From positions 183,884 through 247,883 of IMG/VR virus record IMGVR_UViG_3300047321_000238: a stretch of DNA of 64,000 nucleotides. One strand, 5' to 3'. Under the pieces are notes generated by a model that saw only the letters and a list, made by a program, of their open reading frames with translations, was not told the DNA's origin and did not search any database. Shown piece after piece: positions 1 to 64,000 of this stretch. Made by a program: the position numbers and the translations under genes. The stretch's first letter is position 1. Each line of letters starts with the position of its first letter.

Positions 1-1
1 A

Positions 2-1189
2 GAATTCAATATTAAAGACTATGACATTGGAGACTTCTCAGGTGGAGTTAACGGTTCATCATCTTCTGGAGGTATATTTGGAGGTATGGGCTCTACAGTG
101 GTAAGAAATAAAATTGTAGAATATGCTAAAAATGCGGTTACTTTATGTGCAGAAGGGAAAGCTAAATATTCACAAGGTCAACGTATGTTACATGATGATA
201 AAGCTGTTAATGGTATTAGTTATTGGGATTGTTCTTCATTAGTTCAAGCAGCTTATGAAGCTGGAGGTATTACTGGAGTTACAGGAAATACATGTTCAGA
301 ATATCCGTCTTGTTTAGATACAAATGGTGGTTTACTTATCCCTATCGCGGAAGTAGATAAAGCTATACCTGGAGATATCGTATGGTTCTATTCAGGTAAC
401 AAACCAACCGATCAAGCAGGACTACAAACTATAGATTATAGTAATGCTAGTTTACTTCATCACGTTGCTATTTATATTGGAGACGGAAAGATTGCTCATG
501 CAAGTGGAGAGAATTCTACTCCTAATATTAAGATATCTGATTTATATAGTGAGGCAATAGCTTTTGGTAGACCAAAGGATTTAATTGAATTAGATAGAGC
601 TGCATCTACAGGAGCAAGTGGACCTGGTGTATGGAATAGAGAAGCTCAAGGAATAGATGATGAATTATGGAATGCATCATCAGTAGCTGATGAACAAGTA
701 CCTGCATTTATTGCTAATATGGCTAAGTACGGATATAAAGATGCTATTAATAATATAAGTAAAGAGTTTAATTTCGATCCTTATGTTATAGCAGCTATGG
801 CAACTATTGAAACTACAGGAAATCCTCATGAAGGTTCTACGTATAAAGGTATACTGCAAGTAGAAAATGGCTCTGAAGATCCAACAACTAATATAAGGCA
901 AGCTCTTGAAGGACTCATGGCAAGAAAACCTTACTTAGTACAAAATGGTTGGAGCGAAAATAATATTCACGTATTGGTATCTGCTCATAACTCTGGAGAA
1001 GGAACCGTAGGAGGAGCTAAAAAAGCTAGCAATTTAAATTTAGCATCTTGTAAAATACCAGAGATGGGAGAAGCTTTGTATAACTATGTAAAAGCAACTA
1101 CGTCTTGGGATCCTATGGAAAAGAAAACTTACACAACTAAAGTATTAAGAGCATATGCGTTACTTTATTCTCAAAACGCGTTAAGTTAA
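2..1189 (+). CDS. Virion-associated peptidoglycan hydrolase (NlpC/P60 peptidase plus lytic transglycosylase-like domain), 5'-truncated by the window edge
   Basis: Frame is open from position 2. NlpC/P60 motifs YWDCSSLV, PGDIVW, HHVAIY and IAHAS are present. SLT-like motifs AMATIETTGN, GILQV and SAHNSGEG follow. Confidence 0.85.
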   Translation, partial: EFNIKDYDIGDFSGGVNGSSSSGGIFGGMGSTVVRNKIVEYAKNAVTLCAEGKAKYSQGQRMLHDDKAVNGISYWDCSSLVQAAYEAGGITGVTGNTCSEYPSCLDTNGGLLIPIAEVDKAIPGDIVWFYSGNKPTDQAGLQTIDYSNASLLHHVAIYIGDGKIAHASGENSTPNIKISDLYSEAIAFGRPKDLIELDRAASTGASGPGVWNREAQGIDDELWNASSVADEQVPAFIANMAKYGYKDAINNISKEFNFDPYVIAAMATIETTGNPHEGSTYKGILQVENGSEDPTTNIRQALEGLMARKPYLVQNGWSENNIHVLVSAHNSGEGTVGGAKKASNLNLASCKIPEMGEALYNYVKATTSWDPMEKKTYTTKVLRAYALLYSQNALS

Positions 1190-1225
1190 GTTATTAGCTA
1201 TTAAAAATATAATCAAACAGGAGGT

Positions 1226-1537
1226 TTGCTTGTGGAAATTTTAAGTAGTATTAACTACGGCAGATGTTTGAATTATCATAATGTGCACGAAGAATGTGAT
1301 TTATGTTGCTGTGAGTGCACCAGCAGATGTGATAAGTGTTGTAAGATAATTAATCATTTGGATAATAGGCATGATTGTGGGAACTTCTATAACGTAGTTG
1401 ACTTCCATAATAAACTATTAAAGCAAACTCTTTTCATTAAAGAGGAAATGAAAAGACTCAATGATACTAAAAAGAGATTTGCACAAAGAGATTTAGGCAC
1501 AATACAAATCATAAAAAAGATAACAAAAGAAAGGTAG
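1226..1537 (+). CDS. Hypothetical Cys/His-rich protein, possibly metal-binding
   Basis: TTG start preceded by AGGAGG; contains ECDLCCCECTSRCDKCC; followed by a hairpin. Confidence 0.65.
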   Translation: MLVEILSSINYGRCLNYHNVHEECDLCCCECTSRCDKCCKIINHLDNRHDCGNFYNVVDFHNKLLKQTLFIKEEMKRLNDTKKRFAQRDLGTIQIIKKITKER

Positions 1538-1560
1538 TCGTTATGACTACCTCCTTTTTA
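1532..1560. terminator. Intrinsic terminator between convergent units
   Basis: AGGTAGTC-N5-GACTACCT stem followed by a T-rich tract, with an A-rich tract on the other side. Confidence 0.75.
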
Positions 1561-1578
1561 TTTTATTCTTTTCCCAAG

Positions 1579-1636
1579 TTGCTTACTTGCGAGTGCCACC
1601 GTATTTCTTTTTTTATTGCTTACTTACGAGTGCCAC
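1579..1636. repeat. Two 21-bp direct repeats (20/21 identical), 37-bp period
   Basis: TTGCTTACTTGCGAGTGCCAC at 1579-1599 and TTGCTTACTTACGAGTGCCAC at 1616-1636. Confidence 0.85.
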
Positions 1637-4600
1637 TATGAGATTGCTTCAAATGATTCCTCTGCTTCTTCTTCCATTATATCTATTTGTGGAAGTGTGT
1701 TAGTTTCTAGTACTGCGTTTGCTATTATCTTCCCGCTCGCGTCCTTCTTACCTTGGATAGTAATGTCTCTTATTACACTCATATCGAATGAACAACTTGT
1801 TTTCTTGTATAGGTTAGCAAATACTAATCCTTCAATTGATATTCCTTCATAACTGAAAGTTACAAATCCCATCATGTTTCCTTTCTTATCACACTTTTCC
1901 ATAACTTTTTCAAGTTTGAAAGTTTGTTGGAATGAATCATTTGTTTTGATTGTTTCCCACCATGGTTGATAAGTAATAGAAGTTCCAAGTACTTCAGTTT
2001 CTAATTCCATACATGCATTCTTATCATAAACTAAAGATACTAATCTTTCATCTTTATCTTTTCTAATATCCATTAGCTCATTCATAGTTTCATATCTATT
2101 AGTGTTATAGAAATCAAATGCTCCTGCTTTAATTAAACCAAACATAACTCTCTTGTTAGCATGTTTCTTATCCATTTTATCAAGAGTATCTTGAATACTT
2201 ACATAAGGTCTATTCTCTATTATATTGTTTATACTGTTTTCGCCTAACCCCTTTACTGATTTAAGTCCATAATATATTTCACCATTTACTTCAGTGAAAT
2301 CGTAGTCTGAATAATTCACATCGGGAGTGGTTATATTAATGTTGTAACCCTTAGCAGTTTTAGAATATAAATCTATTTTATCAGATTCACTTTGCATTGA
2401 AAGTAAAGCAGCAAAGAATTTAGCAGCGTGCTTTTTCTTCAAATACATTGTACATAAAGTAACTACGGCATAAGTCGCTGAATGAGATTTATTGAATAGG
2501 TATGAAGCGTATCCTTTAAGCTTATTCCAGAAATCTACTAGTTCCTCTTCAGTGTAACCATTGTTAATTCCCCCTACTACAGGTGAACCGTATTTACCCT
2601 TCGCATCGTATATGCATTGATCAGTATTCGTCTCATCATAATCTGCAGGAGGGTTACAATTTTTTTTACCATATATGAACAATCTCCTAGCAAGTTCCAT
2701 CTTATCAGCTTTCTTTTTAGCTAGTGCTTTACGAAGTATACTGTCAGCTTGAACATCGTCAAAGCCAGCTACTAGTTTAGAGATAAGCATACATTGTTCT
2801 TGGTATATAATTGTGTTATAGGTATCCTTAGTAATTTCTTCAGTCCCTCTAAGTTGTGGGATTGCTATTTCAAATCCGTTCTTTCTTTGAGCGTATTGAG
2901 TATGCATTCCTGCACTTAATGGACCTGGCCTACCTATAGCTAATATTGCACAGATATCATTAATGTCTGTTGGAATTATATCTGAAACTAAAGATTTAAA
3001 TAGATTACTTTCCATTTGGAATAATCCTTCTGTTTCTTTATTTTGTGTCATTTCAAATATCTCTTCATCATCTAAGTGATTTTCTATTTCTTTATATAAA
3101 TCATTCATTGTAGCATTTGAATCTACAGCCTTAATTGTTTTATCTAATACATCTAATGTTTTAAGTCCTAGTATATCAAGTTTGATTGCATTTAAGCTTT
3201 CTAATTGTGGACCTGTAAATAATGCAACTCTTATTCCATCAACAGTTCTTGTAGGGAAATAGTCTGTAACATCACATGGCATTACTAATATTCCTGATGC
3301 ATGAACTCCCATGTTTCTTGGAGTGCCTTCAAATCTTCTAGCTAATCTAAATAGTTCAGGATATCTATTTTCTATATCTTTAAATTTATTATACTTAGCT
3401 ATTAATTTATTGTAAGTAGCATCATCGCCTTCTGCTTTTGCTTCATTAGCACTTGTTTCTAATTTATCTAAGTCTTTAAACTTAATTGCTGGAGCATTGT
3501 CTGTTATATCATCAATATCTTTTGATATATTATTCATTATCATAAAGTCTACTCTAAGAACTCTACCGAAGTCTTTAAGTCCTGACTTAACTCCCATTAC
3601 TGTATAAGTTCCAATATGAGATACAGCAGCTTGACCATGAACTTCTTCTAGATGTTTTATAAGTTTATCTCTACCATAGTATGAGTAATCCATATCTACA
3701 TCTGGTGGATCAACTCTATCTTTAGTTAAGAATCTAAAGAATAATAAGTTATATTTAATTGGATCGATTATCTTAGTTGCACCATTAACGAATAGTGTAA
3801 GAGCTCCTGCCGCACTACCACGTCCTGGTCCTACTGGAATATCTTCTTGGTCACAGTATTCAACGTTCTCAAATATCTTTAATATATAAGGAGCAAATCC
3901 TTTAGAGTTTATGATATCTAATTCTTCATATAATCTTTTCTCATATTTGATTACATCTATTTCAGGATGTTCATTTTTATATTTATATAATCCTTTGTAT
4001 GATTTCAAAGTTAAGTATTGTTCAGTAGTTAATCCTTGAGGTACTTCTACTTTAGGGAATAAAGGTTTCTCTGAACCAATCTTTAAGCCATCTTCTATTC
4101 TACTTGCTATGACATTTGTATTAGATAAAGCATGCTTAATTATACTGTCCTTGATTTGATGTCTAGTTAAAGCACTTTCCATTTCATCATAACTTCTAAT
4201 CCAAAACTCTTCTTCGTAATGCATTCTGTCTTCATCGTCTTTAGACTTACCAATACCAACACATAATAAAGTATCATGGTCATCAGCATCTTCTCTTAGT
4301 GTGTAATGTACATCGTTAGTTGCAACTAATTCTATATCATGTTCTATAGATAATTCTATAAGTCTATGATTAACAAATTGTTGTTCAGCTACATTTAATG
4401 GTTGTATTTCTAAATAGAATCTATCTCCAAAGATACCTTTGTATTTTTCTATTAATGGATTTACTTGTTCTTCATGATGTCTTATACAATATGGTATCAT
4501 TCCACCTAAGCATGCAGATAAACATATAAGTCCTTCATTATACCTTTCAAGCATTTCAAAGTCACAACAGAATCTGCCATTGTAAGTGCATGTATCAGCC

Positions 4601-5091
4601 GCTTCTGATTGTAGTTTGATTAAGTTATTTAAACCTGTTTGGTTCATAGCTAATATTACAATATGGAATTGTTTAACTTGATATGTGTAATCAGAAATGA
4701 TTTCATTAATTTCTTTCTTAGTAATTTTCTTCTTACCAATCTTTTCAGGTATTTCAAGTCCAGTTGCTTCCGTATAATTTTTAATAGCTAACTCTCTTCT
4801 CTCATCAGCTGTTAATGATAATATACCAGTGTCCCAAGTTTGATACATTTCGCATCCGTATATAGGTTTGATTCCTTCTTCTTTACAAGCATCTTTAAAG
4901 TCTAACCAACCACCTATGTGATTATGGTCTGTAATTGCTATAGAAGTCATTCCTAGTTTTTTTGCTCTTTTAACTCCATCTATTATCTTGTTTCCTCCAT
5001 CTAGGAAACTATATGTTGTATGAACGTGTAAGTGTGTAAATTCTTCTTGTATTATTTCCATTGCATTTATCTCATCAAAAAAATTACTCAT
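1636..5091 (-). CDS. dnaE: DNA polymerase III alpha subunit (family C, DnaE type)
   Basis: PHP motifs HLHVHTTYSFLDG, AITDH and VATNDVHY; GPGRGSAAG; catalytic PPDVDMD; HASGI; KLDILGL; YLFNKSHS; C-terminal OB-like region. Confidence 0.97.
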   Translation of the reverse strand: MSNFFDEINAMEIIQEEFTHLHVHTTYSFLDGGNKIIDGVKRAKKLGMTSIAITDHNHIGGWLDFKDACKEEGIKPIYGCEMYQTWDTGILSLTADERRELAIKNYTEATGLEIPEKIGKKKITKKEINEIISDYTYQVKQFHIVILAMNQTGLNNLIKLQSEAADTCTYNGRFCCDFEMLERYNEGLICLSACLGGMIPYCIRHHEEQVNPLIEKYKGIFGDRFYLEIQPLNVAEQQFVNHRLIELSIEHDIELVATNDVHYTLREDADDHDTLLCVGIGKSKDDEDRMHYEEEFWIRSYDEMESALTRHQIKDSIIKHALSNTNVIASRIEDGLKIGSEKPLFPKVEVPQGLTTEQYLTLKSYKGLYKYKNEHPEIDVIKYEKRLYEELDIINSKGFAPYILKIFENVEYCDQEDIPVGPGRGSAAGALTLFVNGATKIIDPIKYNLLFFRFLTKDRVDPPDVDMDYSYYGRDKLIKHLEEVHGQAAVSHIGTYTVMGVKSGLKDFGRVLRVDFMIMNNISKDIDDITDNAPAIKFKDLDKLETSANEAKAEGDDATYNKLIAKYNKFKDIENRYPELFRLARRFEGTPRNMGVHASGILVMPCDVTDYFPTRTVDGIRVALFTGPQLESLNAIKLDILGLKTLDVLDKTIKAVDSNATMNDLYKEIENHLDDEEIFEMTQNKETEGLFQMESNLFKSLVSDIIPTDINDICAILAIGRPGPLSAGMHTQYAQRKNGFEIAIPQLRGTEEITKDTYNTIIYQEQCMLISKLVAGFDDVQADSILRKALAKKKADKMELARRLFIYGKKNCNPPADYDETNTDQCIYDAKGKYGSPVVGGINNGYTEEELVDFWNKLKGYASYLFNKSHSATYAVVTLCTMYLKKKHAAKFFAALLSMQSESDKIDLYSKTAKGYNINITTPDVNYSDYDFTEVNGEIYYGLKSVKGLGENSINNIIENRPYVSIQDTLDKMDKKHANKRVMFGLIKAGAFDFYNTNRYETMNELMDIRKDKDERLVSLVYDKNACMELETEVLGTSITYQPWWETIKTNDSFQQTFKLEKVMEKCDKKGNMMGFVTFSYEGISIEGLVFANLYKKTSCSFDMSVIRDITIQGKKDASGKIIANAVLETNTLPQIDIMEEEAEESFEAIS

Positions 5092-5250
5092 TTATTTATC
5101 CCCCTTATACTTTTCTATTACTAGTCTTAATCCCTCTTCTATTAAATCATTAGCACATATCTTTTTACTTTCATTCGATAATTGTAAAGCTAATATTTGA
5201 ATTGGTCTATATAAATCTCTTTCCAGAGTTGTATTTACTGCTACTCTCAT
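5092..5250 (-). CDS. Small ribbon-helix-helix DNA-binding protein (52 aa, not in ORF track)
   Basis: Translates as MRVAVNTTLERDLYRPIQILALQLSNESKKICANDLIEEGLRLVIEKYKGDK; AGGAG RBS; stop abuts the dnaE start; strand-helix-helix pattern. Confidence 0.7.
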   Translation of the reverse strand: MRVAVNTTLERDLYRPIQILALQLSNESKKICANDLIEEGLRLVIEKYKGDK

Positions 5251-5262
5251 TTTAATCGTCTC

Positions 5263-5652
5263 CTATTCTGTTGGTGTCCATTCAGCTGTGTATTCTTCAT
5301 CAAAAATAATTCTACTTACTCTAGCTCCCCTATATGCAGGAACTCTTTGATCAGGATATATTGCTCCTTCACCTATTTCATATGCATTTACATCATCATT
5401 ATAACGTCCATTAATATTTGTAACATGAGTATAAGTTTCATTAATCATTAATATGTTTTGCATCTTAATTTGAGTCTCTGCACAATCAGTAATAAATTTA
5501 AAAACTTCTCTAGGTACAAATTCATTTGTTAATGGATTAACTTTTAATATATTATATGCACCTGCATAATCTTCTTTTGTATCTCCGTTATATATTAAAT
5601 TTAACGCTTCATATATATCTTGTATTTGTTGAGTATATTTAAGTAGTTCCAC
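5263..5652 (-). CDS. Hypothetical protein
   Basis: GTG start with GAGGTG RBS, directly downstream of a sigma-A-type promoter. Confidence 0.75.
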   Translation of the reverse strand: MELLKYTQQIQDIYEALNLIYNGDTKEDYAGAYNILKVNPLTNEFVPREVFKFITDCAETQIKMQNILMINETYTHVTNINGRYNDDVNAYEIGEGAIYPDQRVPAYRGARVSRIIFDEEYTAEWTPTE

Positions 5653-5673
5653 TATTAACCACCTCTTGAATAT

Positions 5674-5702
5674 ATTGTATCATGTAGTTACCTACATGTC
5701 AA
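5674..5702 (-). promoter_or_regulatory. Sigma-A-type promoter with an inverted-repeat operator in the spacer
   Basis: Minus strand TTGACA-17 bp-TACAAT; CATGTAG-N4-CTACATG at 5681-5698. Confidence 0.75.
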
Positions 5703-5712
5703 CATGAAAAAT

Positions 5713-5742
5713 GTTAATAAGGGAAATATTTGTAGTAATATA
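5713..5742 (+). promoter_or_regulatory. Putative phage late promoter for the holin
   Basis: GTTAATA-N15-GTAATATA, a motif that recurs upstream of structural genes. Confidence 0.6.
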
Positions 5743-5772
5743 TATCGAATAAATTAAGATGGAGGTTTTATT

Positions 5773-6060
5773 ATGGATTATACTAATTTAGTTAAATTCG
5801 TCCCAGAACAACTATTAATTCTTGTAGCTGCATTAGGTGTGGTTGGGTACTTTGTAAAGAGTACTAACAAAATTCAAGATGCTTATATACCATTTATTTT
5901 AATGGTGTTAGGTGTTGCAGGTTCTTTGTTAATGATGGGGCTTAATGTTACTTCTGTATTACAAGGTATCATTTCTGCCGCAGTTGCCGTTCTTGGTAAT
6001 AATATTGTTAAACAAGGTTCTGAAATATTAGGCACTACAGATACAACAGATGTAAAATAG
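5773..6060 (+). CDS. Phage holin
   Basis: 95 aa with three hydrophobic segments; KIQDAYIPFIL and LQGIISAAVAV patterns typical of Firmicutes phage holins; GGAGG RBS. Confidence 0.85.
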   Translation: MDYTNLVKFVPEQLLILVAALGVVGYFVKSTNKIQDAYIPFILMVLGVAGSLLMMGLNVTSVLQGIISAAVAVLGNNIVKQGSEILGTTDTTDVK

Positions 6061-6066
6061 TTGCAC

Positions 6067-6097
6067 AAAAAGAAGAAGCCGTAATGGCTTCTTTTTC
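6067..6097. terminator. Bidirectional intrinsic terminator
   Basis: AGAAGCC-N5-GGCTTCT stem flanked by A and T tracts between convergent genes. Confidence 0.8.
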
Positions 6098-7020
6098 TAT
6101 TCTACATTACTTTTTGTACGTTGCATCATTGCGTTCTGAATGTTCGCACAGATCAACGTGTTCTCTAATAAACTACACAATGCTAAGTTTACATATTCCC
6201 AAACAGGTAGAACTTTTAAATAAGTTAAATAGTCAAATTTATATTTGTAATCTAGATTGTTATATTGAAGATTTCCATTAATTTTATTTGCACGGTTTTT
6301 ATGAATATCAAGGTCAAAGATATAAGTGGACTTGTTATTTATGCCGTGTATAATTCTTTGTTCTATGTGGTAGTTAACATCGTCTAATAAATCGTATCCT
6401 ATAGAGTTAGCTTTCTTATTAGCTATTAATATAATATTTGAATCATAAAATAAAGATGATAAGTTATGAGTATTATTATTTGCAATTATAATAGTAGACT
6501 TTTCTCTTCTTAATATTTCAGTTAAGTATTTTATATAGTGATTATTATTATCGTCTGTTACTATTAAGACCTTGCTCTTATCTAATGGCACTTTCTCGTA
6601 ACGAAGTAAAGATAAGATACCTTTTGCTATGCACGGTTGTGTAATATCTTCTCTAGTCATTAAAGATCCTACATTAGGAATAGATAAACAATCTACATCT
6701 TTAAAAGGTACAATATTATTCGCAAGGTTTTCATTGGGTGTTTCAAGGATAATGCCGTGAACATTAAAGTCATTATTATACTTATCAATGACTTGTATGG
6801 CCTTCTCCTTATTGTTACTGAACACGTCAACAACATCAAGTTTAATATTGCAATATTCACAATATTGTTTTAACACATCCATATAGTATTTATACTTTGA
6901 ACTTCTAGTTGTTCTTATTATAACTAAAGAGGGGTATACTCTTTGCATTCTTAGCAGACTAGTTCTTATCCTTGCATTCTTTAAAATGTTTTCTATTATT
7001 ATTTTAGTATCAATAATCAT
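6097..7020 (-). CDS. FolD-like (methylene-THF dehydrogenase/cyclohydrolase fold) protein with degenerate catalytic and cofactor motifs
   Basis: FolD landmarks YNNDFNVHGII, PFKDVD, PCIAKGILSLL, IFDLD and LLENT; 307 aa, close to full FolD length. Confidence 0.8.
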   Translation of the reverse strand: MIIDTKIIIENILKNARIRTSLLRMQRVYPSLVIIRTTRSSKYKYYMDVLKQYCEYCNIKLDVVDVFSNNKEKAIQVIDKYNNDFNVHGIILETPNENLANNIVPFKDVDCLSIPNVGSLMTREDITQPCIAKGILSLLRYEKVPLDKSKVLIVTDDNNNHYIKYLTEILRREKSTIIIANNNTHNLSSLFYDSNIILIANKKANSIGYDLLDDVNYHIEQRIIHGINNKSTYIFDLDIHKNRANKINGNLQYNNLDYKYKFDYLTYLKVLPVWEYVNLALCSLLENTLICANIQNAMMQRTKSNVE

Positions 7021-7121
7021 ATTTAATTTGCCTCCCTATTCTAATTTGTCGTTTTAGTATTCATTAATAGCTATTAATTTATTCATTATTACAACAATTA
7101 AAACAAGGAAAACTATGCCAG

Positions 7122-7496
7122 TTAATCTAGATATTCCACTTTGAGATCTGCTGATATTAAACTTAATGAATACACCATTTCATCGTCATTGTTTAATCTT
7201 ACTTCTTTACGCATTACGTAAGGACAATATAAGTGTATTGTAACTTGTCCATCTGGTGAACATATTATTAGACTTTGTCCTTCTTTTAAATGAGCAATGT
7301 TTTGATCTTTAGTTATTAAATCAACTACACAGTTTTTTCTTCCTACAGAATGAAAGTCTGGACCTTGACTGGATCCCATAGTGAATACAGGAGCAGTCTC
7401 TCTTGTGATTTGATAACTAACAGAGTCTGCTGTAATTGTTATTTCTGTTGCATTTTCTAATTTATTTATTTGTTGTACATAACTTAATAATTCCAT
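7122..7496 (-). CDS. Hypothetical protein, possibly a diverged tail-tube-like structural paralog
   Basis: SVSYQITRETAPVFTMGS resembles a motif recalled from large Firmicutes phage structural proteins (unverified). Confidence 0.45.
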   Translation of the reverse strand: MELLSYVQQINKLENATEITITADSVSYQITRETAPVFTMGSSQGPDFHSVGRKNCVVDLITKDQNIAHLKEGQSLIICSPDGQVTIHLYCPYVMRKEVRLNNDDEMVYSLSLISADLKVEYLD

Positions 7497-7849
7497 TATA
7501 TTATCTCCTCAGTTGTAAAAGATGCAGTTATATTTATACTTCCCCTGTCTGTAATGATTATTGGTACTTGTATTTTATCTATGGAAGATGTGACTATATC
7601 TATAGTTTTGTTACCATTAGTAAATGTACAATTCTTTATGTTGTCTCCAAACATGCCTATTCCATCTATGTGTAACTGCAATATACATATCATTCTATTC
7701 CCATGTTCGTTTATAGCCTCTACATTTATGAAAGTGTTTATTGGTGATCCATTGTAAATAAAATCGTTATTTTCAAATTCTATATCTATAGCTGTTGGAT
7801 AGCTATTAATTAAATATATTTCAGTATTTATATGTTTTAATAATTCCAT
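7496..7849 (-). CDS. Hypothetical protein
   Basis: AAGGAGG RBS places the start at MELLKHINTE rather than the longer ORF-track start. Confidence 0.7.
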   Translation of the reverse strand: MELLKHINTEIYLINSYPTAIDIEFENNDFIYNGSPINTFINVEAINEHGNRMICILQLHIDGIGMFGDNIKNCTFTNGNKTIDIVTSSIDKIQVPIIITDRGSINITASFTTEEII

Positions 7850-7899
7850 AATTTCCTCCTTAATAAGCATGCTTTTTTGTAAAAGAATAGACACTAGAC

Positions 7900-9684
7900 T
7901 TAAGCAGTCATAATGTCTATTACATTTAATGTGTATGCTCCATTCATAAATGATTTAGTAATTTCTCCAGCAATATGAATTGTAGATGGGCAATGTAATT
8001 CTTCTATATATTTAGAACCAAATCCCCATGCCCAAACGTCATGTCTTTGCTTTCCTTGTTTAACTGTGAACTTAATGTTTTCAGGATTATTCTTTGAAAG
8101 AGTATATCCTAATACTTTTAAATCAGTTAATGCAAATGTAGGATTCTTAAATTCCTTACCATTGCAAGGGAACATATTAACTATTGCATAGATTACTTTA
8201 CTTAAATGATTTAATGAAATGATTTCATCTATCTTTAATACTTCTTCGAATATTTCATCTGTACCATCTAATAGTTCGTCTTGTATTATTATAGCTTGAT
8301 TAAAGTATGTCTTTATCAATTCTATCTTATCTATATCAAATGTGCACACACACGCTGCAGAGTGACCACCGTATTCGATTATAAGTCCTAAGTGTTTCAT
8401 TTGCTTAAATAGTTCTATCATATCAATGTTATTATAAGTTCTTACTGAACCATGATAATGTCCATCAGCAGTCATTGTAGCGACTATAGCAGGTTTCTTA
8501 AATCCTTCTGCTATCTTTCCTGCTATGATTCCAAGTATTCCATTTGGATATTCATTAGTTGTAAAGATACAAACTTCATCTTTATCATAGTTCATTTTAG
8601 CAATCTTAGTTTGTGCTTTCTTTGTTATAGCTTTTCTATCTTCATTAGTTTTCATAATGTTCATTACATCTTGTTTGATAGTATCAGTTACAAAAAATAA
8701 CTTACTTGCTAATGCTGTGTCACCCATTCTACCGCAAGCATTAATCATTGGAGCAACTGACCAAAGAATATCTTTAGAAGTCATTACATCGATCTTAGCT
8801 AATTCTTTTAATACTTTAATACCTTGTGGGCAATCTTCTCCGTTGATTATTTCTAATCCGTATTGTACTAAAGCTACGTTTTCTTCATTCATAGGCATTA
8901 CATCTGCAAGTGTAGCAAATGCTAAGTATGGAGTGTAGTTCATCATATCATATATATTAAAATTCTCTTGAACCAATTGTGCTACTTTAAATGCTACTCC
9001 GCATCCACATAGATGTTTGAATGTATCATCTTGTTCGATATCTGCATTATGAGGATTAACTACAAGACAATCTGGCGTTTCACCTTTTTTAGATGGGTGA
9101 TGGTCTGTAACTACTACTTCTATTCCATTGTCTTTAAGAAGTTTAACTTCTTCTTTTTTAGTTATACCATTATCTACAGTAATAACTAATACATCTTTAG
9201 TTCCTTTGTTAGTAATTACAGATGTACAGAAAGGAATGTTTATTCCATATCCATTTATTCTATTTGGGAAGATAACTATAACTTCACAAGTAGTTAATGC
9301 TCTCAATACGTCTGCAAGTAAGTATCCACTTGTAACACCATCTACATCGTAGTCAGCATAGATATATATTATAGCATTAGGATTATTTAAATATGTTGTA
9401 ATCAAATCAGCAGATGCTTTAGCATTAACTAAATCATAAGGATTTGTAATAGAAACATTAATGTTGTTAAATAGAGTGTCAACCTTAGTTTGATTGTCAA
9501 TGTTTCTATTTATTAAAATGCAACTTATTAATTTTTCTACTTCTTCCTTAGCTACATTTCTAAATAAATCTTCTTTAGTTACATTTAATGTGTAACACAA
9601 TCTAGCTATTAATTTATCTTTATCTATAAGGTTTGAAACATTGATTATCTTTTCATCTAGTTGTTTGCTTGTTTCCCATTTCAT
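7900..9684 (-). CDS. recJ: RecJ-like ssDNA exonuclease (DHH family)
   Basis: IYADYDVDGVTS, PNRINGYG, ITVDNGI, VTDHH, LCGCGVAFK, ATLADVMP, APMINACGRM, GSVR and YGGHSAA. Confidence 0.95.
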   Translation of the reverse strand: MKWETSKQLDEKIINVSNLIDKDKLIARLCYTLNVTKEDLFRNVAKEEVEKLISCILINRNIDNQTKVDTLFNNINVSITNPYDLVNAKASADLITTYLNNPNAIIYIYADYDVDGVTSGYLLADVLRALTTCEVIVIFPNRINGYGINIPFCTSVITNKGTKDVLVITVDNGITKKEEVKLLKDNGIEVVVTDHHPSKKGETPDCLVVNPHNADIEQDDTFKHLCGCGVAFKVAQLVQENFNIYDMMNYTPYLAFATLADVMPMNEENVALVQYGLEIINGEDCPQGIKVLKELAKIDVMTSKDILWSVAPMINACGRMGDTALASKLFFVTDTIKQDVMNIMKTNEDRKAITKKAQTKIAKMNYDKDEVCIFTTNEYPNGILGIIAGKIAEGFKKPAIVATMTADGHYHGSVRTYNNIDMIELFKQMKHLGLIIEYGGHSAACVCTFDIDKIELIKTYFNQAIIIQDELLDGTDEIFEEVLKIDEIISLNHLSKVIYAIVNMFPCNGKEFKNPTFALTDLKVLGYTLSKNNPENIKFTVKQGKQRHDVWAWGFGSKYIEELHCPSTIHIAGEITKSFMNGAYTLNVIDIMTA

Positions 9685-9835
9685 TTAAATAACACTCCCA
9701 TTTCTCATCGATTAATGTTTCTAGTAAGGCGTTCTTGCCACTCTTTTCATAGTGAGCAGTTAGAATAGCCATTTTTTTAATATGTTCTTTTGTTAATGTA
9801 GTTGTAAACTTTGTTCTTTCATTGTTAGCTTTCAT
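9653..9835 (-). CDS. Small RHH-like transcription regulator (60 aa)
   Basis: RTKFTTTL strand followed by two amphipathic helices; AAGGAG RBS favours the start at 9835. Confidence 0.65.
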   Translation of the reverse strand: MKANNERTKFTTTLTKEHIKKMAILTAHYEKSGKNALLETLIDEKWECYLNEMGNKQTTR

Positions 9836-9860
9836 GTCATCTAACTCCTTTATATATACT

Positions 9861-9889
9861 ATTATACGTGTTGTACGTATGAATGTCAA
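9861..9889 (-). promoter_or_regulatory. Consensus sigma-A promoter overlapped by a TACGT-N5-ACGTA operator
   Basis: TTGACA-17 bp-TATAAT on the minus strand; inverted repeat at 9865-9879. Confidence 0.85.
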
Positions 9890-9890
9890 G

Positions 9891-9911
9891 AGAAAAGGCA
9901 AAAAAGCCTTA
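9891..9911 (-). terminator. Probable terminator after the sigma factor gene
   Basis: AAGGC-N6-GCCTT stem followed by TTCTCTT on the minus strand. Confidence 0.5.
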
Positions 9912-9930
9912 CTCTTTTAGAAATATTTTC

Positions 9931-10818
9931 CTAACCTGTAGGAAGTATTGCTTTCTTGCCACTTTTTCGTGTTCTCTTTATGCTTTCTAATTCAATACCT
10001 AAGTTCTCTGCTATTTTCTTAGCAGCACTTCTTCTACGTTGATTAACTGTATTTATATGCATTCCGAAATGGTCTGCTATTTGTTTATCTTTCCATTCTT
10101 CAAGATAGTATTTAATTAATATCTTTCTATCTAACGGAGTAAGGTTAGAGAATATATCTGAACAGTTACTTCCCATTACCCAATCTGTATTTGGAATACC
10201 AGTTAAGTCTTCATAGTAGTTGTCCTCATAAGAGTTTTCTATATCGTAATCTGTTTCTCCGTTTATACAATCTTCATATTCTAAATTCTTGTAAGCTATA
10301 TTGATTGGATCTTTTATAAAGTTCTTAATGAATCTACATACTTCGTATCTGTAAGCATTGTATACATAGGAACAAAAGTTTCTACCCATTTGCTTGTACC
10401 TTTTTGCAATAGTTAGCAATAACGTTTGCAGGTCTGATATAATCTCAACTTCCGTAAGAGAGCCATAGGTTTCTTTTATAAAATTGAATTTAACATATAT
10501 ATCATTTCTATAAGTAGCTTTTTGTTTCTTACGCTTAAGTGCTTTCTGTAAGTTCTTATCACTTATGAAGTTACATACGAACAGTTTCATTTCTTTATCA
10601 TTCCAATCGATTTGACCAGACGTTAATAATGAAGCGTACTTTTTAAATAATGGTATAAATTTCTCAAGTAATTGTTGACCAGCTATTTTTGCTTGTGTAA
10701 CCTCTAAAGGTGTAGCACCTTCATGGAATTGTTTTTGAAATTGCATAACATTGTCTTCGATATCCTGCCACTCTTTAAGTCTTTCATTATAGTTCTCATC
10801 TGCTTCTGAATAATACAT
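9931..10818 (-). CDS. Phage sigma-70-family RNA polymerase sigma factor
   Basis: Region-2-like EIISDLQTLLLTIAKRY...NFCSYV and region-4 HTH LTPLDRKILIKYYLEEWKDKQIADHFGMHINTVNQRR. Confidence 0.85.
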   Translation of the reverse strand: MYYSEADENYNERLKEWQDIEDNVMQFQKQFHEGATPLEVTQAKIAGQQLLEKFIPLFKKYASLLTSGQIDWNDKEMKLFVCNFISDKNLQKALKRKKQKATYRNDIYVKFNFIKETYGSLTEVEIISDLQTLLLTIAKRYKQMGRNFCSYVYNAYRYEVCRFIKNFIKDPINIAYKNLEYEDCINGETDYDIENSYEDNYYEDLTGIPNTDWVMGSNCSDIFSNLTPLDRKILIKYYLEEWKDKQIADHFGMHINTVNQRRRSAAKKIAENLGIELESIKRTRKSGKKAILPTG

Positions 10819-10821
10819 AGA

Positions 10822-11352
10822 TTACATACCTCCTAATAATAACTTTTTAGCTTTTTTGTCTGCTGAAATTCGTTTTTTGTTGGTATAATAATCCACCCAT
10901 TCACCTTTGCTAAGTACTACAACCTTTAAGTTTCTGTCAGGATATTTACACATAAACATTTTTCTCTTTAATTCAAAGTCAGCTGTTGCTATACCTTTTG
11001 GATCCACAACCTCATTGTGTCCATCAGCATAGTTAACATCGAAATCGCTAATGTATTTAATAGCTTGTACCGTTGGAGCTTTTGTTTGTCTTTTAATTTT
11101 ATTGAAGTTTGGATCATCTCCAAAAACAGCTTGTCCATCTACAATCATGAACTTGTCCTGTAATATGAATTCAGGTTGTAGAGTAAAGCTAGTTACTATT
11201 CCTTTAGCTTTTAAATCTTTTAAGTGTTCGTAATACTGCGATTCCATCTTTGAATCAAATATAATGTCATCCACTGTTGTCTTTGTATGCTTAATCTTTC
11301 CTGAGCTTAACTTAGGTTTAACTGATTTTTTACTCTTGAATCTTCTAGCCAT
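10822..11352 (-). CDS. DUF1064-like PD-(D/E)XK endonuclease
   Basis: VDDIIFDSKMESQYY, LQPEFILQ, IKYISDF, VVDPKG and FELKRKMF. Confidence 0.85.
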   Translation of the reverse strand: MARRFKSKKSVKPKLSSGKIKHTKTTVDDIIFDSKMESQYYEHLKDLKAKGIVTSFTLQPEFILQDKFMIVDGQAVFGDDPNFNKIKRQTKAPTVQAIKYISDFDVNYADGHNEVVDPKGIATADFELKRKMFMCKYPDRNLKVVVLSKGEWVDYYTNKKRISADKKAKKLLLGGM

Positions 11353-11377
11353 TTATAAATTTCCCCCTTAATATTAA

Positions 11378-11506
11378 CTACTTACTTTTCTTAGCAGTAG
11401 CTTTATCTTTAGTCTTAGTTGGTTTAGCTTTAGAATCTTTAACTAGTGAAGTTATTTCTTTAACTTCTTTAGGTTGATGTCCTACATATTCTTTAAGTTC
11501 TAACAT
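11378..11506 (-). CDS. Small Lys-rich protein (42 aa, not in ORF track)
   Basis: MLELKEYVGHQPKEVKEITSLVKDSKAKPTKTKDKATAKKSK; AGGAGGTGA RBS; fills the gap between genes. Confidence 0.7.
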   Translation of the reverse strand: MLELKEYVGHQPKEVKEITSLVKDSKAKPTKTKDKATAKKSK

Positions 11507-11522
11507 TACATTCACCTCCTTG

Positions 11523-12236
11523 TTATTTCCATCCTCTGCAATAGTTCTTATAAGAGCAACTTTGACACATGTGTGATTCTCTTGGGTAAAAGGCTTTATT
11601 GTTTATCCCTGTAGCTACTCCTTCTATAGTAGCAAGTAACCTATTATAATCGTTTTCTGTTCTTGCTGTTATGAAGTCTTTACCAGATTTAACATTATGG
11701 ACTTTAGTTGCATAGATTTGATTGTCCTTATTTGAGTTGTTAAATGACATCATATCTATTGAATACTTTAACTTAGTATCCACTTCTAATTGGTCAGGCA
11801 ATCTTGATGAGAAATTCATAATTAGAAATTCTAACTTCTTATCTTTGTTGATTGCAACTGGGTTCATTATTCCTTCTAATATAGTTTCTTTATGTGTTAT
11901 CATATATCTAACATCAGAATCTATTACAGCAATTTGATTACTGCATGCCCAGTTATAGAAGTTTCTTAATTGAAATATTGCATCGGTATATTGTTTTGTA
12001 CTTATGATATCCATGTAAGGTTTGGCTAGAGATTCAAACTTGGTTGTTATCATGTTCATAGTCGGAGTCTTCAAGTTGTTTACTACATAGAAGTAAAAGT
12101 ACTTAGATACTGTATTCAGTATTGAGTTTATTGAGAAAGCATCTTCTATTACTATTTTTTTATTATATTTCATATCGTACTTTGCAGGACAATATATATA
12201 ATCAAATAATTGTTGTTCTGTTAAACTAGTTTGCAT
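11523..12236 (-). CDS. Cas4/AddB-like PD-(D/E)XK-fold protein with four Fe-S-type cysteines and a degenerate nuclease motif
   Basis: N-terminal YIYCP and C-terminal FYPRESHMCQSCSYKNYC. Confidence 0.75.
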   Translation of the reverse strand: MQTSLTEQQLFDYIYCPAKYDMKYNKKIVIEDAFSINSILNTVSKYFYFYVVNNLKTPTMNMITTKFESLAKPYMDIISTKQYTDAIFQLRNFYNWACSNQIAVIDSDVRYMITHKETILEGIMNPVAINKDKKLEFLIMNFSSRLPDQLEVDTKLKYSIDMMSFNNSNKDNQIYATKVHNVKSGKDFITARTENDYNRLLATIEGVATGINNKAFYPRESHMCQSCSYKNYCRGWK

Positions 12237-12390
12237 TACTACACAACTCCATTCTTTTACATTCATCCTTTGATAACTGTCTATAAGAACTGTTTTCAGA
12301 GAACAAGTTTTTTAATATGTCAAATTCCTTAGTTGTAAGAATCGAGTTAACATCGTTATCATAGTTATGCACAAGAATGAAGTTGCTCAT
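12226..12390 (-). CDS. Hypothetical protein (54 aa, not in ORF track)
   Basis: MSNFILVHNYDNDVNSILTTKEFDILKNLF...; AAGGAGG RBS; overlaps the start of the next gene. Confidence 0.6.
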   Translation of the reverse strand: MSNFILVHNYDNDVNSILTTKEFDILKNLFSENSSYRQLSKDECKRMELCSNAN

Positions 12391-12403
12391 TAATAACGCC
12401 TCC

Positions 12404-12871
12404 TTATATAATTTTGCTTTTTGTTTTATAATATATAGAACATGCTAATGAAAAGTGTGCACCTGGAGTATTAGGATTAGGTATTAATAATACCATTGGG
12501 TGATCCTTTCCTAGTTGTCCCTCTATAGCTTGGAATATAGATTCAATATAAGTTTGAGGTACTTTTATATCCTCATTTAATTCATTCAATAACTTTCTTG
12601 CTTTGAATAGATTTTCAAAGTCTGACTCTCCATATTTGTAAGCTATATTATGAAGAAGAGAAGCAGCTGCTAGAACATCTACGAACAATGCATAATTGTT
12701 ATCAGCTATTAACTTATCATTCTTAAGCAAGAAGAACATCCACTCTGTTACTTGAACTGCATCTTCAGCAGTTTCATCAGTAGCATAAATTTCTACAGCT
12801 TTTGAAGTTAACTCTTTAATGCTTATATCTTGTATTCTTTCTACATAAGTACTATATGTTGATTTATCCAT
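12404..12871 (-). CDS. HD-domain-like protein with degenerate metal ligands
   Basis: DVLAAASLLHNI in place of the usual LLHD; IFQAIEGQLG in place of an aIxxHxG motif. Confidence 0.5.
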   Translation of the reverse strand: MDKSTYSTYVERIQDISIKELTSKAVEIYATDETAEDAVQVTEWMFFLLKNDKLIADNNYALFVDVLAAASLLHNIAYKYGESDFENLFKARKLLNELNEDIKVPQTYIESIFQAIEGQLGKDHPMVLLIPNPNTPGAHFSLACSIYYKTKSKII

Positions 12872-12885
12872 TAAGTGTTATCCCC

Positions 12886-13158
12886 CTAGTTCTCTTCTTT
12901 ATTTGCTTTTGCAAACTCTGCTATATGTTCATCATGTATTGCTTTAACACAATCCATACATATGCATTGGTCTACTCCGCTAGTTCTTACGAATATAGCT
13001 TTCTTGTTTGCTATCTTCCCTTTAAGTTCTGCTTGTGCTTCATAAGCACCTATCTTCTTTTCTGCACAAAGTTTCTTTGCACATATTGTACAGTAATCAT
13101 TGTCACCTGCTATTTTAAGAAAATCATTTATAGCTGTAACTCCATTATATATTGCCAT
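12886..13158 (-). CDS. Small zinc-finger-like hypothetical protein
   Basis: CTIC and CICMDC motifs; AAGGAGG RBS. Confidence 0.65.
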   Translation of the reverse strand: MAIYNGVTAINDFLKIAGDNDYCTICAKKLCAEKKIGAYEAQAELKGKIANKKAIFVRTSGVDQCICMDCVKAIHDEHIAEFAKANKEEN

Positions 13159-13184
13159 TATTATTCCTCCTTTAATTTATGTTT

Positions 13185-13200
13185 GGGGGACTTAGCCCCC
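13185..13200. other. Strong GC hairpin after the small-peptide cluster
   Basis: GGGGG-ACTTAG-CCCCC; no U-tract follows on the coding (minus) strand. Confidence 0.7.
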
Positions 13201-13208
13201 GTTATTTG

Positions 13209-13352
13209 CTATTTACCTTTTGTCATTTTAGCAGGCATAGTAGTTGATTTCTTAGCTGCAGGTTTAGTAGCAGTTTTCTTTGCTCCCTTTTTAGCAGTTG
13301 CTTTTTTATCAGTTGCCTTAGCATCTTTTTTAGCGAATGGTATGAAAGCCAT
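13209..13352 (-). CDS. Histone-H1-like Lys/Ala-rich peptide (47 aa, not in ORF track)
   Basis: MAFIPFAKKDAKATDKKATAKKGAKKTATKPAAKKSTTMPAKMTKGK; AGGAGGTGA RBS. Confidence 0.8.
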   Translation of the reverse strand: MAFIPFAKKDAKATDKKATAKKGAKKTATKPAAKKSTTMPAKMTKGK

Positions 13353-13386
13353 AATGTTCACCTCCTTTTATCATTTGTTAGTTAAC

Positions 13387-13527
13387 CTACTTGCTAGCAC
13401 TCATTCTTGTAGCATTGCTAATTGTTTTAGCATTGCAAGTAGTAACTTTGTTTGTAGTTAAACTTGATCCTATTGAACTAGGAACAACTACAGATGGTCC
13501 AGATGTCTTCTTTGGAAATGTAGGCAT
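13387..13527 (-). CDS. Small basic Ser/Thr-rich peptide (46 aa, not in ORF track)
   Basis: MPTFPKKTSGPSVVVPSSIGSSLTTNKVTTCNAKTISNATRMSASK; AGGAGGTGA RBS. Confidence 0.8.
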   Translation of the reverse strand: MPTFPKKTSGPSVVVPSSIGSSLTTNKVTTCNAKTISNATRMSASK

Positions 13528-13560
13528 AGATTTCACCTCCTTATAATGTATTGCTTACTA

Positions 13561-13689
13561 CTATTTACTTGCACTCATTCTTGTACTTTTGTTAGCAGTC
13601 TTTGCATTTGGTGCAGTTGGTTTTTTAGTAGTTAAGCTTTTACCAATCTTTGCAGGTTTAGTAATTTTTGTTGTAGTCTTCTTAGCCAT
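13561..13689 (-). CDS. Small basic Lys/Thr-rich peptide (42 aa), paralog of 13387-13527
   Basis: MAKKTTTKITKPAKIGKSLTTKKPTAPNAKTANKSTRMSASK; GGAGGTGA RBS. Confidence 0.8.
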   Translation of the reverse strand: MAKKTTTKITKPAKIGKSLTTKKPTAPNAKTANKSTRMSASK

Positions 13690-13718
13690 GTTAGTCACCT
13701 CCCTTCAATGTCATGTTA

Positions 13719-14903
13719 TTAAGATTGGATAATGATTTGGTCATATCTCTTGTTATCTTCTTTTTTACATTCCATACATAGAGAGTAGTAAGGTCTGAAC
13801 TTAGTGTAGGTTCTTCCTTTGAATGAAGACTTCTTGTTTTTGCTCCAGTCAATTTCAATAATCGCTCCTAGTTTATCTTCAGCCATATCATCTGCCCAGT
13901 ATATCTTAGCTCCACCTTTGTTCTTAGAAACATCATTGTAAACTAACCAAACTACAGAAGCTTCATATAATAATGTATTTGCTTCTTTTAAATCATCTAC
14001 GCCTGGTCTTCTATTACCATTAAGTTTTCTTAAGTGAGATGAAGAGAAAACAACTATGTCATAATCAACAGATAAGTCTTTAACAAAAGCTGCTGTGAAC
14101 TCTGCTTTTTGTTTATCTGATGTTGTATTAAAATCTAATTTAATATCATTTATAGAATCTATAGCTATTATGATATTCATTTCAGGATCGATAGACTTAA
14201 CAAAGGTTTGTACCTTTATGATATGCTTCTTTAAATCAGTTTGATTTTTAATCTTAGTAGTATCTTCTATTTTAAATAAGTTAGATTCTTCTCTAAGTTT
14301 CTTTAAACCAATTTCTCTTTTCTTTAATTGATCTTCAAAGATTAAAGCGTTATCATCATCGCCATGGTCTATCATGTTTTGAAATCTCTTTGGCTTAGAT
14401 GCAACTGCTATTGGTATTTGTTGTTCCATAGCAATTATTCTAGGAATGATTTCATTCTTACTATCATCTAATGAATAGTAAACACCATATAATTTATTTT
14501 CTTTGCAAGAACATATATCTTTAAGTATGTTCATCATTAAGGCAGACTTACCACTGTTTGATTCTCCAGCAAATAAGTAAAGTCCAGATTCTAAACCTTC
14601 AAGTCTTGCTTCCATTTCTGGATAACCAGGTATCTTATATCCGTCTCCTTTGTTCCATGCTCTTTCATCAAAGTTCTCATAATCATTTCTAGTTGTTGCA
14701 AAGAAATCTTCCATAATAACATCTTCTGATGATTCTACAGTTTCTTCTTCTTTTAAAAGAACGTTCTCAAGAGTTTGTACAGAATCTACATTGTAGATAT
14801 CTTGGTCATCTTGCTCTATGATATCTTTGCTTTCTATAACTTCCTCTTTGATAATCTTTGGAACAATATTAACTGATGGTTTTTTCCCTGGTAACTTAAT
14901 CAT
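13719..14903 (-). CDS. DnaB-like (SF4) replicative helicase
   Basis: Walker A AGESNSGKS; YYSLDD; Walker B IIAIDS; SHLRK...RRPGVDDLKE; KNKK. Confidence 0.88.
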   Translation of the reverse strand: MIKLPGKKPSVNIVPKIIKEEVIESKDIIEQDDQDIYNVDSVQTLENVLLKEEETVESSEDVIMEDFFATTRNDYENFDERAWNKGDGYKIPGYPEMEARLEGLESGLYLFAGESNSGKSALMMNILKDICSCKENKLYGVYYSLDDSKNEIIPRIIAMEQQIPIAVASKPKRFQNMIDHGDDDNALIFEDQLKKREIGLKKLREESNLFKIEDTTKIKNQTDLKKHIIKVQTFVKSIDPEMNIIIAIDSINDIKLDFNTTSDKQKAEFTAAFVKDLSVDYDIVVFSSSHLRKLNGNRRPGVDDLKEANTLLYEASVVWLVYNDVSKNKGGAKIYWADDMAEDKLGAIIEIDWSKNKKSSFKGRTYTKFRPYYSLCMECKKEDNKRYDQIIIQS

Positions 14904-14915
14904 GACTTCTTCCCC

Positions 14916-15956
14916 CTATTTATATATCTTGCATTCTTTCCCTACACATAATCCACTATCTTTAATTGATGCACAACCGTATCTTCTTCCCGATTGTACT
15001 TGTTGATAAGCACTTAACACTGTTGTATTAATCTCTGATTCTGAAAGGCTTGGATCATTTCTCTCATCATTCCATTTATGTAACATAGATGAAGTAGTGT
15101 CAAAATCAACACCTTGTTGAAAGAAGGCAGAGGCTAGTATAATAGTAGTGTTATTTCTATTCCCCTCTGCACAACCATTTTTATATATGTCTTGAATGCA
15201 ACTAGGGAATTTAACTTTAGATAAATCAACATTGGTAGGAATTGCTCTGTTCTTTTGTTTTTGTAATGCTACTTCTTTTAAAGTAGTTTTTATGGAGTTA
15301 TATTTATTAATAGCTTTATCAACAGGTTGTACTTCTTTTGAAGTAACACTCTTTGGGCTTGTAGCATATTCTCTAATCTCTTCATATGTAAACTTTAATA
15401 TGTCTGCATATGTGATTGGAACTTTATATAAGCCTGTCTTACCGTTGATACTGTTTGGTAATCTTAATAGTCTTTTCTTATCATATATCTTTATATCTAT
15501 TATCGGTAGGATAGTGTTTTCACTTAACTCTTTAGCTATTATCTTGTAGTATACATTCAAGTCTTTATCAGGCTTTATGTTAAATACTTTAGCAGGTATC
15601 ATTAAGTGGAAACCTTTCTTTCCTGTGAAATAGAACTTTATATAATCTGTTGGTATATCGTACTGTAGATTAAGATATGTAATGATTCTAGCTAAGTCAG
15701 CTTTTAGTTTGCTATATTCTTCGTTAGAATTGAACTCCATGTCTAAGTCTAGATACATGGGACCAAACAAGTCACTATCGTTTTGATCGTCTTTATTATA
15801 TTGAAATACTGTAGCATATACATCAGTGTTATTAAACTTACTTCTTATTTCAGTTTTTTTATCTATTGAAGTATATATCTTTCTTCCAAATACTTTTTGA
15901 GAATTAATATTATACGTTCCACCCATTTCTATATACCACATACGTCCATCCTCCAT
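14916..15956 (-). CDS. Archaeo-eukaryotic-type primase with a C-terminal PriCT/PriL-like domain
   Basis: YLDLD, FTGKKGFH and IYDKKRLLRLP motifs; C-terminal PSCI...EGNRNN...YGC...C...C. Confidence 0.85.
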   Translation of the reverse strand: MEDGRMWYIEMGGTYNINSQKVFGRKIYTSIDKKTEIRSKFNNTDVYATVFQYNKDDQNDSDLFGPMYLDLDMEFNSNEEYSKLKADLARIITYLNLQYDIPTDYIKFYFTGKKGFHLMIPAKVFNIKPDKDLNVYYKIIAKELSENTILPIIDIKIYDKKRLLRLPNSINGKTGLYKVPITYADILKFTYEEIREYATSPKSVTSKEVQPVDKAINKYNSIKTTLKEVALQKQKNRAIPTNVDLSKVKFPSCIQDIYKNGCAEGNRNNTTIILASAFFQQGVDFDTTSSMLHKWNDERNDPSLSESEINTTVLSAYQQVQSGRRYGCASIKDSGLCVGKECKIYK

Positions 15957-16564
15957 ATAACTTTGTTCTTCTTAGATGCTTTAGCGTTTTCTATATCTAA
16001 TTCAAGATACTCAACGCATTCTGTCTCATAGTTTCTTAAGTCATATAATGAAGTGGCTTTACAGCCTAATGAACTTACATAGTCTATTAGATGAAGTAAG
16101 AAGTCTACAGATTCAATGAAACCATATTTAGAGTAATCTTTCAACAAGTATTTTATTGAACCTAACTCTTTTTCTTTATTCATCCAATCTATATTTACTT
16201 TAAATGTTTTAGTAAAGTAATCTAATAGATTTTCTATAGAATATTGTATTTTCATTTCTATATAAAATGGAAACGACTTGTCCCATGTTGGAGGTGGAGA
16301 TAATATTTGAAGTTCTTTGTGGTAATAAAACTTATTTCTTACTAGTAAAGAACTTTCCCATAAATTATCTGGAATATCTTCTGGATATAATACATCTTTA
16401 TTAGGAAAATCATTTATTATACTTGTTAGTAATTGTTTTCTTGTACAACCCGATTCACTTAAAAATCCAAATATCATAGATGTCTTAATTAAGCTTTCTT
16501 GTTCTTCAGGAAATTCTCCAACTACGAAATTATAATAAAAATTATTCAATTCATTAAAATCCAT
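15929..16564 (-). CDS. Hypothetical protein, first gene of the replication operon
   Basis: 211-aa ORF with GGAGG RBS, overlapping the primase start. Confidence 0.75.
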   Translation of the reverse strand: MDFNELNNFYYNFVVGEFPEEQESLIKTSMIFGFLSESGCTRKQLLTSIINDFPNKDVLYPEDIPDNLWESSLLVRNKFYYHKELQILSPPPTWDKSFPFYIEMKIQYSIENLLDYFTKTFKVNIDWMNKEKELGSIKYLLKDYSKYGFIESVDFLLHLIDYVSSLGCKATSLYDLRNYETECVEYLELDIENAKASKKNKVIWRMDVCGI

Positions 16565-16590
16565 ATTCTATTCCTCCCATATATTTTTTG

Positions 16591-16638
16591 TACGTCTAGT
16601 ACGTATATAAATATAACATATGTACAAACAATATGCAA
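16591..16638 (-). promoter_or_regulatory. Sigma-A-type promoter with a TACGT-N5-ACGTA operator near +1
   Basis: TTGCAT-17 bp-TATATT with an extended TG; TACGTCTAGTACGTA at 16591-16605. Confidence 0.65.
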
Positions 16639-16653
16639 GAGGAATTTTCCAAT

Positions 16654-17766
16654 TTATCTATTCTCTATATGAAACTTTAACGCAAATATGGTAGAATTGG
16701 CAGATATAGTAGTGCTAACTTGTCCAATAGGAACTTTGAAATATATTTTCTTAATATTTCTAGATATAGTTTTCCTTGTGTTTTCAGAAGGTTCTAGTTC
16801 TGTAGTTAAAATTCCATTAACTTTATCTAAATATATTTTGATATCTTGTTCTAATAAAGTTGTAGTTATTATTCCAGTAGGAGTATATATATCTACTTTA
16901 TTATTAACATAATCTATATATTCCTCTGAAGTATATGAAAGTTCTACATAAGAATCATTTCTAAAATCAGCTTCGTAGAAATATATATGCTTTAATCCAA
17001 AAGGAATTATTTCTTCACCACTTTTTATAGTACTATATTTAGGAACAATTACAAATTCTACTTTTCTAAATAAATACTTTTGGTCTAAGATAATTCTTGT
17101 TTTACCTACGTTTGTAATTGCATCTATTGTTTTAGTTGCAGTTACATCATTAGCATCATAGATTTTAATACTTTCTATATCAAATGACTTCATTAAGAAA
17201 GGATCGATTTCTATCATGTTGAACTTATTAATTCCATAAGCTTTTTGTGTGTCTATAGAAACTCTTATTGTAATCTTATTGTCTTTAGCGATATAAGCTG
17301 TTCCGACTGTGTCAGTAGCGATTGAAGTGCTTGACGCATATTCTTCAAAGAACACTTTCTTCGATGCTACAGTGTCTTCCTTTAAGATGTTTTTATAAAA
17401 GTCATTCTCTACTCCATTGATTGCAACTTTCATTTCATCTTTAAAATATATAGCATCACTATTAACAGGTTTTAGATTAAACATATTAATAGGTTCTTTC
17501 TTAAAGTATGGATGTACATTATTACAGTACGTAGAATACAATCCTTCATTGTTATTATCAAGTAATATATATACACCATCTTGTGGCACTGCATTGCTCA
17601 GTTGCTCTACAGATGTATTTAAATAACTTATCTCATGGTCTAATACTGTAAGTTTAGTTTGCATATCATTCTTTATAGTAGTAATGCCATTATTCATAGT
17701 TAGAATCTTATCTTGAGTATCTGACAATATATCATTCAAGTCTTGTGATGACATTTTCTTTATCAT
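16654..17766 (-). CDS. Putative virion structural protein
   Basis: N-terminal coiled coil plus beta-rich domain; last gene of the structural cluster. Confidence 0.6.
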   Translation of the reverse strand: MIKKMSSQDLNDILSDTQDKILTMNNGITTIKNDMQTKLTVLDHEISYLNTSVEQLSNAVPQDGVYILLDNNNEGLYSTYCNNVHPYFKKEPINMFNLKPVNSDAIYFKDEMKVAINGVENDFYKNILKEDTVASKKVFFEEYASSTSIATDTVGTAYIAKDNKITIRVSIDTQKAYGINKFNMIEIDPFLMKSFDIESIKIYDANDVTATKTIDAITNVGKTRIILDQKYLFRKVEFVIVPKYSTIKSGEEIIPFGLKHIYFYEADFRNDSYVELSYTSEEYIDYVNNKVDIYTPTGIITTTLLEQDIKIYLDKVNGILTTELEPSENTRKTISRNIKKIYFKVPIGQVSTTISANSTIFALKFHIENR

Positions 17767-18021
17767 TTAATATTCCCCCTTATAATTATGAAACTTAGTA
17801 AATATTTGTTCAGTGATTCCTATTTCTTTAGATGTTCCTAATAACTTATCGTATAAGCTATTAATAGAATCATAAATTGAATTTAGAGATTCCTGTTCCA
17901 TGTCTGATTGACTTAACTCATTGAGCTCCGCTAAATTAACAGCATTATATAACTGCAATATATTCAAGACAAACTTATCATATTCATATGGTCCACGTTC
18001 TCTCATGTTGTACAAAATCAT
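17767..18021 (-). CDS. Putative virion structural protein (small)
   Basis: GGAGG RBS; operon context; RERGPYEY N-terminal motif. Confidence 0.55.
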   Translation of the reverse strand: MILYNMRERGPYEYDKFVLNILQLYNAVNLAELNELSQSDMEQESLNSIYDSINSLYDKLLGTSKEIGITEQIFTKFHNYKGEY

Positions 18022-18033
18022 ATAAGTGCCCTC

Positions 18034-19224
18034 CTAATTCATTTTCTTTATAACTATATTCTCTATAGATACATTGTTGTTGTTATCATTATAGATCTTA
18101 AGCTTAGATTCGTATGTCTTGGAAGCACCTGCTGCTTCTTCTATAATATGAAAGTCTGTTACTATATTTGGTCCAGTGTAATATAACTTATTGTTATTTA
18201 TGATTCCATCTTCATTTATTGCATAGATATTGCCTTTATCTAGCGACACCTCAAAGCAGAAGTCTTCATCGCATTCTAAGAAGAAGTGATGAACAGGACT
18301 CAGGTTAGTTACAGTGTTGTCTTCTATAGGGAAATTAGTTGATATTGGTTTCTTATTAAAGTTAAATGATATTGTATTACCACCAACTACATAGAAGTTA
18401 ATGTATAACTTATCATTAAATAATAGTACACCAGAACTATTAGGTACATCCTGTACGCTATATACGTTAGTTGCTTTGTTATTTATAAACATCTTATCTT
18501 TTCCGCCGAGGATAGTATATTTGTTTTTAGTTACTATATCATTAGATAAGTTTATTAAAATGGGCCCACTAACTGCTTGAGTCTCTGATAAAGAATAATC
18601 ATATGCTGCAGTAGTCTTTTTACCTGGAATAGTTAATGTAGCATTCCCTATATTATAAGGAGATATAGTTAGCTCTTCGTCCCCGTTTGTAAATGAGAAG
18701 ACTATATTATTGTTGTCAGTGTTATTTACATTTGCTATGCATGCGATCTCTGACGCCTCTTCTACAGTGATTGAAGATAAATCTACTATTGTAGTACTGT
18801 TATCATTTGAGATAGTAAAGTTATTATTTTGGAATAGTAATGTTTCTCCAAGAGTAGTTGAGTTATTTTCATAACTAGCACGCGTCTTATAAGTATCTAC
18901 TACAGAGTTAAGCTCATTGATGTATGAGTTTATATAATTCTGCAGGTCGTTAAATTCTTTAATAGCTAAATCTTCTAGTATTCCGTAGAGGATTTTTATA
19001 TCAGTATATATCATCTTTATACTTTCATTGAATTCAATTGCATCGAAGTTCTCTCCAAGTACTTTATTGTAGTTCTTGAATATAGATAAATTTAAATCTA
19101 TATTATCCAAGTGATTTGTTATTAAAGTGTTATCTGGATAAATTCCCTTTTGAATAAATTGTTGAAGTATCTTTTCTTTTTGATATATAAGTTTTTGTTC
19201 TACATCTAAGTATTGCTCACTCAT
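18034..19224 (-). CDS. Putative virion structural protein
   Basis: Helical N-terminus and beta-rich C-terminus; translationally coupled to its neighbours. Confidence 0.6.
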   Translation of the reverse strand: MSEQYLDVEQKLIYQKEKILQQFIQKGIYPDNTLITNHLDNIDLNLSIFKNYNKVLGENFDAIEFNESIKMIYTDIKILYGILEDLAIKEFNDLQNYINSYINELNSVVDTYKTRASYENNSTTLGETLLFQNNNFTISNDNSTTIVDLSSITVEEASEIACIANVNNTDNNNIVFSFTNGDEELTISPYNIGNATLTIPGKKTTAAYDYSLSETQAVSGPILINLSNDIVTKNKYTILGGKDKMFINNKATNVYSVQDVPNSSGVLLFNDKLYINFYVVGGNTISFNFNKKPISTNFPIEDNTVTNLSPVHHFFLECDEDFCFEVSLDKGNIYAINEDGIINNNKLYYTGPNIVTDFHIIEEAAGASKTYESKLKIYNDNNNNVSIENIVIKKMN

Positions 19225-20513
19225 TAGTTATAACCTCCTACTAGTAGTTTCAGATTTGAAATGTATGGCGTGATACTTGTTGAAGAGCTTATAACTATTT
19301 TAAGTTTTGCACTCTTAATACTTTCTTCTATATATATAGTGTTATCTAATTGATAAGTTTGAGAAGATGTTCTTATTATCTTCTTACCATTACGTTGACT
19401 ATTTACTGGAGTTATTTCGTGTTCAGTTCCATTTATAATCAAGTAATACTTCACAGTATTCTCTATATCGTAATCTGAACTGATGTATTCATTACAATAA
19501 AGTCCTATATACTTTACTGGATCCGTGATCAATTCTTTTGATACAGCAGTTCCTTTTCCATATACATTCTTAGATAACGTGATTCCATTTAATTTAATCA
19601 CATGTCTCTTAGCTGATGCAACTTGAACAATCTTCTTAGTTACTGTTGTAGTGTCACTAAATGCTTTTATATATGCAATTGTGTCATCAGTATATCCATT
19701 TGATTTAAAACATAACTTTACATACTTACTAGGTTTTACTGATATGATACCTGAGCCATAGATGTAAGATTGATCATTGTATTTTTCCTGATTCTTATTA
19801 ATTTGAATGTTGTACGTTCTGTCTAAAGTAAAAGAGGAACCATCATCAGATATATAAACCTCTTTCAATATTAAATCAGTTCTATCACTATTAACTAATA
19901 CTTTGTTTATATAATCAGAAGAGCTTAGAACTATAGAACACTTTGCCTCTATTGAGTCTTTATTAAAAGATAGAGGAGCCGTCTCGCTATTGTTAATTGT
20001 TAGTCTTTCATATTCATACGAAGTGGTTAAGTTACCATCACCTATATATGAAGTATTGCTTGTATCTAAAACATCAGAGATAAACTCTTCATTTTGGTAT
20101 ACATAAGTATTACCAGCCTGGCCATTACCACTAATATCTTTCACTGTATATGTTAAAGGTGTTGTGCTATTAACATTGGCAGTTAAGATTCCATCTGTAA
20201 AAGTTAAACCTGCTTCGAAGTTTGGCTCTCCTAAAGTAATTACAGAAGAGAAGTCAGAGTATTTATTACATAAGATGTTTATATCTTCTTGTCTTTCCTT
20301 TTCTGTATTCAATAGCTCTTTTATATTATTAAGTTTTAATTTAGTGCTTTCCATTAAAGAGTTATAATTAGAAGCAACCATTGTTAATGTATCATCTATA
20401 TATTTCAAATCAGTGTCTATTTGAGTTATATTTAAATTTAATTCATCTACAATAGGTTCTTCTTCTGGATGTATATATATAGGATTAAAATTCATATCTG
20501 TTATACTGTCCAT
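19224..20513 (-). CDS. Putative virion structural protein
   Basis: Same architecture as its neighbours; C-terminal YYLIING...TPYISNLK. Confidence 0.6.
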   Translation of the reverse strand: MDSITDMNFNPIYIHPEEEPIVDELNLNITQIDTDLKYIDDTLTMVASNYNSLMESTKLKLNNIKELLNTEKERQEDINILCNKYSDFSSVITLGEPNFEAGLTFTDGILTANVNSTTPLTYTVKDISGNGQAGNTYVYQNEEFISDVLDTSNTSYIGDGNLTTSYEYERLTINNSETAPLSFNKDSIEAKCSIVLSSSDYINKVLVNSDRTDLILKEVYISDDGSSFTLDRTYNIQINKNQEKYNDQSYIYGSGIISVKPSKYVKLCFKSNGYTDDTIAYIKAFSDTTTVTKKIVQVASAKRHVIKLNGITLSKNVYGKGTAVSKELITDPVKYIGLYCNEYISSDYDIENTVKYYLIINGTEHEITPVNSQRNGKKIIRTSSQTYQLDNTIYIEESIKSAKLKIVISSSTSITPYISNLKLLVGGYN

Positions 20514-21868
20514 AAGTTGTTACCTCCGTACTTCTTTATTTTTATATTATTAATAAAGCTAACATAATTAGTATCATAAGATCTAATTATTACTTTTATT
20601 TTTATAGAGTCATTAATTAAGTTTCCAATAGTATTGATTACTGGAACATAAGAAACTGTATAATTTCCGCCAGAAGTATTAATAGCATCATACAACGATA
20701 CGTTAACTATTTCATTATTCATTTTAACAACTGGAGCAACCTTAGTATCAACAGTAAATCTTGTAGGTGATTTATAAAATATCTTTTCATCAACTACTTG
20801 AGTTTGATTCTCTGGAAGCATTGGGATTGTCTCTGAGCCATTTATAATATAGTATTCTATACTTCCTCTTTCTACAGAGTCTTCTGCATATAAAGTTAAA
20901 TGTTCATTTGTATTTAACTTCCCAATACTTACTTCTTTAGAATAGAAGCCACTCTTTTCATATACAGTTACATATTGAGCAGAGATACTGTCAATACCAA
21001 ATAAATAATAATAATATTTAGTAGCACCTACAGTTGAATTTGTATCTGTATTTACATCATTGATTATAGATGTAAAGTTAGTTGATGTTATATCAGAATA
21101 ATTAGTTTGAGATACAGAATAGTTTGAGCAGGATACTATTACAGAAACCGAATCAACATATTGTGTTTCAAATAAATTTAACTTATCAATATCTAAGTCT
21201 TTAGTTTTATTGTTTTCTAAGTTAAGTGTGACAGATTTTATTTTGCAATTAGATAAATTCAATTTAAGTTTATTTAATTTAACTGTGCTATTGAATTTAA
21301 AAGTTATAGTTTCCTCTATTGGTGCAGAGCTAATTGCTTTGAATGCATATAAAGATCTGTAGTTTTTTGCAGTCAAGTAATTTGCTTCGTTGCTATATAT
21401 GCAAGTTTGGCTTCTTTTTATTGCGAAGTAAGACATAAGATAAGAAGCTATTACGTTATCTGCTAAGGTAAGTTTACCGTCATATACAGTTGCTGTGTTA
21501 ATTATTGAATTGTCTCTATCTATTATATTATTTAATCCAAAATAAAATGGCACTGAATATTTAATATATGTTTTATCTTTAACTAAATCCTTATCATCTT
21601 CTATTGATTGAAGAAGAGTTTTGCAATCTGTAATACTGCTATTAATTTCATTAGTCAAGAAAGTTTTAGAGTATTTGATTAAGTCTTGTAGAGTTCTATT
21701 TTTCTCATACAAGAAGTTAAGTGAATCCTCAATATACTTAAAAGTATTATTGAAAGAATCTGAGTCTAATATCTTGCTTTGTAAATCTATATTATTTTCT
21801 ACATTTGTACTTAAGCTATGATTTAATATAAAATCCATGTTTGCATTAAAGTCATAATTGTTTGCCAT
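20501..21868 (-). CDS. Putative virion structural protein
   Basis: SIEYYIING...IPMLP motif; follows a putative late promoter. Confidence 0.6.
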   Translation of the reverse strand: MANNYDFNANMDFILNHSLSTNVENNIDLQSKILDSDSFNNTFKYIEDSLNFLYEKNRTLQDLIKYSKTFLTNEINSSITDCKTLLQSIEDDKDLVKDKTYIKYSVPFYFGLNNIIDRDNSIINTATVYDGKLTLADNVIASYLMSYFAIKRSQTCIYSNEANYLTAKNYRSLYAFKAISSAPIEETITFKFNSTVKLNKLKLNLSNCKIKSVTLNLENNKTKDLDIDKLNLFETQYVDSVSVIVSCSNYSVSQTNYSDITSTNFTSIINDVNTDTNSTVGATKYYYYLFGIDSISAQYVTVYEKSGFYSKEVSIGKLNTNEHLTLYAEDSVERGSIEYYIINGSETIPMLPENQTQVVDEKIFYKSPTRFTVDTKVAPVVKMNNEIVNVSLYDAINTSGGNYTVSYVPVINTIGNLINDSIKIKVIIRSYDTNYVSFINNIKIKKYGGNNLWTV

Positions 21869-21887
21869 TACGAATCACCTCTTTTTA

Positions 21888-21917
21888 TATATTACTTAAA
21901 GAAAATATGTTATAAAT
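21888..21917 (-). promoter_or_regulatory. Putative phage late promoter
   Basis: ATTTATA-N15-GTAATATA. Confidence 0.55.
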
Positions 21918-21945
21918 AAAAAGCCCAGGAATAATTCCTGAGCCT
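21918..21945 (-). terminator. Intrinsic terminator
   Basis: GGCTCAGGAAT/ATTCCTGGGC stem followed by TTTTT on the minus strand. Confidence 0.75.
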
Positions 21946-21952
21946 AATATTA

Positions 21953-23410
21953 TTATGGCCATAGTTGGCACAATGCATATTCTTGGTCATGTGTTTTGTC
22001 TTCTAATAATCTACCAACACTATGATCAGTTTTATGATGTGTAGTAACAAACGTAACATGTTCTCCGTTTAAGTTAAAGATATTAACATAGTTACCTACT
22101 TTTCCACTAACCTCTGTGCCAAGTTTACATTTAATTCTTCCTACTAATGTTACTGCAACCATTCTACCTGAATCAACATCATCTCTATCAGCTCCAAATA
22201 AAGTTGCATACTCATTAGATACGAATCCTAAGAATCTTTTACTATTGGCTTCATCGTATTTAGTTACTTTTAAGCCACCTTCTTCACACAAGCTAACTGG
22301 ATCTCCAGGTTGCAAGTCGCAAGTTGGAATGTAAGCTTCTGCTATATCTGCAAACCATGGATTGAAAACCCTTGCTCCAGTAATATCTCCAGTTGATTTT
22401 ATATCTCCATTTACTTCTAAGTTTACTTTTGTGCCATCAGTACTTTTCATTACAACGTTACCGTTTATTAATGCTGTGTTATAACGCTCTTGATTATCTA
22501 CAACTACAATTGGTTGTATTTTTATAGAGTTATTTATAAGTAATTGCGTACTTGCATTTAACTTAGTTATTGATACTGCACCGTCAGCTATAAGATTAGT
22601 TGTGATATTATTGTTTTTAATTTTAGAACTTAATATTGAATTATCAAGTATCTTGAATCCATCTACTGCCTCTATGTGACTATCCTTAATTGCATAGTTA
22701 GGAATTTTATTTCCACTTACTGCACCTGTAGCTATTTTCTCTGCAGTAATGCAAAGATTATCTAAGTGAATAGTCTTTACTTCTTTAACTCCAATATTGT
22801 TAGCTAGAATAGCATTGTCTGCAATTAATCCATTTAAAATAGTCTTAGCTACAATTTTATCTCCTGTTATAGATGCATCAACAATTTGATCAGCAGAAAC
22901 AGAATCATCTGCAAGTAACTCTAGTGTTATATTTTTAGGAGTTATTTTATTTGTAGTTATTGCTCCATTGAAAATCTTATCACCCGTTATAGAGTTGTCA
23001 CAGATCTTACTTGTAATAATAGTGTTATCTTTTATTTTATCTGCATCTATACAATTTAATTCAAACTTGCTATCTGTAATAGCTTTGTCTGCAATTTTTA
23101 TTGTAGTTATACCAGCATCAATAATCTTATCTGGAGATATAGATAAGTCAACTAATTTAGCAGCGTGTAAGGAATTATCTTGAATCAATGCTGAATCAAA
23201 AGTTCCATCTTCAAATAAATCACTCATATCAAATGTATTCCATATTTTTGTTCCATCGCCAGCTAAATGTATATACTTAAGTCCACCAGAAGTTGGATCC
23301 AAAAAGATCGTGCCTGGTGCTAATGTAGAAGTATCACTATTGAATTGTGTCATTACTAATGTACGACCGTCTTTAAGTAAATACTCATTAATCTTCTTTA
23401 CTCCATCCAT
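21953..23410 (-). CDS. Tail fibre/spike with IxDxxIxxxK-type repeats and a C-terminal intramolecular-chaperone (peptidase G2-like) domain
   Basis: About 200 aa of 10-residue repeats; FADIAEAY motif; VAVTLVGRIKC; VGRLLED. Confidence 0.7.
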   Translation of the reverse strand: MDGVKKINEYLLKDGRTLVMTQFNSDTSTLAPGTIFLDPTSGGLKYIHLAGDGTKIWNTFDMSDLFEDGTFDSALIQDNSLHAAKLVDLSISPDKIIDAGITTIKIADKAITDSKFELNCIDADKIKDNTIITSKICDNSITGDKIFNGAITTNKITPKNITLELLADDSVSADQIVDASITGDKIVAKTILNGLIADNAILANNIGVKEVKTIHLDNLCITAEKIATGAVSGNKIPNYAIKDSHIEAVDGFKILDNSILSSKIKNNNITTNLIADGAVSITKLNASTQLLINNSIKIQPIVVVDNQERYNTALINGNVVMKSTDGTKVNLEVNGDIKSTGDITGARVFNPWFADIAEAYIPTCDLQPGDPVSLCEEGGLKVTKYDEANSKRFLGFVSNEYATLFGADRDDVDSGRMVAVTLVGRIKCKLGTEVSGKVGNYVNIFNLNGEHVTFVTTHHKTDHSVGRLLEDKTHDQEYALCQLWP

Positions 23411-23434
23411 TGTTATTTCACCTCCATATAAATG

Positions 23435-23466
23435 TCACACTGCTCTTAATATAAAGGGCAGTGTGA
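23435..23466 (-). terminator. Stem-loop or terminator
   Basis: TCACACTGC...GCAGTGTGA inverted repeat. Confidence 0.6.
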
Positions 23467-23472
23467 ATATTA

Positions 23473-25512
23473 TTAATAGTTCTTATCAAACGATAATATT
23501 AAATCATTAATTCTACCGATTAATTCATTGAATCCATTTTGAATATTTTCAGGTTTATTGATTTCAGCAAATTCAAATTTACTTTTCCATCTCATTTGGA
23601 ATTCGAATTCATTTGCTAATTTAGCTATTCCGTTATCATCATTTCCAAAGTTACCTTCAAATAACAATCTATCAGAAATTCTAGAACCAGCCTTATTGCT
23701 TCCTGTTGGAAGTACTGCAACTAAGTCTAAGTTTACTATTTCATTTGTAACTGCAGTAGACACGAATTCTTTTTTAACTGTATCAAAGTTTGTCCAATCA
23801 ACAAGGTATGGTTTTATAGATACATCGTAATTCATTCTATATACAGGGATCTTTGTAGAAGTGTTATTCTTTGTATATAGTTTTTCAATTCTTGAATCTA
23901 TAAAGATTGGAGCATATAACTCTACAGTGTTGCTTGTACTTTTCTTAACTGTACCAACTTGATTTCCTATAATAATTGTATCACCATCATCAAATCTTAA
24001 ATCAGTTGTTGAAGCAGCATATACATCTTCCTTAGCTAAAGTGAATTTAGTATAAGAAGCATCATAAGACTCTACATACCAACATCCTTCTCTTTCTATT
24101 CTAGTAGTTAATCTAGCTCTAGAAATATCAATAGGTTTTGGTAAGATTATCTTAACTGTATATAAACCTTCTTTATTACCGTATTCAGTTTGATCGATTA
24201 TTTCTTTAGTAGTTAACATGAATAACATATCGTATTTGTCTATATCATCTATAACACTGATAGATCTTTCTAAAGGATTAGATCCTGTATCAATTACAGT
24301 ATGGAAATCAAAACTTGCATTGTTCTTTTCTAAGTCTTCAATTAAGCTTGCACCATTCATGTAATAAGAGAATCTAATATTCCATAAGTTAGTTGCATCA
24401 GCATTAACACATTCTATTACAAACAAGTATTGAGTGTTAGAAATAACAGGATATTCATTTGTTGATAAATCAAAGAAGTTAAAAGCTAATTGTGATTCAT
24501 TGAAAGCGTCCTCAGCCTTTATTGGTTGAGATGTTGCAATAACTAGACCTTTATCTTTTGCATCTTGTATAGATGTAAATTTAGGAGCAAATACTCCTGT
24601 GTCATATATTGAATCTGCTTTAACTACGTGACATAATAAGTTTCCTGGATTTCCAATTGCTTTAGCTGTGATAGCAAAACTTGTTAGAGCTGCTTTAAAG
24701 TTTGTAACACAATTGTCAGGAACTTTAAAGTATATTGCATATCCTGTTCCTGTTGCACTTATTTGTCTTGGAGTAGTCATAGTATCATCTGATTGCATAT
24801 GATATCTTTCTTTACTTCCAATATCAACACCTGAAACTACTTTAGAGAAAGAGAAACTGTCTCTAAGATACATTCCTGAAGTCTTATGAAGTTCTATAGT
24901 ATCTTTATCAAATAACAAACTACTAGAAGGATAGAAAGTTATTTTATTAACACCGTCAGATGTTGCAACAGTAACTATTTGTTCTTCAGTAGTATCAGTC
25001 TTCTTAATTATAAAACTCTTGCCTACTTCAAAATCTCTTATCTTAGATTCATCAGATATAAACAATGTATCTGTAAGAGCTATAGAAGATTCAAAGATTC
25101 CACAAATAAGTCTTTCATATTTTATATTGTTATTTTTGAATGAATCTTGGAAACCTTCATAAGGAATAGTTTCTTCGATATATCCATTTTTAGATAGTTG
25201 AGATTTTAATTGATAAAGTTCATCTCTTAAATTCTTAACTTCTCCAGAGAATAGTGTAGACATATTATCTGCAACACCGATTATCTTAGTTCCATCTTCT
25301 GATGTCATATAATCATCTGCAACTAATCCACCTAATTTAAGTGAATTTTCTACTGTAGTGTTATCTCCAGCTACAGAGACAGCTAATGGATCTATAGCTG
25401 TCTCGATAGCTTCAGTAACAAGAGTATTTGTCATAAAGTTTCTGTTTTCCTTTAAATCACCTGCAATATCTTCCATAGGAAGAAAAGTGATACTTGGTTT
25501 TTCTAAAGCCAT
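23473..25512 (-). CDS. Putative virion structural protein
   Basis: GGAGG RBS before MALEKP; NSLKLGG fibre-like motif; operon context. Confidence 0.6.
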   Translation of the reverse strand: MALEKPSITFLPMEDIAGDLKENRNFMTNTLVTEAIETAIDPLAVSVAGDNTTVENSLKLGGLVADDYMTSEDGTKIIGVADNMSTLFSGEVKNLRDELYQLKSQLSKNGYIEETIPYEGFQDSFKNNNIKYERLICGIFESSIALTDTLFISDESKIRDFEVGKSFIIKKTDTTEEQIVTVATSDGVNKITFYPSSSLLFDKDTIELHKTSGMYLRDSFSFSKVVSGVDIGSKERYHMQSDDTMTTPRQISATGTGYAIYFKVPDNCVTNFKAALTSFAITAKAIGNPGNLLCHVVKADSIYDTGVFAPKFTSIQDAKDKGLVIATSQPIKAEDAFNESQLAFNFFDLSTNEYPVISNTQYLFVIECVNADATNLWNIRFSYYMNGASLIEDLEKNNASFDFHTVIDTGSNPLERSISVIDDIDKYDMLFMLTTKEIIDQTEYGNKEGLYTVKIILPKPIDISRARLTTRIEREGCWYVESYDASYTKFTLAKEDVYAASTTDLRFDDGDTIIIGNQVGTVKKSTSNTVELYAPIFIDSRIEKLYTKNNTSTKIPVYRMNYDVSIKPYLVDWTNFDTVKKEFVSTAVTNEIVNLDLVAVLPTGSNKAGSRISDRLLFEGNFGNDDNGIAKLANEFEFQMRWKSKFEFAEINKPENIQNGFNELIGRINDLILSFDKNY

Positions 25513-25516
25513 TTTA

Positions 25517-28500
25517 TTACCTCCACTCAAAAGTGATAAAGTTATTACCACTATTATCTATTAGATTTTCTATTTTCGTATCTTGTAATGTAATAGTTTT
25601 GTATTCATTCTTATAGGTATTACCATATGCATATCCATTTATATATATCATGATTGTATCTTTAGATTTAAATAAATCTTCTGGTAATCCATCTGCAACT
25701 CCAAAACTAGTTTGACCATACTTAAGGGTTAATGTTGCTTCTCTTAAACCTAAATCTGTTCTGCTTTCAACAGTGATTGAATCTATTACTTTATAAAAGT
25801 CTTTTACACTAGAAGGATTGTATGGGAATAATGGAGTAACTTCATCTCCAAGATTTGTTCCATGACCACCTATTAATGGATATTGAACTTGAATTGTATG
25901 AGAATCTATAACTGTATAAGCTTCAATCATATTTCCATCTATATCAGCATAAGCTCCGTATGGTTGTCTTAATCCATTAATGAATACTTTTATATTTCCT
26001 TTATTAAGATTTAAACTCTTGTTAGAATAAGTGTTGTTAGCATAAGCACCCTTAGAAGATAAAGCATCTTTATAAGTTAACACTGTTCTGTCGCATGCCA
26101 TAGATTCTCCTGTCTCACAAGGTTCAATTACATAGTAAATAGTATTTTTGTTTGGAGAACTTACAAGAGTAATTGTTGAGCCTAAATCTTTAATAGCTTG
26201 TAATTCAACATCAGTTAGTTCAACTTTCTTATATAAGTAATCAGTTGATCCATCTTTTACAGTTTTGTAAGTATAGTATCCATCGTAAGCATTAATTGCT
26301 TTACCTAGATTTGATCCATTCTCATGAGCAAGAACGAAACTGTTAGTTCCAATTAAATTACATTCTCTGTTAGTAGATTCATTAAATCCAGCTTCAAATG
26401 GAGATACAAGATTTTGTCTTATACCATTTAAGTAAACTGTTAATTCATTTCTACCTGGAGAATAATAATGTTTAGGACTTAATTTGAAATCCGACACACC
26501 ATCATTAATACCCATTTGACCATCAGGATCTACAAATCCAGTTAACAATTGTTTCTCTACAGTATCTGAATATACATAAGCAAAATAAGTGCAATATTTT
26601 TGATCTACTAAGTCTTTTAAAATAGTTACATTGTTATTATAAGATGTATAACCATTTGCATTAGACATTATTATTGCAGCTTCTGTTTCAGTTATTGTTT
26701 CCCACATTGAAGTATAGTCACTGTACATTACCCATTTGTCTTGAACTGTATTAAACAAGTGCTTAATTTCTCCGTGAACTCCTTCTTCAGATAATGTAGT
26801 TACAGTAACTGCATCAGTATCACAAATCAATCCATCTTTAACATAAAGAACAGTTGTGTCATTTCTTTCAGTTTTAACTACTACACTTGATATATTATCT
26901 TCAAATAAAACATTATCTGAATTTAAACCAGCTAAAGCACTAAAGTTATATATTGTATGCAAGTATCTTAAATCTTCATAAATGAATTCTGTCAATACTT
27001 CTACTCCTGTGTTAGGATCTGTCATGCTTTCTATGATTTGTCTCTTAGTAACATCTTCTTCTAATGGAGCTTGATTTTGAAGGTTAATAAGCAATTCAGT
27101 TTTTTCAATGATATCATCAATTGAAATATTCGAATTGATATCCGCAAGCATTACTACATTTTGACCTGCAACTAATCCATCTACTGATAGATAGTCTTCA
27201 AAAATATTTACATCTTTTTGTGATACCAAGATACCATCTACAAAAAGAATAGGAGATTCAGTATAATCTAAGAATAGAATATCTGGAGTAACTTGATTCT
27301 TATCTCTAGTGATTTTAATACCTACTTCACTATTTACATTTATAGCAGTAGTTGTGCCTCTATACATTTCAAGAGTTAAAGTGCTATCTTCAAACCAATC
27401 TGTTTCAGCTATAACCCAATCAATTTCTCCATTGTGAGCATCTACATAAGCTTGAGTAAAGTTAGTAAAATAAACGGCTGTTAAATCATCAGGATAGAAA
27501 GCAAAGTCATTTAGAGGATCTACTTGAATCCCAGATATGAAACACATACAATGTGCAGTGTTATATGGAATAGCATTAATATCTATTCTATAACCTCTAC
27601 CTGATATATAACTTGCAGCATTATAACTATCAGTAGTTATTGTACCTTTAAATAGATTAGGGAATTTAAGTACTGATATATCCATTCTTTCATCTGGAGA
27701 AACTAATAACTTATCTTTGAATTCTATATATTCAGTATCATAATTGTAAGTATAAGTATCGTCAGCTTGTTGATAGAATAGCCCTTGAGCAAATACTGCG
27801 ATAAATCTATCATTTTCTTTACCTATATATATTGAAGTTTCGTCATTTAATTGAACTTTCTTTCTATATAAAAGACCAACTTTTTTAGCTGATGAAATAA
27901 AATCATAATGAATTGCATATATATAGTCATACTTCATTGCAACCTTATCTGATATTTTAATACATACATTATTGTTATATAATGCAGAACAATAATCATA
28001 TACTGTGTCAGAAGTTGTTTCAAATAATAATGTTCCAATACCATCTATGATTCCATAGAATTCAGTATTCTCTTTTATAATAGGAACTATTTTTGAAGTC
28101 TTATCTAACTTAATAAAATGCTTTGTTATTTTATCAACTCTAACTGGATTAACATGAATAGCACTTACCATCTTGTAAGCTTCATCTTTTCCATAATGGT
28201 ATTCATCATTGTCTAGATAGCTTCCAGCATCATCTTTATCTCTCATAAGATCTGATTCAGGAATATATAAAGCAATATTAGTGTTAGCTATATATCCTTC
28301 ATCTTCAGTAATAGGTTTTATGTCTACAGTATCTGAAGGAATATCAGTAGCACCATCTACTAACAAAGTAGCAGTATCGTAATAACCTGCGTCATTATCA
28401 ATATCAAATCTTAAACTATCATGAATAACAGAATCGTCTTCATAACCAAATGTAAGACCAAATGATTTGTAAAGAGTTTCTTTTATATCATCTAATACAG

Positions 28501-29224
28501 AACCTACTTTTTCATGAGCAAATAAACCATTAATAAATACCTTATCCGTAACAGTGTTAGGAACTAAGAATTGTATTAAACTATCAACTCTTGACCAGTA
28601 GTAAGGATTGTTCAATGTTATAGAATCACTTGCATAATGTTCTCTATTACATACATATAAAACTCCAGTAGGATCAGTTACTCCTTGTTGATAATAATAT
28701 AATGTTCCATTTGTCCATGGCAGTATAGGAGTATTAGCAAATAAGAATTTACTAAAGTTATTAAGCACTGCATGTTCAGCATATTCTAATGGAGAGATAG
28801 CTAAGAAGTCTTCAAACATTGAAGTATTAGAATCTTCTGTATCTGATAGTGTTGACTTAATGGGAATGAATTGCCCATCTTTATAATATGTTAAAATACC
28901 AGAACTATTAATCCATAATTGGCCTTCTACTGGACTTGTAGGTTCTGATGAATCTAGCATATGAGTTATTAATTTGAACCTATCACCAAATAATAGTTTC
29001 CATGTTCCACTATCATAGTATTTCAAATCAGCGTTGTCATTGTCGTTATATTTGTCTAACCATAAAGCACCGTTTTGTATACCATCGGAAGTTGAAAATG
29101 TTTCAGGACCTTTGGTAAAATCGCTTGGATGATTAAAATAATATTCCATAGCTTTGAAAATATCGTAATGAGTTGAATTCATTAAGACTTCGTTTTGACG
29201 ACCTATATCAAATTTTCTTGACAT
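25517..29224 (-). CDS. Large virion/baseplate-associated structural protein
   Basis: 1235 aa; SSEPTSPVEGQLW motif; repeated (V/I)(F/Y)xNGxRQ beta modules. Confidence 0.65.
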   Translation of the reverse strand: MSRKFDIGRQNEVLMNSTHYDIFKAMEYYFNHPSDFTKGPETFSTSDGIQNGALWLDKYNDNDNADLKYYDSGTWKLLFGDRFKLITHMLDSSEPTSPVEGQLWINSSGILTYYKDGQFIPIKSTLSDTEDSNTSMFEDFLAISPLEYAEHAVLNNFSKFLFANTPILPWTNGTLYYYQQGVTDPTGVLYVCNREHYASDSITLNNPYYWSRVDSLIQFLVPNTVTDKVFINGLFAHEKVGSVLDDIKETLYKSFGLTFGYEDDSVIHDSLRFDIDNDAGYYDTATLLVDGATDIPSDTVDIKPITEDEGYIANTNIALYIPESDLMRDKDDAGSYLDNDEYHYGKDEAYKMVSAIHVNPVRVDKITKHFIKLDKTSKIVPIIKENTEFYGIIDGIGTLLFETTSDTVYDYCSALYNNNVCIKISDKVAMKYDYIYAIHYDFISSAKKVGLLYRKKVQLNDETSIYIGKENDRFIAVFAQGLFYQQADDTYTYNYDTEYIEFKDKLLVSPDERMDISVLKFPNLFKGTITTDSYNAASYISGRGYRIDINAIPYNTAHCMCFISGIQVDPLNDFAFYPDDLTAVYFTNFTQAYVDAHNGEIDWVIAETDWFEDSTLTLEMYRGTTTAINVNSEVGIKITRDKNQVTPDILFLDYTESPILFVDGILVSQKDVNIFEDYLSVDGLVAGQNVVMLADINSNISIDDIIEKTELLINLQNQAPLEEDVTKRQIIESMTDPNTGVEVLTEFIYEDLRYLHTIYNFSALAGLNSDNVLFEDNISSVVVKTERNDTTVLYVKDGLICDTDAVTVTTLSEEGVHGEIKHLFNTVQDKWVMYSDYTSMWETITETEAAIIMSNANGYTSYNNNVTILKDLVDQKYCTYFAYVYSDTVEKQLLTGFVDPDGQMGINDGVSDFKLSPKHYYSPGRNELTVYLNGIRQNLVSPFEAGFNESTNRECNLIGTNSFVLAHENGSNLGKAINAYDGYYTYKTVKDGSTDYLYKKVELTDVELQAIKDLGSTITLVSSPNKNTIYYVIEPCETGESMACDRTVLTYKDALSSKGAYANNTYSNKSLNLNKGNIKVFINGLRQPYGAYADIDGNMIEAYTVIDSHTIQVQYPLIGGHGTNLGDEVTPLFPYNPSSVKDFYKVIDSITVESRTDLGLREATLTLKYGQTSFGVADGLPEDLFKSKDTIMIYINGYAYGNTYKNEYKTITLQDTKIENLIDNSGNNFITFEWR

Positions 29225-29294
29225 TATTTACGTTCACCTCTTTCTATGAATTTCTATAATAATATTACTGTCTGAAAGTTACATCTTCATATTA

Positions 29295-29927
29295 TTATAG
29301 ATGTATTATAAAATTTAAAAGATTGTTATATATCTTCTTTGATATTGCATTGATACCTATAAGACTTTTAGTTCTAATTCTATTAAGACCTGGATAGTTA
29401 ATATTAATCCAATTATTCAAATCATATAAACTATTATTAATAAAAGAGAAATAGTTTTTATAAATCTTAGATTCATTAGAAGAAGGGTTGTCCATATCAA
29501 TAGGAGTTCTGTTATAAGCTTTTAATGTATCATTAGTCATGAGTAATAAAGACTTAAATTTAGGAGCAGTAATTGCCTCTGTATCTTCATTAACAGCTAA
29601 CAATGATTCTTTGTAGTTAAACATAAAAGTTTTTTCAGAACTAAAACTTTCATCACCATATGTTCTAATAGAGACTACGTTCTCTCCTTCGCATATATCT
29701 TGAGATACAAATGAAACTTTATCAAATGGTTTAAATGCAATTGCACTAAACAATTCAGGATTTCTTGTGCTAGTGTAATTGAATACTCCTGTATTATTAC
29801 TTACTGTTACATATATGATTATTAAACCATTACCATCATTTAAGTTAAATAGTATTCTTGCATCTTTGCAATAAAGTGTACTGTTGTTAATTGGAGCTAC
29901 TAATGTAACTGGTTCTAATACGCCCAT
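29295..29927 (-). CDS. Putative virion protein with an Ig/FN3-like N-terminus
   Basis: PVTLVAPINNS start and beta-rich first half. Confidence 0.5.
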   Translation of the reverse strand: MGVLEPVTLVAPINNSTLYCKDARILFNLNDGNGLIIIYVTVSNNTGVFNYTSTRNPELFSAIAFKPFDKVSFVSQDICEGENVVSIRTYGDESFSSEKTFMFNYKESLLAVNEDTEAITAPKFKSLLLMTNDTLKAYNRTPIDMDNPSSNESKIYKNYFSFINNSLYDLNNWININYPGLNRIRTKSLIGINAISKKIYNNLLNFIIHL

Positions 29928-29944
29928 TATTTATCACCTCGTTT

Positions 29945-29974
29945 TATATTACTACGAAAATTAAGAGTATGTAT
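29945..29974 (-). promoter_or_regulatory. Putative phage late promoter
   Basis: ATACATA-N15-GTAATATA. Confidence 0.5.
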
Positions 29975-29989
29975 ATGCTACATACTCTT
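29963..29989 (-). terminator. Terminator closing the sensor-holin unit
   Basis: 11-bp stem AAGAGTATGTA/TACATACTCTT. Confidence 0.7.
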
Positions 29990-29993
29990 CTTT

Positions 29994-30338
29994 TTACTTT
30001 TGTTTATCGCCAAAATCTGTATCTGAATCATCTAACTTGATACTTTTTGCACTTGCGAATAGTTTTACACCAATCTTTAATACTAGTTTCATTAAGTCAA
30101 ATCCAAAAAGCCCTCCGATTCCAGCAGCAATTGTTAGAGAATTCATATCTGTCCATCCCAAATATTTAGATGCAATTAACGCAAAAATCCACCCACTGAA
30201 TCCATGTAAAATAATTTCTCCAAAAAATATATTAAATGATTCGTTAGTTTTAGATTTATCATTTATCTCCTTAGCTAGAGCTCCAAAAAAAGAGATCATA
30301 AGTGTATATATTATATTGGAGAAGCCGTTGTTATTCAT
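29994..30338 (-). CDS. Holin-like membrane protein
   Basis: Three TM segments (ISFFGALA, ILHGFSGWIFALIA, IAAGIGGLFG) and a charged C-terminal tail. Confidence 0.7.
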   Translation of the reverse strand: MNNNGFSNIIYTLMISFFGALAKEINDKSKTNESFNIFFGEIILHGFSGWIFALIASKYLGWTDMNSLTIAAGIGGLFGFDLMKLVLKIGVKLFASAKSIKLDDSDTDFGDKQK

Positions 30339-30364
30339 TATAGCAGCATCTCCTTTCATACTTA

Positions 30365-31141
30365 TTATACTTTTTTGTTTAGATACACGTATATTATTAA
30401 GTTAAATATACATACAGCTACAGACATCGAAACAAATAACTGCGTTTGTTCGATAGTCTTGTCGATAGTTTCGAAGTTCTTTGTAAATGTGCTTTGAACT
30501 TCGTCTTGTTGTGTCCCCAGAGCGATTAACAATTTACTATACTTTTGATTAGGTATTCCACCCACGGTAATTGGCTCTGCGTTGAAACCAAGTGAACCTG
30601 GAGGTATAACTATCCATTCTAAATATTCTGGTGATCCATCAAAGTTCCACCAATTATTATCTAAAGTAGTTAATGTGCTTTGAGCTAATCTCATTTTATC
30701 TAATATGATTTTAGCTTGTGCTGGATCATAATGCATTCCTGCTTCATCTTTCATGAATCTACCGTTAGTTATAAAATCTGTTTTAGCACAATCGGGACTT
30801 CCATCCCAGATGAATTTTTCATTGCCTAGATTTATCATAAAGGCATCACCTGTATTTCCACCATTTAATACTCCAGATATATTTCTTTTAGCCCACGATT
30901 GTAATGATAGTTCATTAGATGGATCAACTGTTCCATTATTCATATCATACATAAATTGAGCTTCAAGATTAGAGAGAGTTCTTTTTGCTTGTTGTCGCCA
31001 TTCAGTTTCAATATTTGTTTTCAAACTTTCTTTGGTAGATTTTAAACTGTTTACGATACCACTTCCAACAAAAAATATAGTAAGACAAATAACGAATGCA
31101 ATGACATTGATTATATTTTGCATATATCTTTTTTTAAACAT
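30365..31141 (-). CDS. Two-TM membrane protein with an approximately 200-aa extracytoplasmic domain (Cache/PDC-like pattern) and no cytoplasmic output domain
   Basis: Hydrophobic segments near aa 10-30 and 234-253; long helix after TM1; central beta strands DAFMI, FIWD, LEWIVIP and LLIALG. Confidence 0.6.
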   Translation of the reverse strand: MFKKRYMQNIINVIAFVICLTIFFVGSGIVNSLKSTKESLKTNIETEWRQQAKRTLSNLEAQFMYDMNNGTVDPSNELSLQSWAKRNISGVLNGGNTGDAFMINLGNEKFIWDGSPDCAKTDFITNGRFMKDEAGMHYDPAQAKIILDKMRLAQSTLTTLDNNWWNFDGSPEYLEWIVIPPGSLGFNAEPITVGGIPNQKYSKLLIALGTQQDEVQSTFTKNFETIDKTIEQTQLFVSMSVAVCIFNLIIYVYLNKKV

Positions 31142-31176
31142 AGAATAATCTCCTTTCTTATATATTTGACTCGTTA

Positions 31177-31206
31177 TAAATTACTATGATATTCCATTAT
31201 ATTAAC
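31177..31206 (-). promoter_or_regulatory. Putative phage late promoter
   Basis: GTTAATA-N15-GTAATTTA. Confidence 0.6.
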
Positions 31207-31224
31207 ATGGCTTGTACGTAAAAG

Positions 31225-31248
31225 AAAAAAGACTATTGCTAGTCTCAT
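31225..31248 (-). terminator. Intrinsic terminator
   Basis: AGACTA-N4-TAGTCT stem with a T tract on the minus strand; near-identical to 36222-36247. Confidence 0.7.
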
Positions 31249-31249
31249 T

Positions 31250-32395
31250 TTATTCCCAAATTTCGTAAGTAATTGTAGCATTAGCTGGATAAAATCCACT
31301 AGTTGCAGTGATAGTAGTTGAAGTGCAAGTAATATTAGCTACGGATCCAGAGCCAGCCCAAAAAACACCTGATATACTAGGATAAGAATAATGCCCACCA
31401 GACACGGCTGAAGATGTCATATAAATAAAACGTGCTGTAAAAGGCAATGTAAAAGTTGCTGCTGTTGAAGTCACATAATTAAATGTTCCTGTAGCATATC
31501 TTTTCCCACCTAAACTTGCTATTGTCAATGAACCTGTTACTCCGAATATGCTCTTACCACTAGGTATATTACTAGCTATAAAGTTAGCATCATAAGCATA
31601 TACCCAACAATTAGCATCACCACTCCAATATCCTTGAGCTGGCTTTAGGTAAACTGTTCCAACGGCGTTTAATCCAGTACTTATACACGCTTCTTGTTCA
31701 TGTGTAGCCATTATTCCAGTTAGTCCAATTCCATTAGCACTATTAAAAGTAGAACCAGCTAACACTTGAGCTGTAGTTGCAGTACCTGTAGTAGCTGCTA
31801 TTGTTTGTGCTCCACTAAGATATTGATTAGTAGCTATTGTTTGTACCGCGGTGCTTGGATTGTAAGTTTGTGCAGTCTTACTAGACATAGTCCCAACTAA
31901 TCCCGTATCATCATCATTGCTAAAAGTTTTACCAGCTAGAACATTAGCAATTACTGCTGTGCCCTCTGTACTAGCTTTGATAAAAAAATTATCACCACTT
32001 AAGTTGTACCATACGGTATAAGCCTTTCCTAAAATTAAGTTAGGTGCTAAAACTGTATTAGGCTTGTACAAAGGCTTTCCATTAATTGTTGTAGCAACTC
32101 CACCATTACTTGCACTTGCTATAAAAGTTCTATTATAACCATTTGTTAATGTTCCAAAAGTTAAAGTAATAACTGTTCCAGTTCCACCTGCTGTTTCATA
32201 TGCAGAGTCAGATGGCTGAATGGAATTGACAACTACAGTTAAATTATCTAAGTCTAATTGTTTTGCAAAACCAATATTTCCAGAATCAGAGCCAACATAA
32301 AACTCTTCTGTATCAGTAGTGAAAGCTGGCTCGCCTACACTTAATGTAGGAAGATTAGCTTTAGCTCCTCTTTTCATTTGTATTTTTTGACTCAT
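31250..32395 (-). CDS. Tail fibre / receptor-binding protein with an Mtd_N-like N-terminus
   Basis: MSQKIQMKRGAKANLPTLSVGEPAFTTDT; VLAGKTFS...GTM repeats; NIxxGxxIFGVTG; short C-terminal tip domain. Confidence 0.8.
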   Translation of the reverse strand: MSQKIQMKRGAKANLPTLSVGEPAFTTDTEEFYVGSDSGNIGFAKQLDLDNLTVVVNSIQPSDSAYETAGGTGTVITLTFGTLTNGYNRTFIASASNGGVATTINGKPLYKPNTVLAPNLILGKAYTVWYNLSGDNFFIKASTEGTAVIANVLAGKTFSNDDDTGLVGTMSSKTAQTYNPSTAVQTIATNQYLSGAQTIAATTGTATTAQVLAGSTFNSANGIGLTGIMATHEQEACISTGLNAVGTVYLKPAQGYWSGDANCWVYAYDANFIASNIPSGKSIFGVTGSLTIASLGGKRYATGTFNYVTSTAATFTLPFTARFIYMTSSAVSGGHYSYPSISGVFWAGSGSVANITCTSTTITATSGFYPANATITYEIWE

Positions 32396-32415
32396 TTATT
32401 ATTCCTCCTTTTTTA

Positions 32416-34107
32416 TTATCCAATTGCAAACCAAGAACACAGATGAGAACCATTCGACGTATATATTGGTAATGTAAATCCAGTACTTGATATAACTACT
32501 GGTGACGTATCTCCTCTCATGCAATAAGTTCCATATCCAGTATTACCTCCACTATCGTTAGTGTTCGAAAACGACCTAACTATAGCTCCAGCATATACTG
32601 GATCAGGTAATATTTTTTCATATATTGTAGAATAGGTCAGCGTAGTACCATCACGATATTTTAATGATATAAAAGTCGGCAAAAATGTCAAACCTGTTAC
32701 AGTTGCAGTAGCCATATATACTAGATTTCCATATACTGTAGTAAAAGCAATAGCACTTGCAGAAGATGTAACAGTACCACTTGCAAAATTTAAACCACCC
32801 ATATTTGCTGCTGTTGCTGTACCAATTACTCCAAATATATTTTTACCAGTTACTATATTAGCAGCTACTAACTCTGCTTCAGCAGCTTGAAGTTGTGTTG
32901 TTGGAACTTTTACTTCTGAAGATCCTCCTCCTGATCCAGAGAGATAGTAACCTGATTGAGCTAAATAAACTGCTAAAGCTCCATCGCCCCATTGAGAACA
33001 TGAACTTGATATATTAGCGGCTCCTATAGTTGCCATTGTTCCAGTAATTTTATTTCCATTTACATATGCAGTTTGACTTGCTAATATTTGTGGAGCTGTT
33101 GCAGTTGCATCGGAAGTGTAAGTCCCTGCTACATAATGTCCACTCCATCCAGCTTGTGCTCCTGCTTTTATATTACTAGGATATAGATTTGGAATATGAA
33201 TTCTTGATAAAGAACTTCCATTGTAATATCCTTCTGGAATATACATGTCCCATGCTCCAACTGACGTATTAGATGTGGCTCCTCCGCATAAAGCAGCACT
33301 TGCAGTAAATGCATCTATTGCAGAAGAACCTATTATTGTTCCAGATTTATTAACCATAGTACCTGTTAATTGTGCTCCATCTACAAATGCAATTTGACTT
33401 GCTAGTATCTGTGCTGCAGTTGCAGTACCAGGACTGGTATCAACAACATTACTATTTCCTGCTAATCCAAATACTGAAACTCCTGATTTTATATTAGTTG
33501 AAATAAAATTGCTATCAATAACTTGTGTGTTAGTTCCAGCTACTCCATCGTAATATCCAATTTTAGGACGAACATTTAACAGACCAGATCCATCAGTAAA
33601 AATAGCATCTGCTGTTGTTATTGTTCCAGTTCTATCTATCATAGTTCCAGTTAATCCTACATCACTATCATTGCTAAATGTTTTACTCGCTAGTACTTGA
33701 GAAGCAATTACATCTCCTTCAGCACTAGCTACACAAAAAAAACAACTACTTGCAGAATTGTACCAAATAGAATACGCCTTCCCAGCTACTAAATTCGGAG
33801 CTGTTGTTGTATTAGGTTTGTATAATGGATAGGTTGCATTAATAGTCGTTGCTGAACCACCATTATTAATATTTGCTATAAACTTTTTAGAATATCCACT
33901 TGTTAAAGTTCCAAGAGTTAGTATCATAGCAGTGCCTGTTCCACTCGCTGTTTCGTAAATCATTTCAGATTCTTTTATATATCGTATATTGCTTGTACCA
34001 TTGCCGACATATAAATCATTACTATCAGTAGTGAAAGCGGGTTCGCCTATACTTAACGTAGGAAGATTTGCTTTAGTACCACGTTTGAATAATATTTTTT
34101 GACTCAT
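32416..34107 (-). CDS. Tail fibre / receptor-binding protein with an Mtd_N-like N-terminus
   Basis: Same N-terminus; ATAxQILASQxA(F/Y)V repeats; VTGLTFLP tip domain. Confidence 0.8.
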   Translation of the reverse strand: MSQKILFKRGTKANLPTLSIGEPAFTTDSNDLYVGNGTSNIRYIKESEMIYETASGTGTAMILTLGTLTSGYSKKFIANINNGGSATTINATYPLYKPNTTTAPNLVAGKAYSIWYNSASSCFFCVASAEGDVIASQVLASKTFSNDSDVGLTGTMIDRTGTITTADAIFTDGSGLLNVRPKIGYYDGVAGTNTQVIDSNFISTNIKSGVSVFGLAGNSNVVDTSPGTATAAQILASQIAFVDGAQLTGTMVNKSGTIIGSSAIDAFTASAALCGGATSNTSVGAWDMYIPEGYYNGSSLSRIHIPNLYPSNIKAGAQAGWSGHYVAGTYTSDATATAPQILASQTAYVNGNKITGTMATIGAANISSSCSQWGDGALAVYLAQSGYYLSGSGGGSSEVKVPTTQLQAAEAELVAANIVTGKNIFGVIGTATAANMGGLNFASGTVTSSASAIAFTTVYGNLVYMATATVTGLTFLPTFISLKYRDGTTLTYSTIYEKILPDPVYAGAIVRSFSNTNDSGGNTGYGTYCMRGDTSPVVISSTGFTLPIYTSNGSHLCSWFAIG

Positions 34108-34142
34108 TTGTTATTCCTCCTTTTTCATTGGTTTAGTTAAAG

Positions 34143-34328
34143 TTATACTGTAGTATAAGAATCTAATAATGCTTTTAATTCATTGTATTGAGTAATTACT
34201 ATTCTATCTCCAGCTAAGAACAAATCTATAATGTTTTGCATTTCAACGACATCTAATGTAAGTTTATTAATAGCTGAATTAATTCTGTTTTTTAATACTG
34301 TTCCTAAAATCTCTTGTTTTTGTGTCAT
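34143..34328 (-). CDS. XkdX-like small fibre-associated protein
   Basis: IDLFLAGDRIVITQYNEL pattern; lies next to a fibre gene. Confidence 0.6.
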   Translation of the reverse strand: MTQKQEILGTVLKNRINSAINKLTLDVVEMQNIIDLFLAGDRIVITQYNELKALLDSYTTV

Positions 34329-34329
34329 A

Positions 34330-34755
34330 TTAAACAACTCCATTCTCTATATTTGTTAATTCATATTGTATAATTGCATTTTCAATATCATCAATACTAC
34401 TAGTGTTTTGGTTAACATATTCACTGATTGTGTTTATTCTACTTTCGGTAACTTGCTTATCTGCTATCACTTGAGCTTGACCATCTAATTCCTCTTGAGT
34501 ATATTTGATTACCTCAAAAGTTCTAGTTGACAAATTGACAGAATATGATTTTGCATTGTTAAACGTAGTCGCTAAAGTTCCATATTCTAATTCTATATAA
34601 TCTATCTCATCTATAAACTTGTCCTTTAATATATCATAAACTTCCATATCTCTTTCTTTTGTTGAAGGTTCTACACTTCCTTGCATTTCTGCAGTTACAG
34701 CTAGTACCTCTCCTGTTGCTATTAAGTAATATATCTTTGCACATATTTGATTCAT
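34330..34755 (-). CDS. XkdW-like tail fibre assembly chaperone
   Basis: KIYYLIATGEVL...IELEYG followed by a C-terminal coiled coil; directly downstream of a fibre gene. Confidence 0.65.
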   Translation of the reverse strand: MNQICAKIYYLIATGEVLAVTAEMQGSVEPSTKERDMEVYDILKDKFIDEIDYIELEYGTLATTFNNAKSYSVNLSTRTFEVIKYTQEELDGQAQVIADKQVTESRINTISEYVNQNTSSIDDIENAIIQYELTNIENGVV

Positions 34756-34778
34756 AATTTATTCCTCCATAATCATTT

Positions 34779-36149
34779 TTATTCATAAGCAAACCAGTTA
34801 CAAGCATTTTGTGCAACGCTAAAAGGCAATATAAAACCAGTAGAAGTTACACTTGCATGTGTAGTATCAGCTCTAAAAGCGGTTGTACCCATTGATAATG
34901 TTCCAGTATTTGTTGCAAAGCATTCAACAGTACTTCCAGCATAGTTAGAACTATAACCAGCAGACATATATAAAGTTCTCCACGAGTTACCTGCTGTTTT
35001 TGATATTATAAGTATTATTGATGGTAAAAAAGTTAAACCAGTTACTGTAACTGGCCAAGCAGCAGCAGTACCACTAGATATATATGCAAATGAAGATGAT
35101 GATGCTGCTGATGTTGCTGTACCACTTGCCATCTGCTTACCTCCTAAACTTGATACCGTTGCAGTTCCTGCTAATCCAAATATATTTGCAGTACTTAATA
35201 TGTTTGAAGCTATATAGTCAGCATCACTTTTATAAAGCCAAACATTGGTATCGTAATATCCTTTTGGCACATTATAAAATAAAGAATGTGTACCTAACCA
35301 AGTACTCAACGCTTCAAATCTTGCAGTAGTAGCTGCATCATCACCCAAGCCAGCATGACTTGCATCTGATACCATAGTTGTTCTATCAACAATATTTCCA
35401 GTTATTAAACTTCCATTTACATAACCAGTTTTCCCACTTAGTATTTGTGCAGCTGTTGCCGTTGCACTGCTTGTTTCTACTACGCTTGTTTTACCTGCAA
35501 CTCCAAATATATTAGCACCAGCTTTTATATTGGCAGATACTAAATCAGGATCACCTAATATAGTTTGTACATCACCAAGATATTGTCCTGCCGCTATAGT
35601 TTGATTAACTGTATTTGGAGTATAAGTTTGTGCAGTTTTAGTAGTAATTGTTCCTGTAATTTGTCCACTATTTACTGTAGCTGTTGCTGGAGCTAATATT
35701 TGAGCTGCTGTAGCTGTTCCACCTGTACTTGTACCACCACCTCCTTTACCCTGTAATATAAAAGAATTAGATACACTTTCATATCTTAAGTTTACGATTA
35801 AATTTAATCTTACATCAGTAACTGCTGCTCCTGAGTAGTCTAAAATACTTACATCGCCTAAAGTATTTACATTTAAAGTAATTGCTCCAGTACTAGCAGC
35901 ATTAAATTTAATAACAAAAAGATGGCCATCAGTTAATGTAATTATATTAGGTATAGTAACTGTATATGCATTTCCAGAATTAGTAGTTATATATACTGTA
36001 TTAATGTCAGAATCTTTTGCAATCCTTATATTGCTTGTGCCATTTCCTATATATATATCTTCTGTGTCTGTAGTGAAAGCAGGCTCTCCTGTATTTAACA
36101 TAGGAAGATTAATTTTAGTACCTCTTTTAAACAATATTTTTTGACTCAT
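34779..36149 (-). CDS. Tail fibre / receptor-binding protein with an Mtd_N-like N-terminus
   Basis: MSQKILFKRGTK...GEPAFTTDT; FILQGKGGG linker; tip domain paralogous to 32416-34107. Confidence 0.8.
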   Translation of the reverse strand: MSQKILFKRGTKINLPMLNTGEPAFTTDTEDIYIGNGTSNIRIAKDSDINTVYITTNSGNAYTVTIPNIITLTDGHLFVIKFNAASTGAITLNVNTLGDVSILDYSGAAVTDVRLNLIVNLRYESVSNSFILQGKGGGGTSTGGTATAAQILAPATATVNSGQITGTITTKTAQTYTPNTVNQTIAAGQYLGDVQTILGDPDLVSANIKAGANIFGVAGKTSVVETSSATATAAQILSGKTGYVNGSLITGNIVDRTTMVSDASHAGLGDDAATTARFEALSTWLGTHSLFYNVPKGYYDTNVWLYKSDADYIASNILSTANIFGLAGTATVSSLGGKQMASGTATSAASSSSFAYISSGTAAAWPVTVTGLTFLPSIILIISKTAGNSWRTLYMSAGYSSNYAGSTVECFATNTGTLSMGTTAFRADTTHASVTSTGFILPFSVAQNACNWFAYE

Positions 36150-36179
36150 ATTATCAAACCCCTTCTAAATCACTCATTA

Positions 36180-36209
36180 TAAATTACTTATATTACATAA
36201 GTTATTAAC
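36180..36209 (-). promoter_or_regulatory. Putative phage late promoter
   Basis: GTTAATA-N15-GTAATTTA, with a second GTAATATA inside the spacer. Confidence 0.6.
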
Positions 36210-36221
36210 ATAATTTTCTTT

Positions 36222-36247
36222 AAAAAAAAGACTATCGCTAGTCTTTT
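36222..36247 (-). terminator. Intrinsic terminator
   Basis: AAAAGACTA-TCGC-TAGTCTTTT. Confidence 0.75.
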
Positions 36248-36260
36248 AATCATTCTCAAA

Positions 36261-37844
36261 TTAGAATGTTCCACCATCTATTGTTGCGATAATTGCAGCT
36301 ATTGAAATATTTGCAGTACCATCAAAACTTGTAGCTGTCCCTGTAACATCTCCACTTATAGCTATAGTTCTTGCAGTAACTAACTTTGTAGTTGAAGTAG
36401 CATTGCCACTAAATGCAGGAGCAGTTACTGTACCTGTAAATATTGGTGAAGCTAATGGAGCTTTTAAAGCTAATTGATTTGTCATAGTTGTAGAGAAGTT
36501 AGCGTCATTACCTAAAGCAGTTGCAAGTTCATTTAATGTATCTAAAGTAGCGGGAGCTGTATTAACTAAATTAGCAACAGTAGTAGCTACGAAAGCAGTT
36601 GTCGCTAATTGTGTAGTGTTTGTACCTACAGTTGCTGTTGGTGCTGCTGGAGCTCCAGTGAATATTGGTGACACTAAAGGTGCTCTTGTTGCATCAATAG
36701 GATGGACATGATCTTGTCTTGAATATAAATATGAAGTACCTACCGCAACTGTTCCATTTACTAATGGACTTGCAGTACCAACTTGTCCTAATACAAATTG
36801 AGTTGTTGCAACTTGTGTTGTGTTAGTATTTACTGCAGCAGTTGGAGCAACAGGAGTTCCTGTAAATGTTGGAGTTGTAAACATAACTGTTTTAGATTCA
36901 TTAGTTACATTTCCTAATCCCATATTTGAAGCAGAAATTAAATTAGTCCAAGCTCCCCATGCTGAAGTTATATAATTTCTTTTGTATATAACGTTAACAT
37001 CATCTGGATACCATAGTTGAAATGGAATAGCAGTATCAAAATCTACAACTAATCTACCAGTATCAGTAGTAGCTGCATTTGTATTTGATCCTACTGTGAA
37101 ATCAAATATTCCAGTAGTCATTAAAGTATTAAAATCTGTAACTGCGGTATACTTAGCTTTATATACTGCATCTGTAATAGAGTATCCTGCAATTGTAGTA
37201 GGATTTGCTCCTACTGTAACTCTGCCTTTTGCATCTACAGTAATTTTAGTATAAGTACCAGCAGTTACTCCAGAGCTTGATAAAACTAAAGGTATTGTTA
37301 CATTTACAGTTCCATCAAAAACTACAGAACCTGTAGCATCTCCAGAAGTTGCAATTGTTCTAGCAGTAGTTAATTTGTTAGCAGTTGCAACAGTTCCAGA
37401 AACTGCACTTGATACAGCACTAGTAACGAAAGCAGTTGTTGCTAACTGTGTTGTATTTGTTCCAACTGTAGCTGTAGGTGCTGCTGGTATTCCAGTAAAT
37501 GCAGGAGAAACTAATGGAGATTTTAAATCTAAAGCGGTTTGTAATCCAGTTACAGTTGATATCGTATGATTATGACTGTCATCAACTACAGTAGCTACAA
37601 TAGATACATTAGAACCTCCATCAAAATTTGCAGTACCTGTTACATCTCCAGATATTGCAATAGCTCTTGCAGTGCTAAGTTTATCAGCAGCTACATATGA
37701 GTCTGGATTTATTAGTATTTTGCTTGCACCATTTCCGATATATAATTTATTAGTATCGGTAGTGAAAGCTGGTTCAGAAGTGTTTAAGGATATAGCACCA
37801 ATATTAGTACTAAGACCTCTTCTTAACAATATTGTTTGTGGCAT
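36261..37844 (-). CDS. Tail fibre shaft protein (Mtd_N-like start, ends IDGGTF)
   Basis: KLxTARxIAxSGDxTG and PTAxVxTNTTQxATTxFV repeats; APATLDTLNELATALGND. Confidence 0.8.
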   Translation of the reverse strand: MPQTILLRRGLSTNIGAISLNTSEPAFTTDTNKLYIGNGASKILINPDSYVAADKLSTARAIAISGDVTGTANFDGGSNVSIVATVVDDSHNHTISTVTGLQTALDLKSPLVSPAFTGIPAAPTATVGTNTTQLATTAFVTSAVSSAVSGTVATANKLTTARTIATSGDATGSVVFDGTVNVTIPLVLSSSGVTAGTYTKITVDAKGRVTVGANPTTIAGYSITDAVYKAKYTAVTDFNTLMTTGIFDFTVGSNTNAATTDTGRLVVDFDTAIPFQLWYPDDVNVIYKRNYITSAWGAWTNLISASNMGLGNVTNESKTVMFTTPTFTGTPVAPTAAVNTNTTQVATTQFVLGQVGTASPLVNGTVAVGTSYLYSRQDHVHPIDATRAPLVSPIFTGAPAAPTATVGTNTTQLATTAFVATTVANLVNTAPATLDTLNELATALGNDANFSTTMTNQLALKAPLASPIFTGTVTAPAFSGNATSTTKLVTARTIAISGDVTGTATSFDGTANISIAAIIATIDGGTF

Positions 37845-37890
37845 ACACATCAACTTCCTTCTAAATATTGTATATTTTCTATACAATAAC

Positions 37891-37898
37891 TATATTAC
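37891..37898 (-). promoter_or_regulatory. Putative late promoter -10-like element
   Basis: GTAATATA upstream of the fibre gene; upstream element matches poorly. Confidence 0.4.
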
Positions 37899-37939
37899 GT
37901 GCGTATGTCATCATTTTCCATATTATCTATAATTTTATT

Positions 37940-38197
37940 TTATACAATACTTGTAATCAATCCATCTACTACTGTAATTGTTTTAGAATCTACAGTAGTG
38001 AAAGTACCACTGATTCCGTTCTTTACATTGCTGTTCGATATAGCATTCTCTAAATCTACTTGTTTAGCTAGTCCTATATTGCCAGAATCAGAGCCAACAA
38101 ATAACTCTTCTGTATCAGTGGTGAAAGCTGGTTCTGCCACACTTAATGTAGGCAGATTAGCTTTTGTTCCACGTTTTAATAATATTGGATTTGACAT
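37940..38197 (-). CDS. Minimal Mtd_N-like domain protein (85 aa)
   Basis: ILLKRGTKANLPTLSVAEPAFTTDTEELFVG followed by a short SGTFTTVDSKTITVVDGLITSI tip. Confidence 0.75.
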   Translation of the reverse strand: MSNPILLKRGTKANLPTLSVAEPAFTTDTEELFVGSDSGNIGLAKQVDLENAISNSNVKNGISGTFTTVDSKTITVVDGLITSIV

Positions 38198-38221
38198 ATT
38201 TATTCCCTCCTTAGTTATTTA

Positions 38222-39403
38222 TTAGAACGTACCACCGTCTAATGCAGCAGTATCCGCATTTTGTAATGATACGATTTGATTTTGTAAACTAGTTAATGTT
38301 GTATTTATAGTACCAATACTATTATTAGTTGCTGTTGTGAAACTAGATAATGTATTGTTAACATTTGTGATACTTGTATTTAAAGCTGTTAATTGATTTG
38401 TCATAGTAGTAGCAAAGTTTGCATCATTATTTAAAGCAGTTGCTAACTCGTTTAAAGTATCTAATGTTCCTGGAGCCCCATTAATTAGTTCAGTAAACTT
38501 AGTTTCAACAAATCCATCTTTATATAAGATTCTATATTTATCATTAAATAAAGTCACTGTAGGATCAGTTGTAACGCATTCAAATGATTTATTTATAACT
38601 GAAGTTTCTATATAGATATAATCTCCGTTTACAACAGTTAAACTCATTGCATCAGCTAATGTAGTTTGAATACAAGTCGCTTTGTCTTGAGCAGTTGTTA
38701 CTGTAAATCTTGTAGCAAACGTACTACCACCTACATTCGTACATTGATAGAAGTCAGTTGTTATAGTAACAAAGTTTACAATAGTCCCAACATTAATTGT
38801 AAGACCATCTAAGTCATCTTCAGTTTCTACATCTATTGAACCTAGTCCAGCAAAGCCATCAAACTTACTATCTATATAACTATTCATAGTTAAGTAATAA
38901 GTCGGATCATTATTAATAGCTGATGCCAATTTGTTTAAAGTATTTAGAGTGGCTGGAGCTGATCCTTTAAGAGTACTAATGTTTGTATCAGTATAAGTCT
39001 TAGCAGCAGCCAAGTTACTATCTAATAAAGTTTGTATACTACTTCCATCAGCAGCAGCATTCCAAGTAGTAATTTGAGCATCTGTTACGAACTTGTGAGT
39101 AGAATCTCCCAATATAATACTTGCTGGAAGAGTAGAAGGAAGAACATAATTATTAGCACCTACTTCTATACCACCTAACTTATTTTTTTCGTCTGTTGTG
39201 TAATTCTCTTGAGATAATCCCATTCCAGTTACTTTATCTACTTTATTAGCAACATCAGATGTTGTCATTACTTCAACCAAAATAGATTCAAGATCACTTG
39301 CAGTAAATAAATTATTTAAGTCTGCAACAACTACATCTTTAGCTTGTGTCACAGAACTAATAAGTTGACCTTTATAATACATTTGTCCACTTCTAGTAGC
39401 CAT
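38222..39403 (-). CDS. Tail fibre shaft protein (ends LDGGTF)
   Basis: KVDKVTGMGLSQENYTTDEKNKL; HKFVTD; two APxTLxTLNxLAxAxNND motifs; coiled-coil C-terminus. Confidence 0.75.
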   Translation of the reverse strand: MATRSGQMYYKGQLISSVTQAKDVVVADLNNLFTASDLESILVEVMTTSDVANKVDKVTGMGLSQENYTTDEKNKLGGIEVGANNYVLPSTLPASIILGDSTHKFVTDAQITTWNAAADGSSIQTLLDSNLAAAKTYTDTNISTLKGSAPATLNTLNKLASAINNDPTYYLTMNSYIDSKFDGFAGLGSIDVETEDDLDGLTINVGTIVNFVTITTDFYQCTNVGGSTFATRFTVTTAQDKATCIQTTLADAMSLTVVNGDYIYIETSVINKSFECVTTDPTVTLFNDKYRILYKDGFVETKFTELINGAPGTLDTLNELATALNNDANFATTMTNQLTALNTSITNVNNTLSSFTTATNNSIGTINTTLTSLQNQIVSLQNADTAALDGGTF

Positions 39404-39422
39404 GTGTTAAATCCCTTCCTTT

Positions 39423-41480
39423 CTATAGTTTGTATATTTCAACATGATTTTTGTAAGTATAAACATAATTAGGATAAGTTCCTGTATAAGTAGTAATACT
39501 GCCCATGAGCAATCTATATTTACTTGTTAAGTTACCATAGTAACCTAAAGGAGATTGAGTGAATGTACCAGTAGTAGGATCAATTCCATCCATATATCCT
39601 GAACTAGCACTAGTTGTCCATTGTTGAGGATTATTAGTTAGAAGTCCTCCAAAAGCATAAATCGGATCACTATTGTTACTAGATGAATAGAAGTAATATT
39701 CTTGAGTATCACTTAAAATATCATAAATGTAATAATAAGTTTTATCCGTATCGCTACTATTAGAAGAATGTATATGCTCAGTTTGAATTTCAATTAATCT
39801 ATCAGCTTCTTGACTTGGAAGAGTATAAGCACGATATTGATCTGCATCCCAAGCAGAACTGTTTCTTGTTCTAATAAGTCCTTGATAAGTTCTAACAATA
39901 GATGCAGTATTAGTAATATCAACCTTAGCAAAATGACTATAATTAGATGTTCCATTGTTTGTTAAATTTTGTTCTTTTATATATACATAATTACCTTTTA
40001 TAGCCAAAGCAGCAGAATCATCATATGTTACTAATGATGGTAAATCACATACAGTAGTTAAAGAGAAATTCGCATTAACTCTACTAACTCTTATAAAAAT
40101 TCTTTCTCCATAGAACTCATCTGAATAACTACTAGAATACTTAGCATTCGAATGATAATATTGAACTGGAGAATAGTGACAATATTCAATAAAATACAAG
40201 TTAGCTGTATTTGAATAATCTACTATAAAATGATTAACAGTTCTCCTATTACTAAAGTTTAGATTATGAGGATCTCCATCAGCATCATTTATTACCATAT
40301 AAAAATCATCGCCAGTTCTAGTTGCGTAAGAAGCTACTTCAGCAAATTTCAAATCATATATCTTTGTTCCATATATATAATATTGTTTATTCCATAGTTT
40401 CATAGGACCATAACCATTTAAACCTGATGCAACTTTTGTTGCTAAATTTCTTCTAAGATTAAATGTATATAGATCATTACCCATGGTTCTATAAAGAACA
40501 GTTTCATAATTCACTATTCTAACAACTTCAGCTACTCTATCATTTGCAGCTACTATTGTATCTCCGCTAGTAAGAAGTGTACCACTACCTGGCGTTATGT
40601 CAGGAGTTGTATCAAATAGTCCTCCAGATTTCTTACTAGCCCTGATAAAAAAATAGCTTCCAACCCTTACTAATATAATAGGTATTCCAGCTTTTAAATC
40701 CCCTGCAGATAATAAATCTCCATCAAGATTTTTGATTTGCAAATAAGCTAATGTATTAATTCTTATTGTTGGTGAAGCTCCACAATCAACATGAGGTAAT
40801 ATAACAACAGTTACGCCATCTGAATAAGACGCCACACCTGCAATTGATACAGTATAAGCTATATTCGAACCAGTTGTAACAGCATAGTTATTACCCTTAG
40901 TAATAATTTGATTAGTCAAAGTATTAGTTGTTGCAGTATTTGTTGATGTTATAGTACTATTGATAGTTGACACAGTAGAGTCAACTTGAGTCTTTGTATA
41001 ATACCTAGTATCAGCCGCAGTCTTAGTATAATAATTAGTATCTGCTTGTGCCTTGGTATAATAATTAGTATCTGATTGCGTTTTAGTATAATAATTAGCA
41101 TCTGATTGAGCCTTAGTATACACACTATTTTGTAATAAAGTTACGGTATTATCTTGTGTATCATTATAATCTTGTAAATCAATTATGTTATTATCAATAA
41201 CATTTATAGATGTTGCTATACTAGTAAGAGCTCCATCTTGTGTAGCATCTTTAGTTTGGATAGCTGCAATCTGAGATGTAAATGTTGTATCTTTATCTTT
41301 TAAACCTTGAACATCAACGATGTTAGTATCCTTGTATAGTATTAGTTCTGTGATTCTGTCTTCAACAGAAGTTGCTCCATCGTATTCAACTGCATCTGCA
41401 GAAGTGTATGGATCTACTTCTTTTAATACTTGTCCAGTATTTTTATCTAATAACTTAATTCTTGCTTTTTCATAAGCCAT
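39423..41480 (-). CDS. Tail fibre / receptor-binding protein with a coiled-coil stalk and large aromatic beta-rich head
   Basis: DPYTSADAV start; YTKxQxD repeats; adaptor domain ending FFIRAS; AAGGAGG RBS before MAYEK. Confidence 0.75.
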   Translation of the reverse strand: MAYEKARIKLLDKNTGQVLKEVDPYTSADAVEYDGATSVEDRITELILYKDTNIVDVQGLKDKDTTFTSQIAAIQTKDATQDGALTSIATSINVIDNNIIDLQDYNDTQDNTVTLLQNSVYTKAQSDANYYTKTQSDTNYYTKAQADTNYYTKTAADTRYYTKTQVDSTVSTINSTITSTNTATTNTLTNQIITKGNNYAVTTGSNIAYTVSIAGVASYSDGVTVVILPHVDCGASPTIRINTLAYLQIKNLDGDLLSAGDLKAGIPIILVRVGSYFFIRASKKSGGLFDTTPDITPGSGTLLTSGDTIVAANDRVAEVVRIVNYETVLYRTMGNDLYTFNLRRNLATKVASGLNGYGPMKLWNKQYYIYGTKIYDLKFAEVASYATRTGDDFYMVINDADGDPHNLNFSNRRTVNHFIVDYSNTANLYFIEYCHYSPVQYYHSNAKYSSSYSDEFYGERIFIRVSRVNANFSLTTVCDLPSLVTYDDSAALAIKGNYVYIKEQNLTNNGTSNYSHFAKVDITNTASIVRTYQGLIRTRNSSAWDADQYRAYTLPSQEADRLIEIQTEHIHSSNSSDTDKTYYYIYDILSDTQEYYFYSSSNNSDPIYAFGGLLTNNPQQWTTSASSGYMDGIDPTTGTFTQSPLGYYGNLTSKYRLLMGSITTYTGTYPNYVYTYKNHVEIYKL
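40981..41120 (-). repeat. 30-bp tandem repeat (about 4.7 copies) encoding YTKxQxDxNY
   Basis: GTATAATAATTAG-type unit recurs with an exact 30-nt period. Confidence 0.85.
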
Positions 41481-41516
41481 AGTTAATTCCTCCTTGTTAC
41501 TTGTTTTTTTCATATA

Positions 41517-41546
41517 TATATTACATATCATTAATCTTTTATAACT
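41517..41546 (-). promoter_or_regulatory. Putative phage late promoter
   Basis: AGTTATA-N15-GTAATATA. Confidence 0.55.
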
Positions 41547-41561
41547 AAGTTAATAAAACAA

Positions 41562-41590
41562 AGAAGCTAGAAAATCAATTCTAACTTCTC
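41562..41590 (-). terminator. Intrinsic terminator
   Basis: AGAAGCTAGAA...TTCTAACTTCT imperfect stem with a T-rich tract on the minus strand. Confidence 0.55.
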
Positions 41591-41611
41591 CATTTTTACA
41601 AGTATAAGAGA

Positions 41612-41752
41612 TTAAACTACTATAGGATCTCCATTTTCATCAAGACCTAAATTAAATAAATAAGCTCTTACTCCATCTTGTAATTTTGCAGGTACTTGAT
41701 CAAATGTAGTACCTCCGCTTATGATTTCACTTGCATATAATCTTACTAACAT
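41612..41752 (-). CDS. CD1375-family small protein
   Basis: LYASEIISGGTTFDQVPAKLQDGV pattern. Confidence 0.7.
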   Translation of the reverse strand: MLVRLYASEIISGGTTFDQVPAKLQDGVRAYLFNLGLDENGDPIVV

Positions 41753-41814
41753 ATTTTTGCCCTCGCTTCCTTTAATTAATAAATATATAAATAATAACAA
41801 GTAATTAATCATTA

Positions 41815-41940
41815 CTAATCACCTACTATTGCTTTATCTAATTCTGCTTGTATCTTTTCTTTTAATTTAGCTGGTACATCATCAATTGTGATATTACCAT
41901 TAATTATCTCTTTACAATATAATGTTATTAAATTTTCCAT
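41815..41940 (-). CDS. Second CD1375-family small protein (41 aa, not in ORF track)
   Basis: MENLITLYCKEIINGNITIDDVPAKLKEKIQAELDKAIVGD; AAGGAGG RBS. Confidence 0.75.
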   Translation of the reverse strand: MENLITLYCKEIINGNITIDDVPAKLKEKIQAELDKAIVGD

Positions 41941-41954
41941 GAATAAATTCCTCC

Positions 41955-42293
41955 TTAAGCATATACAATACTAGCTAATTCCATAACACAGCCTTTTAGT
42001 AATTCATTGTCAGATACTACATTATCTAAAGTTGTTTTCAATGAATCATTGTTAGTTGTTAAATCAGCTACTTGTTTTTGCAAAACTTCAACATCTGTAG
42101 GTTGTACTATTTTTTCTTCAGAAGCCATTATAGTCATATTCAAATCATTTGCAATATCTGTAGCCCATGCTATAGCTTCATCTTTATTGGCAAAGTAATC
42201 TTGAGTAGCAGGATTCTTTTCTTGAAATATTGTTATATCGAAGTCATTAGTTATAGTTATTGCTGTATTTCCATTAAAAAAATATCTAAGCAT
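41955..42293 (-). CDS. Fibre-associated chaperone-like protein
   Basis: QEKNP...FANKDEAIAWA followed by a C-terminal coiled coil ending CVMELASIVYA. Confidence 0.6.
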   Translation of the reverse strand: MLRYFFNGNTAITITNDFDITIFQEKNPATQDYFANKDEAIAWATDIANDLNMTIMASEEKIVQPTDVEVLQKQVADLTTNNDSLKTTLDNVVSDNELLKGCVMELASIVYA

Positions 42294-42308
42294 AGTTATC
42301 ATTCCTTT

Positions 42309-43256
42309 CTATAAGTTTCTTGGAACTTGCGTAACAATTAATAATCCACTAAGAGCTGTATTGTCATCCATTTTTATATTAATAGCAAAGTTACCTGCTA
42401 CCGTAGGAGCACCTTTTAGATATCCATTTTCAAAAAACATACCTTGAGGCAGTGCTGTTATATCAGTTACAGTACCTTTAGTAAACGATAAGTATTGTTC
42501 AAAATAAGAATACTTCTGGACTACAAGCCTAAAGCCTTTTAATCCTCCTCCACCACTAAATGCAATTACTCCAATAGCAGGTGGTTTGTAATCTTCAATA
42601 GTAACTGTAACTGGTTGGATTAGAGTAGAAGTACTTTTTATTACTGGAACTCTATTCTCAACAAAGATACTGGCATAATTGATTTTTAATCTACTATCAT
42701 CAATGTCATATACCATTACATCTTTTTCAACACCTAAAGGATAGTATTGATTTTCATGCACTTGTCTTTTACTAAATACTAATTTTGGTTTATTAATAAT
42801 TATACTTTGTTTATAACATGTTACTGATGCGTTATATGAATACACTCTAGTATCATCCATTATTAAATATTGCATAATATACTTATTTGTATCATTTTTA
42901 TCAATAACCTGACAAGTAGCTTTCATTACTATAGAACTTTGAGCAGAATTATCTACTGTAACTGATGCCTCGCTGTTTTTGTTTTTGTTATATGACCAAA
43001 ACAAAGTAGGCTTTTTTTCATGTGATGCTACAATTTGTGTTTCACTATTGATAACGATTCTATTGAGATTTAATAATTCATTATTAGCCATCAAACTCTT
43101 TTCAAAACATAAATCACTATCATTTATAGTATCACTAACTACAATAATGTCTGTATTGACATTACTATTTACTACAGCAATTCCATTAGCTATTAAACAT
43201 ATTACAGAACTTCCTACTGTTCCAATACTTTGTGCTATACCATCTCCAAAACTCAT
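42309..43256 (-). CDS. Putative virion protein with a C-terminal Ig-like (He_PIG-type) domain
   Basis: ALPQGMFFENGYLKGAPTVAGNF. Confidence 0.55.
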   Translation of the reverse strand: MSFGDGIAQSIGTVGSSVICLIANGIAVVNSNVNTDIIVVSDTINDSDLCFEKSLMANNELLNLNRIVINSETQIVASHEKKPTLFWSYNKNKNSEASVTVDNSAQSSIVMKATCQVIDKNDTNKYIMQYLIMDDTRVYSYNASVTCYKQSIIINKPKLVFSKRQVHENQYYPLGVEKDVMVYDIDDSRLKINYASIFVENRVPVIKSTSTLIQPVTVTIEDYKPPAIGVIAFSGGGGLKGFRLVVQKYSYFEQYLSFTKGTVTDITALPQGMFFENGYLKGAPTVAGNFAINIKMDDNTALSGLLIVTQVPRNL

Positions 43257-43281
43257 TAAATTCACCTCCTGATTGTAAAAC

Positions 43282-43302
43282 TGGGGTATATAAAATACCC
43301 CT
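43282..43302 (-). terminator. Stem-loop or terminator
   Basis: GGGGTAT-N5-ATACCCC. Confidence 0.55.
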
Positions 43303-43310
43303 TATTATTA

Positions 43311-44846
43311 TTACAGTACTAATTGTGGATATATTGTTAAACTACCTGCTCCTTGAACTTTTATAGGAACTTGCAAATCACCTGTTGATAGAGTAGCAAC
43401 TGTTAAAGTTTTGCTACCACTAGAAGTAAATATACCATTACCTTTTAAAGTTAATTGTAAATTTGTTACGATATAATTACCTGAGTAGTTTTGACAATTG
43501 ATTGTGCTATAAGTATTTATATCAGTTCCTTCATATTTATAAGATCCAAGTTCATATTTAACATTAATGTTTGTAGGAACGAATGGACTTAAGTATTCTA
43601 CTTCTCCCAAAGCATTAACTATCCATATATTTTCACTTTGATCTGTTCCTATATGAGATGGTTGATTACTTAGAGTGTCTGTAATTACAAACTTTTCATT
43701 TGCAACATCAAAGTTCATGAATATACAAGCAGTAGGAGATGCACATACTAAGAATGAGTTATTTTTAACTCCTACAAATCCTCTGAAGTAATCTACAGTA
43801 GGTTGTACAAAACTCTTAAAAGTTAATGTATTAGCAGCCATATCTATTAGGAAAGTATAAATACCGTATCCAGTTAGATTGGCTGGAGTTGAAGAAATCG
43901 TATGCTCATATATTGCAATATTTAAATATTGCTTACCATTTGCAGTTGTTATAAAAGGTTCATATTTAACATTAAGGTTAGCAGCGAAAACTGGAAGTTG
44001 AGTTATTGAACCCCAAGTAATTGTTGGATCTGCTTCTGTACATATAGTAGCCAGAGTAGCTTGTGTTGTATCAAATTTATATCTAGTGAATGCAAATTTA
44101 TTAGTACCTGTATTATGCCATGGTGCGAAAGTATAGAATTCTGTATCGCTAACGTTTATAGTATCTGAATAACAAGTTCCAAAATCTAGAGTAGATGTTT
44201 TAGCACCTAACGTAAAAACTTCATTTAAAGCTGTTGTCTTATTATATCTTTTTATATTAACTGTTCCATATCTCTTTTTAGATGCATGGAATATATGAGT
44301 ACTATTTTCTTTGATTGCATTTGACCAACCATAAGTTAAATAATCTTCAATAGTAGTTTGAGTTAAAGTTATTTTATCTATTTTTACAAAGTAATCATGG
44401 AAAGTTGTTGCACTCATTATATAATATAAATAGTTAACATCTTGTCCACAATAAGCCCGTACAAAAGGATAAGTAGTTGGTATAGCTCCATAACTTATAG
44501 AAGTTTGCAAAGTAACCTCTCCGTTACTTTCTTTTATTTTCATAAGTCTCATTGTATTAGAAGCTCTTGTTCCCATAACCCAAACATAACTTATTGTTGG
44601 ATCATATCTATCTGTAACAACTGTATCTCCTTGAGTTTTTGAACTATGAATCCAAGAATGATTTAACATAAGTTTTTGAGACATACTTACATCAGCAATA
44701 TCACCTAATGTTGGAAATAGCTTAAGTGGTTTTGGTATCATTTGTGCTTTGTCGTAGTAATGTGCATTAATGATATAGCCTAATGGAGTTTCTACTACCT
44801 TTTGTATTGAACCTGAAATTGAGTTATTGTCTAAAATTTTAGCCAT
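43311..44846 (-). CDS. Beta-propeller-like virion/adhesin protein
   Basis: All-beta pattern; IGTDQSENIWI; paralog of 44868-46400. Confidence 0.55.
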   Translation of the reverse strand: MAKILDNNSISGSIQKVVETPLGYIINAHYYDKAQMIPKPLKLFPTLGDIADVSMSQKLMLNHSWIHSSKTQGDTVVTDRYDPTISYVWVMGTRASNTMRLMKIKESNGEVTLQTSISYGAIPTTYPFVRAYCGQDVNYLYYIMSATTFHDYFVKIDKITLTQTTIEDYLTYGWSNAIKENSTHIFHASKKRYGTVNIKRYNKTTALNEVFTLGAKTSTLDFGTCYSDTINVSDTEFYTFAPWHNTGTNKFAFTRYKFDTTQATLATICTEADPTITWGSITQLPVFAANLNVKYEPFITTANGKQYLNIAIYEHTISSTPANLTGYGIYTFLIDMAANTLTFKSFVQPTVDYFRGFVGVKNNSFLVCASPTACIFMNFDVANEKFVITDTLSNQPSHIGTDQSENIWIVNALGEVEYLSPFVPTNINVKYELGSYKYEGTDINTYSTINCQNYSGNYIVTNLQLTLKGNGIFTSSGSKTLTVATLSTGDLQVPIKVQGAGSLTIYPQLVL

Positions 44847-44867
44847 TATAATTTCCTCCTCTTATTA

Positions 44868-46400
44868 TTATAGTGCTTTAACAGCTACTTTAAGATTTCC
44901 AGAGTCTGTAATAGTTACTGGAATCGACATTGTATCAAGGTTAGATGTTGTAATAGTTTTAGTTCTTGTCCCATTATCAGTAAATTTACAATTACCATAA
45001 AGATTAATTTGCAAACTTGTAGACAAATAGTGTCCTTGATAATTTTTAACATATGCAACTACATTTGTAGTTATATCTGTTCCATTGTAGTTATAAACAT
45101 CTGATTCAAAATCTGCAAATATAGTTACTGGCATTACATTTGAAATCATCTCTATGCTTGAATCAGCATATTGAATATAAAGATTATTATTACTATCGCA
45201 ACCGATTTGACTTATAGGTATATCAAATGAAGATACTTTTTTATATGAAGTTGTCCCAGTATCCCATGTATAAATATGACAACCATTTTCATAAGCTAAC
45301 ATTAAAGTTTGATTATTTAATACAGGTAAAACTGTTTTATATATTATTGGATTAAAGTTCGTATAAGACACAAGTTTCCAATTGTTTTCATCTATAACTT
45401 CATACGTATATAGAGCTGAATCGTTAGCAGTGAGGGCTATAGCATTTGTGCCTCTATTGTAAGATAAATGATTTATATATTTTTTTCCTGTAACTGAATC
45501 AGTAAAATCTATCAATGTATTACATACATATAAATGAGAAGGGGATGTAAATGGAATTTTGCCAGCAGGCAATAAAGACATATCCACTGTCACTGTAGAA
45601 TTTACTACAGTATCTTTAGTGGTATTTAATACATATTTTCTATATGCAAAATAATGATCAGTCATTCCTAAACTTAAACCATCCCTAACTGCATAAAATA
45701 CTCCATTGCTATTCATATCAGATGGGAATATCTCAAAAAAATTTCCAGTAGCAAATGTCTCTGCCAAAATCCAAGTTACTGCATTAGTAATTTTATTATA
45801 TTTTCCAATATTATAAGTAGTAGTACTCATAGTAGTTGTTCCAAAATATATATACATATCAGTGTCTTTTAATATTTTAATAGTTCCCATAGTACCTAAA
45901 TTTACAGATGTTTGCACCATAGTTGTTTTATTTATATAACCAATATAAGCATATGCTGCACCAGCTTCTCGGTTTACTGTAAAGTATGCTTTTTGACTAT
46001 CTTGACTTATTAAATCTACACATGTGAAATAAGAAGTAAGAAAATCAGTCATTTGAGTATCTGTCCAAGTTCCATTTGAATTCTTGGTAAGTTTATGAAC
46101 ATATGCATTTCCAGTTATACCTAATATACTTTGAGCTGCCACATAACAAGTTGAAGGATCTACAGAGTCTATTAAATAACTATTGGTTGTTCTATTTCTA
46201 TACCAATGACTATTTACATAAGCAGTTTTACTTAAAATCATATCATTGTTTGCACCAACAAGTATTGGACAGAAATCGAAAGGGATTGGAGAAAGTGTAT
46301 TTTTATCGTACACTTGTCCATTTATTAAGAAGCTATCACCTAGCTCTACTAATTTAGATACATTTCCATTAAGTGAATTCGTTCCTAAAATTTTTGCCAT
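44868..46400 (-). CDS. Beta-propeller-like virion/adhesin protein
   Basis: MAKIL start; IGCDSNNNLYI; YxYxGTDIxT...NYxGxY shared with its neighbour. Confidence 0.55.
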   Translation of the reverse strand: MAKILGTNSLNGNVSKLVELGDSFLINGQVYDKNTLSPIPFDFCPILVGANNDMILSKTAYVNSHWYRNRTTNSYLIDSVDPSTCYVAAQSILGITGNAYVHKLTKNSNGTWTDTQMTDFLTSYFTCVDLISQDSQKAYFTVNREAGAAYAYIGYINKTTMVQTSVNLGTMGTIKILKDTDMYIYFGTTTMSTTTYNIGKYNKITNAVTWILAETFATGNFFEIFPSDMNSNGVFYAVRDGLSLGMTDHYFAYRKYVLNTTKDTVVNSTVTVDMSLLPAGKIPFTSPSHLYVCNTLIDFTDSVTGKKYINHLSYNRGTNAIALTANDSALYTYEVIDENNWKLVSYTNFNPIIYKTVLPVLNNQTLMLAYENGCHIYTWDTGTTSYKKVSSFDIPISQIGCDSNNNLYIQYADSSIEMISNVMPVTIFADFESDVYNYNGTDITTNVVAYVKNYQGHYLSTSLQINLYGNCKFTDNGTRTKTITTSNLDTMSIPVTITDSGNLKVAVKAL

Positions 46401-46421
46401 TATATAATTCCTCCTTTATTT

Positions 46422-49400
46422 TTAATATGCAGTAAGATAGTAATTTGCACTAAACTTACCATTAACCATTACTTGCACATTCGGACTTATACCCAATATA
46501 TACTTTTGCGTACTACCAGGTGGAATCAAAACATCTACTACAACTAAAGAACTATCTAGCACAACTAAATGTAATTGATTAATTGCTTTAGCATCTTCAG
46601 TTTCATTGACACTAATTACATCATTTTTAATAGTTAATTCACTTTGCATAATTGCACTATAAATATTTGCATTAAAAATTGTATTAACATCAGCAAGTAA
46701 AGTAGATGAAGCAAAAGTTTGTGTATCCCAATGATTTTGATAAGTGTAAGGTTGTAAGTTAGTTAAAATTTTCTTACCTCCAAAATACATATTACCGTTA
46801 ACATCTTCTGTTATTTTATTTAATGAAGCAATATTTGTATGAATATGCTCATTTATTTTAGAAGAGAATAATGCACTAGATTCTGTTTTAGTATAAACAG
46901 TACTCTTAGCAGCGTAACCACCTAATACAGTTGTTATCTTAGAAGAACTATAAGTTTTATCTGTTCTACTTCTAGTATCATCTATAAAATCAGCAGTCAT
47001 AACTGTTGCTGATCCTCCTCCAGTTCCTGTACCATTACCTACTGCTCCTTGAGAACAATTTATAACAACTCTTACAGCATTATTAGTTGGAGATTCTAAT
47101 ATTATTTCATCTGGATTTGTTCCATCTAAAAGTCCCCACGAAATACTGTTTATACTAAAGTTGGTTGCATCATAGAATCCTACTATAAGATTTTTAGAAT
47201 TTAGTCCATGCTGAACCAAAGCAGTGTATATTCCTAATCCTGAATCATAAGTCCAATCTGTTTGACCTATTGTTTTAGTATAGTTCTCTTTACTATTAGT
47301 AAGAGTTCCTATATCTTTCAACTCGTAATTCATTAGTGTTCCATTTGCAACTAAAATTTTACCATTGTCATAAACATCTGGCATGTCTTGCAAATCTGTA
47401 GTAAACATATTTGGTAAACTTAGTTCAACAGTTCCATCTACTTTTTGTAATCCTGTTAAATTTTTAAATGTCAAGTTTGGAACGTCTGTAAAATCTATTC
47501 CATCTTTATCAGTTACTTTTTGTATCTTTATCATAGACTTTATAGAGCTAAGATAAGTAACTTGTGTTCCTGTTGAATTAGTAACTAAGAAAGCACTTGG
47601 CTTAACTATTGGATCTACATCAGATAATCCTGCTAATTTGATAGCACTTATCTTTGTATTTACAGTATTGTTAGTAACTAATTTATTTGAACTTGAAACA
47701 TCAGGAGGGATATCTGTAGCAATACCAGTTAAGGTAGTATTTATTGTAGCTTGCGTAGCTACTACTGCTGTTAAATTTTGAATATTAGCTTTTTCTGCAT
47801 CTGTTACATATCTAAAGTTTGTAGTTTCTACTAAGTCTGCAGTATTAAATAGTGACAAGTCACTTATTCCTCCACCGCCTCCACTACTTATAATAGGATT
47901 TCCTTTATACAATGGATTACCTAATCCATCTTCTGTGAAGAAATCTATAACATTCTTATTACTATGATCATGAGCTTTATTAATAGCATTTCCTATATCA
48001 GTATTAGTTTGAGTATAAGTATCTAATAAAGGCTTGTTAGCATGAGTATGTTTATTATTTACTGCATCTGCTAAATCAGCATCGATCTGAGTGTAAGTTG
48101 ATAATAGAATTGCATTAGGCAGATTTTGAATATCTGTTTTTCTAGCTATAAGTGGATCTATTCTACCTTCTTGATACATACCTGTTGATTCAGTAATAAC
48201 ATTAAGTTGGTTAGTACTAAAGTCACGAATAGTAGCCGTAAAAGAACCAGAGTAACTCCAAGAAGATGATGCATATAAATATATAGTAGATGCTCCTGCA
48301 TGAGTTTCATCAGCTATTACTATAATCATATCTTTTGATTTTGGAGATGGAAATGTAGTTGCTATGTCTGCTTTAGTTGGCACACTCCCTGTGAAGTTTC
48401 CTACACTTGAAATTGCATTGATTTGTGCTTGTATATTACTAGTAACTCCATACATATAATTTAATTCAGTTATAGTAGAAGTTAATCCATCTAAAGTAGT
48501 AGCTTTATCAACTATTCCATCACTATTAGCATCATAGATACTTTTCTTCATATCTCCTAATATTTTTCCATTATAATATAAATTACCTAATACATCTGTC
48601 ATATTATTAATTGCATCATGTTGATTTTTATCTATATGGTAGAATTCTGCTGTAGCAACTTTTCCACCTTGTATGGTACTTAATCCATTATGATTACCTG
48701 TAGCAGATAATATTAAATTGGTTTTATCAAATGTTAATCCACTTGTGAAATTACTTGTAACCGTATAAGTCTCATTGTTATATACTAGGTTTTGACCTAT
48801 TGTGTAAGGTGTACTTGGTTTCCATGTTTGAACTAATTGAGTTTCTATTGCCATATCAGCAATCAAAGCATGTTCTGCTCTATCTACTAAAGCATTTCCG
48901 TTTATATCATAAACAGTCTTATGCATATCAGAAACTACAGTCCAATCATTTAAATCAAAAGTTGAACTACTAGCAAAACTTGATTTAGATGTTAATAGAT
49001 TACTATCGTGAACAATAGTCTCTCCATAACTATAAGGATTGTTTGGAGTAAAGTCGGGGAATTTAATACTTGTACTACCACTTCCTCCTCCACTACCTCC
49101 GCCATATACAGCATAGTTTCCTGGATCTATATCTGGACTTACTATAGCACTCGCAATTTCGTTTAAAGTTTTATATAACTTACCCATATAAGATATAAGT
49201 TGAAATTGTTTAAAACTTTTTCCTGATTGCCAATCTAACACTATAGCTACATCACTACCTGCTTCACTAACACTTTTGTCTATATTTATTTTGTAAATTG
49301 TTACTTTACTATTTGTAGTATCTGTAACAGCACATACTTGTCCAGCATATGCTTTTGAAGTTAAAGCAAAAGTTTGCAAAGCTGATAATGATGAAAATAC

Positions 49401-49820
49401 TGAACTTGCTTTAAGATCTGATGCAAGACTTGCTATATTTGTTGTTATCATATTGTCAACACTTGTTGCAGTTGAAGCAAACATTGCATTGATTTGTTCT
49501 TTAGTATAATAATCATTTAAATCAATTACATCAGTAATAGGATTACCTTGAAATAATAATTGTCCACCTACAAATGAGAACTTGTTTAATAAAACATCAT
49601 TTAAAGAACCTAATTTATTTTTATCTGCTGTTATATAATTATTATCAGACAATCCAGTTATAACTACATCAATTTTAGAACCGTCTTTCATTGTAAAGTG
49701 CAATGTACCGCCTGTATTTACAATGCTTTCTATTCCAACGTGCATACTGTTAATTGCTTCCATAACTATAATTTTAGATTTACCTTTAGCTATGGAAAGT
49801 GTTGTTACATCTATACTCAT
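46422..49820 (-). CDS. Long tail fibre protein with CBM5/12-like modules
   Basis: WKPSTPYTIGQNLVYNNETY-type modules; HTHANK and HDHSNK motifs; DMKKSIYD; GVTSNIQAQIN. Confidence 0.7.
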   Translation of the reverse strand: MSIDVTTLSIAKGKSKIIVMEAINSMHVGIESIVNTGGTLHFTMKDGSKIDVVITGLSDNNYITADKNKLGSLNDVLLNKFSFVGGQLLFQGNPITDVIDLNDYYTKEQINAMFASTATSVDNMITTNIASLASDLKASSVFSSLSALQTFALTSKAYAGQVCAVTDTTNSKVTIYKINIDKSVSEAGSDVAIVLDWQSGKSFKQFQLISYMGKLYKTLNEIASAIVSPDIDPGNYAVYGGGSGGGSGSTSIKFPDFTPNNPYSYGETIVHDSNLLTSKSSFASSSTFDLNDWTVVSDMHKTVYDINGNALVDRAEHALIADMAIETQLVQTWKPSTPYTIGQNLVYNNETYTVTSNFTSGLTFDKTNLILSATGNHNGLSTIQGGKVATAEFYHIDKNQHDAINNMTDVLGNLYYNGKILGDMKKSIYDANSDGIVDKATTLDGLTSTITELNYMYGVTSNIQAQINAISSVGNFTGSVPTKADIATTFPSPKSKDMIIVIADETHAGASTIYLYASSSWSYSGSFTATIRDFSTNQLNVITESTGMYQEGRIDPLIARKTDIQNLPNAILLSTYTQIDADLADAVNNKHTHANKPLLDTYTQTNTDIGNAINKAHDHSNKNVIDFFTEDGLGNPLYKGNPIISSGGGGGISDLSLFNTADLVETTNFRYVTDAEKANIQNLTAVVATQATINTTLTGIATDIPPDVSSSNKLVTNNTVNTKISAIKLAGLSDVDPIVKPSAFLVTNSTGTQVTYLSSIKSMIKIQKVTDKDGIDFTDVPNLTFKNLTGLQKVDGTVELSLPNMFTTDLQDMPDVYDNGKILVANGTLMNYELKDIGTLTNSKENYTKTIGQTDWTYDSGLGIYTALVQHGLNSKNLIVGFYDATNFSINSISWGLLDGTNPDEIILESPTNNAVRVVINCSQGAVGNGTGTGGGSATVMTADFIDDTRSRTDKTYSSSKITTVLGGYAAKSTVYTKTESSALFSSKINEHIHTNIASLNKITEDVNGNMYFGGKKILTNLQPYTYQNHWDTQTFASSTLLADVNTIFNANIYSAIMQSELTIKNDVISVNETEDAKAINQLHLVVLDSSLVVVDVLIPPGSTQKYILGISPNVQVMVNGKFSANYYLTAY

Positions 49821-49836
49821 TAATTAATCCTCCTTT

Positions 49837-50043
49837 CTATTGTAAATGCCATTGTTCATCATCTTCTGAATACATATAAACGTCTCCCGTATCGATTACG
49901 TACACCGTACTAGAAGTAGGAATATATCCTCCAGTTTTGTTTAAGTTTGTAGGAAGATTAGGAACATCAGAAGACATACATGATAATTCTTTTATCTTTC
50001 TAACTTTTTCTCCATCCTTATCTACTCTAATCATTAAAAACAA
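49837..50043 (-). CDS. Small fibre-associated protein
   Basis: SSDVPNLPT...STVYVIDTGDVYMY...W motif; AAGGAG RBS. Confidence 0.6.
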   Translation of the reverse strand: MFLMIRVDKDGEKVRKIKELSCMSSDVPNLPTNLNKTGGYIPTSSTVYVIDTGDVYMYSEDDEQWHLQ

Positions 50044-50051
50044 CTCCTTTC

Positions 50052-50486
50052 TTAATCGAATTCTATATCTAAAAACATATTCTTTAGACCGTTTTTTAGA
50101 TTTCCAGGGAAGTTACTGAATTTTAATTTGATGTTTTTATAACTAGCAGCATTAGTTGATTGCTCTAATCCATCATTATATTCTCCACTTAACTGCCCTA
50201 TTGAAACGACAGCTCTTTGAAGTTCCGTTTCTGGAACTGCATAGTAGCTATCGTTAACTGAAACTGTACAATATGATAATAGTGATGAATCTTCTATAGT
50301 GTCAAAATAGATAGCTAATCTTGCATCGTCAATGTTATCTACACTTTTCGAACCATATCTGTTATTCCAGACTTGTACACTTACATTGATTTCTGAATCA
50401 GATGTATATGAACCTAAGTAATATTCATCATCTTGCATATAACTGTCCTGCTCTTTTACATACCAACTTATTATAGGATTACTCAT
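50052..50486 (-). CDS. Putative virion structural protein
   Basis: QVWNNRYG motif; operon context. Confidence 0.55.
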   Translation of the reverse strand: MSNPIISWYVKEQDSYMQDDEYYLGSYTSDSEINVSVQVWNNRYGSKSVDNIDDARLAIYFDTIEDSSLLSYCTVSVNDSYYAVPETELQRAVVSIGQLSGEYNDGLEQSTNAASYKNIKLKFSNFPGNLKNGLKNMFLDIEFD

Positions 50487-50503
50487 ACCAAATATTCTCC
50501 TTT

Positions 50504-52879
50504 CTATGATCTATTAAATCTTATACCAGTCAAATATAAATGGTTAGATGCTAATACATCCGCGGCCATAATCGTCAAGAAAGTGTAGTCATTTTCTACT
50601 TCAATTTTGTAATCTATATTTTGACATAATAATTTATTACTGTTGATATTCACCAATATAACAAAATCGCCATAAGAAAAAATATTGGTAACATCAAACT
50701 TTTGATAAAGTTGAGACACTGTAAGAGTAGTGTTTATGTTATTCATAGCAATACCTTCATACATTGCTGTGCTCAAATTATCTTTACCTATCTTAATGTC
50801 CTTAGCTAAATACTTAGAATCTAAATTAGTCTCTATATTACTTAAAGTTTCTATATGACTTCTTACATCTGCAGTATAATCTTCTATCTTTTGATTCATA
50901 GCAGTTACTGTTGCACTATTTTGTTCTACTAAAGCATGTACAGTATCTATTTGATCTTGGAATCCAGATAATAAATTTTGTACGTGATCATAAGAATAAA
51001 CTGTAGAAGTTATCTTGTAAGAAACTCTATCTCCATCTTTTATTTCAGCTATTACTTTAAAGTTAAATAGATTAGCTCCTTTATCGTCAAGTTCAGTTCC
51101 TAACTCAATAAATCCAATTCCTTTATCTAAACGCTTTCCATTTAGATATACTTCTAATTGATTCTCTTGATATCTAAAAGGTGTTGCACATTTAAATATT
51201 GGTTCTTGGAATTCGCTACCGTTAACTGTTTGAATATACTTTGTATAAACAGCAGAGTCCTCAGCTACAAATGTTGCACTTCTTTGGAATCTTTTAGCTA
51301 TAGGATTTGAGTTCACTCTATGAGTTACTGAAGCTTCTATATAACAACTTTTCTTTTGAAGAGCTGCATCTAATTTAAATCCTACTCCAATGTTTTCATA
51401 TGCTTCAGCTATTTTATAATCTTCAAAATCATTTTGATAATCATAATAACTAACTAATTGTCTTCTTATAAAAGAAGATTCATCTCCAGCTATTGCATCG
51501 TTAATTGTTATTTCTTCAAATTGATCTGAATGTAATGGTGTTTGATCTATCATTATATCTAAGCAATTCTTACCTGGAGTAAATAACATGTTTCTATTAC
51601 TCTTAGAATTAAAGAAGAAATGTTGTAAATCCATCTCACATGTAAAGTTCAAATAACTAACATATTCAGGAGTCCATATGAATCTTTCTTTTGCATCGAT
51701 ATAAGACTTATCATTTGCTGCTACCCATTCTGCATATCCATCATATCTTGTAATCCTATAAGTTATTAAATCACCTTTAACTAAAGTCTTTAATATCTTG
51801 AATTGTTTAGTCCATGCAGTAGAGGCTTCTTTTTCTAGGTCAGTTAAGTCTGATCCTTCTACGAACTCTTCTATATTAGTAAGTTCATTTCCATTTACAT
51901 AAACCTTTATTTGTTGCATACCATATTTATATCTTACATTTGTATCAAATATTTGAGGACTATTTGGATCTGAACTAGTGAATGCAATTGCATCTGCAAA
52001 TTCAGAATAATCAGTATGTCTCCAAACCTTTAATTCATTTGAGAAAGTATCATACCATAAAGCATACTCCTCAGGATCTGATGGTTCAACAACATGAATT
52101 GTCTTTAATGAATCAAAAGGTAATCCACATAGATATAGTTTATTGTTACTATCTGTGTAAACATTTCTAACTGATTTAAAATCTTTTACAAACTTAATTG
52201 TAGCAATTTCATTACCTAAAGAGTCTACGCCGAATCCATCTACTTCAATGTATCCTAGCATGTAACTATACTCAGTGTCTTTTACTTCTGGAACTGAAGG
52301 CGATGGTGAAGTTATTCCTTGTCTGTATTGTAATTTGTAGTTAGTATCTATAAAGATAACATCACGTCTTTTGTATGTTATGTTATAGAACACATCTAAC
52401 TTCTTGCTTGCTAAATCTGTTATAGCATTTAAAGTTACGTAGTTATCACTAATGCTTGCTATAGATAACTTTTGTGTATTGTCTTCTGATAGTACTACAG
52501 TAACTCCTGAGTTAACTAAGTCAACATTATCTGAAGTTGTTAATCTAGTTAATGCATATGGTTTTTCTGCAAGTTTAACTCTATTGTATTCATCAGTGCT
52601 AACTAATAATTCGCTCTTCTCTATAAGTATAGGTTTATCTATACTCATTGTTGTTGTATCGATATATACTTCGGATCCGTCATTTGCAATTAAACATCCT
52701 TCTGCTATTGTTAAAGAAAAGTCGTTTAAAGTAAAATCAAATCCATAAGAAATACCAGGTCCACCAACCGCTCTTCGTTCATTACTTATTTGATCTTGAA
52801 TAACATCGAAGTTGTGTTGTATTTCTGTTTGTTTGATTCCATTAGAGAAATCAATCATTTTCAATTTTTTATCGCTCAT
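50504..52879 (-). CDS. Baseplate/fibre-attachment structural protein
   Basis: GPGISYGFDF...IAEG; RRDVI...SPSPSVP; repeated VYxNG modules. Confidence 0.6.
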   Translation of the reverse strand: MSDKKLKMIDFSNGIKQTEIQHNFDVIQDQISNERRAVGGPGISYGFDFTLNDFSLTIAEGCLIANDGSEVYIDTTTMSIDKPILIEKSELLVSTDEYNRVKLAEKPYALTRLTTSDNVDLVNSGVTVVLSEDNTQKLSIASISDNYVTLNAITDLASKKLDVFYNITYKRRDVIFIDTNYKLQYRQGITSPSPSVPEVKDTEYSYMLGYIEVDGFGVDSLGNEIATIKFVKDFKSVRNVYTDSNNKLYLCGLPFDSLKTIHVVEPSDPEEYALWYDTFSNELKVWRHTDYSEFADAIAFTSSDPNSPQIFDTNVRYKYGMQQIKVYVNGNELTNIEEFVEGSDLTDLEKEASTAWTKQFKILKTLVKGDLITYRITRYDGYAEWVAANDKSYIDAKERFIWTPEYVSYLNFTCEMDLQHFFFNSKSNRNMLFTPGKNCLDIMIDQTPLHSDQFEEITINDAIAGDESSFIRRQLVSYYDYQNDFEDYKIAEAYENIGVGFKLDAALQKKSCYIEASVTHRVNSNPIAKRFQRSATFVAEDSAVYTKYIQTVNGSEFQEPIFKCATPFRYQENQLEVYLNGKRLDKGIGFIELGTELDDKGANLFNFKVIAEIKDGDRVSYKITSTVYSYDHVQNLLSGFQDQIDTVHALVEQNSATVTAMNQKIEDYTADVRSHIETLSNIETNLDSKYLAKDIKIGKDNLSTAMYEGIAMNNINTTLTVSQLYQKFDVTNIFSYGDFVILVNINSNKLLCQNIDYKIEVENDYTFLTIMAADVLASNHLYLTGIRFNRS

Positions 52880-54748
52880 TTATATTTCCTCCTTAAAAAT
52901 TATGATAGGATAATCTTCAGCTAACATATATTGTTTCACTATATCCATTACTTTGTCTTTGTACTCTTCTAAATACTTTGGTAAAGTAATTATTAGTGAG
53001 CCAGCTTTTCTATAAGGTCTACCATACATATTTCCGATATCAAAACAATCAAAGTTATCATCTGCATCTAAAGGTAAGCCGCCACCTCTTTGTCTCATAT
53101 CGTAGATAGTGTTTTCAGTCTTAGTTACATCTTGCGATACGGTTATGGTCATTAGTATTAAACCGTTTGATGCTGCTGTGTAAGCTTTCTTATTTAATAG
53201 CTCATACTGACTTACTGAATCATTTTGCTTACAGATTAAATAATATGTCTCATCTTGAATCTTTTGTTCTACATTATTAATTACTTCAATTAATGGTATA
53301 ATTATAGGTTCTTGATTATATTTTATGAAAATTCCTGCATCAGAATTTTTAAAAGGTTTTAATTCAATGACTATCTCATCATCTATTCTTTCAACATTAA
53401 CACAATCTTCTATTGCTTCATTTATCTTATATATAAAATCTTGATAGAAGAAGATCTCTTCGTTAGTATATATAGACACCCAACCTGCAGGTTTCTCTTT
53501 TGGATCAGCATATATATTATCTGCTCCTCTAAGTTTAGTGAAAGTTAGGTAGTTATTATATACTCCACTATAAGTTACGTAAGGATATTTAGCTGAATCT
53601 ATTACAACTGTAGTACTACTTATTTCACTATTATTAAGTCCGACTAACTCAGGAATGCTTAATGCACTAGTAAATTTATTCTTCTTAATAAGTTTATTGT
53701 CTTTAACTATATAGTCTGGAACCACATCTGCGATCCAATCAGTAATTAAATCTGAGTTGAAATAGCTATTAAAATAAGTGTAACTTAGCATCTCATAGAA
53801 TATCTTGTAATTACTAGTTGCAGTATTTAATAAGTCTTCAGAAATATATATAACAAAAGTCTTGTCCACATTTTCTTCTATAAGAACTGGAGTCTTAGTT
53901 GTATTTGTAAATAGACTATAGTATTTCTTAGTAGAAGTGTTTGGTGGCACATTGAAATAGTACTTAGTAATCATGCTACTGTTGCTATATATATTTGGAT
54001 TACTAACTGTGTAGCTAGTGTTATTATAACTATACAATAAATTTACTTTACTACTATCGTATATGTCTCCTTCATAATCTTTAATGGCAAAATCATTCTT
54101 TACTATGAAGCAGAAGTTTGTATCATAGTTATCTATATAATAATCTTTATCAAATGTTAATGTAGCATCATCATCCTGCAATATAGTAGTCATATTTTTT
54201 AACAAGAAGAATGTAATATCAGAATCAGCAATTGTAGTTTCGCATAACTTGTTTAATGACATGTCACTATTGTTGATTGTAATGTTCCCTGGAGCCAATG
54301 CTCTAGAAACAGCATCTCCGAATATAGGCATTAATCTATTTGCATAAACTTTATTGTTAAAGAATAATGCACTTATATTGTAAAGCATATTAGATTGATA
54401 TTTGATTTTCTTTTTAGCTCTAAGCTTATATTCAAATGTCTTTGGCCTAAACTTAGTACTATCACTTTTAGGAATATATATATAACCACTAGTTTCATCT
54501 CTAGAGAAATCTTTAACCATATCATCGTATGGTATTTGATTTTCATATTTATCAAATAAACATATATTAGTATTAACCACGTTATATGGCAATACTTCTT
54601 GTTTGCTATAAGTTTTGAAATCATCATTGATTACTGTACTTATGTTATATGCAGACGCCGTAGTGTCTACATATGCCAATGGAATATCTGTAAGTGCATC
54701 TAGTTCTTTCTTGACTTCTATAGTAGATTTATTAGGATAGATCTTCAT
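52880..54748 (-). CDS. Putative baseplate structural protein
   Basis: C-terminal YDMRQRGGGLP...DIGNMYGRPY; operon context. Confidence 0.55.
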   Translation of the reverse strand: MKIYPNKSTIEVKKELDALTDIPLAYVDTTASAYNISTVINDDFKTYSKQEVLPYNVVNTNICLFDKYENQIPYDDMVKDFSRDETSGYIYIPKSDSTKFRPKTFEYKLRAKKKIKYQSNMLYNISALFFNNKVYANRLMPIFGDAVSRALAPGNITINNSDMSLNKLCETTIADSDITFFLLKNMTTILQDDDATLTFDKDYYIDNYDTNFCFIVKNDFAIKDYEGDIYDSSKVNLLYSYNNTSYTVSNPNIYSNSSMITKYYFNVPPNTSTKKYYSLFTNTTKTPVLIEENVDKTFVIYISEDLLNTATSNYKIFYEMLSYTYFNSYFNSDLITDWIADVVPDYIVKDNKLIKKNKFTSALSIPELVGLNNSEISSTTVVIDSAKYPYVTYSGVYNNYLTFTKLRGADNIYADPKEKPAGWVSIYTNEEIFFYQDFIYKINEAIEDCVNVERIDDEIVIELKPFKNSDAGIFIKYNQEPIIIPLIEVINNVEQKIQDETYYLICKQNDSVSQYELLNKKAYTAASNGLILMTITVSQDVTKTENTIYDMRQRGGGLPLDADDNFDCFDIGNMYGRPYRKAGSLIITLPKYLEEYKDKVMDIVKQYMLAEDYPIIIFKEEI

Positions 54749-54750
54749 GG

Positions 54751-56589
54751 TTATATACCTCCTTGTGATAAAACAATGTATCCATTTATATTGCCATTAA
54801 TGTTTGTTACTTTATAGTTATTTATTTGAGTAATTAACTTATCTGAGTTCGCATCATCTATTGTTAAACTATCATATAATATCTTAGTATCATTTAGACT
54901 TGATATATCAACTTCATATATATTCTTAATGTAGTCATAGTTAATGCTGTAACTATCATTCTTTAGATAATCTACAATTATCATTTCATAGTTCTCAATT
55001 TGTGAATTTGTTAAATATATAATTGACTTCGTCTTATCAAATAATAATAAATCTAACTCTCTTATATAATCATATTCTTTTGTCATAAGATCTATTGAAT
55101 TTATATTATCTTCTGGTACGTTATATATATCGTCCAGGTCAAACTCTGCACCTTTTCTTATTCCATAAATCATAATAGTAGCTTGTTGATCTATTATGCT
55201 TCTCTCTAGTTTAAGTGTCTTAGTTGGGATAAAGTATTCTCTCTCCCAGTTAGTGAATAAGTATTTATCATGGTCCGTATATTTACATAGTCTATATGAA
55301 CTAGATAAATCTAATGGTAAGTTATATCCATCCACAACTATGATTGGGCTGGAGATATTTGCATTAACAAAGTTACTTTCTTCATCACTAGTCACTATAT
55401 CAGTCACTGTGTTATCTTTTTTATAAAGAGTAAGCTTTGTGATTACTGCAGATATATTCTTGAATAAAGTTATTCTATTACTGATGTTAATCATTCTTTG
55501 TGTAAAGATTTGCTCACCGTCTTTACTTATTGTAAATATGAAAGTCTTAACATTAAATTCATAATCATATTCTGTACCTAATAGTACATCAGTGTTCTCA
55601 GGTTTTACTGCAACAGCATCATCAAGTATTAATCCATACTTAATTTTATTACTATCTACTTTAGCATAAGGAGTTTTATTAACTATACCTTTCCAAGTTA
55701 TCTTATCGAAATCTTGAATAAGTATATCTATATAACTTCCATCAAAGTCTATAGCATTCAAACTAGTAGGGATGTAATCTGCATCTTTGTCTGTAGATAA
55801 TATAATATTAGATATCTTACCGTTTTTTCCAACTATTTTAAAGTTAAGTTCAGTATCTTCAAATAAAGTGAAAGAATCATTTCTTAATATATTCTTTTCT
55901 TCATCTGTATATCTATCATCATCTGATCTATAAACATAATATTTGATGTCGCATAATTTATTAATAGCTGATAACTTTGCACCTAGATAATATGTGCCAG
56001 CTTTTAATAACAACTTAGATTGTTCTATTTCTGCATTGTTTGCACAATCAGTTAATTCAAATGAATCTTCTAGAAATCTAACATATCCGCCTCTTGTATT
56101 CTTCATGTTGATTACCCAATCTGTAGGTGTATTAGCTGCAATTGAAATATCATTTAACATATTGCCTACGTTTGAATAATAACCTATGTTGTATTTATCT
56201 AATGTTTTGTTTATATATTCTTCCATGATTAATTTATCATTAAGATATATTGAGATTTTTTTACCAGACTTCTTAAGTGAAAAAGTCATATTGTCTTGGA
56301 TAGTAATTGCTTCAGGACAACTGATTTGTCTTATGAGTTCTACACCAGTAGCTGTTGAGTAGTAAATACTTGCTTCTCTATAACCTACTTTAAATAAATA
56401 AGTATCTGGTTTATCTTTAATAGAAGAGCTCCCAGTATCAATGAGAGCTATTCCAAAACCAGGTGTTATATAAGTTACATTTGCAATCACTTGGATATCA
56501 TGAGTGAAGACGTAGTCATCATGTAACACGTCTTTCTCATAAAATTTATATCCTTTAAATTTTTCTATTCTACAATTTTGTTGTAACAT
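54751..56589 (-). CDS. Putative baseplate structural protein
   Basis: 612-aa beta-rich ORF coupled to its neighbours. Confidence 0.55.
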   Translation of the reverse strand: MLQQNCRIEKFKGYKFYEKDVLHDDYVFTHDIQVIANVTYITPGFGIALIDTGSSSIKDKPDTYLFKVGYREASIYYSTATGVELIRQISCPEAITIQDNMTFSLKKSGKKISIYLNDKLIMEEYINKTLDKYNIGYYSNVGNMLNDISIAANTPTDWVINMKNTRGGYVRFLEDSFELTDCANNAEIEQSKLLLKAGTYYLGAKLSAINKLCDIKYYVYRSDDDRYTDEEKNILRNDSFTLFEDTELNFKIVGKNGKISNIILSTDKDADYIPTSLNAIDFDGSYIDILIQDFDKITWKGIVNKTPYAKVDSNKIKYGLILDDAVAVKPENTDVLLGTEYDYEFNVKTFIFTISKDGEQIFTQRMINISNRITLFKNISAVITKLTLYKKDNTVTDIVTSDEESNFVNANISSPIIVVDGYNLPLDLSSSYRLCKYTDHDKYLFTNWEREYFIPTKTLKLERSIIDQQATIMIYGIRKGAEFDLDDIYNVPEDNINSIDLMTKEYDYIRELDLLLFDKTKSIIYLTNSQIENYEMIIVDYLKNDSYSINYDYIKNIYEVDISSLNDTKILYDSLTIDDANSDKLITQINNYKVTNINGNINGYIVLSQGGI

Positions 56590-56592
56590 TTA

Positions 56593-59500
56593 TTAAATCA
56601 CCTCTAAATCAATATGATTGATTTTTATTGATGCATTTTCTCCTTTTAGTAATAATCTAAATTGGAAGTATCTATAATCAATAAAAGTTATTCTATCAAC
56701 TATTTGCTGATTAGAATCTAAAGTTACATCTTTCCAAGAAGTCCAAACTGTTTGTTCATCATTTTCTTTTGAAGCTCTTATTTGGAAAATGTAATTACTA
56801 AGATCAGAAGAATTATTCTCAACACTTAAACTTTTAACTAAATAACGTTCATTATATTGAGTATCTAGGACCTTAGATGTGTAACTTCCATTGGTTACTT
56901 CCATCTTAGAAGGAGCATTATCTGCATTAGATAAATATTCAATAAAAATCTCTATATTATTTATTACCTTGTTTGGAGGTATTTCAACCATTAGTTTTAT
57001 ATAAGATGATAAATTTGTTCCTGGAAGTGAATTTATATTTTCTGTAGACACCAATACTTCTTTATATCCAGTATTTACACTAGCTGATGTCAACAGTTTT
57101 ATCTTAAAGTCTTGCATGCTATCAAACATTACATCATTAACTTTATACAATAAATTTCTAATAATGTTTGTGTCTCCTACGTAAATTGGAATACTTGTAA
57201 TAGTTCCTACTTTACTTCCTGTCTTAATAATACTCTTATTATCAAACTGAAGTATATCAACATTATCTAATATACTTTTCTTAAAATCATTATAAGTGTT
57301 TATAGATTTTATCTTTGTATATCCCCAATGTACATAGGAGCTATTAATAATATTGTCATCTTCATTGATTTCTGTGCCATCTAAGATTCCACCATTCTTA
57401 TCTGTAATATAAAGTCTTGTATTATAATCAACATATATATTCTCTTGAATATCAAGACTTAATAGGTCCAGGTTCTTAGTATGGTTATGAATATCATACT
57501 TGCTAGCTTCTACTAAAAGAATATCATCTATTACTCCTGATCCAGTTAATACTAAGAAGTAATTTTCACCAGTATTGTTTGTAAAAGCTTCTTCATATAT
57601 ATTGTCAATGGATCCAGATAAGTTTATTGTATCAACTATTTCAATTAATGATTGGTAGTCGAATTCAATGCTCTCATTGCTTATAGTCTTTTCTTTACCT
57701 AAGTATGCTTTGCACTCGCCGCTTAGGAAGAATGATAGCATATAGTTCTTATCATCTTGAATGAACTTACTTAAAGGTAAATAACAATATCCATTAGTTT
57801 CATATAAAGAATCAAATCTTAAACCTTGGCCGTTGTATCCACTTACTATTGATAACGTAGAGGCAAATGTGTTCCAATAATTAAATGTCTCACAAACGCT
57901 TATTTCATTTAACTCTGATATTCCTTGAACATCTTTTTCTGAACAATCTAGATTTAGTATTTCACCTTTTGTGTTCAAATCAAAAGTAGAGTTAGTAACA
58001 AAGTTTTCGCTCTTTTGTTTTAATAAGAAAGAGTTATTATCTTTAATTACATTATGGAAATTAACTGAGTCTATCTTATTTATATTGTCATACTTCTCAT
58101 CTGCTAGTAAGTAGAACTCTCTGCCATCCATATAATAATATCCAGTCTTAATTGCAATAGAATTAGCTTGTGTATTATTAATTAAAGTAAGTATTCCATT
58201 ATTTATTTCAGACAAGAATCCTGCAGTTCCAAACTTAATTGATATTAAATCGCTCTCTGCATAATCTTCATAATTAGTTAAGTTAACTGTCTCACTAACT
58301 TTTACATCAGTCATATAAGCTGTGCTTATTAATTCTAAAGAATTAACTGGATACTTTATTTGAGTATACAGATCATCTAAATCTACATCAAAAGATTTAG
58401 CTACATTTATATTGTAAGTTATCTCTACATGACTTGAGTTTATTAGTTGATCATTTAACCAAATAATAATTCCTTCATCTTTTAATAATGTATAATCTAA
58501 ACCTTCGATTAGTTGGCTTCCATTATATATCAGTGTTTCGATTTCATTAATGTTACTAAACTTAAGTTTGCTTATTCTATTACTGTCAATAGAAACAACA
58601 TCAGTAAATATATAATCTAAGTAACTATCCATGTCAGTGTATCTATTAAGATAGTTAATTGCAAAATCCATAGATATTATAAATTGTCTTGGATCCACTA
58701 TCTCTCCTGAACTCATTAGCAATGAGTCTGGTATCTCTACAGAACTTCCTAATAACAATTTAGTTTCTACAGTAAATGAATCACTGTTGTAATCTATAGT
58801 TCCTAAGTCTTTGGCTTTGATTGAAATCTTAGTTGAATCCAATGTTTTAATGTCACATAACTCAAACGCTGCATTTGTTTCAAACCTTACATCAAATTCT
58901 TCATTTAGGCTTTCTAAAACAAAGAACATTGAAGATGTAGAATTCACATCATAACTATTGTTAAATGTATTTACTATTGGAATAGACTTTGTATATGGAA
59001 GTATTACATTGTATTCATTAATTGCTGTATATAGATTTCCTTGAGTTGGTTCAAAAGCTATATATTGATAGTCAGATTTATTACTGTTTGAGTAAACTGC
59101 TAAATTTCCATCAAGAATAAATTTAGGCACGATATTATTATCTGTGCAATCTATCGCTATAGTTGCTGTTGAGAACTTAGTAAACAAGTCTTCTTTGTAT
59201 ACTTTAATGTATTTTAACTCACCTGTTACTTTGTTTTTTCCTATAATACTATTTTCATTTTTAGTTATATAGAAATCATAATCTACATAATTGATTCCTT
59301 TCTTATTAATGATTGATGATAATGTTTGATCAACTATAGGCTTATTAGACTTTCCAAATAAATCAAAAGATATAAGAGCTCTACCCTTTGGGATAGTTAA
59401 GATATATTTTTTATTTATAGGATTGATTGCATCGATCTCTATCGTTCCATAATCGACCGCGAACGATGATACAGTGTAATCATCTAAGATTAACTCTACT

Positions 59501-61626
59501 TCAACATCTTCTCTAGCAGTGTATTCTATATAAGGTTTATAATCAAATATAGTTTCTATTAGAGCTCCTGCTTTATCATATTTCTTTAATTGTAATCTAC
59601 AGTTCTCGAATTTAGCATCTAACTTGTTTCCGCTAATTGTATTAAAAGCTATTCCATAATAACCATTTGCTTCAGTTAACTTGTTTCCAATGTAGATATA
59701 CTTAAGTACTGGAGAGAATCCAGCATATGACTTCATTGTTACTATAAGATTATTAGTCTCGTAATTAGGAAGATATGTCATAGTTCCTGAGGTAACTAAG
59801 TTGCCTTCACTTGTATACATTCTAAAATCATATTTAGAATACATTACATTCTTTAATTTGCCATCGCTAGCTAAGAATGTTATTTGTAACTTAATGCTTT
59901 TAGCTGTATCACTTTTATCTATCTTGAAATCAAACACATTATTATATGCATCTGTTAAAGTAGTTTCGTCTCCTCCATCTATAGAATACTTGATTTGATA
60001 TGGGCCCTCTATTCTAGCAGAGAAGCTATTAGCTATTAAAGTAAGATTCACATACTTATCGCCAACTACAGTATCAGATACAATACAGTTATCTTTGATA
60101 TAACAATTAGTCTTAGTGAAACTTGTTAAGTTTAAGATAGTTTCTTTATAGTCATAATCATAGAATAAACTTGTTCCTTTGCATCCATCTATATTTACAG
60201 TCATAGAACTTTCTTTAGATAAATCAGTTATCTCAAATCCATTTACTGTCTTCTTTATATTTTGGCTAGAGGTTAATTGATATAAGTTATCTATATACTT
60301 CTTTGATGACGTAGAGATTAATCCCTCTCCGTTGCTCTCAAAGCCTGGATAGTTTGTATTAAGTAAATCAATGTATAAATCGTTTTGTCCTTGTCTACAG
60401 TAGTCTATAGAGAAGTTACCGATACCATTCGTAGGAATGAAATCTATAACGTAATCATAAGTACTATCTAATAGAGATTTATCTTCTTCAGTTATATTTG
60501 TTGTATCGTAAGAAGTAGAAATAACATCCTGGATATTAATATTGAAGTCACCGATCTTTTCTTCTATTGCTTTTAAAGATACATTGTTAGTATTTATCTT
60601 TCTTGCATCTGATGCAGTAATTCTATATTTAATATTTTTGCTATTAATGTTTTCATTGAATCTTTTTAAGTTTAACTTAAATGTTTGCTTAACATTGTTA
60701 TTCTTAATATAATCATTAGCCATCTCTAACATCTTCTTATAGAAGTAGATAGTAACATCTGTAGTTGGTTCTGCATCTATGATTTGTACTTTTAAATCAT
60801 CTTTATATCCAACTCCATTAACATATTCAGATAATAATATATCCCACGCATGCGGAATGTAATCTATTGATTTAATACTAAAGTTCCAAGTATCTACATC
60901 CCATCTCTTCTCTTTATAGACATCTCTATTAATATGAGATAAATGATCTAAGATAGTTTCGAACTCATCATAATATTTTACTAAGTTTTCTGCTGTAGGT
61001 CTTTCTATTACTATATCATCACCAGATAGTTCTGGAGCTATATTGATTAAGTTAGCCAGAATAGCATTCTTAAGTCCGTCTTCTGAACTATTGACTTTTA
61101 CTTTAGCAAAAGCAAGTATCCTATTTAATAGTTCTTTGTTAGTTTCCCATTGATATCTTTTAAGTCCTAAGAATATAGCAAACTCATCAAATATATTCCA
61201 GACATGAATCTTTTCTAAAGTTCCTTCATATTTATAGTTATCTATACTGTAAATAACTTTAGTTTCTTCTTCTTTAAAATAAAGGTATCCATCGCTGTAA
61301 TACGCGTAACCTTGATTATTATAGAAGATATCTTCATCTTCAGTGATTGTGTATTCAGGAATTATTAAAGCTAGCACGTCAATGCTGTCAACTGTACCTA
61401 CAGTCATTTTATATAAGAATGCAATTGTGTTATCTTCTTTACCAATATAATTATCAATAAAGAAGTCTTTCTTGTATTCATTTATGGCCGATTGTATATC
61501 TACAATACTTTCTCCAATAGAAGTTAGATAGAGTCCACCAGTAGAAGTATTAATCTTTCTTCTGATGTCCATCCATCTAGGGAAGTGTACTTTCATTTTT
61601 TCTAATATATCCTCAATCATCATCAT
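56593..61626 (-). CDS. Large baseplate wedge-like protein
   Basis: 1677 aa; HVWNIFDEFAIFLGLKRYQWETNKELLNRI; follows the baseplate-J-like gene; C-terminal YRYFQFR. Confidence 0.65.
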   Translation of the reverse strand: MMMIEDILEKMKVHFPRWMDIRRKINTSTGGLYLTSIGESIVDIQSAINEYKKDFFIDNYIGKEDNTIAFLYKMTVGTVDSIDVLALIIPEYTITEDEDIFYNNQGYAYYSDGYLYFKEEETKVIYSIDNYKYEGTLEKIHVWNIFDEFAIFLGLKRYQWETNKELLNRILAFAKVKVNSSEDGLKNAILANLINIAPELSGDDIVIERPTAENLVKYYDEFETILDHLSHINRDVYKEKRWDVDTWNFSIKSIDYIPHAWDILLSEYVNGVGYKDDLKVQIIDAEPTTDVTIYFYKKMLEMANDYIKNNNVKQTFKLNLKRFNENINSKNIKYRITASDARKINTNNVSLKAIEEKIGDFNINIQDVISTSYDTTNITEEDKSLLDSTYDYVIDFIPTNGIGNFSIDYCRQGQNDLYIDLLNTNYPGFESNGEGLISTSSKKYIDNLYQLTSSQNIKKTVNGFEITDLSKESSMTVNIDGCKGTSLFYDYDYKETILNLTSFTKTNCYIKDNCIVSDTVVGDKYVNLTLIANSFSARIEGPYQIKYSIDGGDETTLTDAYNNVFDFKIDKSDTAKSIKLQITFLASDGKLKNVMYSKYDFRMYTSEGNLVTSGTMTYLPNYETNNLIVTMKSYAGFSPVLKYIYIGNKLTEANGYYGIAFNTISGNKLDAKFENCRLQLKKYDKAGALIETIFDYKPYIEYTAREDVEVELILDDYTVSSFAVDYGTIEIDAINPINKKYILTIPKGRALISFDLFGKSNKPIVDQTLSSIINKKGINYVDYDFYITKNENSIIGKNKVTGELKYIKVYKEDLFTKFSTATIAIDCTDNNIVPKFILDGNLAVYSNSNKSDYQYIAFEPTQGNLYTAINEYNVILPYTKSIPIVNTFNNSYDVNSTSSMFFVLESLNEEFDVRFETNAAFELCDIKTLDSTKISIKAKDLGTIDYNSDSFTVETKLLLGSSVEIPDSLLMSSGEIVDPRQFIISMDFAINYLNRYTDMDSYLDYIFTDVVSIDSNRISKLKFSNINEIETLIYNGSQLIEGLDYTLLKDEGIIIWLNDQLINSSHVEITYNINVAKSFDVDLDDLYTQIKYPVNSLELISTAYMTDVKVSETVNLTNYEDYAESDLISIKFGTAGFLSEINNGILTLINNTQANSIAIKTGYYYMDGREFYLLADEKYDNINKIDSVNFHNVIKDNNSFLLKQKSENFVTNSTFDLNTKGEILNLDCSEKDVQGISELNEISVCETFNYWNTFASTLSIVSGYNGQGLRFDSLYETNGYCYLPLSKFIQDDKNYMLSFFLSGECKAYLGKEKTISNESIEFDYQSLIEIVDTINLSGSIDNIYEEAFTNNTGENYFLVLTGSGVIDDILLVEASKYDIHNHTKNLDLLSLDIQENIYVDYNTRLYITDKNGGILDGTEINEDDNIINSSYVHWGYTKIKSINTYNDFKKSILDNVDILQFDNKSIIKTGSKVGTITSIPIYVGDTNIIRNLLYKVNDVMFDSMQDFKIKLLTSASVNTGYKEVLVSTENINSLPGTNLSSYIKLMVEIPPNKVINNIEIFIEYLSNADNAPSKMEVTNGSYTSKVLDTQYNERYLVKSLSVENNSSDLSNYIFQIRASKENDEQTVWTSWKDVTLDSNQQIVDRITFIDYRYFQFRLLLKGENASIKINHIDLEVI

Positions 61627-62423
61627 TAATCATTCACCACCATATTCCAAGTTATATCATCATATACAAACTTTTGCTCAAGCTTTTGAGTTACACTTAA
61701 GTTTTGTAATTCAACGCCATCGATTATTACGCTTGATATAGAAAAATAACTTACATTACTTTCATCAGTACCAATCTTATTAAGTTGACCAACTTCTAGA
61801 AGATCTCCAGGAGCTATGTTGTTTATATAAGTTTCAAACTTACTAGCTATATTCGTCTTAATATTATCTTCATCTTTATATACTGAAAGATAAACAACTG
61901 CTTGTACTTTTAGAATCTTAGGAACTACATATTCTATATAAGAGCTCTTAGCAGTTGTATTAGCTAATCTAGCTTTTGTTTCTGCTATTGCTGAAGCTAT
62001 TGTATTTTCATCTAAAGACTTAGGAATAATATAAGCAGTACCTGTAGCTACACCTTGAGTGTAAGGGACATAGGTAACATTAGAAGCATAAGTCATATTA
62101 GTTAGAGATGTTTCTATTGCAGTACTATTTCCGCATTGATTTGATTTGTTCCAATTAATCATTCTAAATAAATATGATGCATCATCTTCATTCTCTAATC
62201 TAGCACAACCTACAAGTATACCAACACTGTCAGTATTTGAACCTGAAAGATTAGTATAGATATGAGGATTCTTATTGTCCTCAATTGTTTGATAAGCACT
62301 TTCTAATCCTGCTGCAACAGATACAGTGTACTTGTCAATAACAGAACCTTTGTATATATCTAAGTTTGTTTTCTTTTTGAACTTGCTTATTATATCACTA
62401 TAAATTTCGCTTAAATATTTCAA
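61626..62423 (-). CDS. Baseplate J-like protein
   Basis: ARLENEDDASYLFR; YINNIAPGDLL; GSVI N-terminal motif. Confidence 0.7.
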   Translation of the reverse strand: MKYLSEIYSDIISKFKKKTNLDIYKGSVIDKYTVSVAAGLESAYQTIEDNKNPHIYTNLSGSNTDSVGILVGCARLENEDDASYLFRMINWNKSNQCGNSTAIETSLTNMTYASNVTYVPYTQGVATGTAYIIPKSLDENTIASAIAETKARLANTTAKSSYIEYVVPKILKVQAVVYLSVYKDEDNIKTNIASKFETYINNIAPGDLLEVGQLNKIGTDESNVSYFSISSVIIDGVELQNLSVTQKLEQKFVYDDITWNMVVND

Positions 62424-62432
62424 TTAATTCAC

Positions 62433-62957
62433 CTAACTTTCTATTTTATATTGAAGTAACAAGTTGCTGTCATTATAAATAAATAATTCAACTGCTTGCT
62501 TGTATCCATTTGTATAACTTATAACTGGAGTTGCTTTAACAATTGGATTATAAAGATAATCAGCTAAGAATGTTTGTAAGTAAGACTCCAAAGCTCTTAA
62601 TGTATCTTTGTTAATGTTTTGATGTTTGTATAAAGATAATTTTGAACCATCATCTGTTCTATATGAGAGTTCTCCTAAAGTATCTTTTAATTGTAATGAA
62701 ATTAATTGAGCTAGCGAAGTATCATCTTTATATACTATAGAAGTAGTTTTATTATCTACGTCTTCTATTGTAAAAGATAATTGCAAGTAGTTATCTGATT
62801 TATGGTGTACCTCACCATCTGTAGTGGTAAGAAAAGATATCTTTTGAACTTTAGTCTTAGATATATTAAATTTTATATTTAATGATTTGTATTTATCGTC
62901 TCGCTTTGAGAATAGTAAATCTCCACTATCATTAATAGCAAAATCTACGTAAGCCAT
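62433..62957 (-). CDS. gp25/gpW-like baseplate protein
   Basis: VDFAINDSGDL; QLISLQLKDTLGEL...GSKL; lies before the baseplate-J-like gene. Confidence 0.55.
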   Translation of the reverse strand: MAYVDFAINDSGDLLFSKRDDKYKSLNIKFNISKTKVQKISFLTTTDGEVHHKSDNYLQLSFTIEDVDNKTTSIVYKDDTSLAQLISLQLKDTLGELSYRTDDGSKLSLYKHQNINKDTLRALESYLQTFLADYLYNPIVKATPVISYTNGYKQAVELFIYNDSNLLLQYKIES

Positions 62958-62961
62958 GTTA

Positions 62962-63516
62962 TCACCACCTGTTATTTAATTTATCGACATTTCTCATGTC
63001 AGTGATTTCATCAGATATATTAGTAGCTTCATCTAATCCCATATCTGCTGGAACATCTGGTATTGGTAATAAGTTAGAGAATATAGGAGTTCTTACTGGT
63101 CTTCTTATTAAAACCCATTTTTCTAGAGTAGGTTCCCATGTCTTTACTAAAGCAGTAGTACACATAGTTAGTCCACCTATTGCAGATGTTGGATCAGCAT
63201 ATAACCTTTTCATGTCTGTCAGTTCCCATAGTTGAGGATTAAGTTTATGTTTATTAACTACTATTTCATCTGATTGAATATTTTTTCTATTAGTTATTGT
63301 ATTACTTTGCAGAGATATCTCTGTAGCTTGTCCCTCTGAATACTTCATTTTATATTGAACAGTTTGAGAAGCTGCTATAGTAACATTACCTGCTTGATCT
63401 AACATAATAGAAGAACCAGTCTTATCATTTATAATTCCTTTGTCTATAGACCTGTTTGCATTTTCTGCTCTATCTTTTATTTCACTTACAATATTTTGTG
63501 TAATACCTTGTGACAT
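62962..63516 (-). CDS. Putative baseplate spike-related protein
   Basis: GSSIMLDQAGNVTI beta-strand pattern; context. Confidence 0.45.
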   Translation of the reverse strand: MSQGITQNIVSEIKDRAENANRSIDKGIINDKTGSSIMLDQAGNVTIAASQTVQYKMKYSEGQATEISLQSNTITNRKNIQSDEIVVNKHKLNPQLWELTDMKRLYADPTSAIGGLTMCTTALVKTWEPTLEKWVLIRRPVRTPIFSNLLPIPDVPADMGLDEATNISDEITDMRNVDKLNNRW

Positions 63517-63529
63517 TTTTATTACCCCC

Positions 63530-63898
63530 TTAAAATAAGAATCCACCTAATACATCCAAAAATGATTCAGAAAAAATATCATTTTTTAAAGTAATACTTT
63601 TCTTAATGTCGCCATAGTTGGAATAAGATGGACCTGTTATATATATTACAGTATTTTTCTCTTGAAGTAAAACTGTTTCTCCTTCTTCTGGAAACCAATC
63701 TATTATGCTTTTATTAGTTAGCATAACAGGTACATTGTCTTTATTATTTTTTTTACCGTCCTGTCTTACAAAACTAACACTACATGAATTAGTTTTTTCA
63801 TTGACTGATATTATAGTTCCTAACAGAGTAGAAGCACTGCGGCCATTAGCCGCAGGATCTATCAGATTTTCTTTTAGCTTCTTTGTAATTTCATTCAT
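63530..63898 (-). CDS. Putative baseplate OB-fold (gpV N-terminal-like) protein
   Basis: GTIISVNEKTNSCSV...NVPV...WFPEEGETVLL. Confidence 0.5.
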   Translation of the reverse strand: MNEITKKLKENLIDPAANGRSASTLLGTIISVNEKTNSCSVSFVRQDGKKNNKDNVPVMLTNKSIIDWFPEEGETVLLQEKNTVIYITGPSYSNYGDIKKSITLKNDIFSESFLDVLGGFLF

Positions 63899-63910
63899 AC
63901 TATTTCCTCC

Positions 63911-64000
63911 TTAAAGTGCAGGTGATATCATAACTGTATAAGTGTTATCTCCCATAGAAGTATCCTCTTTATAGTTAAATACTCTTGTTGGAGTCGATTG
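63911..64000 (-). CDS. C-terminus of a gene extending beyond the window
   Basis: Open frame QSTPTRVFNYKEDTSMGDNTYTVMISPAL ending just before the RBS of the next gene. Confidence 0.55.
   Translation of the reverse strand, partial: QSTPTRVFNYKEDTSMGDNTYTVMISPAL

Follow-up and report, generated by a model that had tools for sequence, protein, structure and literature searches.

Three tail fibre genes of a jumbo phage, and about 100 related fibre genes of Clostridia prophages, carry a run of seven T, a spacer of 6 nt and a predicted RNA hairpin, in the layout of a programmed −1 ribosomal frameshift that would end translation early and make a short "stub" of the fibre. The same block is also where fibre tips are swapped between phages. 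The window analysed is a stretch of 64,000 nucleotides, positions 183,884 to 247,883 of IMG/VR record IMGVR_UViG_3300047321_000238. All three sites are on its minus strand and in frame: AAT TTT TTT ATC AAA GCT AGT at 31970-31990 (codons 136-142 of the ORF 31250..32395), TGT TTT TTT TGT GTA GCT AGT at 33724-33744 (codons 122-128 of the ORF 32416..34107) and TAT TTT TTT ATC AGG GCT AGT at 40635-40655 (ORF 39423..41531). The parts are the following:

31250..32395, minus strand: fibre gene g381 (381 aa), with an Mtd_N-like amino-terminus (Pfam Mtd_N, E 1.5e-9), a predicted proximal beta-sandwich "bead" and a distal part; the 0-frame product is the full fibre, the −1 product would be 141 aa (...NFF-YQS).
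31982..31988, minus strand: slippery heptamer T_TTT_TTT of g381, in the X_XXY_YYZ register.
31976..31981, minus strand: 6-nt spacer ATCAAA of g381.
31967..31976, minus strand: 5' arm of the g381 hairpin, AGCTAGTACA, containing the −1-frame stop TAG at 31971-31973.
31934..31943, minus strand: 3' arm of the g381 hairpin, TGTTCTAGCT, making 9 pairs with one U-U mismatch and a loop of 23 nt (columns 24-33 with 57-66 of the homologue alignment A2).
32416..34107, minus strand: fibre gene g563 (563 aa); the −1 product would be 127 aa (...CFF-LCS).
33736..33742, minus strand: slippery heptamer T_TTT_TTT of g563, within a run of eight T (33735-33742).
33730..33735, minus strand: 6-nt spacer TGTGTA of g563.
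33721..33729, minus strand: 5' arm of the g563 hairpin, GCTAGTGCT, with the −1 stop TAG at 33725-33727.
33689..33697, minus strand: 3' arm of the g563 hairpin, AGTACTAGC; the stem is 9 bp including one G-U pair, the loop is 23 nt, there is an inner 5-bp helix, and the centroid structure keeps the 9-bp helix.
39423..41480, minus strand: fibre gene g702; the longest ORF (702 aa) starts at 41531, but the likely true start is ATG 41480, with AAGGAGG 8 nt before it, giving 685 aa; the −1 product would be 281 aa (...YFF-YQG).
40647..40653, minus strand: slippery heptamer T_TTT_TTT of g702.
40641..40646, minus strand: 6-nt spacer ATCAGG of g702.
40630..40640, minus strand: 5' arm of the g702 hairpin, GCTAGTAAGAA, with the −1 stop TAG at 40636-40638.
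40566..40576, minus strand: 3' arm of the g702 hairpin, TTCTTACTAGC, giving 11 perfect pairs with a 53-nt loop and encoded by L-L-T-S rather than V-L-A.

The observation made in the sequence-only reading, of a T run followed by GCTAGT at the same place in three fibre genes, is confirmed, although the upper coordinates it gave were 2 nt short, at the 5' end of each site. Its −1 readings (YQS*, LCS* and YQG*) and the product sizes of 141 and 127 aa are correct, and 281 aa is correct if the third gene starts at ATG 41480. Chance is excluded: TTTTTTN6GCTAGT occurs three times in the window against 0.03 expected, and T7-N6-GCTAG is present only at these three places in the whole genome of 247,883 bp. 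The caveat that TTT, GCT and AGT are favoured codons does not explain the motif, as in the window TTT is 66% of Phe, ATC 13% of Ile, GCT 49% of Ala and AGT 31% of Ser codons, while Phe-Phe dipeptides are more often TTCTTT (13) than TTTTTT (9). A −1 stop within three codons is not unusual on its own, holding at 45% of positions.

In 65-86 non-redundant homologues from Clostridia prophages, the codons for C-F-F-I-K-A-S are almost invariant as TGT TTT TTT ATC AAA GCT AGT. Among the 65 homologues below 93% nucleotide identity, found with degenerate peptide patterns that do not include the motif, the frequencies are TGT 100%, TTT 100%, TTT 98%, ATC 89%, AAA 85%, GCT 95% and AGT 97%, while flanking conserved residues show normal synonymous scatter. 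In the same loci the background is ATC 11%, GCT 34%, AGT 31% and TGT 69%, and Phe-Phe outside the cassette forms T7 in 18 of 89 cases, against 70 of 72 in the cassette. Of 80 non-redundant homologues, 77 have T_TTT_TTT and the other three have T_TTT_TTC; the preceding codon always ends in T and the spacer is 6 nt in every sequence, within the 5-9 nt expected of a canonical −1 frameshift cassette. The same cassette was found in 29 of 30 loci from GTDB species genomes, which include Clostridium puniceum, C. beijerinckii, C. argentinense, Ruminococcaceae, Pelosinus, Mobilitalea and Lachnospiraceae. Free use of TTC, or of other Ala and Ser codons, had been named beforehand as an outcome that would count against a selected signal, and among close homologues it is not seen.

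GCTAGT is the 5' arm of a hairpin that starts exactly 6 nt after the heptamer, a feature that the sequence-only reading did not include. The helix is 9 bp in most homologues (range 6-12), and RNAalifold predicts it by itself. In the alignment, 98.5% of cells pair, three pairs carry compensatory double changes and none of 500 shuffles reaches the observed covariation, although most helix positions never vary, so that the covariation rests on few columns and on related sequences. The ninth pair, made of two wobble positions, is AU in 28 sequences, CG in five, GU in four, GC in two, UA in one and UG in one, and is paired in 53 of 58 sequences against 38.7 expected. The 3' arm ACUAGC recurs in other codon contexts and at other distances in different distal modules: in "TALAKD" modules it is encoded by A-L-A, with a 6-nt loop and a 10-bp stem, and in g702 by L-L-T-S, as listed above. 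One homologous locus, L149, has a quite different but complementary stem, GCAUCAGC/GCUGAUGU. The arms are partly fixed by conserved residues (A-S and V-L-A), but in the same [VI]L[AS] context Leu is CTA in 60 of 66 cases in the arm, against 9 of 44 later in the same genes. Stems of 9 bp or more occur in 54 of 62 cassettes against 12 of 196 control T7 runs, of which two reach 11 bp. A first synonymous-resampling control gave an observed mean of 9.1 bp against 7.3, but was weak because its codon frequencies were pooled from the cassette region itself. A nearly invariant G-U pair fits RNA on the sense strand, not duplex DNA. The stem is nevertheless modest, at about −12 kcal/mol for the consensus, and single-sequence folds of 91-111 nt are not significantly more stable than shuffles (z −0.7 to −1.7), the case for the hairpin resting on comparative data. 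No Rfam family matches between 31000 and 42000 at E up to 1.

All 80 non-redundant sequences have a −1-frame stop within three codons or fewer, after three codons (TAG) in 70 and after one codon (a TAA in the spacer) in ten. The TAG is lost in seven of the ten sequences that have a spacer TAA and in none of the 70 without one (Fisher 3.8e-8, not corrected for phylogeny).

The AF2 model of the g381 protein places N-F-F-I-K-A as the last strand of a beta-sandwich, followed by a low-confidence linker. The only clear PDB match is bead III of the tail fibre gp47 of Pseudomonas phage Pa193 (PDB 9b45), with a Z of 8.1 over 88 aligned residues at 23% identity, against 3.3 for the next hit; in gp47 this is a proximal trimeric bead next to the baseplate (PMC11456595). 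The resemblance concerns the protein domain only, and no frameshift is known in gp47. That the heptamers lie at the end of a homologous adaptor domain, as the sequence-only reading stated, holds well for two genes, while in the third the upstream domain is barely alignable to the family. More distant homologues lack the cassette, among them that of Bacillus phage LY2 (where LFYATS is CTG TTC TAC GCT ACA TCC), the homologue L077 and the window's own g456; the cassette is therefore not essential to the domain. A megablast search of the fibre region against 50,697 phage records found nothing, and a tblastn search with the amino-terminal part of g381 found only two full-length relatives, both Bacillus phages, which lack the cassette. 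The g702 domain found no relatives in the phage records or in IMG/VR, leaving no members of its own family in which to compare the cassette.

Mosaic junctions between homologues fall at both edges of the conserved block. In pairs alike upstream and unlike downstream, divergence starts at +19 to +25 from the first T in 53 of 68 pairs, and in pairs alike downstream and unlike upstream, likeness starts at 0 to +2 in five of five pairs, although the pairs are not independent.

The explanation we favour, with moderate confidence, is that each site is a −1 programmed ribosomal frameshift cassette inside a tail fibre gene, with an in-register slippery heptamer U_UUU_UUU, a fixed 6-nt spacer and an mRNA stem-loop whose 5' arm is GCUAGU(GC). 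In this view, most ribosomes would read through and make the full fibre, while a fraction would pause at the hairpin; both Phe-tRNAs would slip back one base and translation would end one to three codons later, at the UAG inside the 5' arm or at a UAA in the spacer. The product would be the amino-terminal anchor plus the proximal trimeric bead domain, ending at the last beta-strand of that domain. The 5' half of the cassette (T run, spacer and 5' arm, about 21-23 nt), kept identical across otherwise diverged phages, would also serve as the crossover point at which distal fibre modules are exchanged, and as each distal module carries its own 3' arm, a swap would regenerate the hairpin. The sequence anatomy, the synonymous-site constraint, the base-pair covariation, the maintenance of the −1 stop and the mosaic junctions at the block are established by the analysis; that ribosomes shift here, at what rate, and what the stub does are inferred from sequence alone. 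Trimeric stubs may occupy or tune fibre docking sites on the baseplate, or the shift may simply tune down the output of full-length fibre, but the function of a truncated product is a guess. Against this explanation, in E. coli U_UUU_UUU is much less shift-prone than A_AAA_AAG (Atkins et al. 2016, PMC5009743). The conservation of the 5' block, including the rare ATC, could also owe much to its use as a recombination linker.

The interpretation in the sequence-only reading is supported in part. Its proposal of a −1 recoding signal is much strengthened, and its alternative, a crossover site for tip exchange, is supported as well, whereas actual frameshifting, and short adaptor-only chains setting the stoichiometry of tips within a trimer, remain hypotheses. 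It is possible, though we put this forward only tentatively, that the cassette is a "standard connector" coupling recoding to modular evolution. Its universal 5' half would be both half of a working frameshift signal and the crossover point for exchange of host-range modules, every distal module carrying a matching 3' arm so that each swap rebuilds the signal. The anchor-plus-bead stub would then be a functional virion or assembly component, tuning how many full fibres, or which of several paralogous fibres, occupy the baseplate.

The closest system is the −1 programmed frameshift of E. coli dnaX (tau/gamma), which shares a heptamer in the X_XXY_YYZ register, a 6-nt spacer, a downstream stem-loop and a −1 frame that closes almost at once, the shifted product being a carboxy-terminally truncated form ending at a domain boundary. 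It differs in that its heptamer is A_AAA_AAG, while in the phage cassette, whose shifting is inferred from sequence alone, the heptamer is U_UUU_UUU, the stop lies inside the 5' arm, the gene encodes a structural fibre, and no Shine-Dalgarno enhancer is present about 10 nt upstream; the only similar element, GGTGAT, lies 2-3 nt upstream in many members and is absent from g563 and g702. The conserved −1 frameshift of phage tail assembly chaperone genes (lambda G/GT type) is likewise in a tail morphogenesis gene, with a slippery site reportedly kept across very diverged phages and setting a ratio of two products (Xu, Hendrix and Duda 2004). However, G/GT shifting extends a chaperone ORF, located between the tail tube and tape-measure genes, into a second ORF, while here the site lies inside fibre genes and leads to a stop; the gene position and protein family are unrelated, and G/GT sites rarely need a defined hairpin. 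Conserved motifs used as recombination linkers, such as those of T-even gp37/gp38 and of mosaic tail fibres (reported by Sandmeier 1994), also consist of a short block conserved at the nucleotide level at the boundary between conserved proximal and variable distal parts, with mosaic junctions mapping to it. Here the block is at the same time half of a base-paired, register-specific, recoding-like signal, and the exchanged module brings the complementary arm.

Among the alternatives, the one that survives best, though we consider it unlikely, is that the block is only a recombination linker, kept identical by frequent exchange and lineage selection so that host-range modules can be swapped by homologous recombination, the T run, the −1 stop and the hairpin having no decoding role. 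The exact position of the junctions favours it, as does the joining of the upstream domain to many different amino-termini and distal modules; the block is of about the length needed for efficient homologous exchange, and the rare ATC and the AAA of the spacer are conserved without an obvious decoding reason. It does not explain the compensatory base-pair changes, why every distal module type supplies a complementary 3' arm at its own position and in its own codon context, the fixed register of the T run or the replacement of TAG by TAA. Furthermore, any conserved block in diverged DNA will passively collect crossovers, so junctions there are expected under the frameshift model too.

Less likely still is slippage at the nucleic acid level, either by RNA polymerase stuttering on the T7 or T8 run, giving a fraction of U8 mRNAs, or by DNA replication slippage (phase variation) switching the distal fibre off. 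Homopolymeric A/T runs cause transcriptional slippage and indel mutation, and T7 is under-represented in genes for that reason (Sharma et al. 2014, PMC4066793); a U8 mRNA would read FF-YQS*, exactly as a −1 shift does, and three assemblies carry a frame-breaking 2-nt deletion next to the cassette. However, efficient transcriptional slippage usually needs runs of about nine or more, against T7 here (T8 in g563), and its known hairpin stimulators lie upstream. Nor does slippage explain the downstream hairpin at fixed spacing or the strict register, the T_TTT_TTC of three sequences shortening the run to T6 but keeping a valid heptamer. None of about 100 independent assemblies has a T6 or T8 frame-breaking variant. 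No RNA run was found to hold this phage; one DNA run, from a rhizosphere metagenome that is probably the source, holds the stretch, and its contigs show no length variant, though contigs hide rare ones. Apparent joints in these data are short repeats between paralogous fibre genes in one contig, not recombinants.

It is also unlikely that the hairpin is a translational pause, or an mRNA processing or stability element, at a domain boundary, for example giving the amino-terminal bead time to fold or trimerise, with the T run only the preferred way of writing Phe-Phe. The hairpin does sit immediately after the last strand of a predicted folded domain and before a flexible linker, and its pairing is selected, but T7 is 97% here against 20% for other Phe-Phe dipeptides in the same loci, the −1 stop is maintained by substitution, and the spacing is exactly that of frameshift stimulators. 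Crossover sites of a Gin/Cin/Min-type invertase, which lie at the constant/variable boundary of fibre genes and to whose hix/gix half-sites the string TTATCAAA bears a resemblance in the outer part (a lead only), are contradicted by the direct orientation of all three copies in the genome, the single copy within ±3 kb in each prophage locus, the lack of dyad symmetry around a 2-bp core and loop lengths of 6 to 53 nt, which do not fit a fixed protein site.

Phage frameshifts are mainly known from tail chaperones and capsid extensions, and literature searches, which left out most subscription journals and are not proof of novelty, gave no description of this motif or of a frameshift in such fibre genes. 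If ribosomes do shift here, this would be a widespread and so far unannotated recoding event in receptor-binding fibre genes, of Clostridia prophages and of a jumbo phage, giving these phages a second, short product from each gene and showing how a recoding signal can be split between exchangeable gene modules. In practice, the cassette marks the natural junction at which the fibre tips of these phages are swapped, and synonymous recoding of this stretch may not be neutral, which bears on annotation and on studies of these fibres.

The IMG/VR record analysed is that of a jumbo phage of 247,883 bp with direct terminal repeats and about 30% G+C, and the window covers its last 64 kb. The only public run found to contain it is a rhizosphere metagenome, a DNA run represented by contigs only; no RNA run contains it. 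On the minus strand lies a cluster of fibre-like genes, four of which start with a Pfam Mtd_N domain:

41531/41480..39423, minus strand, fibre gene g702
39403..38222, minus strand, fibre-like gene
38197..37940, minus strand, 85-aa open reading frame
37886..36261, minus strand, fibre-like gene
36149..34779, minus strand, fibre-like gene g456
34755..34330, minus strand, fibre-like gene
34107..32416, minus strand, fibre gene g563
32395..31250, minus strand, fibre gene g381

The sequence-only reading had reported a run of T followed by GCTAGT in three of these genes, and this observation holds, although its upper coordinates were 2 nt short. The three strings are present and in frame at:

31970-31990, minus strand, in g381
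33724-33744, minus strand, in g563
40635-40655, minus strand, in g702

The -1 readings it gave (YQS*, LCS* and YQG*) are right, as are the product sizes. The third of these, 281 aa, requires that translation start at the ATG at 41480. The longest open reading frame of this 702-aa gene starts at 41531, but a strong AAGGAGG lies 8 nt before the ATG at 41480 (MAYEK...), so the protein is probably 685 aa.

Within the window, neither chance nor codon bias accounts for the motif. The string TTTTTTN6GCTAGT occurs three times against 0.03 expected, and T7-N6-GCTAG is found only at these three places in the whole genome. On the coding strand, Phe-Phe is written TTCTTT 13 times, TTTTTT 9 times, TTCTTC 7 times and TTTTTC never, while ATC is used for only 13% of Ile. 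Only six in-frame T_TTT_TTT heptamers exist in about 60 kb of coding sequence; three are the fibre sites, and the other three (codon starts 5083, 42282 and 45741) meet a -1 stop at once and have no comparable stem. A -1 stop within three codons is common in itself, as it holds at 45% of positions.

The decisive test is comparative. A search of IMG/VR with degenerate peptide patterns taken from elsewhere in the domain gave 74 homologous loci, 47-73% identical in protein. In 70 of the 72 that cover the site, the block reads NNT TTT TTT, followed by a 6-nt spacer and then GCY AGY; in most it is letter for letter TGT TTT TTT ATC AAA GCT AGT. After removal of near-duplicates, the codons of the block remain strongly biased relative to the background in the same loci:

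Codon frequencies at the C-F-F-I-K-A-S block in 65 sequences below 93% nucleotide identity (first value), and background in the same loci (second value; – where none is given)
TGT: 100%; 69%
TTT (first): 100%; –
TTT (second): 98%; –
ATC: 89%; 11%
AAA: 85%; –
GCT: 95%; 34%
AGT: 97%; 31%

Equally conserved residues just outside the block show ordinary scatter, for example the next Ala (GCA 58%, GCG 24%) and the next Glu (GAA 57%). Other Phe-Phe pairs in these loci form a T7 run in 18 of 89 cases, against 70 of 72 in the cassette. An independent sample from species-representative bacterial genomes gave the same cassette in 29 of 30 loci and also named the hosts: Clostridium puniceum, C. beijerinckii, C. 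argentinense, other Clostridium, and metagenome-assembled genomes (MAGs) of Ruminococcaceae, Pelosinus, Mobilitalea and Lachnospiraceae. The exact 19-mer occurs 70 times in 2.9 million viral contigs, and all but one occurrence are in this family and this frame. The single exception in IMG/VR (locus L092, 1245-1263, minus strand) lies in a stretch with stops in the corresponding frame and is probably a chance match. More distant homologues lack the cassette: Bacillus phage vB_BceH_LY2, where the block is CTG TTC TAC GCT ACA TCC; the homologous locus L077; and g456 of the window itself, where it reads SFILQG.

The sequence-only reading did not recognise a hairpin. A second block conserved at the nucleotide level, GTA CTA GC, lies 27 nt downstream and is complementary to GCTAGTGC; the helix therefore begins exactly 6 nt after the heptamer. 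On a 45-sequence alignment, RNAalifold predicts this 9-bp helix unaided. Of the alignment cells, 98.5% pair, and three pairs show compensatory double changes, with U-A to C-G occurring twice at one pair and once at another. The ninth pair, made of two third-codon positions, is AU 28, CG 5, GU 4, GC 2, UA 1 and UG 1, and is paired in 53 of 58 sequences against 38.7 expected. None of 500 shuffles reaches the observed covariation, although the sequences compared are related and not independent. An almost invariant G-U pair points to RNA of the sense strand. As CTAG is a palindrome, the 5' arm puts TAG in the -1 frame and the 3' arm (GTA CTA GC; for example at 33689-33697, minus strand) puts TAG in the +1 frame (TAC TAG), so that both alternative frames are closed by the two arms of one hairpin.

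The 3' arm is not tied to one protein context. In distal modules that begin TALAKDVRK, it is GCA CTA GC (A-L-A) only 6 nt from the 5' arm, giving a 10-bp stem. In g702 it is TTCTTACTAGC (L-L-T-S), located 53 nt away and forming 11 perfect pairs with GCTAGTAAGAA. In the homologous locus L149, both arms are different but complementary (GCATCAGC/GCTGATGT). In the other window genes, g381 has 9 pairs with one U-U mismatch and g563 has 9 pairs plus an inner helix. Two controls bear on the pairing. In the tripeptide context [VI]L[AS], Leu is CTA in 60/66 cases when it forms the arm, but in 9/44 cases further down the same genes; and stems of 9 bp or more start 6 nt after the T run in 54/62 cassettes, against 12/196 other T7 runs.

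Among 80 non-redundant sequences, the -1 frame closes after three codons (TAG in the 5' arm) in 70 and after one codon (TAA, from a spacer NTT AAR) in 10. The TAG has been lost in 7 of the 10 that have the TAA and in none of the 70 that lack it (Fisher 3.8e-8). The lost versions read GCC AGT, GCA TCA or GCC GCC, with the 3' arm compensating. These sequences are related, so the number of independent events is smaller than seven, although there are at least three different stem versions. The pattern is what one expects if the -1 frame is in fact read. It would also explain why the stem is so often GCUAG, since the arm must pair and must also carry the stop.

An AlphaFold model of g381 residues 60-200, built with a 30-sequence alignment, has a mean pLDDT of 70, and 76-91 over the domain. 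The model gives a beta-sandwich whose last strand is N-F-F-I-K-A, followed by a low-confidence linker. The only clear structural match is to residues 240-340 of the Pa193 tail fibre gp47 (Z 8.1, 88 residues aligned, 23% identity), with the next hit at Z 3.3. In Pa193, this is the third of three trimeric beads next to the baseplate (PMC11456595). The predicted shifted product, ...FF-YQS, replaces the I-K-A-S end of that strand with three residues and would therefore be a complete anchor-plus-bead stub, without shaft or tip. The tail residues vary (YQS, YKS, LCS, YQG or a single residue), so the tail itself is not selected. The 85-aa open reading frame (MSNPILLKRGTKANLPTLSVAEPAFTTDTEELFVG..., 37940-38197, minus strand, extending to about 37898) is a stand-alone copy of the fibre N-terminal Mtd_N-like anchor, 50% identical to g381 residues 1-102 and followed by stops. 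It lies just upstream of the next fibre gene (37886..36261), which has its own anchor, and is either a relic of module shuffling or a genuine anchor-only gene, the latter being of interest given the proposed stub products.

The block is also a real mosaic junction, and the alternative offered in the sequence-only reading, a crossover site for tip exchange, is right as well. Among pairs of homologues at least 90% identical in the 140 nt upstream but below 60% downstream, divergence begins at +19 to +25 from the first T in 53 of 68 pairs, that is, right after GCTAGTGC. In the five pairs that are alike downstream and unlike upstream, likeness begins at the first T. The pairs are not independent. 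The domain is also joined to many different N-termini, and in g702 the protein upstream of the cassette is barely alignable to the family (hhalign probability 17%, covering only the last 27 residues). We take the two roles to be linked: because modules are exchanged here, the 5' arm would have to stay universal, with each distal module bringing a matching 3' arm.

The anatomy matches that of the canonical -1 frameshift cassette, and the predicted outcome matches that of dnaX, a shift into an immediate stop giving a truncated protein. We consider it somewhat more likely than not that this is a functional -1 frameshift signal. The conservation, the pairing, the retention of the -1 stop and the mosaic junctions are direct results of the sequence comparisons, but that ribosomes shift here, and what a stub would do, are inferred from sequence alone. 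U_UUU_UUU is a weak shifter in E. coli (PMC5009743), and the stem is modest. A stub might occupy docking sites, tune the number of fibres or the choice among paralogous fibres, or merely lower full-length output; these are guesses. The interpretation in the sequence-only reading is thus partly supported: its recoding signal and its crossover site both gain support, while its idea that short chains set the stoichiometry of tips in mixed trimers remains conjecture, and seems to us, by inference, less likely for a distal part that must fold as a trimer.

A model in which the block is purely a recombination linker does not account for the pairing, the register, the spacing or the maintenance of the -1 stop. 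Transcriptional slippage or mutational phase variation on the T run would give the same protein, but they do not explain the downstream hairpin or the T_TTT_TTC variants, and no T6/T8 variant appears in about 100 assemblies. The block is not an invertase site, judged by orientation and copy number: all three copies in the genome are direct, and each prophage locus has a single copy. No Rfam family matches, and the literature searched does not mention the motif or such a frameshift. The proposed signal would work like that of dnaX, but differs from it in heptamer, enhancer and gene, and it is unrelated to the G/GT tail-chaperone frameshift.

Near the cassette, three assemblies of one prophage lineage (L083 2237-2255, minus strand; L138 1650-1668, plus strand; and L156, a Clostridium sp. 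MAG) have a 2-nt deletion right after the 5' arm (GCT AGT GCG A|GG TGA). The zero frame therefore ends ...CFFIKASAR*, and the whole distal fibre lies in the +1 frame. A +1 slip or loss of one T in the run would reconnect it. It is either a broken gene or a variant use of the same run. An SD-like GGTGAT (Gly-Asp codons) lies 2-3 nt before the T run in g381 (31991-31996, minus strand) and in about half of the homologues (columns 4-9 of the homologue alignment A2). Gly is GGT in 72% here, against about 25% at other Gly columns. The spacing is that of +1 (prfB-like) stimulators, not of -1 ones, and the element is absent from g563 and g702. Elsewhere in the cluster, the fibre-like proteins encoded at 36261-37886 and 38222-39403 (both minus strand), neither of which has the cassette, share a near-identical C-proximal motif (..APGTLDTLNELATALNNDANFATTMTNQL.. 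and ..APATLDTLNELATALGNDANFSTTMTNQL..) and both end in ..DGGTF, suggesting a further exchanged module.
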